From: Eledone cirrhosa
Lineage: Eukaryota
NCBI GenBank assembly: GCA_964016885.1
Contig: OZ024740.1
Span: 285,572,001 to 285,636,000, forward strand
Direction of reading: 5' to 3'
DNA: 64,000 nt
Positions 1-64,000 of this stretch are shown piece by piece. Numbering within the stretch: the first letter of the stretch is position 1; each line of letters begins with the position of its first letter. Position numbers and translations under genes: made by a program. Under the pieces are notes generated by a model. It did not search any database, was not told where the DNA came from, and saw nothing but the letters and a program-made list of their open reading frames with translations.

Positions 1-47
1 ATTTCTCTATATAGGTCTTGCCTCGAGTGAATTATTTTCATATCTAC

Positions 48-158
48 GTACTATGATATGTTGATCATAGGTGAATAATGTATTGGAGATCGAATAACGC
101 AACATCAAGTGATTAGCGAACTCTAGACCCACATGATCAACGAAACAATTGTCAGTAC
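48..158 (+). ncRNA. Degenerate type I hammerhead ribozyme with long stem II
   Basis: Stem I GTACT(48-52)/AGTAC(154-158); mutated core ATGATA in place of CTGATGA; stem II GTTGATCAT(60-68)/ATGATCAAC(133-141); GAAA 142-145; palindromic stem III ACAATTGT; GTC triplet at 151-153. Confidence 0.55.
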
Positions 159-372
159 TTTAAATAAAGCCCTTATTGTACAGCCAACCATGTTAATCTT
201 CATGCTTTAACTATTATTACTCCAAGTATAACGTGCATAAAAATTACCGCGAACTCGCTGCATAACTATGAAAGCATCTTGTTGAGTCAAAAAAAGCCGT
301 CCGTTAAAACTATCCACGACGCAGAGCACTCACAACCTCTAACTGGATTACCTATAACGATAACTTGTTATC

Positions 373-456
<84 letters not shown>

Positions 457-607
457 ATACTTTGGGAGGGTCATGTTGCCAATAAGAAACATACGCACCA
501 GTTGCTTTCACTTCAATTTAATTTATTATATATTTATAAATTTACAAATTTATAAATTTCTGGTTGGTTGGTTGGTTCCACAACCAGATATTTGTTTATA
601 TATATAT

Positions 608-652
608 AGTCATAGTTCTTTCGTCACACACTCTGTGACCTCTTCAGTGACT
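608..652 (-). ncRNA. Minimal type I hammerhead ribozyme (mirror copy)
   Basis: Reverse complement of 761-805 in the left palindrome arm. Confidence 0.75.
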
Positions 653-760
653 GGGGATTTCTTTCTTCGTTTCTGTGCCTTTCCTTTCTTCTATCCTACG
701 CCATTTTGTTGGCGTAGGATAGAAGAAAGGAAAGGCACAGAAACGAAGAAAGAAATCCCC

Positions 761-805
761 AGTCACTGAAGAGGTCACAGAGTGTGTGACGAAAGAACTA
801 TGACT
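761..805 (+). ncRNA. Minimal type I hammerhead ribozyme
   Basis: AGTCA-CTGAAGA-G-GTCACA-gagtg-TGTGAC-GAAA-GAACTA-TGACT: intact core, 6-bp stem II, 5-bp stem I, vestigial stem III. Confidence 0.75.
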
Positions 806-1033
806 ATATATATATAAACAAATATCTGGTTGTGGAACCAACCAACCAACCAGAAATTTATAAATTTGTAAATTTATAAATATATAATAAATTAAATTGA
901 AGTGAAAGCAACTGGTGCGTGTGTTTCTTATTGGCAACATGACCCTCCCAAAGTATAACAATATCGGTTTCAACACACGATTTCAGATAAAGAATCTTGC
1001 TAAACAAATTCAGAAACGAAATATATATATATA

Positions 1034-3910
1034 ATATTATATAAATGTGAAATGGGCGAAAATTGTCTGAGTCGTGTCTGGATACAGGCAAAAGGGTAGT
1101 ACCAATGCTCTGATTGTCATGTCTACGTATGTATGTATGTATATATGTATCCTACACACATCCCTATACTATTTAACCTAAAATACTTTTATATCCATCT
1201 TTTAGTGAAGCATTTCCAATTCATTATACGTAAACAATGACATTAATTTTAATTTTTTGTTTAGCATTTTACATTCAATGCCTCTCTTTTTTAATGCAAC
1301 TTTTTATTGAAACGTTGTGCTGGCTAATATGATACATGGACCCTGTGGTGCCCTTAACAGCCAAAATTCATGCATGGAGGGGAACAAGTGCACCAAACAC
1401 TACCCCAGAGCCTCCACCAGGGAAACTTGCACTGGGGTTGACAGCTACCCCATCTACCGGCAAGTTGCTCCCGATTTTGGCGGCTTTCGGCTAGGATTAA
1501 GAAGAAAGGGAAAGAATACGACATTGACAACAGCTGGGTGGTGCCTTACAGCCCTTTGCTTGCTAAAATTTTTAATGCTCACATCAATGTGGAGTCCTGC
1601 ACATCTGTTAAAAGCATTAAATACATCTGCAAATACATCAACAAAGGCGGCGACATGGCGGTGGTTGGCCTCAATGATGGCGTAGAATCAAAAGACCAAA
1701 TTACTCAGTTCATGATGGGAAGATACATTTCGTCCAATATGGCGGCTTGGTGCATTTTGGGGCTTGAAATTCACCGGTGCTCTCCAGCAGTTGTTAACTT
1801 GGATGTTCACTTAGAGAATGGTCAACGCGTTTATTTCACTGAGGAAACCGCATGGGCTGCTGCCGAACAGCCACCTGAGACGACGCTTACAGCATTTTTA
1901 AAGCTATGTTCTGTCGATACGTTTGCAGTTACTCTTTTTTACGTCGATGTACCTACCTACTTCACTTGGTCGAACAAAAAATGGCATCGACGGCGACAAT
2001 GGGAAAAAGTTGAGGATTGGGTAGGTTTCTTCAGAAGTAATGCCATCGGACGCGTGTACAATGTTCATCCGAAGCAACAAGAATGCTTTTTCCTGCGAAT
2101 GTTGCTGCATCAAATCAAAGGGCCCAAGTCATTCGTCGACCTAAGACTTTTCGATGGCCACATTTGTTCCAGTTACAGAGACGCGTGCGTGAAGTGCGGG
2201 CTACTCGAAGATAATGCCCACCTGAACGTGGCGTTGACAGAGGCTGTTGAATGTAAGATGCCTCGAGAAATAAGACGTCTGTTTTGCATAATGCTATTGT
2301 TCTGCGGCATAGGTGAGCCCCTTAAGCTTTGGGAAACGCATAAGGACAACATGTCAGAGGACATCCTCCGTAGACTACGAGCAGAACATCCAGCGGCTGG
2401 CTTTGCTTTCAACGACGCGGTGTACAATGAGGCCCTCATCGACATGGAACACCATCTTAAAGCTCTTGGAGTTGGCGGTGTATCTGATTTTTTCCTGGAT
2501 GCTCCTGGCGGAACAGGAAAAATCTTTTCTCATCAACCTTTTGCTTACGAAGCTACGAAAAGACAAGCGGATTGCTTTAGCGGTCGCCTCCAGTTGTATT
2601 GCGGCGACACTGCTACATGGCGGTCGTACGGCACACTCCGCATTCAAATTACCTTTGGACATTGCGAAGAAGGAGAATCCTACATATAGAATAGATCGTG
2701 GCGACCCTAAAGCACATCTTCTTTCTGAGTGCTGCCTGGTCATATGGGACGAGGCTACCATGAGTCACAAGGCGGCTTTTGAGGCTCTGGATCGAACTAT
2801 CAAGGACTTGCGTCGGAACTCACGCGTCATGGGTGGAGTGACAGTACTGCTGGCTGGCGATTTCCGACAGACTCTTCCTGTTATCTAGAGGCACTAGAGC
2901 TGACGAAGTGAACGCATGCACCAAGTCGTCCTACGTATGGCAGTATGCCCACAAACTACATCTGACTACCAACATGAGAGTGCATGTGCATGGTGATGCA
3001 GACTCCATCGATTTCTCAAAACATGTCCTGGAAGTTGGTAATGGAACTACACCTGGAGTGGATGAAGAGCATATCCGTTTGCCTTTTGGAAACTTTGTCA
3101 AACATTGATGAATTAATGTCATCTGTATTTCCAGACCTTGAATCACGATTCCATGATCACACCTGGCTGAAAGGGAGAGCTATTTTGGCACCACACAATG
3201 CCACTGTTGACGTGATGAACCAAAAACTACTCGATCAGATTCCCGGAAATGAAGTCTCCTTCAAGTCGATTGACACCAATAAAAACACGGACGACGCCGT
3301 CATCTACCCAATTGAATTCTTCAACAGTCAACTATCTCCAGGACTTCCTCCTCATGTTCTGAAACTGAAGGTTGATGTGCTAGTTATGCTGATGAGAAAC
3401 CTGGATGCACCAGAACTATGCAACGGAACGCGTTTAATCATAAAAAAAATAAGGATCCAAATTCTGGAGACAACCATTTTGAACGGACCCGCTGCTGGCG
3501 TGACCAGGTTAATTATTCCTATACGCCTTAGTTCCTCTGACGTTCCCTATGAATTTACGCGACGGCAGTTTCCCATAAAACTCTGCTTTGCAATGACCAT
3601 GAACAAAGCACAAGGACAATCGCTGCAAGAGGTTGGCCTAAATCTAACACAGCAGGTATTTGCCCATGGTCAACTATACATCGGATGCTCCCGCGTCGGC
3701 AGTCCACACAATCTCTTCATTTGTTTCATTTGTGGTAACCCGGGCAACACCAGGAACGTTGTCTACAAAGAAGCCCTGCAATAACATCTTTGAACCCTAC
3801 TCCACCCAACGTCTCTCTGTCAAACCACTCTCTTCACGTCGCCCCTCAACTTATTAACTTAATAACAAGTGGACCCGAGTAGCCCCGAGTACAACCAGGC
3901 TCAGCTGCTA

Positions 3911-3911
<1 letters not shown>
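1034..3911 (+). mobile_element. Helitron, internally deleted and decayed
   Basis: RepHel remnants 1317-3784; 3' imperfect GC hairpin followed by CTAG (3908-3911) then T; 5' region ATATAAATGTGAAATGGG shared with the element at 16411-17350. The 5' boundary is approximate. Confidence 0.9.
1317..3784 (+). pseudogene. Helitron Rep/PIF1-like helicase (RepHel), frameshifted
   Basis: Motifs spread over several frames: MIHGPCG...C...C.K.YP, VPYSPLL...AHINVE, KYICKYINKG, VHLENGQRVYF, FLDAPGGTGK (Walker A), WDEATM, GDFRQTLPVI, LMRNLD...LCNGTRL, RRQFPIKLCFAMTMNKAQGQSL, HGQLYIGCSRV. Frameshifts and a stop are present, and most of the Rep domain is missing. Confidence 0.93.
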
Positions 3912-3969
<58 letters not shown>

Positions 3970-3991
3970 GTATGTATGTATGTATATATAT

Positions 3992-4032
<41 letters not shown>

Positions 4033-4064
4033 TATTTTTTTTTATGTATATATATATATGTATG

Positions 4065-4196
<132 letters not shown>

Positions 4197-4250
4197 ATAT
4201 ATATATATATGTATATATAAATGTATATATATATATATGTATATATAAAA

Positions 4251-4806
4251 ATTGAACACCAATTATATTATAGACACACTATATATCTCTATGGGTATTT
4301 AGTACTCAGAGAGATATTTACCTCATTTTATGAATTCTCCTATCTAAGTTGAGAAAAAAATTCGTTGCTGCTTACTGCTATTTTTTTAGCAGAACAGCCA
4401 TCAATTGGTCTGTGATATTTCCCGCTTTTTCTAGTAGCCAGTTCATGTGTGGGTTATTCTAACGGCCTTACTTACACTAGCTGGTAGTTGGCAATATATT
4501 TGCAGATAGTGGGACTAGTTTCCTACTGTATGGAAATAGCTATCTGATTAACTTTACTTCTCCGTTAGAAATTCTCTGAATCTCTAACCTTTTGTAAAGC
4601 GAAACCCCCGGTAATAGCATTATGAACGGGTAGATATTTGAATCATTTAAAAATTTTTTTAAAAGAATTGCTTAATGTTTGTTTGTTCTGCTCTTCTTAA
4701 TTTTTATAGTTCTGGTATCTCGAATTAGTACCATTGAACACCAATTATATTATAGACACACTATATATCTCTATGGGTACTTAGTACTCAGAGAGATATT
4801 TACCTC
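4251..4806. mobile_element. Non-coding element with 74-bp direct terminal repeats in (TA)n
   Basis: 4251-4324 is repeated at 4733-4806 (1 mismatch); (TA)n lies on both sides. Confidence 0.6.
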
Positions 4807-5022
4807 TTTATATATATATATATATATATATATGTAGATAAATTTACCAAAAATTTACGGTAGTGTCCAATCCGTATGAAGAACTCAATGTAATCCGGAT
4901 ATCATGAAAAGAGAAGATGCATTCAAAAACTATTTTCAGTGAAAATTAACGGAAAACAGAGTCAAGATAAATTAATAAAGTAATGAATAAACAAAGAAAC
5001 AGTTCCTTAGATTAAAAAAATT

Positions 5023-5162
5023 CATCATTTTACGATCGTTTCTAGGATATATATGTGTTAGAGTTGGTATGCATATTCTATAGATCTATGTAAAATATTT
5101 ATACAAACTATCAGAGGGAATATACATACCTACACATATATATGCCGTCTTCAGAAATAATG
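5023..5162 (-). ncRNA. Type I hammerhead ribozyme with ~105-nt stem II domain
   Basis: Minus strand reads CATTATTT-CTGAAGA-cGGcATATATATGTGT...ACACATATATATCCta-GAAA-CGATCG-TA-AAATGATG: intact core, 8-bp stem I, palindromic stem III. Confidence 0.75.
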
Positions 5163-5553
5163 ATATTTGTTTATTGAAAAAAACAAAGATTCAATACAAT
5201 AGGTCTGTTTGGGAACAGGTTTTGAATTGACCAATAGAAAGATAGTGAAGGTCAAGATAGTAATCTAGTAGTAAAAGAACCTTAATTTATGGGTAGAGGG
5301 AGGTAGATTTCAGTTTTGGATGGAAAAGAATATTATGAATGAAAGATTATTTTAGGGATGAAAATAGGTCGTATGCTGACCTCAGAAATAATTATATTTG
5401 TTCATTGAATAAAATCAACAAAGATTTGATATAGTCTGTCTGTTTGGTAACCGGTTTAGAATTAACCAATAGAAAGTTAATAATTGGCCAAATGGTAAAA
5501 TAGTAGTAATTGAAGTTTATTTTAGGGGTAGATGAAGGTAGATTTCAGTTTTG
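5151..5553. repeat. Diverged tandem duplication (~230-bp period) upstream of the 5023-5162 HHR
   Basis: TCAGAAATAA...ACCAATAGAAAG...AGGTAGATTTCAGTTTTG occurs at ~5151-5318 and ~5381-5553. Confidence 0.65.
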
Positions 5554-5731
5554 AATCTCTAACCTTTTGTAAAGCGAAACCCCCGGTAATAGCATTATGA
5601 ACGGGTAGATATTTGAATCATTTTATATATATATGTATGTATGATATATATATATGTATGTATGATATATATATATATATATGTATGTATGATATATATA
5701 TATATATATATATGTATGATATATATATATG

Positions 5732-5767
<36 letters not shown>

Positions 5768-5804
5768 ATTATATATATTATATATATATATAATGTATGA
5801 TATA

Positions 5805-5893
<89 letters not shown>

Positions 5894-5914
5894 ATATATA
5901 TATATATATATATA

Positions 5915-6190
5915 GAGGAGAAGGGATATTTAATTTGTTGGAAATTCAACAAATATAAATGTTTATAACTGATTCAGAGCACTCGACAAGTTTCTGGAGT
6001 AAATATTCAATGATATTAAATGATATTAAATAAATGGAAACTATATTTATAAAACCCATATTTATTCTATTATATATATTTCAAGGGTACCAAAACTTTG
6101 GTACGCTTTCATCAGATAAAAATACAAAATGTGTTTTATAAATTTTGACATAGCCAAGGAACATACTTATCAGTAGTGAATTTTCCTTCG
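5915..6190 (-). mobile_element. Single-arm HHR element related to 6879-7340
   Basis: Aligns with the long arm plus extension of the 6879-7340 palindrome; flanked by (TA)n. Confidence 0.7.
6063..6124 (-). ncRNA. Type I hammerhead ribozyme
   Basis: Minus strand reads TTTTAT-CTGATGA-AAGcGTACCAAA-gt-TTTGGTACcCTT-GAAA-TATATA-TA-ATAGAA. Confidence 0.8.
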
Positions 6191-6206
6191 ATATGTATAT
6201 ATATAT

Positions 6207-6279
<73 letters not shown>

Positions 6280-6324
6280 TATATATATATTATATGTGTG
6301 TGTGGTGTGTGTGTGTGTGTGTAT

Positions 6325-6355
<31 letters not shown>

Positions 6356-6421
6356 ATGTATATATATTATATATATGTATGTTATATGTATAGTATATAT
6401 TATATATGTATATGTATATAT

Positions 6422-6600
6422 TGTGAAGGTGATGGTAAGATAATTGCATTCGCAATCGTGAGGTTGTGAGTTCGACTCCTGGAACGGGCGATGCGTTATG
6501 TCCTTCAGCAAGACACTTTATTACACGTTGCTCCTTCTATCTGGAGTTGCGACCGATAGAGAGTATTAGCAATTGCAAAGACCAACAGAAGCATTGTTTT
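6422..6600 (+). mobile_element. tRNA-derived SINE (family A)
   Basis: B-box GAGTTCGACTCC and core TGTCCTT.AGCAAGACACTTTA; similar to the 15841 and 17350 copies. Confidence 0.7.
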
Positions 6601-6602
6601 CT

Positions 6603-6732
<130 letters not shown>

Positions 6733-6747
6733 CATATATATATGTAC

Positions 6748-6834
<87 letters not shown>

Positions 6835-6878
6835 CATATATATATATATATATACATTTATATATATATATACATATA

Positions 6879-7340
6879 TACAATATTAAATAAATGGAAA
6901 ACTATATTTATAAAACCATATTTATTTCATTATATATATTTCGGGGATATCATATTAACAATATGCTATGCCTTCATCAGACAAAATACAATATAAACAG
7001 TTTTATAGATAAATAGATTCGACATACCGTAATAACACCGACTTCATTTGAAGAGGTTTACGCTGGCAGCGTAAACCTCTTCAAATGAAGTCGGTGTTAT
7101 TACGGTATGTCGAATCTATTTATCTATAAAACTGTTTATATTGTATTTTGTCTGATGAAGGCATAGCATATTGTTAATATGATATCCCCGAAATATATAT
7201 AATGAAATAAATATGGTTTTATAAATATAGTTTTCCATTTATTTAATATTGTAAATATACTCCAAATATTTGTCGAGTGCTTTTATATCAGTTATAAATA
7301 TTTACTAGTTGTAACCCAACAATTTTAAATATAACTTTAC
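6879..7340. mobile_element. Perfect palindromic element with an HHR in each arm
   Basis: 187-bp arms 6879-7065/7067-7253 around a single central base; right arm extended ~85 nt; flanked by TA-rich microsatellite. Confidence 0.85.
7144..7209 (+). ncRNA. Type I hammerhead ribozyme (mirror copy on the minus strand at 6923-6988)
   Basis: TATTTTGT-CTGATGA-aGG..CATATT-gtt-AATATG..CC-GAAA-TATATA-TA-ATGAAATA. Confidence 0.75.
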
Positions 7341-7385
7341 ATGTATATACATATATATATTATACATATATATATATATATATAC

Positions 7386-7448
<63 letters not shown>

Positions 7449-7496
7449 CACATATATATATATATATACACATATATATATATATATATACACATA

Positions 7497-7621
<125 letters not shown>

Positions 7622-7720
7622 CATATATATATTATATATATACATATATATATTATATATATAACATATATATATATATATATACATATATAATATATAT
7701 ACATATATATATACATATAT

Positions 7721-7775
<55 letters not shown>

Positions 7776-7776
7776 C

Positions 7777-7807
<31 letters not shown>

Positions 7808-7873
7808 CATATATACATACATATACATATACATATACATATATATATATACATATATATATATACATATATA

Positions 7874-7913
<40 letters not shown>

Positions 7914-7916
7914 TGT

Positions 7917-7947
<31 letters not shown>

Positions 7948-7948
<1 letters not shown>

Positions 7949-8211
7949 CTGATGGTAGCTAAGATGCTTCCATAGGCGGTATGCCGGTTGAGCACTCTAT
8001 CTTCTTACAGAGCAGAGTATGATATAATATAAAACGAAAATCAGTGATGCAGCTGAACTCAATTTATTGTAAGTTACAATTGTTTCGCCGGCGGACAGCA
8101 GAGACGCGATCATTAAGTGGACCCACACAATGATCGTGTCTCGAGCTGTCCGCCGGCGAAACAATTGTAACACAATAAATTGAGTTCAGCTGCATCACTG
8201 ATTTTTCGTTT

Positions 8212-8220
<9 letters not shown>
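7948..8220. mobile_element. Fold-back hairpin element with a duplicated HHR 3' half
   Basis: Inverted repeat ~8023-8220 with an imperfect centre; both arms carry CGAAACAATTGTA; left extension of ~75 nt. Confidence 0.65.
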
Positions 8221-8267
<47 letters not shown>

Positions 8268-8472
8268 ATACTTGGGGAGGGTCATATTTGCGTAATATTG
8301 CCAGAATTAATAACAGAACACACTCACTGTTTGGTTGGTTTTCGCTTCTCGCTATCTTTTATAACTGCGATCTAACTTACTCGGTCCTCAATGTTGCCAT
8401 TGACTGACCGACGGTCAAAAATAATACAGATACAATATAGACACAAACACATATATATAGTTTACATAATTT

Positions 8473-8513
8473 ACATAAATCTTTCGTTGCACATCTGCAA
8501 CATCGTCAGTGGT
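8473..8513 (-). ncRNA. Minimal hammerhead ribozyme in the PLE 3' UTR
   Basis: Minus strand reads CA-CTGACGA-T-GTTGCA-gatg-TGCAAC-GAAA-GATTTA-TG; stem I is weak. Confidence 0.65.
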
Positions 8514-8829
8514 GTTATATTTTTTTCCTCCTGTTGTGTTGTATGTCTACGCCATTTTTTATTCAGTCTGTCTATATATTTATTTATTTATTTGCTTGTT
8601 TGTTTATTTTATTTTGTCTTCTTTGCGCATGCGTGTGTGTATAGTGTTATGTGTGCTATGTGACTAGTGTGTATAGTGTTGTGTCTGCTGGGTGACTAGT
8701 GTGTGTTTATGTGCTTGTTGTTATTGTGCTTGTGTATGTATTTATTTATCTTATTTTATTTTATTTTATTTATTTACTTATTTATACTTCTCTTAGGTCA
8801 GTGTTGTTTGTTTGGGTGTTGTTGTTGTT

Positions 8830-9576
8830 TCACTCATTCTTTCTGTTTAGCTTTGGTCTTCTAATTTCTATTTCACTGGCCTCTCTGATTTGCCTATCTG
8901 CTGGGTCATTCCTATGTTTAGATATTATTCTAATTTCTATGTTGTCTATGTTACCGTCATGTTGTTGTCTAGCATGTTCGTATAGTACTGACCCGTTTTT
9001 TCGTCCTTTTAGTTCCCCCCAGTGTTGGTCTATCCTTTCACCTATGCTACGAGCTGTCTCACCTATGTATGTTGTTGTCATGTTTCTGCAAGTACCCTCT
9101 GTACATCTTATGCTATAGACTACGTTTCTAGTTTTACAGTTTATCCGGGGGTTCACCTTACATATGATACATTTCCTATTGGTACAGTGGGTTTTCTTAA
9201 AAGGGTAGGTTTTGCTGATCAGGGATTTTATGGTGGTTCCTGGCTTTTCTACCACCTTTATTTTTAAGTGGGTCTTTCTCAGGGCCTTTCTACACTGGTT
9301 AGCTAATTTCCCTCCAGGGGTGGCGTCCACAAACATGACACTCTGATATCTCTGGTTGTTGTACCATGATGTGGCCTTCCCTATCTTATGTCTAGCCCTA
9401 TCTAAGCTATTCCATGATTTGCTCCTGTATAGTGGGCAAATTCCTTTCATGTCCAGTTCTATGAGGGTCTTATACTTTTCCATGGCTCCTTCGTATACTC
9501 TGACTCTGTCTCTTTGGTTGTAGCCAGAGAACTGCATGCGGTTGATGAAGTGTTGGATGTGTCTTTCCATTTCTGT
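8830..9576 (-). pseudogene. PLE ORF C-terminus: RT thumb/linker + GIY-YIG endonuclease (fragment)
   Basis: CTNRKCIICK linker and CKTRNVVYSIRC...YIGETARSIGERIDQH...LYEH...RQIREASEI...PKLNRKNE. The ORF track's N-terminal extension runs through (TA)n and an unrelated hairpin. Confidence 0.85.
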
Positions 9577-9598
9577 ATATATATATATATATATATAT

Positions 9599-9800
9599 AA
9601 CAAAGGAAATGTGGCGAGGAACCAGATGGACCATAACGCACCAGAGTACTCAATACTTAGGGTAGTAGAGTGGGAAATAGGAAAAAGTATGACCCCGACG
9701 GCAGAGCTCAAGCCGTTTCGACGGCTATTTCTGGACAACATCCAGAAATAGCCGTCGAAACGGCTTGAGCTCTGCCGTCGGGGGTCATACTTTTTACTAT
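9599..9800 (-). mobile_element. Fold-back hairpin element with a duplicated HHR 3' half
   Basis: Arms 9677-9735/9741-9800; GAAA-CGGC-ttgagctct-GCCG-TC-GGGGTCAT; ~78-nt extension on the left; (TA)n flanks; second copy at 35663-35860. Confidence 0.75.
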
Positions 9801-9810
9801 ATATACATAC

Positions 9811-9889
<79 letters not shown>

Positions 9890-9890
<1 letters not shown>

Positions 9891-10140
9891 TATAAATATA
9901 GAGTTAAAAACTCAAACAGTCTTTTATAATTAAATAGCTCAAAGAAAGAAATATTTCTGAGCCGTGAAATACAAGTTAATATAAATTAATATATATGATA
10001 AACACTAATACAATCATATTAGTGTTTGTATTGTAAATGACCATGTTAGCTAGATTGAAAAATAGCTAACATTTACAATACAAACACTAATATGATTGTA
10101 TTAGTGTTTATCATATATATTAATTTATATTAACTTGTAT
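9890..10140. repeat. AT-rich asymmetric palindrome between (TA)n tracts
   Basis: Inverted arms span 9969-10140; each arm contains an internal hairpin (AAACACTAATA/TATTAGTGTTT); ~80-nt left extension. Confidence 0.7.
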
Positions 10141-10472
10141 ATATATATATATATATATATTTATTTATATATATATATATCGGTTCTGAAGTTCGAAGCA
10201 GCTGTATAGGTACAATCTAACTATAACAAGTAATGTAAATAATATTTTTATATTCTGATTATTATTGTAACTTATCATATGTACAACAATATATAATTAT
10301 ATAGTTTCTGTAATAATCTTGCATACGTGTGCTCTGGAATAGGTGTTTTTTTCGTATCTTACTTCCATTGTGCTCTTTACACAACAGCGAAATCGAGATG
10401 CTTTTATTTTTATTTATTTTTGTTTGTTTTGGTTGCTTCAAGGATTATCTACGTATTACTATATATATATAT

Positions 10473-10956
10473 ATATATTGGTAAACGGAATAGAAAATGC
10501 TGACAAATTGTTCACAGTTGAAAAATGGTTTAATTAGGAATAAAAGAGTATTAGTGATTGTATGGGTTAGTATTCAGTTGTGGTTTTAAGTTTTTAAGTT
10601 TTTACCGGTTGCGCTTTTCAAAAATAATTTTGAGATAGAGTGTCCGTGCTGTTTGCTCTGATCTGATTAGTTTTGGGAATTCTACCTGTTTTTATGTTAA
10701 AAAAGTGGCTCCAGCGTTATTTTTATGTGTTGCAAAAATGCTTGTGGTCAAAACAATTTTGATTGGTCGGTAGAGGTCATGTGAATGTAAAAAGTTGATT
10801 TTGCGCCAAGACTGTTTTTATGTTAAAAAAGTGGCTCCAGCAAAAATTCTTGGTCAAAACAATTTTGATTGGTCGGTAGAGGTCATGTGGATAAAAAATT
10901 GGTTTTGCGCCAAGATTGAGAAATGACTCTTTCACAACAAATATGTGTGTGTGTGT

Positions 10957-11020
<64 letters not shown>

Positions 11021-11192
11021 AGTAGTAGTTGTAAGGTGTTCGATGCTGCGACAATGGCCAGCAGCGATGTGTGTCAAATGGCTATTAAGATAAGTGTGTG
11101 TGTGTGTGTGTGAGTGTGTGTGTGTGTATATAGCAGAGTCATTCGAAGGTCAAAAGATATTTTTCAGCTTTTGTCTTATACGGAGAAGTGCG

Positions 11193-11223
<31 letters not shown>

Positions 11224-14200
11224 ATAAGTCTCTTTGTATGTTGATGTACGCGTGTGTATGTGTTTGTGTATATGTGTGTGTGTGTGTGTGGGTGGACCAG
11301 TATTTTTTTCCCCCTGGTAAAATGGTGTACATTATTCGATTTTTTCAGTAAAATCGGTTCTCTTAATAGAACATCAAAAATCTTAACAATAAAAGGTGTG
11401 AAATGATATTCACTATATATATATACACACATACATATATCCACTACATATATATATATATACATATATACATACATATATATGCACACATATTTCTTTG
11501 TATTGCACCATAGAGCATGTGTGTTTACGTGTGTCATTGTGTTTATATGTGGGTAGAGATGTGTGCTGATGTATGTATGTATGTTGACGTGTGTATGTTG
11601 TGGGTTCGTCTTAGGGAGAAGTGTTTAGACGGGGTCCGTATTTGTTAATGAAGTAAGATTCCTTGCTGATGCGCTGGGTGTGGGTGGCATTATCTTTAAA
11701 TTTGTAGAGGGGAAAGATTCTGAAGTTGGGATGATTTTGGGCGGCACAGGTATCAATGTGTTCACTCAGTGGTATTTTCCTGTATTCCCGTATTTTAATT
11801 TGGGATCTATGGACAGTCATGCGTTGGCGGAGGCTGTTTTTGGTCTGGCCTATGTATTGTTCTCGACAACCTGAACAAGTTAATACATATATTAGATTTT
11901 CCGATGCACATGTGAAATTGTGTTTTACTATAAAACGTTGTCCATCTTTGAAATAGAATTCCGAACCCTCTATTAGGTTGATGCAAATGCCACAGTTGGG
12001 TCTGTCGCATTTTTTTTACTGTGGGTTTCGTTGTTGTGGTTGGCAGTACTTTGGCATGTGTTAAGATGTTTTTCATTGACTTGGATTGTCTTTTGCTCTT
12101 TATGATATCGTGTGTTCGTAGAATTTGGTTCATTCTATGGTCCTTTTTCAATACAGGGATGTTCTGGAGGATGGTGTCAAAGGCCTCATTGTTGAGGGGG
12201 TTGTGTGTGGAGATGTATGGAAGAGCTTTTAGTTTTGGTTGATTAACTTTAGGGTGTCTAAGGTCCTGGGTACTGAGTTTTAGGGCACGTTGGATTCCAT
12301 TGTCAATTAGTGATGCAGGGTAGTCCCTGCCTATGAGTGTGTCCTTTAGTTCTTGTAGCCGTAAGTAGCAGATGTTTTTATTGGAGACTATAGTACAGAT
12401 TCTCTTGGCTAAGTTGTAGGGAATATTAATTTTAACGTGTCTAGGGTGGCAAGAGTTGAAGGGGAGATATTGCTTGGAGTCTGTGGGCTTGTAGTATATG
12501 TCTGTTTCTATTTTTTTGTTATGGATCTTAATGAGGATGTCGAGGAAGGGGAGTTGTTGATGGCTGTATTCCATCGTGAAGTTAATATTTGTGTTGAGCC
12601 CATTTATAAGGGTGTGAAATTCTTTAAGTTTTTCGATGTTTTCGTGCCAAAGGATGAAGCAGTCATCTAGATATCGCTTCCAGTTCCTTTCAATGTGTAA
12701 GTGGAGGGTGTTTCCAAATTTGTTTAGGACTTTAGTGTAGAGGGTGATTTCCAGGTATCCCATGACTAGGTTGGCATAAGTAGGGGCTGTTTTCGTTCCC
12801 ATAGCGGTCCCAGATTTCTGCCTGTAGGGTTTGTTGTTGAAAACGAAGTAATTGTTCTCCATGATAAATTTGAGTCTCTCTATCACGAATTCTTTTTTGA
12901 TGCGTTGTGGGAGTTCATTGTGGAAATTATCCAGCCAGAATTGGATAGCTTCTATTCCTAGGTTGTGGGGGATGTTGGAGTATAGGTTGACTACATCGAA
13001 CGTCACTAGTAGGGTTTGTTCAGAAATTGGCATATTAGGGAGGTGATTGAGCATATCTAGGTCGTCCCTTATATAGCTTTTGATGTGCTTGAGGAAGGGT
13101 TTGAGAAGGGTATCAATGAAGTTGCTAAGACGGTGCGTTTCGCAAGCGGGGCCTGCTATTATAGGTCTTAATTTGAGATCATTGGGTGAGGGGACATTGA
13201 TGACTATGTCTGTGGCTTCCTTGCATGCCTTACTGATTGATTCGCTTTTATGTACTTTAGGGATACCGTAGAAAAGGCTGGATTTACTTGTGAAGTCTGT
13301 GATGAAGCTGAATTCCTTGTTAGTGAGTCCTTCTTTGTATTGGTTGATTAGAGTTTTTAGGTTTCTCATAATTTTCTGTTGATTGTAGTGTTCAGCCTTT
13401 TCGTAGTATGTTTCGTTTTCCAAAGTGGAGAGCGCTAAGTTAATATAGAATTCTGTCTCCATTAGGACTACTGTACTCCCTTTATCAGCCTCTTTAATTG
13501 TAATGGTTCTGTCGGTTTTTAATCTATTTAATTCTTCCCATTCTTTCTTGTTGAGGTTTGGCTTGTGTTTTTGTCTGTGCAAGTGTTGGTAAGGGAAGTT
13601 TGTGATGTGTTCACAGAATTCGTCCAGGATTTTATTTCTACCTTTTGAAGGGGTGTAATTGCTTCTATTTCTGGCTAATGATTCATCCTCATTGTACTGG
13701 TCGAATAGTTGTTCACTAAGTCGTAACTTTCTACAGAAGTCTGTGATGTCTTCCTTCATTTCATAGTAGTTAGGACGTAGTGGGGTCGGTGTGAATTTAA
13801 GACCTTTGGAGAGTAAGTTGATAAGGTTGGGTGTTGGTTCTGCACTAGTAAGATTGATAATTTTTATTACTATCGGTTTCTCCTCCCTGTCTTGTGTTAT
13901 TTTGTTTGCCTGTATCTGTGTGCTGTGTCTAAAAAATGGTTGGGGTAGAGGGGTTGTCTGCTGATGTTAAGTGGTCTCCTGTGTTTGTTATATTCCTTGT
14001 TGTTGTAAAATGTGGTTCGGGTTGGTGGTTGTAGATTGAATGGGGTGTTCCTGTACTGCGAGTATGGGTGTGTGTTTCTATGTGCCATGTTGTATTGTGG
14101 TGTTATAAGTGGCCTACGTTGTTGGTTGTATCGTGTGGTGTGGGTTTGTTGTGTATTGTGGAAGTGAGAGTTGAGAAAATGGTAATTACCTTGCTGTCCC

Positions 14201-14269
14201 CTTGAAGCGGGGAAGTTGTTGCATAAGACAAAAGCTGAAAAATATCTTTTGACCTTCGAATGACTCTGC

Positions 14270-14300
<31 letters not shown>

Positions 14301-14390
14301 CCACACTTATCTTAATAGCCATTTGACACACATCGCTGCTGGCCATTGTCGCAGCATCGAACACCTTATTACTACTACTACACACACACA

Positions 14391-14443
<53 letters not shown>

Positions 14444-14967
14444 ACACACACACACATATTTGTTGTGAAAGAGTCATTTCTCAATCTTGGCGCAAAACCA
14501 ATTTTTTATCCACATGACCTCTACCGACCAATCAAAATTGTTTTGACCAAGAATTTTTGCTGGAGCCACTTTTTTAACATAAAAACAGTCTTGGCGCAAA
14601 ATCAACTTTTTACATTCACATGACCTCTACCGACCAATCAAAATTGTTTTGACCACAAGCATTTTTGCAACACAAAAATATCGCTGGAGCCACTTTTTTA
14701 ACATAAAAACAGGTAGAATTCCCAAAACTAATCAGATCAGAGCAAACAGCACGGACACTCTATCTCAAAATTATTTTTGAAAAGCATTTAGAAATGCGCA
14801 ACCGGTAAAAACTTAAAAACTTAAAACCACAACTGAATACTAACCCATACAATCACTAATACTCTTTTATTCCTAATTAAACCATTTTTCAACTGTGAAC
14901 AATTTGTCAGCATTTTCTATTCCGTTTACCAATATATAATAACTTGTGTGTTACACCTCTATTCTTT

Positions 14968-14968
<1 letters not shown>
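10473..14968 (-). mobile_element. Penelope-like retroelement (Neptune-like) with ~700-bp inverted pseudo-LTRs
   Basis: RT-GIY-YIG ORF between near-identical inverted repeats 10473-11179 and 14223-14938; right arm extended ~30 nt; (TA)n flanks. Confidence 0.9.
11611..13870 (-). pseudogene. PLE reverse transcriptase + GIY-YIG endonuclease, frameshifted
   Basis: IINLS...LLSKGLKFTPTP in frame upstream of the ATG at 13759; IKEADKGS, FYGIPKVHK, LRPIIAG, TFDVVNLYSNI, QKSGTAMGT, WKRYLDDCF, LPFLDI, YYKPTD, SCHPRH; frameshift at the T-run ~12010-12017; then CDRPNCGIC linker and IYVLTCSGCREQYIGQT...RMTVHR...SEH. Confidence 0.92.
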
Positions 14969-15052
<84 letters not shown>

Positions 15053-15252
15053 GGAAATCAGTAAAATCGAATCTCTGGCGGGGTTTGCAAGTGAATTCGG
15101 CCTTCTTATATGAAATGATGAGTTAGCAAAGCACTCGATAAGATAGGTCCTTAGAGTAATAACATACGTTTAAAAAGCTTGACAAATCGAACATTGTGGT
15201 AGGCTAAACTACACACAATATGTATACCAGAGCAACGATACCACTAATCAGG

Positions 15253-15339
<87 letters not shown>

Positions 15340-15476
15340 ATATACACGATAGATATGGATGCAATTCAAATTAAGCACTCGACGTCACGTTATTTCTTCA
15401 AAATAAGGATGACGCAGTATAATTAGAATGAGGAAAATGCGAAGTTGTTGATGTTAAAGAGTCCTTTATTAATAAA

Positions 15477-15549
15477 GCCGTGATACATATTTCAATGACG
15501 ATCTTGGTCATTTGAATATTTAACCAATATCGAGATTTCATCAGACAGC
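15477..15549 (-). ncRNA. Type I hammerhead ribozyme in a ~270-bp element between (TA)n tracts
   Basis: Minus strand reads GCTGT-CTGATGA-AAT..CGAT.TTGGTT...GACCAA.ATCG..ATT-GAAA-TATGTA-TC-ACGGC. Confidence 0.75.
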
Positions 15550-15628
15550 AAAATTGAGTAAAGGGTTACGTCTCCGAGGCAATGATGGGTGCAAGGGAGT
15601 GGGTTAAAAAAATTATATATATATGAGG

Positions 15629-15803
15629 ATCGATCGACTTTCGTCAAATCGGACCGAGGAAACAATTCTCTAACCACTCAACCACACGCCTTCGCACGCT
15701 GTGGTTGGTTGGTTGTTGGTTGGTTGGTTGGTTGGTTGGTTGGTTGGTTGGTTGGTATGTATGTATGTATGTATGTATGTATGTATGTATGTATGTATGT
15801 ATG

Positions 15804-15835
<32 letters not shown>

Positions 15836-16062
15836 ACACAGGCGTGCGAAGGCGTGTCGCTGAGTGGTTAGAGAATTGGATTCACAATCTTTAGGTTGTC
15901 AGTTCGATTCATGGACCAGGCGATGCGCTATGTCCTTGAGCAAGACACTTTATTTCACTTTGCTCCTTCTACCTGGAGTTGCGACTGATAGATAGTATTA
16001 GCAACTGGAAAGACCGACGAAAACATTGTTTCCTCGGTCCGATTTGACAAAAGTCGATCGAT
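15629..16062. mobile_element. Head-to-head pair of family A SINEs (left copy internally deleted)
   Basis: 15629-15703 is the reverse complement of the head and tail of 15837-16062; the spacer is (GGTT)n(GTAT)n. Confidence 0.75.
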
Positions 16063-16079
16063 ATATATATATATTGTTA

Positions 16080-16345
16080 CATCTTCATCGCTGCCTTCGG
16101 TGAGTGTTCCAGTTGTTTATTCAGCCTGTTCGAGAAATTGACGTGCGTTCCACAGACACGTGCATTCTTAAAGTTATATACAGAGAGATTCAGCATAATA
16201 CAACCGTTTTTGCCGGCTGAGTGAACTGGAGCGACGCGAAATAGTCTTTCATCCACGGACACAACGCGCCGCTGGGAATCGAACTCGCGACATTACAATA
16301 CTAAGCCCAAAACTCTAACCTAACCACTAAGCCACGTACTTTTGC
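16080..16345 (-). mobile_element. tRNA-derived SINE
   Basis: Minus strand carries TGGCTTAGTGG (A-box) and GAGTTCGATTCC (B-box). Confidence 0.6.
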
Positions 16346-16410
16346 GCACACACGTACACATACATACACACATACAAATATACAAACACACTTATATATA
16401 TATATATATA

Positions 16411-17350
16411 CTAGCATCTGAGCCCAGTTGCACCCGGGGCCACTTTTTATTAAGTTAATAATTTGAAAAATATTATTGAAAGTTTATTATAAAGAAGCAG
16501 TTTCAGGGAAAAAATAGAAATATGCACTTGGGGCTGGACGGCGTACAATGAGAAGGGGAGCGACGTGAAGGTTTGTATGATAGTTTACACTTTGATTGCC
16601 TTGGTCAGCAAGAGGGGCCTCTATATATTAGACGTTTATTAGAAGAGGGGGAAATAACTAACCCCAGCCTTAGAACAGGGGGTTCGCAATGTAAGGGTTT
16701 TATTTCTTTTGTTAGAAAACAGTGACCGTTTTCGGTTTGACATTTCGTAAAATTCTACTGCAGAATCGATTTTATAAAAACGGTACTGTATGATCGTTAT
16801 AGAAGTATTTAAATTTAATATATAGCAACTGTAATTGAAAAATGAAAATGAAACGTTCTGTAGAAGGCAACAGTTTATTAATCTGCATTTTCAAACTTGC
16901 ATATCATCGACATTGCTATTTCGCTGTTAATAAACAACGCTTTTCACGTCGCTCCACTTCTCATTGTACGCCGTCCAGCCCCAAGTGCATATTTCTATTT
17001 TTTTCCTGAAACTGCTTCTTTATAATAAACTTTCAATAATATTTTTCAAATTATTGGTACTGTATGTTAACAGCGAAAGAACGTTGATGAGTTAAAAAAT
17101 TTGTATGAAATTGTAAATAACTCATCCAAGTATTAGAACAGGGGGAAATAACTCACCGAACGCGATAGTAAATAGACCGTTTGGGGGCCCTAGGGACCAC
17201 ATTTTTCAAGTTAGAGATTTGAAACCTCGTCTATTTGCTTCCTTGGCACTTTTTACATAGGTGTGTAAATTTTCATGTCCGTCCGACCACGTCTACTACC
17301 ATTTAACTGTGCACATCTGAATTTCAACCACGACCCATTTCACATGTATT
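16411..17350 (-). mobile_element. Non-autonomous Helitron related to 1034-3911
   Basis: Minus-strand 3' end TTATTAACTTAATAAAAAGTGGCCCCGGGTGCAACTGGGCTCAGATGCTAG matches 3851-3911; 5' ATGTGAAATGGG matches ~1045. Confidence 0.8.
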
Positions 17351-17560
17351 GTGAATGCGTGTGACTGAGTGGTTAGAGGATTGGATTCGCAACTGTGAGG
17401 TTGTGAGTTCGATTCCCGGACCGGGCGATGCGTTATGTCCTTGAGCAAGGCACTTTATTTCACGTTGCTCCTTCTACCTGGAGTTGCGACCGATATTATC
17501 AATTGGAAAGACCAATGGAAACATTGTTTCCTCGGTCCGATTTGACGAAAGTCGATCATT
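17350..17560 (+). mobile_element. tRNA-derived SINE (family A)
   Basis: TGACTGAGTGG, GAGTTCGATTCC, TGTCCTTGAGCAAGGCACTTT; same 3' tail as 16025-16060. Confidence 0.8.
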
Positions 17561-18559
17561 CCTCTCTCTTTCTCTCTCTCTCGATATATATTATATATAT
17601 ATATTGTGAAATGGTCTATAAGATTTTAAAAAATGTGGTATTTTTAGTGTGCACAATTCATAATACTGTGGACGGCTTCAGTTTATGCTTCACCACACAT
17701 GGTTTGTGTTCATACGATTGTCGAACGAGATCGAACTATTTGTAATGAATACAAGTCTTTTTGTGAAGATAAATGGCGTAGCTAGCATTCTAATTGTTTT
17801 TCTAACTGTTGGGCATGACGCCAGTATTTACTCTTATTGCACTTAATTAGTACCTCTTTAAATCCAGTCATTGCATTTTTCTTTCTTTTGGTTTGTTTTT
17901 TATTATAAAAACTACTTGTTTTCTTATTTTTATTATTATTCTAAAGGATTTCTCGAAAAATGGCTACAAAAGTTTCGGAGCTGTATTTGTAAGTGACTTG
18001 ATATGAGACAGTGTGTTGAAACTAAAACAATTGCATTGCGGAAGAATCGTTTTAGCTATTTGAAAACACACAAAGACTGTTAACATTATTTACCGCTTAT
18101 AAGACGCACCTTTTTTTTTTTAAATGTCCCTGAAAATCACCCTGCATCTTATACGGTAAAGGGACAGTTTGGGTTACTGACTAGAGGAGTTCTAGTGTTG
18201 CAGTGGGCCTTAAATTAAACCGCAACATCTCCGCAAATGACTGTAGGGTTTGAACATGAATAAATAAAGCTAAATTTTAAGTAACTTTATGATGCATAAA
18301 TTAAATTCATTTTCACTTTCTTTTGTTTTAAAACTGTTCTAAATATTTTAACAAAAAATACAATGTAGGAAATAAAGTCAATTTATTTTCTCACTTCCTT
18401 ATATTTTAAAAATACTAAATTATTACAACTAGAATTAATATAGATTCTACATTCTACAATGTAGAATGATAATAAAAAATACGATGTACAAACTTTATAC
18501 CCTTCGCTTGACATTTGTAGTTTAAACCCATTTATTATTACTTTTAAATGTATAATTAA

Positions 18560-19334
18560 CTAGCAGTAAAGCCCGGCGTTGCTCGGGGTCGCTCAGTAGC
18601 TGTGTTAAAGTTACAATGTTAAGTTTCTTTCTTGGCTTAAAAACTGTAGTGTCTACTGTGCAGACTTGCATGTGGTGTTTTTGATTAATATTCCCTCAAC
18701 CAACAATATGCCTTATGAAGTTAAGAAAACATAACGATAACCCGAATGTTATAACAAAAGAGGATGCTGGGGATAAAAACTGCACTGGTTATTTATTAAC
18801 AAAGATCGAAAATGTAAACACTGCAACGCAGAGAAAAACATTAGCGTAACCAAATTATCAGTTATGTCTGTCTGCACGCCTATATCACCTCTCTGCACGA
18901 CTGTCTGTCTGCACGCCTGAAATATTTGCTTGTTTTACGTAGTCTTTAAATAGACTTGTTTTCAAGTAAAAATATTGTTTTAAAATGCTTTTAAATGGAA
19001 ATGAAGCAAAACGGAAGCTTAGTGTTCGAATGTTCGTGTATTGTGTTAATGTCATTTTAAACGCTGAGAAAGCCAGCGTAATTTTTTACGTAAGACGCTC
19101 AATGTAAACAGAACAAAGGGAAATAACTGATCACTTACGCTCAAAAATCGATACATTATATTCGATTTCGTCACATAGAGTGGGTCAATTTGAAATATTT
19201 TTTTTTCCGATGTCTTCGCTAGGGCTCAATGTACAAGTATAGCAATTTGGGTGCAATTCCGTGAGAGATTCTAAGAGGAGATGTGTGCCAAAAATCGATA
19301 GACAGACAGACAACCACAGTTTTATATATATAGA
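18560..19334 (-). mobile_element. Non-autonomous Helitron (second family)
   Basis: Minus strand reads A|TCTATATATATAAA...CCCGAGCAACGCCGGGC...CTAG|T: TC start, 3' hairpin, CTAG end, AT target. Confidence 0.85.
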
Positions 19335-19426
19335 TTATGAAAAACACGTTCAACACTATTGCCGCCGAAAATGACGGCAATACTGTTGAACGTATTTGAT
19401 TTATGGAGTCCAGGAATCGTATGCTA

Positions 19427-19674
19427 TACGAGAGTCGGCAGAAACTTCATAGGCTGACCAAGATACTCTCATGGAATAACCAAAGGAGGTCATAGTCCCT
19501 GGAATGAAACAATGCTGTTATTAATAAGAGGAGTTGAAATTAATGCACGCAAGATTTCACAGCTCTAGCATCACTCCTTCATAGTCAGCCTATGGAAGAC
19601 TATAGCTCTGAATAAGTCTGAAATGACCCATTCAACCCATGGCAACATGGAAAGTGGACATAAAATGATGGTGA

Positions 19675-19767
<93 letters not shown>

Positions 19768-19994
19768 ACACACACACACTTTATACCAAGCAATTTAATT
19801 AGTTTCGTGTCTGTTTCATCATTTTAAGATATGAATGAGAGTCAGCTGAAAAGTTTATAGGTTGACCAAGATACTTTCCCAAATGAGGTTTATTTTTCAA
19901 CATAATAAGAGTTGAAATTAATGCAAGCAAGATTTCACAGCGCTAGCATCACTCCTTCATAGTCAGTCTATGAACTTTTCAGCCTACCCTCGTA
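19427..19994. mobile_element. Mariner-type MITE(s), two related units with a (CA)n-containing insert
   Basis: TIR TACGAG.GT.GGC.GAAA..TTCATAG; TA flanks; related end at 63933-64000. Confidence 0.65.
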
Positions 19995-20236
19995 TACATC
20001 ATAATTACCAGATATACGAACAATTATATATATATCTGGGAAACTTGCATTTTGATAAATTAATGGTTTGTATAAGAGAAACCTGACTGTTTATGTAGGA
20101 AATGTTTAAATATAGGAATGATATTTTAATAATATTTTTCTTGCATATAATTACATAAATGTTCAGCATATATGTACAAATAACATCTCTGAGAGACTTT
20201 GATGCTTATATCGGATCCTGTTCTGTAAAATAAAAG

Positions 20237-20420
20237 TTAATGCTTTTGCGGTCTTGTTCGCGGAGCGAAGCCCCATTACCACCGCACCCTAGGCTCAAAG
20301 CCCAATATCCCTCCCCCTCCCCATTCAACTGTGACACTAGAGTCCTTGGCTTTCCCTTCCTTTTTTCTTTTTTTTTTAATGTTTTCTTTTTTACATTGCA
20401 TTCTTTCTTTTCAATCTATT
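20237..20420 (+). mobile_element. 3' end fragment of a CRE-like non-LTR retrotransposon
   Basis: Encodes NAFAVL then a 3' UTR similar to 27165-27340 and to 28180-28430 (minus strand). Confidence 0.65.
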
Positions 20421-21179
20421 TTTTCTTCTTTTTCCCTTAAATTATATTTACATGATATATTTTTACATAGAATAAAAGTGAAATAGTCATTGATTACATT
20501 TGCTTCACTATAAGCTCGATACATTCATCTAACCATCTTTTGATATATGGATTATCTTAAAATAGGTTAAAAGAGGTGGATATGGATATGGATAACCTGT
20601 AAATTAATAGACCAAACTATAAAAAATAAATAAAAAAGAACATCTGTTTTTAATTCCCGTAGTTAAGAGATAGGTTTAGGATTAATACTGAATCCATAAA
20701 ATAATTCTGTTTTAACATAAAAAAAAATGTCGTTCTTATAAAATTGACGATAATGATATTTATCCAAATGATTGTGCTTAGGTCTTTAAGATGTTTGAAT
20801 CGGCCCTGTTATAATTTTTTGTTCTTTGCATCAGCAAATTAAATATCGTTTCATTATCGTTTGTGATTACGTACAATTATTTCAGTAATTGACAATAAAA
20901 AAATGACTGCCAATTTAGGTACAAGATCAGCAATTGTTGGGGAGGGGAACGTCAAATACATCAACCCAAGTACTTGACTGGTACTTTAATTTATCTACCA
21001 CGGAAGGATGGCGGGTAAAGTTGACTTCTGTGAGATTTGAAATCAGAACATAAAGTGTCGTAACTAAATGCCTTAAAGCACTTGGTCCGACACCTAAGCA
21101 ATAACAAAATAATTTGCTTTATTGATCGATAGAATAAACTATGATAAATATAGCAAAGGTGGCCGTTCTATGATAAATA

Positions 21180-21345
21180 TAGACTTGTCGACTCTCCCTG
21201 TCCGACGGGGAGATCTCCCACCCACTTTAAAATGGGTATAGCTTTCATTATGTAAAATCTCCTCATTTTGCCTCATTTCTCCCCGTTTTGGGGTACCTTT
21301 TTTCATGGTACTCCCCGTTTGGGTTTTTAGAGGTTGGCAGGTCTG
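21180..21345. mobile_element. MITE with TIR CAGACCTG(C/T)CAAC and a 6-bp TSD
   Basis: TSD TAAATA on both sides. Confidence 0.75.
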
Positions 21346-21354
21346 TAAATATAA

Positions 21355-21812
21355 CAAAGGCTCAAGAACGGTGGTTTATGACTATATTCCTCCACGCTGC
21401 ACCTCAACAAATTGTTGATCATGAGATCAGTATTCTAAACACTAGACTGTGCTCCTTACACTTTTTGTAAATAACCGGCATGATTATCTACAAAACCATT
21501 TCCACCAGTTTTCAAAATCAAGTTTCTTTTGTAAATCATATATAAACTTATATTGTGCAGTGTGAAAATGCCTAAACAGACTAAGATCTGGTGTTGGACG
21601 TGCAAAAGTCACTCTTGCAAAATGGGGATATTTAAAGATGTTCTGTGTGACTGCGGCATCGAACCACAGACTACGCTGCACCTCCCGATATCCCCACAGC
21701 ATTGGGCTTGGAATGATTTAATGAGAAAGTACAGCAATGTGTTCAGCTGTGACGAAACCACATCTAGTCAAGCTTTGTAACTGACAATCTTGTGGACACG
21801 ACAAGAGGAAGT
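21355..21812 (+). mobile_element. Ingi/Vingi-like LINE 3' fragment
   Basis: LNRLRSGVGRAKVTLAKWGY...CDCGIEPQTTLHL zinc-knuckle remnant; tail GGACACGACAAGAGGAAG. Confidence 0.6.
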
Positions 21813-23467
21813 TCTGAAAGATATCGACATGAATTCATAAGCTGTAAGTTGATAGTCTAAAACCAAACAAGTCGATATTGTTGGAATTTTTATTTGCTAC
21901 AATGAAAAAGTTACAGAAATGTTCTTTTTGATATGGGTAGGTTACTAACTTCTTTTTAAATCTTGAATTTATAACTAATCTAAATATTTTCGGAGGGTTG
22001 TGGATAGCATGATCAGTAAAGCGTTATGTTATTCAAATTCTGCTGGAGTCGACTTTGCTTTTCGTCCATCAGCGGCAGATAAAATAGATACCAGTAATAT
22101 TCAGAAAAAATGATTCATTCGACTATGTCCCCTTCCCTAAATATATTGGTCTTGTCCCGATGTAAGTAATCAATATATTCAGCTTTAAATTAACGAATAA
22201 TACTAAACTTATAATTACGTGTATGCTGCGGTAAACTAATTTGTATAATCTTGTTTGCTCGAGTAATCATTTCTCTCTCGTCTGCCATGCAACATACAAT
22301 CGTTCTTTACTAACACATTTAAGCGTTCTCCAGCAAACAAATGCGCTCGTGTTTTGTTTGCTGGAATTTAGATAACGTATCTTTCAAAGCCATTAAAAGG
22401 AATTCCCTGCTAATGGATCTCTATTGGTTATTATTCCCAATTTTCTATTCACAGAAGATCAGTGAATGGTAATTTTGAATGATTCAGTATCAACTTGCCG
22501 GCTGTTTTGACTAAGTATAGAAAGTATACACTTAGATGCACTTCCCACTTTACAACCTCAACCGACTGGCAAGTTGCTTATCAAACACCGAATCCCTCTA
22601 AATTGTTCCAATCCACTCTACTATTGAGAAAGAAGCCGGGGGTATTATGGAAACAGTTTCCAATTGGCGGTTTCCGAGTTAGCACTTTATATTGGTTACA
22701 AGTAACTGGATCTTCATGTTTAATCTAAAGATTACGCTGCAATAAAGGATGTGTGTTGGCATAGTATTTTTATTTACTGTTTAGAAGACCTTGAAAACAA
22801 AATAATTGAGATATACATGTTACTTCAGTTACGTTGAGATCCTTGTCGTCTATTAGCTTCACATATGTCCAGAATACGATCTACGTTCTAAATTCCTGAC
22901 ATTTTAAGCTACAGATATACGGTGAATGAGTATCAGCCGATAGTAACTGTGGTCGGTTACTAGACTATGATAAAGAAACTTTCCTAAGATGCTACACAGT
23001 GGGATCGAACCCGGGACCTCATGCAAGCCTGTCGCCAGGCTTTGATGTTCGGGTGGGGGTGGGGGAGCTTCAGAACATTTTTTTTTCGCAACAATTCTAA
23101 GATGGAGTTTCGGAATAAACATATCACCATAAATATTTCTACGCACCTTTCTAAAGTGGGGAGGAGGAGATTATTGCCATCCACACACACACACCTAGCA
23201 ACGGGTCCGACCTCATCTTTTTAGCCATCTTTTTAGCCATTCAATAATACCTACACCCACACATACACTTATCAGAGTACCATTCATATCATATTATATC
23301 CTAGTTAGAACGTTTTTGATTATGTCACGATTCCTCGTTAAATTCTATCTGGAAAACACTCTATTTATGTCCTTCAGTTTCAGGTTGTCATTTACATTGG
23401 GTTGAAGTAGAAACATGTTTATAGAACTTTATATGTAATGTATTATGTGGGATGATTTTACTTATTT

Positions 23468-23659
23468 CAGACCTGCCAACTTCTCAAAACCCAAAATGGT
23501 GAGTACCATGAAAAAAAGTGCCCCAAAACAGGGAGAAATGGGGCAAAATGGGGAGATTTTACAAAATGAAAGCTATACCCAATTTCACAAGAGACATCTC
23601 TCACCCACCCCTAAATGGGTGGGAAATTTCCCTGTCGGACAGGAGAGTTGACAGGTCTG
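23468..23659. mobile_element. MITE, same family as 21180
   Basis: CAGACCTGCCAAC...GTTGACAGGTCTG with TSD TTATTT. Confidence 0.85.
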
Positions 23660-23770
23660 TTATTTCCATTATTGACCATATTCCTGTTACTTTATTTTTA
23701 GCTCCATAAGAATGAAAAATTAAACCGACTCTAACAAATATAGGAATCCAAAGTGTAAGGAACATAATCC

Positions 23771-24117
23771 TATTTACGTGTTCCATTAAAGTGAAAGTGA
23801 AATTTCCAGACGTTAATCAAAAACTGAAACGTAAAGAGAAACAATGGAACGAAATTGTACTTAAACTAGAAAACCAGACAGTTAAAAGAATAGAAATTGT
23901 ATTATTTATATTTCGTTCTTTCCGTTTCACTGACAATATATGTACACGAATAGAAAGGCAGTACGTCTTGTGGCCGCGGGTGCACACAAAATATACATAT
24001 TTGGTCTTATAAAATAAGTATATTTCGTTCTTTCTGAAAGTATGTTTCGTTGTTTAAATTTCAGTTTTCGATTTTCCGTCTGGACATTTCACATTCAATT
24101 TATGGAACATGCAAATA
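23771..24117. repeat. MITE-like element with diverged ~75-bp inverted ends
   Basis: TATTTACGTGTTCCATTAAAGTGAA.GTGAAAT.TCCAGACG... is mirrored at 24043-24117. Confidence 0.55.
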
Positions 24118-25565
24118 TGACTATGCCATGTAAGACCCATACCAAATGTATATTTTTAAAGTAATTTAATTACCAAACAGGTGATTTATGAATTAGGTGT
24201 AAAGAGTGGTTTTCCAGTATTTACTTACTGTAAACTAGCTATGATTAAGAGATTAAAAATAGACACAACTTGGTTGGATGAATTATTGTGTAAAAATAGT
24301 ATTTAAGAAAATAGTAACTAAACTGAGAAAGATAATGAACAAATTCTTTCTTGTTCAAGATGAAAGTGGGATTTATCAAGCAAGTCAGTGGTTTGAGACT
24401 CGGCATAGATAAATTAAGTAAATTTCTTGTTGGTGTATAAGAAGAGCAATCTTTAGCACTAAATTACCAAAGATAACTAACTGAGAAATCTCGGAGAAAA
24501 ATATATTTGAAATATATGAGTGACTTTAAAATAAGCGTGCAAAGGTTTCAGAATACACTGGATAGTAAAAAAAAAAAAAAAGTGGGGAGCGTTCTGCACC
24601 TGGGATTGAAGAAACATTACTATTATGCAAAGACTTTATGCTCCACTGCTTTATTAAAAAATTAATAGGTGCTAACTTTAGCGTGTAGTCTACCACAGTA
24701 TCTGTCGTCTACGCTGCTGTGTAATGGCTTAACCTGTCTACCGAAACCTCAGCGGATGTTGTGATTAGGAGTGATGGTCGCTAACTGGGCTGCATCTGTC
24801 GAATGCTAGTATGAACGGTTGTGTTGTGTTGATTCTGTTGTTGTGTAGAGGGTCTCGCTCCAACTGACCTTGCTGTTCTGAGAGTCGGCTATTTTATGAA
24901 TGCCGTTTCTTTTGTCTCCGAGACCTGAGAAGAAGCAGATGGCTCTCAGACATATTGGCGTCTCGAAAAGCCATTCAGAATGTGAACTTATCTTTGAGGC
25001 CGAAGAGGTCAATTTCTTGGTGGTCGATTTGACAATGTAAAAGCAACTCCTTTGAAAAGAACATCAAATTACTGTTACACATCAAGGGGTTTGACGATAT
25101 CTAAAGGACTCTAAATTATTTTGCTACCATAAATAATGCGCAAGAGCCTCGATGAAATTATCAGCCTGGGGGCCTCTTGCAAGTCCCTAGTTAAGGTTAA
25201 TGTTCGTTGTAATAAACTTTGTTTTTATTTGAGCAGGCTGATCAACACGTGGTACTTTTAATAATTGCAAACAAACAACTATCATCGTATTAGTCTTGGT
25301 AACAAGTATTTGGCGTAACGCTTTTACATGTGGAGCTAGACCACATGCTAAAGTTTAAATGAACAGGTAGCTTGCACGTTATTAAAGCACAGGTTTGAAA
25401 CGTTCAGGTTGCTTAGATAAGAAACAATACGATACTTAATTATGGCCCTTTACGTTCTAAGTCCAACGTCGTGGAAACTGAGATAAGCACCGGCCTGATA
25501 AAAAAAAGGTTTAAATTAGAATTTAAGTGTTTTTATTTTTATTTTCTTATAGCTCTAGAGATATA

Positions 25566-26432
25566 CCGTATCTACTCGAATATAAGTCGACCCCTATTTT
25601 ATATTGAACAATAGGCAAAAATCCAAACCTCGTGTATAAGTCGAGACAGCTAATCAACACATTATGTTTAGATGGCACGGTTTTGAATTTCTCATGAGTG
25701 GTAAATATATGAAGTTTTAATATTTTGATATTTAAAAAGTGTCGTTTAAACTATAGTTTTTGTTTCACAACTTCATTATGTAATGATTTTTTAACCATAT
25801 AAGTATCAACAAGTTTATTGAATTTTTGTTTACTTCCGACCACTCACAGCAGACAACATCTCATGAATGTAACACATCAAATGAAATACGATCCTTAAAA
25901 CATTTGGAAAACATTTAACGCCGTACAAGTATTAAAGCTTTAGGTAGATTTTTACAATTACACCTATCTCAAGCCAGTATGTCTCTTTGCTCAGTTACCG
26001 TAACTAAAAAACGAACATTTTCCGATCGTTTAGAAGACCATACTCATTAAAAAACATTAAAAAAAACAAGTTTCACCTCCAAAGTCAAACCGATATAATA
26101 TTCACCTCCAAACTCAAGAATACCGTGGGTGACCCTAATCGCACAATTTCTGACGGTTTAGAAGGCCAGATTCGCTCAAAACATAAAAAAAATCACGGAA
26201 AAAACAAATTTCACCTTCAACACAAGACAGGTATACATGTAAAGAGATTATTAATCTTTATATAGTGAACTGGATACATATATATTGTACAATAGGAAAA
26301 CAATCACTCTAGATATTTTAGCCCCTTATTTACGTAGAATTTGAACTTGGTGAAAATCGGTAAAAATATTGACCTCGAATTTTATCGATTTTTTTGTCAC
26401 ATATTTCTCGCTTTATAATTGAGTATATACGG
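25566..26432. mobile_element. Tc1/mariner-superfamily (pogo/Fot1-like) non-autonomous element
   Basis: TA|CCGTAT.TACTC.AAT...ATTGAGTATATACGG|TA; related ends at ~45956-46150, ~49575-49760 and ~51175-51260. Confidence 0.75.
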
Positions 26433-26705
26433 TAAGATTCCACTGTTTTAAATAAATTACCTTTATTATGGTATTTAAAATGTAATTTTTTCTTCTATAT
26501 TGACATAAGTATATGCACTGGAATACATTTCATGCCTAATTGTAGAAAGGACATTATTTCAACCGAAATTTACACGATAAGAAAGTCTTTTAGCTAAACT
26601 TAGTGATGCAACTTGTGATTTAGCCCAAGTTTAACTGCGATTGAAGTAACCTATTCAGTATCTTACTGTGGTTACCCCCCGATTGAACCTTGGACTCACA
26701 CACAC

Positions 26706-27160
26706 ATATTGTTATACTTTGGAAGGGTCATGCTGCCAATAAAAACACACGCACCTGTTAGGTTTCACTTCAATTTATTATTATAATTTCAAATTTCCCA
26801 GTTAGTTAGTTTAATAACCGGGTGGTTGTTTAGTTGTTAATTGTCAAAGTTCTTTAATTACACATTCTGTGACCCTGTCACCTCTTCAGTGACAAGTTTT
26901 GTTGTTACTTTGTGTGTCTCCTTACAAGATGGTTTAAAACAGAACAACGTAACAGCAAAGTAGTCACTGAGGAGGCTAAAGAATGTGTGACGAAAGAGTT
27001 TTGACAATTAACAACTAAACAACTATCCGGTTATTAAACTGACTGGTAAATTATAATGATCAATGGAAGTGAAAATCAACAGGTGCGTGTGTATTTTTAT
27101 TGGCAGCATGACTCTCCAAAAACACGTTTTCAGATCAAAATTCTTGCAAAACAAATACAA
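26706..27160. mobile_element. Old, diverged copy of the 449-1020 palindromic HHR element
   Basis: Starts ATATTGTTATACTTTGGAAGGGTCATG; diverged inverted arms; GTCA-CTGAGGA...GTGAC-GAAA...TGAC at 26963-27005; same right-arm extension. Confidence 0.8.
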
Positions 27161-27164
27161 TATA

Positions 27165-27340
27165 TTTGCAGCGGCTGTCGCTGGCCATTGTCTGAAGGAA
27201 TGCTTTTGCCGCCTTGTCCGCGGGGCGTAGCCCCAATATCGTCGCAATCTAAGCCTAGAGCCTATCACCCCTCCCCCCTCCCATTGTTCTGTGACCCTAA
27301 AACCCTTTCCTTTCTCTTCCTTTTTCGTTTTCATTACCAC
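27165..27340 (+). mobile_element. 3' end fragment of a CRE-like non-LTR retrotransposon
   Basis: Encodes LQRLSLAIV*RNAFAAL, the C-terminus of the restriction-like endonuclease region. Confidence 0.7.
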
Positions 27341-28179
27341 AAAAGACACTTATATATATTGTGAATCAGAGAAACCTTTTTGTTTTTTTTTCACTTTAAA
27401 AATACTTTATGTGATTTGTTAACGTGATGAGTTAATACTTTTTAGACACTTTTATGTTTCCGTTCTGTACGTGGTTTAACTTTGTGTCAAATTTGCGGTG
27501 TTGGATCTATTTACTTTTGTATATTTCTTGACAAAATAAGTAGAAGGCCCATGAAGCATCTGGTGAAATGAATTTCATTGCTTCTGCTATGTTTGAAGAG
27601 AAATCAATATGTTGATGATTTAACACGTCATGAGAATATTGGAAAGACAGAGAGCGAGATAGTGTGTGTGTGTGGGGGGGGGGGGTTAAGAAAAAGGAAG
27701 AGGGATAGGGAGAAGAGAGCAAGGAGGGGGTGAAACGAAAGAAAGAGATAGAGGAGGAAAGAGAGGGAGGGAGAAGAAAAGAAAGCGAGAGAACATAAGG
27801 AAAATGAAGAGAGTAAAAGAAAACTAGACAGATGAATGAGGTGATGTTACTAAAAGCTTATCTGTCTTATGAATTCACGAGAGAAAGCGAAAACAAGAAT
27901 CGTATTTGTAAGCTTAAGCTATCCAAAATTTTCTTTGGATAATCTTCAAGCTTTGAAATAACATAGAGTAAACCCTTTGACCCTTTGAAAAGGTTTCAGA
28001 GAATTCTTTAGGGAGTATCGCCGAGAAAATACACTCAGTATAATATTACAATTGGGATCCAGCCGGATCAATTGGAGACTGTTGCTTCTGACAGGACCTG
28101 TTGAAAGGAATGTTTGAGGACTCTGCCTGCATGACCCCCGATGAATAAGTGGGCGAAGAAGAAGATAATATTACAATTG

Positions 28180-28830
28180 ATTTTTATTTATTTATTAGAG
28201 AGAAAGTTTTATTTACATCTTAGTAAAAAAAAAATTAATAGAAAAAGAAAGAAATCATTTTTAGATTGGAAAGAAAGAATGGAATGTAAAATAAGAAAAA
28301 AACAACGGAAAAAGAAGGGAAAGGCAAGGGCTCTAGTGTATCGGAAGAATGAGGAAGGAGGGGGAGGGGGTTCTGAGCTTAGGCCGCAGCGGTAATGGGG
28401 CTGCGCCCCGCGGACAAGACCGCAAAAGCATTCCCACGGACTATAGCCAGCAACACCCACTGCAACAGCCATCCCACCTCGCGGGGCCCTTTTCTCAGAC
28501 GAGTCACCAACGTTCCAATCTTGCCGAGGAGCTCGGCAGTATTGGGTCCAAGTACGCCTGAGGTCTCGATGGTGACCGGTGCGAAGAGGAGCAGCCGGAC
28601 AAGCCCCGGTATTTGTTTATCTTCCTTTTCTCTGCAGAGCGGGCCGCAGTACCGGGGTTTGTGGATGAAGCGACTAAGTTAGAGGCGGGGAACATGTCAT
28701 AACATGTAGCGTCCTAGATGAGGGATCTACCTCCTTCGAATGGAAAGAGGGTGATTCCATCGGGGCGCTTGCCGTTTCCGCAGTCAAGGCTTGTTGACTT
28801 CAGTTGTGATTGGAAGCCATTGCAATCATC
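28180..28830 (-). mobile_element. CRE-clade non-LTR retrotransposon 3' portion (restriction-like endonuclease + 3' UTR)
   Basis: Minus strand encodes GNGKRPDGITLFPFEGGRSLI*DATC...AARSAEKRKINKYRGL...FAPVTIETSGVLG...LAIVRGNAFAVL, with a stop and a frameshift. Confidence 0.85.
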
Positions 28831-28863
28831 GGATTTTCGAAAACTCGGAGTTTTCTTCGGTGG

Positions 28864-29005
28864 GAATTTTTTTTCTTTTCTAGGTATTTTTCGTTTGTTT
28901 TCGTTTGTTTGAATTTTTTTTCTTTTCTAGGTATTTTTCGTTTGTTTTCGTTTGTTTGAATTTTTTTTCTTTTCTAGGTTTTTTTCGTTTGTTTTCGTTT
29001 GTTTT
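28864..29005. repeat. Tandem repeat, ~47-bp unit x3
   Basis: GAATTTTTTTTCTTTTCTAGGTATTTTTCGTTTGTTTTCGTTTGTTT is repeated. Confidence 0.9.
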
Positions 29006-29816
29006 CCGACTCATTCGCAAACTACTCTTTTTTCCGAAAACGGAAGGGGCAAGGGGGTCTCGGAGTTAGAGACAAGCACCTCTCAGCCATTTATATATAT
29101 ATAGAAGGGTTAGAGTTAATTTATAGAAAAGCACCCGCTTTTCGGAAGAAGGAGTCGTTTGCGAGTGAATCGGGTGTCAGATCCGTTGAAAATAAACGGT
29201 CGAAAGCTAGAAAAGTCAAATTCCCATGGAAGAAAATTTCGAGGCTGGGAAAATCTGAGGACCCTATCACCACCACCACCACCACCATTCCATTTCCAGG
29301 CGAAAAAAGTCGATTGTAGCACGTCGGAGGTCAGATTAGTTTAAAAAAAAACACGAAAATAAAAGACAAAACAAGGAAAAAATTCTGAGCGAACCCCAGT
29401 GAGTGCTTTACTATAAATTTACTAAAATGTATGAAAATATATCATACAGTTTGCGGAGCAGGTTTAAGTTTAAACAAAATACTTTAAAACGGACTGTTTT
29501 GTATCACAAAACGTAGGGTGATATCAAAGGGTTAAAGTATTTTAGAAGTCCCAAAGTTGTATCTGTGCTGAAAATTCTTGAAAAGAATCCATGTCCACAG
29601 GCTGTAACTCTCTCACATATTGTCAATAGTTTGTTTTAATAGCAGGTTATAAGGCAAAGTCGTTAAAGAGTCGGATTAAATCTATTTGTTTCAATCATTA
29701 GACTGCTGCCATGCTGGGGCATCGCTAGTACGTATTTTCCAAAGTTGGTACTTATTCCACCGATCTCTTTTTGCCGAACCACTTCGTTACGAAACATACA
29801 CACGGATACAAATACT

Positions 29817-29984
29817 CAGACCTGCCAACCTCTAAAACCCCAAACCATGAAAAAAAAAATACCCCAAAACGGGGAGATTTTACATAATGAAAGCTATACC
29901 CATTTTCACAAGAGAAGACATCTCTCACCCACCCCAAAGTGGATGGGAGATATCCCTGTTCGACGGGAAGAGTTAACAGGTCTG
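29817..29984. mobile_element. MITE (21180 family) nested in a SINE-like repeat
   Basis: CAGACCTGCCAAC...GTTAACAGGTCTG; TSD is degenerate. Confidence 0.8.
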
Positions 29985-30336
29985 CATACATAGACTCATG
30001 ACGGACTTCTGCAGTTCTCGTCTGCTAAATTTCATACACGGCATTAGTCAGCCCGAGGCTATTACAGAATACACTTGGGTGAGGCGCTACACAATGGGAA
30101 TGAACATGAAACAACGTGGTTACGTGGCGAGCTCTTTCACCATACTGACATCCCTGCAGCATTTGTTCTGGATCTTTGCACCCGAGTTTAAAGTCAACTT
30201 TGTCTTTTAAATCCTTTCAGGGTTGATAAAGTGCCAGGCAGAAGGCAGTGGGTTGATGGTAGTTGTTAAAACATCGGACAGAATGTCTTACGATATCTCT
30301 TCCAGCTCTGATATGTCCTGAGTTTAAATCCTATCT

Positions 30337-30524
30337 CAGACCTGTCAACTCCTCCCGTCCAACGCGGAGATATCCCACCCACTTTGGATGAGATGTCTTC
30401 TCTTGTGAAAATGGGTATAGCTTTCATTATGTAAAATCTCCCCATTTTGCCTCATTTCTCCCCGTCTTGGAGCACCTTTTTTCATGGTACTCCCCGTTTG
30501 GGGTTTTAGATGTTGGCAAGTCCG
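30337..30524. mobile_element. MITE (21180 family)
   Basis: TSD CTATCT on both sides. Confidence 0.85.
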
Positions 30525-30806
30525 CTATCTCCTGTCATCAGGTGATGCTTCTGTCAGGAGTTGCGCCCGGCAGATACTGTCAACAAAGGAAAGACTAATG
30601 GAAACAGTTTCCGTGGTCTGATCTATGGATCAGTCATTTTCGTGTTTATTTATTTATTTTTCGTGTTTAATTTTTAATTTTTATTTTTTTACAGAAACTA
30701 TTTACTAATATATTAGTTTGATCTACCAAAATGGAAATAAATACCGTACCACTTGCGGTGAGACGTAAGTGGGCGAAGAAGACTTTTTCACAATATTGAA
30801 ATAATT

Positions 30807-31003
30807 GTTTCTACTTTAAGCACAAGGCCAGCAATTTGAAGGGGACGGGAAAGTCGATTAATTCGATCCCAATGCATTTTATCGACCCCGTAAGGATGAA
30901 AGGCAAAGCTAACCTTAGCGGGGTTTGAACCCAAAACGTAAAGGGCCGTAACGCTATGCCGCTAAGCATGTTGTCCGACGCTCTACCGATTCTGCCAATC
31001 CAC
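30807..31003 (-). mobile_element. tRNA-derived SINE with Nin-like domain (family B)
   Basis: Minus strand carries GGGTTCAAACCC and GCCTTTCATCCTTACGGGGTCGATAAAA. Confidence 0.8.
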
Positions 31004-31386
31004 CAAATAATGATCAGGGGAAAAGTTTGAACTTGTAGTTTTTTTTTCTTTTTCTAAAACATAGAAGCAGTTGTAGCTACTATAATTTTATCTGTATTCA
31101 TCATTTGTGGTAAAACAGAGCTTCTCGCACTTCTTACTTGATAAACCCATTGTAACAAACAATATTAATCCCTCCACCGCAAAAAAACAAAAAAAAACAA
31201 AAATTAATCGAATATAAAATTACAAAAACATAGCTAATTTACCAGTGTTTATACAACTTACCCGAGAAAATAATCAGTAAACTATAAACGCAAACACCTT
31301 AAATACTCGAGTTATCTTTTAATGGAAAGGATCGATTTGATTGACACGAAGATCATGAACCATAGGTTTATGATTTTGAGTTGAAA

Positions 31387-31908
31387 TAAAGCTCTGGCAT
31401 GGGATGCGTGCAACAGGCTTGACAAGACATGGCGCTCAAATTTATCATTCTACTTAAAAGTCCAAATCTTTCGAACATTGATTGAACCAGTACTACTATA
31501 TGGATCAGAAACATGGACCTTATCTGTTCTGTCTTGAAAGATGGCTGGATGGAGCATATACAAGTCTGCTCAGAAGAATAAAAAACATAAGCTGGAGATC
31601 ACACGCAACACTTGAAACCATCTACGGAGATTTGATTCCAATATCCCTCAGACTCAAGCAAAAAGACTACAGTTTGCTGGTCACTGTCATCAGGCTGACA
31701 AAGAAATCATTTCATTTCTCCTTCTGTGGCATCCCTCTGGATGTGTCTATTCACGAAAACTGACTTTCCCAGACACCATAGCTCTGGACTCAGGGTTGGA
31801 CATAAGGGATCTGGGGACAGCAATGCAGGACCGAACAATGTGGAAAGGGATTATCAAGAGAGTTCCAACTGCCCACTGAGGAGTCGAAGGAGGATGATGA
31901 TAATGATG
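31387..31908 (+). mobile_element. RTE/RTE-X LINE 3' fragment
   Basis: KALAWDACNRLDKTWRSNL...IFRTLIEPVLLYGSETWTL...LDGAYTSLLRR...LQFAGHC...MQDRTMW; (GAT)n tail. Confidence 0.8.
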
Positions 31909-33039
31909 AGTTTTAGCCGCAAATCACATCCTATGTTCAAAGTATTTCTATGTTTACTTAGTAAATAATGAATATGGCTAAATGGTTAGAATGTTGGACT
32001 TACAGTCATAATGTCGATTTCTGGACAGGGTGCTGCGTTGTGTTCTTGAGCAGAACACTTGCTCCAGTACATTCAGCTGAGAGTTGAGAACCAGCAGTAG
32101 CTGGGGAGTTAATCCTGCGATAGACCGGCGTCCTGTCCAGGGAGTCGCTTAGCATAAAGGAACTAACTAAACCCAGATTCCACCATATACTAATTTGGAA
32201 AAGGAGGTAAAACGCAAAGTAGTAAATTTACTCCTTGTGGTCTCTAAGCTTTATTCACCCCTGCCAAAATTCTAATTCTTTTCTAGGATTCTATATGGAC
32301 CGTGTTGAGAAGCTTTAAAAAGAAAGAAAATAGAATAAAACCAACTAGTTTTGTTGTACAGTTTACAAACTTCCCGATGAATGTGTATACAAACAAGATA
32401 CATATTCGATTGTCACGAGAAAAGCCAGTTAATCAACAACGATTACGAGAGAAGGTTCGATTGCCACTAACGTGTGTCGATCGTCCAGCTCAGATGCATA
32501 AGAGAATAAGTAGCTTTTATAAATTGATGTCCACAATATCTTATAGACAGACAACGAAGATTAAAACCTCATTCCATATAAATGATAGTAATATATATGA
32601 CTGGTGATAGATTGATCGAGATGATAGGGTTAATACGTCTAGTTCTTAATGATACTTAGAATATATCAAATACATTAACACATACGTACACGTATCTGAG
32701 TATCTGTACTCCTTCGTATTAAAGAGAAAAATACTACAGCCTCGCTCTCACATTAAGCCTAATACTCTTTCATCCCCCCTCCTCCGTTTGTCTAATATAA
32801 CCTTTTCTTTTCTTCCTCCACTCCTATTCTTTCATACTTTTACTTTGCTTGTTTGTTAACATCACCGCCACCCATATTAATTTAACGCCTTCTTTATTTC
32901 ATTGCTTTCTTCCCCCATTTCCTTTTCTTCCTCTTCCTCCTACGTTTTATTTATTTATTTTACCACTCCTCCTATCAATTAACCTCTTACTTCACTGTCC
33001 TGTTGTCCCCGAGCTCTGCAATCTTGTTACCCTCCCATG

Positions 33040-33183
33040 CTTCTCTTTGTATATCGACGCCTGCCGTCGTCGTTGCTACTGCTGACAAGCCTCCTCCTCC
33101 CCTTCCTCCTTCCTCACAGTATTGTTGATAGCAATTACAGCTCGCACTTTTCTTCTATACACCAACCGACCGACCACAGCTAG
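33040..33183 (+). other. Candidate non-coding first exon of a host gene
   Basis: Non-repetitive, CpG-containing, pyrimidine-rich stretch ending in a donor-like CTAG|GTAGGC; downstream DNA becomes CpG-poor. Inference only. Confidence 0.25.
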
Positions 33184-35630
33184 GTAGGCAAACTTACCAT
33201 ATAAATATATACACTCACTATATACATACACTTTCAGTTCATATTTCTGTCATACATACATGTATTTATTTAATGAAATTATTATTTGTTTCTCTTTTAA
33301 ATATTGTTTTTACACAGTTCAACTACATTCGACACTTGCTATTTTTTTTGTTTTTTCCTCCCACCCTTTCACATCCTTCCTGTCCTGTCCGGTCTGTCGC
33401 ATACCGTCCTCGTTGTACACACCCCCACGAAACGATATGCACAGTTTATATAGATTTTTGTTTGTTTATTAAACTAATGATTACACTTAATGTTACACAC
33501 ACTGATAATGACACCCAAAACACTCATTCATAAAGCTAGTAGACGTATCAGTTATATAAAAAAAACTGCTCCTCTTATGCCCAAGAAACTGTTCTTTACT
33601 ATAAAGTTGATCTCGTATCACTATGTTTCTGACTCATCTATATATTAACAGCAGAATAACTTAGCAGTTGTCTATTATTGTTGTTAAATTGATTAGTTTC
33701 ATATATTTACTTTTTAAATTTATCTTACTATCTTCTGTGTTGCTGTGTCGTGTACACGAAACATTGTTTGTCTATCTATGTATGTATGAGGATAATCGAT
33801 ATGTACAAGTATGTACTATCCGAAGCCTGCTTGATAAGAAATATATTTTTAAAAAGGCTATGGGACGAAATGATTAAATACTGAAACACAACATTCCCTT
33901 AATATCTAAACCCACCCCAAATCCCCTTTGAATAAGTGGTTGGTGATTTCTTGTTTGTAATATTTGAAAGTACATTCAGTTTCACTCACTAAGACTCAAT
34001 TGTTTCGGGTGTTTGTTTATGCGAAAATGGCCATATCTTGAGATAGTTGGGTTGTGTATAGATATCGCGCGCCTGCGCGTACACATACATAATCTATTTG
34101 TGTGTGTATATGCGTTAATGAAATTGATGTAATATCCAATTCAACGAATGACCAAGGACTAAAACAATTATATATTTTTAGTTTTAATGTTTAGAAATCG
34201 GCCAATAAGTATCGGACAATAAATATGTGTAATTGGTGACGTACATACACACACACATATGAATACACACACACACACGTGTAATTGCTCATACATAAAT
34301 GTTTGCTCGCATATATATATATATACACACACACATTGTGTAATTGCTCATACATTGATATGTATGTTTGCATGTACATGTGTGTGTGTGTATATATATA
34401 TATATGTGTGTGTGTGTGGACTTTTATAATGAACAGAGATAAACTTTCAACTTGACATGTGAAATTTATTTATTTAGCATCATTTTCTCATAATTCTGGT
34501 TGTTGTGTAGCGTTCCTCTAGCAGACCTATTATCTGCTGGTGTTCTCAGGTGGTTGCCTGACACCAGTATCTAAGGAATCGTTTTGACAGAAATATTCTT
34601 TTCACACAGGAGAGTGCCAATTCTTTCTGTCCTTTTTCTTCTTCTCTTTCAGAGAATAATCTGTCCCATTCCTAATCTTGCTTTTATTTGTCTTTATTTT
34701 AATTTCTCAAATCTATTTTCTCTTTTTACTGAAACATTCCATACCCGTCCATTCATATACATCTTTATCTTAATTCACAATTGTTCTTTTCTGGGGAAAA
34801 AAAGTTAGGGTTCTTAATGCTTAGGATCACTTATCGTTTCTTATTAACATCTGAATGAACAGTTAATATTAGGGTTATTCTTACCAGAATAATACTTAAA
34901 ATTAAAATCGGTTGGAGATAAAATTCTTGGAAATGAAAGAAAACTTGAATTTATAATTGCTTATCGCATCCAGTTTAATAAATTCCCACATAATCAAACT
35001 TTGTTTAGTGAACCAGTACGTCTATTGAATATTTATTCATAATTTCATAGAAAATATTCTTTATTAACGAATAAATTGGTTTTCCTTTCGAAGACAAGTA
35101 ACATTTACCAATAAATTTTAAAGTTATTGAAGATGTATATATATATTAAATGTATAAGATATTTACTGAACATAAACCTTAGATATATTTTAGCAATTAG
35201 GAACGTGTGTATGTGTGGATGAATAATGTAAGTAAAACTGCTAAAACCGACCCAAAGCAGTAATGCTGATTTGTCAGTTTAGCTTCCAAAAGACACAGGA
35301 ATAAGATTTTCCATTTAGAATCAGAATTTATTAGAATTTTTGTATGAAAATCGCCTGTTTAACTTCCCAGGTTAACCACTTTGTAAATAAAGTGACAGTT
35401 GTATGTATATTCAGACTTGATTAAAGTGGTGAAGGTAGGCCAGTTAGCATGGGCCTACGATTTTGAGGGAGTCGGTGGGTGGGGACTACTCATTTGAAAT
35501 AGGACACTCATTCCACATCTGGCCTGGGCATATTACCAACTATGCATTGGTCAGTGAATATTAGGTAATAATTTCTCAATAAAGATATTCAAATGTAATA
35601 ATTTAACTGGAAATACATTGATACCTTTTG

Positions 35631-35662
<32 letters not shown>

Positions 35663-35667
<5 letters not shown>

Positions 35668-35856
35668 AACAAGTATGACCTCGACGGCAGAGCTCAAGCC
35701 GCTTCGACGGCTATTTCTGAGTCCAGAAATAGCCGTCGAAACGGCTTGAGCTCTGCCGTCGGGGTCATACTTGTTCCTATTACCCACTCTACTACCCTAA
35801 TTATTGAGTACTTTGATGCGTTATGGTCCATCAGGTTCCTTACCACTATTCCTTCG

Positions 35857-35860
<4 letters not shown>
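35663..35860 (+). mobile_element. Fold-back hairpin element with a duplicated HHR 3' half (family of 9599-9800)
   Basis: Arms span 35663-35780; GAAA 35738-35741; GTC 35758-35760; 80-nt extension; (TA)n on both sides. Confidence 0.8.
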
Positions 35861-35896
<36 letters not shown>

Positions 35897-35972
35897 GGTA
35901 GTACGGTGAAATACCGTAGTACGCAATAAATATTTTTCATATGTAAACGAAAGTTCCTCGTTTTTTTTTTAT

Positions 35973-36006
<34 letters not shown>

Positions 36007-36474
36007 GAGAGAGAGAGACAGAACTTTTCTTTTACCTTGGTTTAGTGTTAGATGTAGATTTCAATTCGGGTTTTCATCTACAATCCTGGCCCTTTTAATC
36101 TACTTATTGAGAAAACAATGCCTTGCGGATTAATGACTATTTAAATGCGTCCCATTGTTACAAAACATTTTCAATAGATTGGTATGTGTATATGTATGGA
36201 CACAGGACACATAAATAAGTTTGTACCTTTTTTACTTATATTTTGTTGTTGCTTTGTTAACTTTTTCGAGCAATATATGTATTTTAACGATTAATTTTGT
36301 GGAGGGAGATTTCCCTTTTAAACATTTATCAAATTTATGTGCTATAAGCACGAACGCGCGCGTTTGTGTGTGTGTGTGTGTGTGTGTGTATATAAATATA
36401 AAAATTGGGAAGATATATATATATATATATATATAAGAATGAATAAAATAACTAGGTTTTAATAGATTCTAGTA

Positions 36475-36658
36475 GGGCAGTGGTTTGGCAGTATCGGTAG
36501 AGCGTCAGACACGATGTTTTGCAGCATAGTTATGGCCCTTTGCGTTCTGAGTTCAAATCCGCCGAGGTTAACTTTGCCTTTCATCCTTACGAGGTCGATA
36601 AAATAAAGTACCAGTGGTGCACTGGGGTAATCGCTGGCCTTGTGCCAAAAGTAGAAAC
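36475..36658 (+). mobile_element. tRNA-derived SINE with Nin-like domain (family B)
   Basis: TGGCAGTATCGGTAGAGCG, GAGTTCAAATCC, GCCTTTCATCCTTACGAGGTCGATAAAATAAAGTACCAG. Further copies at ~42103, 42598, 47436, 50276, 52920, 60539, 61168, 62273 and 62796. Confidence 0.85.
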
Positions 36659-37220
36659 TCTATTTTAATAAATTTACGAACGTTTTTTCATATATAGTCC
36701 GAAGTACCATTTTATTCCTCTGTACTGTATTCCTTAGTCATTAAACAATACAAAAAACATAATTATTTACCAACCACTTATCCGAACACCTCCATTTTAA
36801 AACTACCTTATATATATGTGTGCGTGTGTCAAAGCGCCCAGTTCTCAGTAAGGTGGTGGTGATGGTGACGCGACAAAAAACCCCACCCAATTCACCCTGT
36901 TAGATGACCGTATTGATGCCACGATAAAAAAAACAACACACCAAGCCACTCTGTAACATGGTTGGTGCTAAGAAGGGTATCCAGCTGTAAAAACCAAACC
37001 AAAATGCAGATCCGTATGAGCATGACTTGGTCACTTGACCTGACTTGCCCCATAACGTGACAACTTGTGTAACCCATGCAAGCGTGGAAAATGGCTGTTA
37101 AACGCTGATAATGATATATGTTTGTACGTATATAGGTGTGTGAAAAGTATATGGAAAAAACAAGAGACAATGAGGTTCAATGAAGATATGTATTAGTTTC
37201 ATGCTTAATATATTAGGTAT

Positions 37221-37259
37221 AATCTTAACGTTTTAGACGCTAGTCCTTCATCAGAATAT
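37221..37259 (-). ncRNA. Degenerate minimal hammerhead
   Basis: Minus strand reads CTGATGA-AGG-actagcg-TCT-AAAA(for GAAA)-CGT-TA; stem I is poor. Confidence 0.35.
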
Positions 37260-37399
37260 AGAATGAGAAATTGAATAAGAAATAGAAAGATAGAGGAGAT
37301 TGAACAGGGGGCATATTTGTCAGGTCTTGGGATAGATCCTGCAGTGTGGTATATTGGGCAAATGTTATTTACTATATCCTCGGGTCGTGAAATTGGGTA

Positions 37400-37552
37400 C
37401 CGTATTTCCCAGCACCAAAGACGCTTCGTCCTCAAGGACGCACCCTATTTTGACAACCGAATAATAAACAACCTTCGGCCTCCAGGATGCATGGAAGATT
37501 TTTGAGACTTATTTCAGCAAAAAAGTAGCGTCTTCGACACCAGGAAATACGG
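37400..37552. mobile_element. Tc1/mariner-type MITE
   Basis: TA|CCGTATTTCC...AAGACGC ... GCGTCTT...GGAAATACGG|TA. Confidence 0.75.
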
Positions 37553-39258
37553 TAAATGGAAACTGTTTGGAAGCTTGTCAGACGAATTGTACCTGTAATT
37601 CAAAGGACCAGTCTTGTCATGCACTGTGTCATGTTGAATCTTCCTGAGAATTATGTTAAGGGTACACCTATTTGTGTTAATTTTATGCTCAGGTACTTCT
37701 TTAATTGAATGGCTGGAACACTCATTGTTTAAAATAATGGTTCATTCCATTCCATATACAAACCTATTGCATGCATAGATGCAGATGTCACGAAACATTC
37801 CAATAGACTCACCACAAGGGCTAAGGTTTATCTTTGAGTGGTAAATCTTGTGGATGGATAGTATGTTGATCTATTCTTGAAAGATATAGCACATATTCTT
37901 GAGAATATTAGGTAAACTCAGATATATAGAATTAAAGGCGTGGCCAAGAAATAATTACATCTGCTTTCAACTAAACCATTTCAGATGTAGAGTAATGTGT
38001 AAGACATGGCTGAATGGTTAGGAAGTTGACTTCATAATCATGAAGCTCCAGGTTCAATCCCACTGCATGGCATATTGGGCAAGCATCTTTTACCTTGTGT
38101 CACCATTAGAGGACCATTCCAGATTTTGGGGTGATGATCATAATCTGATTTTGGGGTGATGATCATAATCTGTTGCTCATTGGTGCCTATTAGAAGAAAC
38201 ATTTTGTTGCAAGCATTTAAGTCAAGCCTTGTGTCTGTTAATAGCTTCCTCCCATTGTCACGCTAGTCCAAGAGTCCATAAAAAGGGAAAAAGTTGTAGA
38301 CCCTGTCTTTCCAACTCGGGCTAAGCCATTAAAAAATTTCTGCTACAAACATGTTTGTATAGTCTTTTAACATACATGAGTGTTAATGTTTGTCCCCTTG
38401 AATTGGTTTGTAACTTGCTACAATTTAAATTTACATGTATTGTACTTGATATTGTAATTATACATACACACACATAGTGTCCCAAAAATGTATACACATC
38501 TCAACAGCATTCTCATCAAAGTATGTAAACATTTTTAGGGGACACACTGTATACATACATTTGCAATTCTGTATGTGTGTGTGTATATATATATATATAT
38601 ATTGCAGTTATATTGAATTCAGTGAAAATATTGCCTTATGAATTGGAAGATTTATAATTTTTTTCTTATACTTAATTAATAAAAAGGTCATTATTTTTTT
38701 TCTATCTTTAAAACAGTTCTTTTTGTTTATTTGATTGAATGGTTACAGGCAATATATTTTCTGATTCTTAATGCTTGGAATAATATCTTATTAATCTGAA
38801 TAGGCTCTTGAGCTCTTAATATATTACTTCAGTTGCTATTCTCATCAGAATAGTACTTATTGTGAACTAAGAATCAATTAAAGATAACATTCTTGGAAAT
38901 AAAGGAAAACTTGAATTTGTAATTCCATATCACATTTACTATTTGATAATTTTATATAATTAATTATATTTTTTTTTTACTGCGTTGCGATTACAAATAG
39001 AATTAAGCATTTTTCATGCCTATTTGTTTTTAATTTTTCAAGTATAGAATGAAGGACTTCAGTCAAATTTGTTATTTGTTAGTAATTATCTAATCTGTAT
39101 GTATCCAGTTGAGAATAGCTACATCATATTCAAATCTTAACCACCTGTCTGGATTCAGTTTACAATAGCTATATCATATCCAAATCTTAACCACTTGTTG
39201 CCCATGCTATTTGTTGCATTTACATGTCTTTCTTTAGGCACTTCTATTTATTCCTTAA

Positions 39259-39477
39259 TCCTTTAGCATTTAAACTGGCCATATCCAGCCAGAATTCTCT
39301 CACTTCTTTCTGTTCAAAATGACTAACTTGTTGCTCATACTTATGTTAAGGTATTGTTCTCAAAATAAATAATATCAAAATCTCGTAGATTCGATATTAT
39401 GTGAGATAATTATGTAAGATGAAGTCTTTACTGTGAAAATATAATAGCAAATATAGAGTAATGTAAATGCTAAAGAG
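39259..39477. mobile_element. piggyBac-type MITE (~210 bp)
   Basis: TTAA|(C/T)CCTTTAGCATTTA...TAAATGCTAAAG(A/G)G|TTAA. Copies at 46312-46519, ~57470-57622, 59535-59754, 59891-60106, ~62000-62155 and 62496-62663. Confidence 0.8.
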
Positions 39478-41132
39478 TTAAGATTCATTTCTAAATATTT
39501 TGAAATACTCTATCTCCATATGGTGTGTAACTGGTATAGAATAGGCATGTTGTATCCCTGCATGTTGTAAGTGGCAATGAGAGAGGTTGGGTCATAAACC
39601 ATTGCCTTCAAAATAACCCAATGATGAGTACAAATCTTGTCATGTGACCCACAAAGCTTCCCCATGCATCTTGGACATGGGAAATTGCCTTAAAATACTT
39701 GTTGATGTTAGTGTTAGTAATTATCCATGAAGTAAATGATAGAAAAATTATGATTCTGTAGGGCTTCATTTAATAGCATTACATTTTTTTAGCTTGTTTA
39801 GTTCTTAGTCAACCCTAATTCAGTGGAACTTTGAGCAGAACTTCCAGCTGTAACAATTCCATTTTTAAGATATAATTTAGGGAGATTTTGTCTATTATTT
39901 CCCATAGATCAAGTTACTGCATTGAAGCTCACTGTTAGTGTGTTAATATACATAACAAGTGTAGCCAATCTAGTTTATCCGTGTGTGTGTGTGTTGTTAA
40001 ACGTTGACACCAGACGGCATCCAATTGTAAAACATTACTTCAGAAAGACCCCATAATGAGTATGATTAAAATCTGTCATGGAATACTCAACTACATACCT
40101 GTTAATTTAACAAGTAGGTCATTCCATTCATCGAACTACTGAATCGTTTTTCGCAACTACCTCTGCTTATATGAGCGAGCTAGCGACATACTGTCTCCAT
40201 CTAAACCCAACTGATCCAGCTGTATTTCTTTTTCCTATCACTCTCATTGTGTCTCATTTCAAGATCTCACACTAAACACATCACTCAGCTTTTCTTCTTT
40301 AGAACTGTAAGCCACTGGAATTCTCTCTTCTTCACTACCAATCCACAGTCTGCAAAGGTCATCAGTGCTGTGCTTCCTCTCTGAGTAACAATAAAAAAGA
40401 TGAAAAGAGCACTAGTAGCAGGCCTGTTCTTAGGTGGGTGATTAGAAGTATTCTTGAAATTTGTATATTTGTATTTCAAGAGAATGGAAAATGGCAACAG
40501 AGGAAAGAAGCATATTTTAGAAGCTAGTGGTTAATTGCAATTAACTCTTTTGATACCAAACCACCCCTGATTCTATGATACAAAACTGTTTGTTTTAAAG
40601 TGTTTATATTTATAAAAAAAAACAACCTTCCATCATAATTTTTATATAAGAATCTTTAGTTAGTTATACTACTAATTTCTCCAAATTCTTTATTATATTC
40701 AGAGTTATTTGAAAATTATAGGCAGTATCTTTCATTAGAAATCTGGTAGTGAAAGGGTTAAAGTAAATGTAGAACAACTTTGTATGTAGAGTATCAATGG
40801 CTGGGCTGACAGACAGAAGTGTAGCTGTCAAGTTGATTTATTATCTACATAGAACCATCTTACTGTTTTACATAGATGATAACATCATGTTTCCATACTA
40901 AATTTTTCAACTTTTGGCATTTATTCTTTCACCTTGTTTCGGTTATTAGACTGTGGCCATGCTGGGGCACTGCTTTCAAGGGATTAAGTCAATTAAATAA
41001 ACTCCAGTATTTATTATTCTGAATCTGCTACTTATTTTATCAATCTCTTTTTGTCAAACCACTAGTTACAAGACATAAACAAACAATAAGCATAAACACA
41101 CACAAACACACACACGCACACATATATATATA

Positions 41133-41223
41133 TATCACAGGGTCATCAAACTCTGATGAGCCTGTGATAAGCAGGTGAAACTCCAGAGTAACAAGACTCA
41201 CTATTTAGCCTTAATAAAAGGAA
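41133..41223 (+). mobile_element. ~90-bp HHR mini-element with a 16-bp 5' inversion
   Basis: CTGATGA-GCCTG-tgataag-CAGGT-GAAA-CTC-ca-GAG-TA (41153-41190); TATCACAGGGTCATCA mirrors TGATGAGCCTGTGATA; (TA)n flanks. Confidence 0.7.
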
Positions 41224-44200
41224 TATATGTATATATGATTGGCTTCTACACAATTTCTATCTACCAAATTTCACTCTCAAGGCATGTGTCAGCTTGGGAC
41301 TATAGTAGAATAAATTTACTTATGGTTCCATTCATATTTTAGAGGAAATGTTCACAGTAAGATGCCCTTTCTAACTATTTGACTGTGTCTCCCTCACCAT
41401 CCTCCAGGAAAGCGCCTTCTCTATTCTGTCTGCTGGGGCCGTAGGGAGGCCAGTGTCTAGACCCCCAATTGCTCATAATAGTGAGAGATAGGGAGAATGG
41501 GAGAGACAGTGGGAGTTTGGTTCCTTTGTGTTCAGACCTGATGTATATGTCTGTTTCATAGATACACACTCACACAAAATAGTAGGTGGCACTTGCTTTC
41601 AGCTAGGCTGGCTGAAGGAGGCGGTGTTATGTTTTTTCTTGGGATAAATAGCATTGCTGCAAAGTTTTGTCTACTTTAATATGTCGCATCTCCATTTTAC
41701 ATACAATATTTACAATCATCATTGTTTTTACATAGACTTTTCCATGTTGGCATGGGTTGGATGGGACTTTTTGTTCAATGTTTTACAGCCAGATGCCCAG
41801 CTTTAAAATGTACCATATATTTTGAATTGAGGTTTTGTAGGATCAATAGATAAATCATATATTAATTTTTCACATTTTATTTTTATGGGAAAAGGTATGA
41901 CATATGAGTGTATCCAGTAATAGCAATATAAGCAATCAGTAGTTTTTCCAGATATAAGAATGTTCCTTATATTTGGTTTTGAAATTATCTATTAAATTTA
42001 TTTAAGAAGGTTGTTGTACTACCTACCTTGTTTGTTGTGTATAAATGTGTTTATGAAATGTCTTATCTTGCTAACTAGTTCCCTATTTATTATTAGCGTC
42101 ACAGGGCAGTGGATTGGCAGTCATTTGAACATCAAACAAATGTTTAGCAGTATTTGTTCTAGAGTCATTACATTTTGAGTTCAAATCCCACCAAGGTTAA
42201 CTTTGCCCTTCATCTTTACAGGATTGATAAAATAAAGTACCAATAACCCACTGCAGGTGATTTAATCGAAATTCCCCTCACCCAAAATTGTTGGCCTTGT
42301 GCATAAATTAGAAACCATTATTGCTCTCACTTCTAACACCTCAAAGATGATAGAAATAGTTATAAACAACCAACACCTTTATCATCTCCAGTCTCTTTCT
42401 CTGCTCAATGGTCATGGTTTCAGTAGAGTCAATCATATTGACCCCAGTATCTGGCTGATACTTTATTTTATTGATTCCAGAAAGATGGAGAAAATTGAAT
42501 TTGGCAGGATTTGAACTCAAAATGTAAAGAGCTGAAATAAATGCAGTAATGACGCTCTAACGATTCTGCAAATCCATCGTCTTAGCTAAAAAAATCTTTT
42601 CTACTTTTGGCACAAGGCCAGCAATTATCCCAGTGTATAACTGGTGCTTTATTTTATCGACCTCGTAAGGATGAAAGGCAAAGTTAACCTCAGCGGGATT
42701 TGAACTCGGACCATTAAGGACCATAACTCTATGCTGCAAAACATGGCGTCTGATGCTCTACCGATACTGTCAATAATAAAACAAGGTCAGTGCAGTAGAG
42801 CATTTAAAAATAAACATTTGAATAAATATCTCATCATCATTGAATGACAATGGTGTATTACAGTTTATAATTCTAGCAAACTATACACATTATTTAAATA
42901 TTCTAAAATGTAGGAGTTTATTTGTTAGTGTGTAGTCTGTTTTGAATGGATATACACACTTGATTGAGCATTGTAGGAGTATGACTTTTCAGCAAGACTG
43001 CTCTTTTTGAACTGATTTACTTAAGGAAAGGACTCTGTTTTAACATCTTTATTTGAATGTGCAGCTGCTGTTTTATCATGTTTGTTGTCATTACAAATAC
43101 ATACTTAGTATAGTACAGATCTTTCTAAACGTTTGGCATTGGCAACACACTTCAAAAATAACACTTTTTGTGAGGTATTTTAAAGGGTTAAATCTTTTGT
43201 GACCTTATTTCTAATGAAATACACTCTTTCAATTAATTAATGAAGAATTTTGAGGGATTTACTAAAATTATTATTTTATTACTAAGGCAGTAACTTAGCA
43301 TATGATTCTTATGTAAAATTTTGTTGAAAGATTTTAATTTTAAATAGGAACCCTTTAAATGAGTGGTTTTGGTCTATAGAATTGGAGCCAGTTTTGGCTG
43401 GGCTGAAATGAAATGGATTAACTCTTAATGTCCTATACCACATAAAGCTGCATTAGCAAGATATTCTTTAAAAATATGAACCAGCATTAGGACTGCTTCA
43501 CATAAAAAGATACCATAAATATTTGAATTAACAAACCTATTTTTAGATATTTTCTGCTAAATTCTTAGAAAATGTTAAGAGGTAATTAAGTTTTGTTACC
43601 AACATGAAATGAACAACATAAATAAATATCTTATTATGTATCACAAATCATGTATCTAATTGTACACAGAATTACAAAATCTTAAAATTATACTCCACAG
43701 CCAAATATTGGTAAAAATTCATTAACTTTGATTTAATTACACAACACATCTAGAGATTATGGGAGACACAGTTTGGAAATCTCTGGTATAGATAAATATA
43801 TAACATTCTAATAATATTATATCCCAAGATCTCTATAGATTAAATTACATTTCTATCTGAACTTGCTGCAGGTAATTTAACTGCTAGGCTCACCCCCACC
43901 TATCTTCTTTAAATATTGATCACACTATCATAAAATAGGGCAGGAACCTATTTTCTTGCTCGGTATATTGATGCATGTAACATACTCTGCATGGGGATAT
44001 GATATATTGGCTATAATAGTATTTGAATTCATGATCATATGAGTATTGTGGGACCTTAATCTTACACATTGTACAACACAAATTTAATTTTCAACAGTTT
44101 TATAGAAAATCCCTAATTTAGACAATGATTCATACATTTAAAATTATATTAATAATAAAATTCAAAGTTTTAAACCCCCCAAGCAAAGCATGTTTTCCAA

Positions 44201-46859
44201 TGTGTAAATAAAGTATAACCTCAACATTGAATATATACATATCTAGGTCATTGGTTTGGTTATTGATTGTGTATTGGAAATGTCGCCCAATGAAAACTTA
44301 ACTACACATGAATAAATAAGATTGAAAATTTTATGAAAGTAATTCTGTTTACATTGGAAAATGATTTGTGTTCTTGTCTCTTGTATATTTAACCTCTAAT
44401 AAGGTCAAGTTTGAACAGAGTTTAATCTTTAGTTAACTACTCATTACAATATTTGCACATGTAACTCTACTGTCAACATACCTCTGTTGTTTGGCTCATA
44501 TATGATGTTTATTTGTCATTATCAGATTTTACTAAATCACTTTTACGAGAACTTCATATCGTTAGGCTTGCCTGACAATATGTTTACTATTTAATGCATT
44601 TAATCTTTTCCTTACCACATTTTTTAATGGATGATGATGCTTATGGGTTTCAAATAATTTTGAAAATAATCAAGAATTTCGAGGGATTTACTAATATGAC
44701 TTTCTCATTATTAAGCTAGTATTTGAAACATAACTTAAATGTTCTTACATAAAATAATGATGGCTGTTTTTTTTTTTTTTTAGATAAATATAAACACTTT
44801 AAAATAAACAGTTTATTATTGTAGAAACAGAGGCAGTTTGGTTTCAAATAGATTGAGAGAAGTAATTCAGGCACAGGCATGGTTATGTGGTTAAGGCAGT
44901 TGCAACTTTTTTATATTCAGTCCCACTGTGCGACACATTGGGCAGGTGCCTTCTATAACCATGAGTTGAGCAATGCTTTTTGAGTACAATTTGGTAGATG
45001 GATATAGTGCAGAAGCCTCTCATAATATGTATATATGTGTGTGTATGTGTCTGCTTATGTTTCATAACTTTGCTCTTTGACTAAAAGCGATTGATAAATC
45101 AAATATTAGGTTTGAAAACATAAATACTAAGGTTGATATGATTGGTTAAATCCTTTCATGGCTGCAGTCTAATGACTGAAACCATTGGAAGAGTAAAAGT
45201 AAAAGATTTTTTTACACTCTTTTCTCAACCCCGTTGAATGTTTAAGCAGGTTTCCTAGCTTTTTAATGTGATTAGAGTCACTGCCAAGTGCTGGGTGTTG
45301 AGACAGTCTGCATACTAGGGTCTCCTACATGACTCGTGAGGGACCACCAACGTTCAACCTCCCCAAAGGAATCCATAGGCATTTTCCTTTAGTTTCTGTG
45401 AACCTGTTGCAATTTGTGGATATTGATGTAATAGAAACATGGATAAGACAATTTTTATCTATAGATTCTTTGATACTGTCTCAACAGGGTAAGGAGGCAT
45501 CGTTCTGAGGTTTAACATACCTTATAGTTTGAGTTGAGTTTGCATTATTACAGAATTGTCATCCAAATCTGCCAGTCCCTGGGATAGCTTAATAAGACAG
45601 TTAAACCCTATCCTGCTTACCAGCAGCCTGTTTATGACCTGGGAGTCATTACAAATAGGATTGATGTCCATTCATTGTACACAGTTTCTGTATTGTCAGT
45701 TGTCCCTGAAGTGACTGGATCAATACAAGATGGCTGGACTGATTTCAGCTTAGCTCCAACTATGAGCACAATCCATTAAGAATACTACACTGACTCTACT
45801 CACGAATCAGCACTCAGAATTAACTGTCTCAAGAATATTTAAATGTTTTTCTACAAGCAGCAGTTGTACTTCAACACTGTGGAGTGTAGATCAAGGAAGA
45901 ACAAGATACAAAGTTACCCAATCATCATATGCTCATGTCACAAAGCTAGCTAATATTGTATATACTCGAATATGAGCTGAGGAATATGTAACCAAAACAT
46001 CGATGGTAAAAGGGTAGTGTCAGCTTATATTGAGGATGAATATTTTGATGATTTTCACCAACTTCAAATCCTACATAAATAGGTTTTGGATTTTTGCCCA
46101 TTTCTCAGACATAAAATAGTGGGGTCAGCTTATATACCAATGTATACAGTAAACACATTGGGGTAAAATTCTAATTCACTGTGCCTAGATATACTTTAGA
46201 TACTCATCCATTCACACTTCCATTTTACATATGAAGTATATTTTGAATAAAGGTCTTGTAGGTCTGACTGATAAGATACATGCTGGTTTTTGATGTATTT
46301 TCATGACTTAATCCTTTAGCATTTAAACTGGCCGTATCCAGCCAGAATTCTCTCACCTCTTTTTGTGCAAACTGGCTGTAACTGGCCACTCATACTGATG
46401 TTAAGGTATTGTTCTCAAAATAAATAATATCAAAATCTCATAGATTCGATATTATGTGAAATAAAGCCTTAACTATGAAAATACAATAGTAAATATAGAG
46501 TAATGTAAATGCTAAAGGGTTATTATATATGAGTATATTCAGTAATATAATTTTTGATACTTACTGAAAGTATGCTAGGATAGCTTAGTAATTTTGTTGA
46601 CTCAGACAGACAAATGATAGTCTCTGTCTATGTTGACAATATTTAAATTCAGAGTTGTAAACAACTAAATTGCTGAATACAACTTTACTATCAAACTTAT
46701 TTCAACCATTTAAAAACATATATATATTCATAATAATATGCTTTGATTATTGAATATGATTTTTTTTGTAATTTTTTATCTGAAGTAATTTCACCTTCTG
46801 TTTTCCTTTCAACTCTGTTTTGTCACAACATTGTTTAATTCTGGCCAAATAAATGCTGA

Positions 46860-47395
46860 AATGATGTATATAAAAAAATAATGAAAATATTGTGTACAGT
46901 GCTCAAGTGCACTACAACTCATCAAAAGTGTATGTATAGTGCATAGGGTAATGTACAAACGTCAGGAAAATGAACAGTGCATGAGTCATGATATACACAT
47001 GTGTGCATGTGTATGGAAGGAGGACATCAGGTGTAGTTTTGGCGAATTTCGGGAAGCATGAGTGTCTTAAAGGATGCAGCTAACAACTGACGCAGGCAGT
47101 TTGTTCCATGCTTCAGCAACTCTAAGCGTGAAGAAATGTTTCCGAAAGTCATGGGAGCTGTGCTGTTTTCTGACTTTGTAGGCATGTCCACGTGTGTTAG
47201 ACACATGGAGATCAAAAAGATGCTCCGGGTTGTTGGCGAGATGGTTAATAACTGTGTGGGTGTTTGCCAAGTCCATTGCCAGACGGAGCTTCAATGAATC
47301 CATACCAGGGAAGCAAGGCGTTCAGAGTATGGTAGGTGTCTGATGGAGGGTATGCGCTTGGTTGCACGTCTCTGAACAGTTTCCAGGAGGTCAAT
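46860..47395 (-). mobile_element. CR1-type LINE 3' fragment
   Basis: NTRGHAYKV...RKHFFTLRVAEAWNKLPASVV; a second 3' UTR copy lies at ~49760-49990. Confidence 0.8.
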
Positions 47396-47784
47396 ATCTA
47401 TGTGCATATATTATCTATCTATATATATATAATATTGTTTCTACTTTTGGCACAAGGCCAGCAATTACCCAGTGCATTACTGGCACTTTATTTTATCGAC
47501 CCCGTAAGGATGAAAGGCAAAGTTGACCTCGGCGGGATTTGAACTCAGAATGGCAAGGGCCGTAACTATGCGTCAAAGCATGGCGTCCGACCCTCTACCG
47601 ATACTGCCAATCCACCGCATTGGTGTGCAATGTTCAGTTACTGGTGGTTTACCAGTTTGAGCACTCAAGTGTCACATGTGAATATATACATATATATGTT
47701 TTATATTTACATATGTATGTATATATATATATATATATAGTTATATATATATATAGTTATATATATATATATAGTTATATATAT

Positions 47785-48042
47785 ATTAGAAATTATAAGC
47801 TTTCACCGTATTTTAGACTAAAGAAATTTTTAGCCTGATAGTGTTCTGGATAACCAAAGATGTGGGTTCGACTCCCATGTAAGACAACACTCATCTGTTT
47901 CCATTTCTCCGAGGGTTATAAACCCCACTATCAGGCTAGAAATTTCTTTAGTCTAAAATACGGTGAAAGCTTATAATTTCTAATTTCAAACTCGCGCACC
48001 GTTTCAAAAACATACTTACATGTTTACGTTTATAATTTGCTT
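47785..48042 (+). mobile_element. Asymmetric inverted-repeat element with an HHR-like 3' half and a tRNA-like spacer
   Basis: 59-bp arms 47785-47843/47926-47984; GAAAGCTTA at 47965; spacer contains GGGTTCGACTCCC; right extension to (TA)n. Confidence 0.6.
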
Positions 48043-48425
48043 ATATATATATATTTATATATATATACTAGAATGTTTTTCGACATGCTGACGCACATGT
48101 GTATGTGTGTATGTGTATGTGTGTGCAGATGTATACATTATTATGTATGAGTATATAAATATAAACGTGCAAACACAGACACTTACAAAAATGCACTCAC
48201 AGACATACATTCACAAATACACATACATTCACAAACATACACATACTCACACATAGTGTAGCAAATGGAACACCGGCTGCTGTTTTGTTTCTAATTTCTA
48301 ATTTCAAACTCGCGCACCGTTTCAAAAACATACTTACATGTTTACGTTTATAATTTGCTTATATATATATATATATTTATATATATATACTAGAATGTTT
48401 TTCGACATGCTGACGCACATGTGTA

Positions 48426-48466
<41 letters not shown>

Positions 48467-48503
48467 ATGTATACATTATTATGTATGAGTATATAAATAT
48501 AAA
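47977..48503. repeat. Direct duplication of ~190 bp (47977-48165 / 48295-48503)
   Basis: TTTCTAATTTCAAACTCGCGCACCG...CTAGAATGTTTTTCGACATGCTGACGC... is present twice. Confidence 0.85.
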
Positions 48504-51500
48504 TACATACATATGTAAATATAAAACATATATATAAGACATACTTTTTATGACTGTAAAATAGTTTGTGTTAGTAAAGGATTCCGGTGTGTACTGGGTG
48601 CATTTTTTCATGAGGGCCATCACTGGGAAGGTTGTCAATCATTAACTCTAATGAAGAGCCTTCCCTACCCTATGGGGGTGGATATGAAGATAAGTATGAT
48701 GTGATAGGTGCATAACAAGTTGAGGAGAGGTGATAAAGTATGACAAGTGTGGTGGGATTTGACTGGATGATGTGTGGGGGAGAGGGTGACCTGATTGAGT
48801 TAGGAGTACTGTGATGATGATGACAGCTACTAACAAGTTGTGAGTGATGTGTAAGGATTTAAGGAGGAGGGGTGACCCTGAATAGTGTGTGGGTGTAGGT
48901 GTACAGTGATGGTGAGGCTAACTACTAAGAAGCATGAACAGGTCAGGTCACATAACTTATAGTGGTAGGTGTGTCTTCTCCAGTATCATCATCATCATCA
49001 CCGTTTTACATCTGTTCTTCCACGCTAGCATGGGTTAGACGGGTTGTCCTGTTGTGGGCAGTGTCCGGTTGGCTGACGTTTTGCTCATATGGGAACTGAT
49101 TCTGGCTTGATTTCAACAGCTGGATGCCCTTCCTAACACCAACCTCATTTACAGTGAGTGCTGGGTGTTTTTTGTTCTTCCGTGGTACCTATACGTCCAC
49201 TTTACAGTGTGGGCTGAGTGCTTTTTTGCAGTGGAATGATAGGGACTCTAGTCCTATCATCTCATTTCTACAGCTGAGTAAACTGGAGCAATGTGAAATA
49301 AAGTGTCTTGCTCAAGGAAACAACACATCACCACATGTTACAAATCCTTATCCTTTGTCATCTCTGTCGTGAGCTTCAGCTTCCCTAGGTCAGTTTTCAT
49401 CTCTGTCTTGTATATACCTGTTGTCTCCAGTTTACATACAACATATATAATGTGCCGTATATTTTGAATTAAAGTTTTATAGGTTCAGTGGATAGGTTGT
49501 TAGAACTGCATGTTCTGTCTTAGGGTTATAATCCACCATTGTTTTAGAACAAGGCTCGTGGTAAGTTCTTGTATGTACCATAAATACTCGAATATAATCT
49601 GACCCCTCTATTTTATGTCTGAGAAATAGGCAAAAATCCAAACCTCATTTATAAGCCGAGGTAGCTACTCAACACATAGTTTAGATGGCATATATAAGCT
49701 GACCCCTCTGCCCCTGTTTTACCATTGGTTTTTTTTTGTCATATTCCTTGGCTTATAATAATAATGAAATTATTGTGTACAGTGCTCAGGTGCACTACAA
49801 CTCATCAAAGGTGCATGTATAGTACATAGAATAATGTACAAATGTCAGGAAAGTGAATAGTGTGAGTCATGATATACATTGTGCGTGTGTATGGAGGGGA
49901 ATATCAGGTGTAGTGTTGGCGAATTTCAGCAAGCATGGAGGATTTAAAGGATGCAGTGTCTCGACAGCTAACAAATGATGCAGGTAGTTTGTTATTTGAG
50001 TATATACAGTAATTATTTAATACCTATGCTCTATGTTATGTTACTTAATTTTCCTTCTACACTAATTAATAAACCTACAGCACCAGATAATTTAGCCTGG
50101 ATAGTGATACAAAAATACTCTGAGAGCATGTATAGTTTTAACTATACTAAAGATACTGTCATCTAACCGCAGGTTACTCCAGATTCAGTCTACTTACAAT
50201 TAAGTATTCCAGCTGTGACCATGCAGTCTTTTTTAGACATAGTATATTGAGAATTTCATTATTCAATATGTCCAAGGGCAGTAGATTGGCAGTATCGGTA
50301 GAACATCAGACAACATGCCTTGTGGCATATAATTACAGCCCTTAATGTTCTCAGCTCAAATCCCACTGAGGTTAGCTTTGCCTTTCATCCCTAAAGGGTT
50401 GATAAAATAAAGTATCAGTAATACACTGGAGTTGATTTAATCAACTTACCCTTCCATTCAAATTGCTGGCTTTGTACCAAATGTAGAAATAATTATTTAA
50501 TATGTCGTTGCTTTTAAAAAAACAAACAATAGAGGATATCTGGCTGTTATTTCAAGCAGGTTGTGCAATTGTGTAGATGCTCTCTCGTTAGCTTACGTGC
50601 CAAAGATGCAATTAAATTAGGTCAAAATTTTATTACTACAGTAGACACTAATACAGAGCAACCAGCTTATGTGCTTATCAAATGTGGCACATTATGCACC
50701 TACTATCACATTGTTACATTTTTAATGGAGTCAGATATTCAGTAGCCCAGAGCTACAGAGCCATGCATAAACCACTTCTGCTCTACATGATGTTCATGTA
50801 GTCCTTTTGATACCAACCCACCTGAAATTGCCACTAGTTCTAGGATACAAACTCTTTGTTTTAAAGTGTTTATATTTATCTAAAATCCTTCCATCATAAT
50901 ATAATTTAAGAACCTTAAGTTATATTCCAAACACCAGCTTAATGAGAAAGGTTAGTTTTGTTACCAAATCTCACCAAATTCTTGATTATTTTCAAAATGA
51001 TTTGAAAATGATAGCATCTTTCTTTAGAAATATAGTAACAAAAGGGTTAAAGAATTGTCTACGAAGAGGCGTTGCTTGCAACAGTTCCTCTTTGTAATTT
51101 AGTATGCTTTGATTTAGGTGTCTTTTCAAAGTGGTGTTTGCAGTCTCTTGTAACTGAAATTGGCCTTTCTTATTACTGTATACACTCGAATATAAGCCAC
51201 CTCCACCCTTATTTTATGTCTGAGAAATGGGCAAAAATCCAAGCTCCATTTATAAGCTGAGGCAGTTGAATTTCATGAGCAAACTGTTCCATTGATCAAA
51301 CAACTGGAACACCCATTATTGGAACCATTAGAGGCCCATTCCATTTGATGGTTATTTATCTCAATGATATTTTCCTCATTGCCATTGAGGTACATAACTG
51401 TTTCCCAGTCTCATTAATCATAATCATCATCATACATCTGCTTCCCATGGGTTTGACAATTTGTCATGGTTTGAAAGTAGATGGGTTCGTGCAACCTCAT

Positions 51501-51997
51501 CTTGCTTGTATGTTCAATATTTGACATGGTTTCTATGGCTGGATGCTGTTCCTAATGCCAACTACCTTACCTGGTGTACAGGATGTTTTTTCAAGACACC
51601 ACCACTACCACTTTACAGAGTGTACTGAGTGCATTTTATTAGGGCAACAACACTAGAGAGGTTATCACGTTTGTCCAGACTGAAGTGTTTTTTCAAACCC
51701 TATATTATCTTTGTTAAATCACCATTACTGTAGCCTTCAAACTCTCACTATATTTACTTTTAGTGTTGCTGTGCTTGTAGTACTTATAGATGGGTCTTTT
51801 GTATCATTAAGGTCTCTACAAACTTCATCAGAGTGAGCATACTAGTTACTAGTTTCAGTTTTTAGGCTGTGGCCATGCTGGGCTATGTTTTCAAGGCATT
51901 TAGTTGATTATACCCACCCCAGTACTTTCGCTGGTACTTACTTTATTGAATGGTTAAGTTCACCACAATATAACTCAGGCAGAATAAACACCATAAA

Positions 51998-52119
51998 GTA
52001 TTTTTGTTCAGTATTTTTGTTCAGTATTTTTGTTCTGTATTTTTGTTCTGTATTTTTGTTCAGCATTTTTGTTCAGCATTTTTGTTCAGCATTTTTGTTC
52101 AGCATTTTTGTTCAGCATT
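51998..52119. repeat. 13-bp minisatellite (ATTTTTGTTCAG(C/T)) x~9
   Basis: Read directly from the sequence. Confidence 0.9.
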
Positions 52120-52335
52120 GCTGTTTATTGGCAATCCTTTATCAACACACACCCATATACATACATGACAGCTTTCTGCACATTTTTCATTCACCAAATT
52201 TAACTCGTAATGCATTTGTTGATTTGAGGTTACACGAAAGATGTTATGCAATGGAATCAAACCTGGAACTATGTGCTTGTGACACAAACTTCTTAACAAC
52301 CCAACCATGCCTAGATAATAATAATAATAATAATT

Positions 52336-52905
52336 TTTTTTATTATTAGCCACAAGGGCCGAACATAGAGGACAATACAAAGACAGGATATAGTGGGGAT
52401 TTACAAACAATCAAGTAAAAAAATTAACAAAACAAAAAAAAATATCAACAACAGAATTCCCCAATGGGGTGGATACCACCCAGGAGTGACGTTAGGAACC
52501 CCACAAATCCCCACCCACCCTCATCTCCTAGAGCACCCTAGGAGGGCACTCTTCTCTCCCTCCATCTTTCCAGCCTACAGGCACATGCTCAGAGTGGGCC
52601 CATTCACACGGGCCATTCTTGCAACAATCACCCACTTTTTAAAAAAATGTTCTGGGGAGCAACATTTCCCTCTCCACCCTTATCTTCTTTTCTAAGTGGA
52701 ACTTGAAAAAGTTGATGAGGGCTTGACCGAAGAGGACAGTGTCTGTCTTCAGACTTTTCAGTCACGTCCACCACACAACCTCTTTTGCTACAGCTATCAG
52801 ACAGAGGAAAAATCCCTGCCCTTCAAAAGAAGGCAGCGGTGCGATCTTCACTGTGGACTCAGTCAATAGCCGGATCCGTCCCACACGCGACAATAGTTGT
52901 TAAAC
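52336..52905 (-). mobile_element. L1/Tx1-like LINE 3' fragment
   Basis: Minus strand encodes FLCLIAVAKEVVWWT...GQALINFFKFHL; the 3' end finishes in AATAATAAAAAAA. Confidence 0.55.
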
Positions 52906-55900
52906 TATTGTTGTGTGTTTAGCAGCATAGAGTTACATCCCTTTACATTCTGAGTTCAAATCTCGCCGAGGTTAGCGTTGCCTTTCATCCTTACGGGGTC
53001 GATAAATAAAGCACCAGTAATGTACTGGAGTCGATTTAATTGACTTTCTCTTTTCCCCAAAATTGCAGGCCTTGTGCCTAAAGTAGAAATCATTATTATT
53101 AGTAGTAATGGTAGTAATAGTAGTAGGGCAAATAAAGAAATTATTATATATTTTATTATTATTTTAACCATTAGCTATATTTATGCTGAGATGATAATTA
53201 CTGTTTGAATTAGGGAGAAGAAAAAACTTATAAATGATCATCACACCTCAGTTGTAACAAAAGGCTTAAATATATATTCAAATTATAGATAATTAAAACA
53301 TATATTAGTTAAATTATATTCTCTTTCAATTTTAATTTACCACTAATAGGTATAGCTTTAATCTTATTTCAAATTCACTGTTGATTTAATCTTGTAGTAC
53401 TATAATCTGTAAAGTGTGTCTGTGTGTCTGTCTGTCTAGTGTTGTTGTGTTGCTCCAGGTCAGCTCTGAGTGAATAGATAGATAACATACAAGTAGTCTG
53501 CTGAACAATTAGGTGAGACTCTGTTTCCTGTTTTACTATGCCTGTACACAGTTGAGGATTAATGTTCCCGCCAATTTTTCCAACTACTCTAGAACTACTG
53601 CGTGACAACTTTCTAAATCCACTGCATGACCTCAAACCCACAAAGCTTTGAGAGAATTTTGTTGAAGATCATACTGCACACACCAGTGAGGATGATTGGA
53701 TGATTTGTAATAGAAAACATGGAAGCAGAGACTAGAATCAAGAGGCCTAAATGTAAATCCAGCAAAGACAGAAGTCTTAGCAAGAAGGATTTTTAAAGTT
53801 GTCCCTCTGGAGTCTCGCCATTAAGTGCCCAGCCCTCACTATAAAGTGGTTATATAGGTGTTATGACAAAAGTATGGAAATGGTATGAATTTAGCAAGCT
53901 CTGTGGAGCAGAGACCATTTTAGTAACAGTAGAAGAGGCAAAGAGACAAGACAGCAATTCTGTGGGCTATAGGTTGGAAAGTGTCTGTGAGTAACTTTAT
54001 GCCAAGAAAGTGCAGATAGAAATTCTATATTGTATAAGGCAGGCTGATAGAGAAGACTCATATGTAGCAGATGCACAGAAATAGTTATCAGTAAGAACAC
54101 CCATAAAATGATTTTTTTCAAATGCCTGAAAGGCTCCATAGAAGTATGCTATTTAAACAAATAAAAAAAATCTTAGGAATGGTCCTTCTGGCAAAAATAT
54201 TTTATTGTTGAATGAAGGTAGTTGGACAAATCATTTCCTGAATGAGTGAACAAATATTATCATAACCACTATAAGTATGAAATCTGCTTGTTCTCTCTGG
54301 AATCACCCAAGAAAACAAAACTCACCTAATTGATTACAGGAAGTTATCCATCCTGTTTCATGGAAAGTATCTAGTTAGTTAGGTTCAAATAATTATTAGT
54401 GTCATACAAGCAGTATTATTGAACTAAATTTAACTATGTTGATTATATGAAAGAATGATATTATTCAGTAAACGAGGTGCTTGCTCCCAGACTAAATGAT
54501 CATTAGTTCAAACAGTGAAATAGATTTTATGTCATGAGGAAGAAATCTAACATTTTGTGCAGAACTCTTTACTGGGGAAAGCAGAAAATGACATCAGTTG
54601 TCAGGGATGTACTGTGATGGTAGGCAAAATCTACTTGGTTTCTCTCCATTTATTTAGTAGCATGAAAAAAGAGAAATTATAAGTTTAACATAATGTTTTG
54701 TAATACATGAAATTGCATTAAGATGTTCTTGAAAAATACCAGCCAGCACTATGATTACAACACATTAAAAGATAAAATCTCTACTTTAGTTTACTGCAAA
54801 ATTTTACAACTTTTTCTCTAGTAAAGATACTGTAAACATTTGAATTGACAAACCCGTTTTTTTATATTTTCTGCTAAATCATTACAAAGTGTTAAGAGTT
54901 AACTGACAAGAAGTTAGACTACAATATGAATCTTTTCAAACAGGAAATAATGATTACTCCCATTGGCACAGACATAATATGTAGGAGGTAGCAGGCAGTG
55001 AATTAACAGAATCATTAGAACATAGGACAAAATGCTTTGTAGTATTTGGTCCAACTCTGTGTTCTGTGTTCAAATTCTACCAGGGTCAACTTTACTTTTC
55101 AGGGTAGTGGATTGGAAGAATTGTCAGTGTTAAATGAGATGCCTTATAATATTTGTTTTGACTCTATGAATTTTGAGTTCAAATTTGTCTGTGGCTTACT
55201 TGGGTGGAAAACGTAATCCTTCACCTAGTTTTATGCCAGCACCTTGCATGCCTTTAGTGGAGTCCACTCTTGCAAGAATTCAAACCAGATCTCTAGTTTG
55301 AGAATACCATTCTTTCTCCCACCAGTCTCAGAGACTCTCAAGAAGGGTCATGGGTATTGCCTTTCTCTCCCTAACTAAATAGTGAAAAAAAGAGTGGGGT
55401 GAAGATGCCTATTGGATGAATTTTACTGTATGACTAATATATCTATTTGATCAAACTCAACTCCGGCAGAATTTGAACTCAAAACAGAACTAAACAATAT
55501 TTTAAAGAAACACTTAGTTTGATGCTGTACTGCCTCAGCCACTTAACCTTCTTCAATCAAGAACTAGATATTGAAGTGTTGCTGAAGGATGATAAACAGC
55601 AAAGCATGTCAATTGTATCCTTTGATTTGTGTGTGTTGAGAATGCCTTTAATTCATTCTCTCAAGTTGCCTAAGTATGTGAGGGAGAATATGATTTGTAT
55701 CTATTCTTAGCAACTCTTCATTTCTTTATTAATAATTACTATCCACTTAGCATTGTAACAACCACCTCTTGTAGATTACTACAAAAGTAGTAGGGCTATG
55801 ATCTGAAAATAAGAGTTTTGCAATTACAACTGTATATATGATAGCTTTTTCTGTGCCTGTATTTTTAATATTTTTGTAAATATAAAGATGGAGGCATGGC

Positions 55901-58900
55901 TGTACAGTAAAGCATTTTGCTTTGCAATCATATGTTTCAGGTCTGATTCAGACAGACCTGAATGAATTTTTAGATGGAAACTATAAGGGAGCCTTATGAA
56001 TGAATTTTTAGATGGAAACTATAAGGGAGCCTGTTGACAAACAAATCACATTTAACCCTTTTGATACTATAAAACACCTAAAATGGAAGAATGTTTGTTA
56101 TATTCCAAACACCAGTTTAATAATGAAAAAGTTAGTTATATTACTAAATCTTTTCAAATTTTTGAATATTTTCAAAATTATTTGATGATCACAGGCAATA
56201 TGGTAATGAAAGGGTTAATCTTAAAGGAAAATGCAATATATTTCCAAGCTAAAATAAATAATCACAGATAAATCACATTTTAACATAAAATGCAAGAGGA
56301 TTTTTTAGCTCCTGTTTTTTTATTTTTGCTGTACAACTATAGCTTTAGTTAAACTATACTTAAAATAACAACAAACAGCATTTTGTTGTACTGTTGTTTA
56401 TTGTGTGACAAACATTTACAAAGTGTAATGAGGAATCTGCCCTTGAAGTCCAGGTTTTGTTAGTTGCTTAACCAGAAGACCCTTCACTATTGACCACTTC
56501 AATAATCGGTCTGCAGTAAAGTCCCTTCTGTCAACAGTTTGCCTTTATAAGCTTGCGGCAATGCTCTACACAACCAAATTCTATTTGACCTATACATACC
56601 CTGTCAAGCTGTTGCATCATTTTAAGTCTACTGAACTTATCAACTTATTGATTCCATCTCTTTACTTTACAACATGTCTTTGGTTACTACAGTAAACACC
56701 CTAAAGAATGATACCATGATTTTTTTATCTATTAATAAAGAACAATTAATGGATGATTGACTTTTCTGAATTTAAGAAAACCTTGTTAGTTCTGAGGGAG
56801 GTGGTTAACTTTGATAAGCCATAAGATATTCTGTTTGATCTTGGTTTTAGATAACTGCCTGAATCAGTGAGTTTTGTAAATAGTAAGGTTCTTTTATTTG
56901 ATTTTTCTATGAGATAGTTCATAATATAGATGTAGAATTTTGTATTCTATTTTCATTTATGCTATGTTCTTTTTTTTTTTTTTTTTTTACTTAAAATAAT
57001 AAATTAAAATTGTCTGTGACAGCAAATTGACTGAAGCATAAGAACAATGTTTCTCAAGGTGGGTCATGGAACTTCAGAATAAAGTGTATTTTGTCTGATC
57101 ACGGTGGAATGCATTTTTTTTTTTAAATTGAAGTGGCGTTGGGGCAAAAATGATTGAGAAACACTGCATTAGTGCCAGATAAAATTCTTTGTTACTTATT
57201 CTGATTCCTTACATTCTGAGTTTAAATCCTGCTGAGGTCAACTTTGCCTTTCATCCTTCCAGTGGTTGATAAAATATCAATCCAGGCTAGCGGAATCATT
57301 AGAACATTGGACAGGATATCTTGTGTTATTCATTCCATCTTTCTGGGTTCCAAATTCAAATCTCTCTGTGACCCTACTTGGGTGGTAGCCTTAATCTATT
57401 GTTTGGTTTAACACCATCACTTTTCCTCAGGTACCAGAAGCACTCTGTTGGGAATGGTTTTATCTCACATAATTATCTAACATAATATTGAATCTATGAG
57501 ATTTTATATTTATTTTGAGAACAATACCTTAACATCAGTATGAGCAGCCAGTTACAACCAGTTTAAAGAGAAAGAGGTGAGAGAATACTGGCCGGGTACA
57601 GCTGGTTTAAATGCTAAAGGTTTAAGGATACTTTCCCTGCCTCCTTCCCACTAGTCTTGGAGGCTCTGGAAAAATAAGGGTCATAAGCACTGCACTTCCT
57701 CGCCTAAATAAAAAACAAAGAAATAAAATGTGCATATATGTATATATAAACATGCAGATTATTTATATATGTAAAATTATTGCAAAAGAAAATGCTTCGT
57801 GTTATTTTGATATTGCAGCCTTTTAATATATAAAGTTGAAAATGTTATTGATGGTTCTCTTGGAAATTAAACATATAGTTTGTAATCTAGGTTTCAATGA
57901 TAAAAACAATAATAGAAGAGAGTATAAAGTTAGTGAGTTAGATTTTTAAGTTGTGTATTTGATTGATTCTCTTTACAGTAGCATGGTTTGACATTTATGT
58001 CTCTGTTTGCAGATGTTATATTTCTTTCCAGATTGTCGTCATTTGAGGTTCAGCAATTACGTAAGAAGTAACTACTATCATAATCATCTTTATCGTTTTT
58101 ACGTCATCATAATCAACTCATGTTGACATGGGCTAGAGAGGAAAAGGCTTTTTCGATGACCTTTCTAACACCAACCCTTACTTGTTTTTAAGCCCCTTTC
58201 ATTAGCATATTTTTAATGAAAGATACTATCAATGATTTCCAAAGCATTTTGAAAATAATTGGGAATTTAGTAACAGAACTTTTTATTAAAACAAAGTGTG
58301 GTTTCAAACTGTTCCGTATTGAAAAGGTTAAGTAAGGTATGGATCTTTGCATGCCTAACTGGTGAACGATAGTTTTTCTGTTTACGTCAACAATAAACAA
58401 ACATCACCATCTGTTCACTAACAATATCATTTGCAAAAGAATGACATAGACAATCACACATATACACATATACTCATGTATATTGTATATACATGCATAA
58501 GTCGCACCAGTAAATAAATCCCACCTCCATTTTACATACATTTACAATGTACTATATATTATTGAATTTTGGTTTTGTAGCTCCAGTAGGTAAGTCAAAT
58601 GGTGGTTTTACATTAATTATTATGGAAAAAGGTGTGACATACATGAGCATATGGTTCCACGTTAAAAGGCACCCTTACACTTTGTAAAGTGGTTGGTGTT
58701 TGGAAGGGTATTCAGTTATAGAAACCATGCTAAAGTTCGAAATGTATGAGGGTGACCGGGTCCCCTAACTCATCTAGAAGGGCAAAAACTCTGAATAAGA
58801 AGACATGTAAAATGACTGACACACACACATGCATGCGTACACACACACACGCGCGCATACACACACACACGTGTATACACACACACAGCACACACACAGA

Positions 58901-61167
58901 CACACACAATGGGCTTTAAAGGTTTTTTTTCTTATCAGTTTCTCTCTCAAGGTATTGATCAGCCCAAAGCAATAGTTAACGACACTTATCTAAGGCATTG
59001 TGCAGTGGCATATAAACCGAGATCTTAAATGTAAGTTTATGACAAACTGTGAAGATGGAATATCATTTTTCTCGTATGAAAGTGTAACTACTATTTAATG
59101 CATTCTATCTATTATAAAGAAACAATACTTATTGCCACATGGATTAGTCAGTGACTTAATATCTTGCTCTAAATCTGTACTTTAAATTTCTGAATAATTT
59201 GACAACTGTAACACAACACTTGGTGTAACATTTCAGCAGTGTTTCTCTATTCTGCCCTGTCTATCATTTCCATCTGAGAGATCATATTATCTCTGTAGCT
59301 ATTGATAGTGAGATTTCTTATATTGATTTCTTACATTGGCACTATAATTTACTGTGTGTATCCATTTTAGAATAGGTACAATATATGCCTGTATGTTGTA
59401 AGAGGTGACTAAAAGAGTTGGCATCACAAAAGGCATCTGGTCGTAAAACATGGTCTCTAAAAGGACATCTAGTTCAAATACTTGCACAGAGTGGACACCA
59501 TTTAAGGTACCCAATGGCAAGGTGGTGATTTTAACCCTTTAATGTTCAAACCGGCCAAAACCGGCCAGAATTCTCTACCTTTTTCTGTTGAAACCCGCTG
59601 TAACTGGCCACTCATACTTATGTTAAGGTATTGTTCTCAAAATAAATACTTTCAAAATCTCATAGATTCGATATTATGTGAGATAATTATGTGAGGTAAA
59701 GCCTTTACCATGAAAATATAATAGTATATGTAGAGTAATGCGAATGCTAAAGTGTTAAACCAAATGACAGTTTAACACCACCACCTGACCTTTCTTCAGG
59801 AAGATACCTATACTACATCAAATTGGCAGATATTCTGGAGATGAAGGTGATAGAAGTAATCAACACCACCATTGTCGTCATTAGCTTTAACCCTTTAGCA
59901 TTTAAGCCTGCCATATCTGGCTAGAATTCTCTCACCTCTTTCTGATCAGACTGGCCATAACCAGCTGCTCATACGTATGTTAAGGAATTGTTCTCAAAAT
60001 ATATAATATCAAAATCTCAGAGATTCGATATTATGTGAGATAATTATGTGAGATAAAGTGTTTACCATGAAAGTACAATAGTAAATATAATGTAAATGCT
60101 AAAGGATTAAGAAGTAAAATGTTTGGTGAAATTCCTAGCAATATTTAGTTATACCCTTTACATTGTCTATATACTAGCCAAGATTTCAGTCCTCCTGGGG
60201 TTACTTTAAGTATAGTGATGCACTGGAATTATTTCAATCAATTATACCCCTCCATTACAAATTTGTGATTATTGCATCAATACAACATCAAGTGTTTTAA
60301 GGCCATTTTCCAAACTAAAGCAGGGATTAGTCTTTAGCTCTTCATATCACATGATTAGCAAAATAATGAGAATATTAGATTGCACCAATTTCTGTGAAGA
60401 TTTCAAAATTAAATTTTGTTTGTTTGAAATGTTATAACTAAGCAATTAATTTGATGTTCAAAACTCTACCATAGTGTTACCTTATGCTCAGCATATTACC
60501 TATATTTGAAAGTAAATATCTATTAATATAGATAATTCTTTCTACTTTTGACACAAGGCCAGCAATTACCCAGTGCATTACTGGTACTTTATTTTATCGA
60601 CCCCGTAAGGATGAAAGGCAAAGTTAACCTCGGCGGGATTTGAACTCAGAATGACAATGCATGGCGTCCAACCCTCTACTGATACTGCCAACCCACAGAT
60701 AATGTTTAAAATTCAGAAATATACTTAATTATTACAACTACTTAACACTCTAATTCGATGCAATATCCAACTCATACAATTATAGGAAAATGAATGTAAA
60801 ACAGATTTTTAAAAATGTTTTTGTTAGTAGTTTAAAGCTTTAGTATTATTGCTATAATAAGTAGGGAATTAGTATAATCTTTATATTCCTATTATCATTG
60901 TTTTCTCTGAATTTACTTACTACATCACTATGGTAAGGTTATTGTTGCTTTTTTCTTTTTTTTTTCTTTGATATCTTTTTTTTATATTTCTGAGAAGTAT
61001 ATTGTTCTTTATCACACGTTTTTATCATTGTCATGGCAATCAAACAGCCTTCTTTGTTGATTTGAAGATTGGTATCACATTAGAATATATGTGAAGATTA
61101 TTCTAAAAATATCAGACCTACAGAAAGAAAGCAGTCAAAAACTATTTTCTCTTTGACTGAATAATAA

Positions 61168-61356
61168 TTGTTTCTACTTTTGGCACAAGGCCAGCAATTA
61201 CTCCAGTGCATTACTGGTACTTTATTTTATCGACCTCGTAAGGATGAAAGGCAAATTTAACCTCGGCGGGATTTGAACTCAGATGATAATGGGCCGTAAC
61301 TCTTTGCTGCAAAGCATGGCGTCCGACCCTCTACCGATACTGCCAATCCACCACCC
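61168..61356 (-). mobile_element. Young family B SINE copy
   Basis: Near-identical to 47436-47618 and 60539-60695, with CpGs retained. Confidence 0.85.
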
Positions 61357-64000
61357 TTGACTGAATAATAATAATACTTCAAGTGTATTAAAATATCTTC
61401 CATCAACTCCAAGTCATTAATTAGTAGGATGTTCATTTTATTAAATGTTTTTAACCCAGGGAATAACATGTTCTGGATGGATGGCGTCTTGGTATTCTGT
61501 ATCCAGGGAATTAATCTCTCTACTATAAAACAAACAAACACAAAAAATAAAATAAAAAACATCTCAACGAAATTAATATTAATCATGAAATTCCTGATAC
61601 CTGAAGCATATAATCTGTTCATGTTTTATTTTAATAGCTGTTTTCAGTTTCCCTGTGTTTAATCCTTGTGTGTGTGTGTGTCTCTGTGTCTGTGTTTCAT
61701 ACTGTCCTTATTATTAGAATGGTTAAAGAATGCAAACTCTTCATTACCTTCATTGACTCTGATTTAATGGAGAAAGAAATTCCAATATAAACACTGTGTA
61801 AAATATGAAAGCTCTGAAGGAGATAAAGCAGGTTTGTGTTCTGTTAGAAATTTCTGTCACAGAGCTGATTTTTGGAGCGTAACTTAATAAAGGTTCTTGT
61901 ATAAAATTATGACAGAAGGTTTAAACAATTTATAATAAATAGTTTTGCATCGTAGAACTACAGGCAGTTTCAGGTGGTCTGGTATGAAAGGGGTGTTAAC
62001 CCTTTTGCATTTAAATCGGCTGTATCCGGCCAGAATTCTCTCACTTCTTTCTGTTCAAAGCAGCCATAACCGGCTGCTTATATTTATGTTAAGGTATTGT
62101 TCTCAAAATAAATAATTTCAAAATCTCATAGATTCAATATTATGCGAGATAATTATAGAAAATCTCAAATTTTATAGTATGTGGTTTAATATTGATTGAT
62201 TGTTAAAATAAATAAAAAAATAAATAAATAAGGAAAAGAACCAAGTTAAATATATTATGATTATTATTATTAAGGTGGTGGGTTGGCAGTATTGGTAGAG
62301 TGTCGGACAGCATGCTTTTGGCATATAGTTATGGCTCTTTATGTTCTGAGTTTGAATCTTGCTGAAGTTAGCTTTGCCTCTCATTCTTACAGGTCAATAG
62401 AATATACTACCAGTAACATGCTGGGGGTTAATTTAATTAATTTTTCCCTCCCCCAAAATTGTTGGCCTTGTGCCTAAATCAGAAACCATTATTAACCCTT
62501 TAGCCTTTACATTACTCTATATTTGCTATTGTATTTTCGAATCTACGAGATTTTTATATTATTTATTTTGAGAACATAAGTATGAGCAACCAGTTATGGC
62601 TGGTTTGAACAGAAAGAGGTGAGATCATTCTGGCCAGAAACAGCTGGTTTAAATGCTAAAGGGTTAAGGCATTGGATTGACAAAAGGCCTTATGGTATTT
62701 AATTATGGATCTTTACATTCTTTAGGAGACGATTTAATCAACAAATGCCTCCTTCCAAATTCTAGCCTTGTACCATTATTATTATTGTTGTTGTTAGGGC
62801 GGTGGATTGGCAGTTTCGGTAGAGGGTCGGATGCCATGCTTTGCAGCACAGTTACGTCCCTTTATGATCTGAGTTCAAATCCCGCCGAGGTTGACTTTGC
62901 CTATCACCCTTATGGGGTCGATAAAATAAAGTACCAGTCACGCACTGGGGTCGATTTAATTGACTTTCCCCTCCCCCCAAATTGCTGGCCTTGTGCCTAT
63001 AATAGAAACCATTATTATTATTGTTGTTGTTAATAAGGATGTGATTGGAATTGTGTTGCAGCAGAAAGTTGTCAGCAAATCAGTTTTGATTCCCTACTGT
63101 TGGAACTACTTCATTCAGATTGGAAGAACTCAACAATTCCCTAGAGTTTATCCTTTAAATTTTTGTATATTAATTTTTTTTTAATTAGATAATCCCAAAC
63201 AAGGTGTGAAACTGTTTAGTGTAAGGGACTCTGAAGAAGGAGAAATTAAGACAAAAGGAATGAATTTACTTTAGACTTGAAAGAGTTCAGGTCATAAGGA
63301 GGAGGACAGTTTCTCAAACTTTAAGAAAATACTATAACTGTATAATGAATGCAGTACATTTGATAATTATATAAATATATATAAACCATAGAGATATTAA
63401 TATGAATTATATATATTTGTTATTTATATCTTGAAAGTTGTAGTTTTATCTATCTTTTATTCTTCTCTTCATTAGTAGGATTGTGGAGAATTTCACCTTT
63501 TCCCTATAGTTCTTAGGTTTGGAGTGTCTGTGTTCTATTATGAAATCTGAATCTATTTCTAACCAGACAGCTATGTTTGTAGATAAACTTTGGAATATGG
63601 TATTTCTTCCATTCCAAAGCAGTCTATATAAAGTTTAGATATTTATGGTATCAGTATGAATATTGTAAGCTTTATTTGGTTGTTTAGTCTTTTATCATAA
63701 CTGCATTCTTCATATGTTGAAAGAAGGAAAACATATGTGAGGCTGTTCTTTTTTAATTTATATTTAAGTATGTCTTCCTCTGGCAATATCTTTCATATTT
63801 ATAAAAATAATGATAATACCTGATGTAGACATTTGTTTACATTTGTTTGCACATTTATTGATCTATATTTAATCATTTATCTATATTACTATAGTTCAGT
63901 CTATGTCTGTCTTTTTATATCTGTATACATATATGAGGGTTGGCTGAAAAGTTCATAAGCTTACAAAGATACTCTCATGGGATGACCAAATGAGGTTTAT

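Follow-up and report, generated by a model that had tools for sequence, protein, structure and literature searches.

Insertions of Penelope-like elements (PLEs) are described as carrying an inverted truncated copy and a tail on one side only, and the accessible text of PMC8557442 names the origin of tandem and inverted PLE insertions, together with the role of the hammerhead, among open questions. Transcription start sites inside the pseudo-LTR (pLTR) are known for Penelope and for one Chlamys element in the published excerpts available. The U3-A8 core is a described variant of PLE hammerheads, and such motifs generally cleave weakly in vitro according to the available part of PMC4209133. The element PAc nicks and extends both target strands in vitro and has two internal RT starts that bound its tail, as given in the accessible sections of PMC11167929, and an extra G is the mark of cap copying in L1 insertions in those of PMC11702581. 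Thus each single feature of the family considered here (its element type, its inverted layout and tail, internal priming, a promoter in the pLTR and the U3-A8 core) has a published precedent. A literature search restricted to main texts, with few subscription papers among them, returned no transcription start in loop II, no cap-marked run-off palindromes and no PLE-hammerhead cleavage footprints; the Hydra hammerhead list that PMC8557442 cites as its supplementary file S2 may bear on novelty.

The locus described here lies in a stretch of 64,000 nucleotides from Eledone cirrhosa (the window; assembly GCA_964016885.1, contig OZ024740.1, positions 285,572,001–285,636,000 of the forward strand). 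Judged by sequence comparison, its hairpin unit at 9599–9800 is a pair of 5'-truncated Hydra-type PLE copies inserted head to head in (TA)n. As a single locus it is an ordinary dead insertion; it belongs to a genome-wide family of such stubs, whose junctions make questions of PLE mechanism testable.

The hairpin unit and its relatives

The unit (9599–9800) has the layout of the 30 best loci of its family, that is, a head-to-head pair of 5'-truncated pLTR ends. Its (TA)n target is read directly from the sequence on the left (9576–9598) and on the right (9801–9900), and nearly all inspected copies lie in (TA)n. A 78-nt PLE tail is attached to one arm only (9599–9676, reverse strand); the corresponding segment of the complete copy L089 (3209–3288) continues through the ORF leader to the ATG at 3380, and the outer end of the tail would be the distal RT start. 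Arm 1 (9677–9736, reverse strand), identified by its sequence and by comparison with long copies as the hammerhead 3' half of the tailed copy, appears to begin one base short of the putative transcription start. Four letters that match neither arm form a joint (9737–9740) of a kind that varies between copies. Arm 2 (9741–9800, forward strand), the hammerhead 3' half of the tail-less copy, extends to the short end, which also closes L089 at 6327 and is probably the proximal RT start, with a TAT common to the element and the TA target. Within arm 2, on the forward strand, lie the 3' strand of stem II (9746–9756), which pairs with its 5' strand in long copies, with three compensatory pairs between subfamilies; the GAAA, stem III with its palindromic GAGCTC loop and the GUC site (9757–9779), placed by the fold of a long copy and by the class of junctions at the cut site; and the 3' strand of stem I (9780–9785), which pairs in long copies with the ACCCC directly before the core. 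In window-copy numbering the predicted hammerhead cut falls between 9779 and 9780.

The arms form a perfect 43-bp inverted repeat (9693–9735 and 9741–9783) around a 5-nt loop and, past a one-base bulge, reach about 57 bp in total. The unit folds at −132 kcal/mol (z −20.3), a value equalled by none of 200 shuffles, and the transcript predicted across it is a near-perfect duplex of ~57 bp (−120 kcal/mol) with the GUC site buried. Inspection of the unit sequence found no CTGANGA between the arms, and an Rfam scan of the 64-kb window gave nothing at gathering level. The catalytic core is absent from the window copy, in which both arms begin ~40 nt downstream of the core position. Over 138 nt the tailed arm shares 96% identity with the long copies L121 and L069, and the whole unit matches the pLTR plus tail of L089 at 87–90%. 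On the account given below, the window copy would have lost one base from one end and two from the other and gained a four-base insert.

The unit recurs throughout the genome. A search of 3.0 Gb scored 40 of 2,884 candidates, and 39 of the 40, the window copy included, are full length at 93–100% identity. In the 30 best loci the order of 78 unique bases, arm, copy-specific joint and inverted arm is constant, and nearly all have (TA)n to their left and right. Exact matches to a 34-base arm pattern number 21,897 versus 0 for its reversed control, which, together with this recurrence, argues that the window hairpin is not a product of chance. For an anchor close to the short end, 63,578 matches were counted versus 11 for the control, and two arms lie no more than 30 bases apart at 12,582 loci, so that at least 12,582 loci are palindromic. 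In samples drawn mostly from the start of one contig, the tail is present on one arm and absent from the other in 32 of 33 palindromes of one set and in 48 of 50 of the cut-site class, the two exceptions among these 50 being mutated tails. Within the window, sequence comparison places a second member of the family at 35663–35858 (forward strand), with the same tail-plus-short layout in the opposite orientation. Membership among MITEs was rejected because terminal inverted repeats are lacking at both ends, one end being the unpaired 78-nt tail, and membership among non-LTR retrozymes because the unit is head to head and coreless and not a head-to-tail array of whole hammerheads.

Some of the arm matches, of which the first 23 Mb of contig 1 hold at least 83, extend upstream into a common long sequence. 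One complete copy of it, L089, consists of an inverted truncated copy with tail, a partial tandem, an ORF and a final pLTR that terminates at the short end, with a unit of ~3.1 kb. The ORF (3380–5539) is free of stops over 719 codons and contains YRDD, DKT, CxCX5C, a GIY-YIG-type motif (VIY..YIG) and, near its end, CxxC and CxH, with RWR at the position where the Hydra clade has RWK. A motif scan found no CX2-5CxxC in it and a Pfam scan gave no match to it; the best of its 2,054 homologs carries PF01541 (GIY-YIG), and ORF remnants in L069 are 81–88% identical to the L089 protein. L089 has the features of EN+ PLEs, namely a single ORF with RT and, at the C terminus, a GIY-YIG-type motif, partial-tandem pLTRs, an inverted 5'-truncated copy and a tail at one end, and those of the Hydra clade, namely DKT, CxCX5C, absence of CX2-5CxxC, CxxC plus CxH and a (TA)n target. 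As the source element is assigned from motifs alone, it is labelled Hydra-type.

Long copies carry, in order, ACCCC, UUGANAA, a long stem II with a ~33-nt loop, GAAA, stem III and GUC. A relaxed core pattern (UUGANAA/CUGANAA type) has 6,898 matches in the genome, and the first 100 of these, classed by eye with the hammerhead position numbering (3, 8), comprise 75 U3-A8, 24 C3-A8, 1 G3-A8 and 0 G8; the canonical C3-G8 core (CUGANGA) has 11 matches genome-wide. A complete type I hammerhead is thus present in the long copies; its core is non-canonical, in most cases UUGANAA (U3-A8), and ribozyme searches demanding CUGANGA miss it. The minimum-energy fold of the L089 hammerhead is a three-way junction of type I and is not unusually stable (z 0.41). 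No covariation was found among 25 young long copies; when 13 copies of an older subfamily are added, 93.8% of stem cells are paired, and the three stem II pairs compensated between the two subfamilies amount to three events between two lineages. An Rfam scan of one long copy gave no hammerhead match. The C3-A8 mismatch occurs in about a quarter of the listed cores (e.g., L107 and L134) and is inherited as a subfamily trait, which implies that a weak or dead ribozyme would be no barrier to spread of the element.

An earlier note, made from the window sequence, had read the unit as a hairpin containing a hammerhead 3' half, with partners for stems I and II on its left arm and the antisense of stem III in place of a CUGANGA core, and had taken it for either a catalytically dead fold-back product or a substrate strand cleaved in trans. 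The hairpin is real and its motifs are where the note had placed them, with ATGACCCC at 9689–9696, GACGGCTATTTCTGG at 9720–9734, GAAA at 9757–9760, CGGC and GCCG enclosing a 9-nt loop, and TC at 9778–9779 followed by GGGGGTCAT. As the long copies reveal, a genuine type I hammerhead contributes its 3' half as the right arm, and the description of the window copy as dead agrees with its missing core. A relative with an intact core, which the note had regarded as necessary, exists in the UUGANAA/CUGANAA form and hardly at all in the expected CUGANGA form (6,898 versus 11 matches). Because the long copies hold the whole core, the window unit is seen to consist of two 3' halves; nothing replaced the core, and the supposed partners are just the antisense of the second truncated copy. 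A search for CTGANGA upstream of an arm gave 42 matches, and the 30 inspected are collapsed loops, junction inserts, chimeras with other PLE ends and one long copy with its own core, while a search for a core next to the proposed stem II partner gave 8 matches, made up of 7 copies of an unrelated repeat and 1 chance junction. At L033, L034, L040 and L059 (~1500), the end of another repeat abuts an arm of the family immediately behind a canonical CTGANGA core, and these joins are chimeric hammerhead-like sequences with mostly non-cognate stems.

Other mobile elements also occur in the window. A 5'-truncated PLE ORF end at 8830–9575 (reverse strand), with a Neptune-like CX4CXXC linker and a CTGACGA hammerhead-like core at ~8509, belongs to another family and lies in the same (TA)n as the unit; it was rejected as a part of the unit since the flanks of other copies are unrelated and its identity to the family ORF is 28% over 106 aa. 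Perfect fold-backs at 493–920, 6879–7253, 8073–8171 and 9969–10140 have arms of 211, 187, 27 and 71 bp, respectively, with canonical CTGANGA cores on both arms of the first two, and all four are probably head-to-head stubs of other PLE families. RT (PF00078) and GIY-YIG (PF01541) domains in two frames at 11611–13966 (reverse strand) represent another PLE with a frameshift, and broken ORFs with a Pif1 helicase domain (PF21530) at 1311–3784 (forward strand) are presumably Helitron-like by resemblance.

Positions at which the arms end

Each arm of the first 100 of the 63,578 anchor matches was aligned to natural long copies; most arms and junctions sampled in this section lie near the beginning of one contig. 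The arms end within 49 nt upstream of the anchor in 85 cases, at 50–250 nt in 2 and beyond that in 13, so that 85 of 100 stop at or before one wall within loop II; the stop rate per base is 0.176 at 44–49 nt versus 0.0014 at 50–100 nt. Tailed arms (44 of 54) and short arms (41 of 46) respect the wall alike (p = 0.40), although the tailed cDNA is 78 nt longer than the short one, so what defines the wall is a position on the RNA and not the distance copied. The wall coincides with the A of TTAGTC, a site that resembles the initiator consensus. In 53 of 224 arm ends, the sequence runs 1–3 bases beyond this A into a template T run, which means either that the start is fuzzy or that an untemplated A mimics the template. 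Contigs of a sequencing run on the unit and on the long pLTR have a depth step near the wall and near the tail end, which was left uncounted because depth is not copy number and the run may be of the source sample.

Where the template has T or C before the wall A, the first 100 of 2,225 matches with a purine there show 92 G and 8 A (counted by eye), and in 22 of the 92, within one subfamily, the G could derive from the opposite arm. Among 32 arms scored by script, the clear cases comprise 26 G versus 3 A at the wall, compared with a G:A ratio of 9:26 at other positions (p = 2e-7). In the older subfamily the excess of G had been predicted beforehand, and 81 G versus 19 A were counted by eye in 100 of 102 matches; a count of 15:3 was set aside because it includes loci picked by a biased pattern. 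Together, the wall and the extra G point to a capped transcription start that would split the ribozyme. The arm ends that run past the A speak against this reading, as does an out-of-frame ATG in the leader, which would measure 232 nt from the putative start to the ATG of the ORF.

At 342 loci both arms end near the GUC. Among the first 50 of these, 35 have both arms ending at G+1, the base that directly follows the predicted cut; they are made up of 24 junctions with inserted letters and 11 direct CCCC/GGGG joins, which are ambiguous; extrapolation of this fraction gives ~240 loci. The 66 unambiguous arm ends of the class comprise 55 at G+1, 8 that are one base shorter and 3 that are longer, whereas sampled arms end exactly at G+1 in 0 of 100 cases and within one base of it in 6 of 100. 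The letter before G+1 is T in 24, A in 18 and G in 6 cases and differs from that at the wall (p = 2e-6). These ends suggest hammerhead cleavage in vivo, and the letters would fit an uncapped, ribozyme-made RNA end with an untemplated A; the G run by itself could also favour breaks at the cut site. With 342 versus 12,582 loci the cut-site route is minor, in line with PAc, for which uncut RNA is the main template in the available text of PMC11167929. The subfamily of the window copy accounts, by eye, for 24 of 100 anchor matches versus 3 of 50 cut-site junctions, a scarcity that may reflect weaker cleavage, age or pattern bias.

Formation of the palindromes

The account that we consider probable is that head-to-head stubs form when the reverse transcriptase of the element starts one cDNA at each of two internal sites close to the 5' end of its own capped mRNA. 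The pLTR promoter would start transcription at the A of TTAGTC in loop II, as read from DNA junctions, and the resulting mRNA would contain only the 3' half of the ribozyme, so that its cap would be kept. The endonuclease would cut both strands of (TA)n and each 3' end would prime one cDNA, with one cDNA starting at the short end and the other 78 nt further on. Both would extend as far as the 5' end of the RNA, in many cases with the cap copied and an untemplated A added, and would then be end-joined with some trimming. Read-through RNAs would contain the whole hammerhead, and after the cut their 3' product would give rise to the shorter stubs that end at the cut. In an ORF copy with a tail-less last pLTR, such as L089, the start sites would be available only near the 5' end of its mRNA, and stubs would accordingly be in excess.

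A broader reading, which we judge to have an even chance of being right, is that the mRNA begins inside loop II of the hammerhead that the element encodes, so that it has just the substrate half and retains its cap, whereas read-through RNA undergoes cleavage, that the stubs, in their tens of thousands, are a fossil map of the capped start and of the cut made in vivo by a U3-A8 ribozyme, that inverted insertions are two cDNAs started at the tail boundaries, and that the capped mRNA is a possible trans substrate of the read-through RNA, which would act as a brake on copy number. The trans substrate could be the element's putative mRNA and not the stub RNA. If true, this would be genomic evidence of PLE hammerhead cutting in vivo, with cut RNA occasionally retrotransposed, and it would explain why most copies are tiny palindromes and provide exact RNA ends.

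The two arms of a palindrome seem to come from the same source. They are the same at all diagnostic sites in 22 of 33 palindromes, compared with a mean of 7.5 and a maximum of 15 in 5,000 shuffles, and they share subfamily letters in 49 of 50 palindromes of the cut-site class. That both arms are nearly always of one subfamily would also be expected if a single cDNA reached the RNA 5' end, folded back, copied itself and stopped at the short end by pairing between TAT and the target, and a single template likewise suits the cut-class arms, which share one end base at which 0 of 100 sampled arms stop exactly. Such fold-back is nevertheless unlikely. A short cDNA has no tail to copy, and in 26 pairs the further 5' reach belongs to the short arm in 13, to the tailed arm in 11 and to neither in 2; the 13 longer short arms are not predicted by simple fold-back from a tailed cDNA, and the origin by stem II fold-back that the earlier note had offered fits them poorly. 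Moreover, at several junctions each arm carries its own extra G, the two being separated by one base, and L089 has a short-ended arm of ~5 kb versus a tailed inverted arm of ~0.8 kb. We infer two cDNAs, one per target strand, that ran off the RNA end and were then joined.

The wall is deduced from DNA junctions alone, and it might instead mark a splice acceptor (TTTAG), a site of RNA processing or a block to RT, with the G as a context-dependent untemplated addition; in sequence it looks like a 3' splice site, and it is located within a possible extension of stem II. This is improbable given that TTAGT(C) is kept in both subfamilies while the remainder of loop II diverges, and that G dominates at the wall and not at cut-site ends (p = 2e-6). 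A splice acceptor is further opposed by the AG retained in the stubs, and no common upstream exon was seen at the junctions. A capped start in loop II is preferred.

The uniform size, fixed ends and high copy number of the 200-bp palindrome would suit a self-propagating MITE- or SINE-like element with a loop altered after insertion, and it is easy to misclassify such stubs as MITEs or SINEs. Terminal inverted repeats are lacking, however, each copy has its own junction, kilobase-long insertions with an ORF are closed by the same two ends, and arms are also found joined to unrelated sequence, all of which makes this reading very improbable. It is equally hard to credit that the hairpin RNA is cut in trans by a core-supplying RNA, as the earlier note had suggested, for although the whole substrate half of a split hammerhead is present and core-bearing relatives are abundant, the ~57-bp near-perfect duplex (−120 kcal/mol) buries the site and makes the unit RNA a poor trans substrate.

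Comparison with described elements

Retroviral strong-stop DNA is formed when cDNA runs off the capped 5' end of the RNA. The proposed cDNA run-off at a capped 5' end, with an extra G, also resembles that of cap-derived-G full-length L1 insertions as far as the available text of PMC11702581 describes them; unlike in L1 and strong-stop DNA, the run-off product here would be only 60–140 nt long, made twice and inserted as a palindrome. The non-LTR retrozymes of bioRxiv 10.64898/2026.07.22.740005 are likewise short, non-coding, PLE-related repeats with type I hammerhead sequence, but in the accessible part of that report they are head-to-tail tandems with a whole ribozyme per unit, whereas the window unit is head to head and coreless.

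The hammerhead itself resembles those of PLEs in the available sections of Cervera and de la Pena (2014, PMC4209133) in its type I fold, short stem I, long stem II with an unpaired base near its start, palindromic loop III and U3-A8 variant, and pairs of motifs on opposite strands are ascribed there to truncated PLEs. It differs from them in its full 5-bp stem III, in its ~33-nt loop II with a putative promoter start and in that most genomic copies retain the 3' half only. With PAc, a Poseidon element of Anolis, the family shares, in the accessible text of Frangieh et al. (2024, PMC11167929), a hammerhead and an AT-rich target, and it would also share two internal RT starts that bound the tail just downstream of the hammerhead, extension of both strands and uncut RNA as the main template. 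For PAc, that text reports no RNA-seq reads ending at the ribozyme site, whereas ~240 loci have such ends here on both arms as DNA junctions; the PAc ORF starts at stem II, whereas here transcription appears to start in loop II, with the ATG 232 nt later.

Hydra-clade EN+ PLEs, as portrayed in the accessible sections of Craig et al. (2021, PMC8557442), share with it the C-terminal GIY-YIG-type domain, DKT, the CxCX5C linker, CxxC, CxH, targeting of (TA)n, a hammerhead in the pLTR, the inverted 5'-truncated copy and the one-sided tail. In comparison with that account, the element described here has RWR instead of RWK, a length of ~3.1 kb where Hydra-clade elements are generally <3 kb, a tail of 78 nt where those of PLEs are 30–40 bp, a non-canonical hammerhead core and more than 60,000 arms in its genome, most of them ultra-short.
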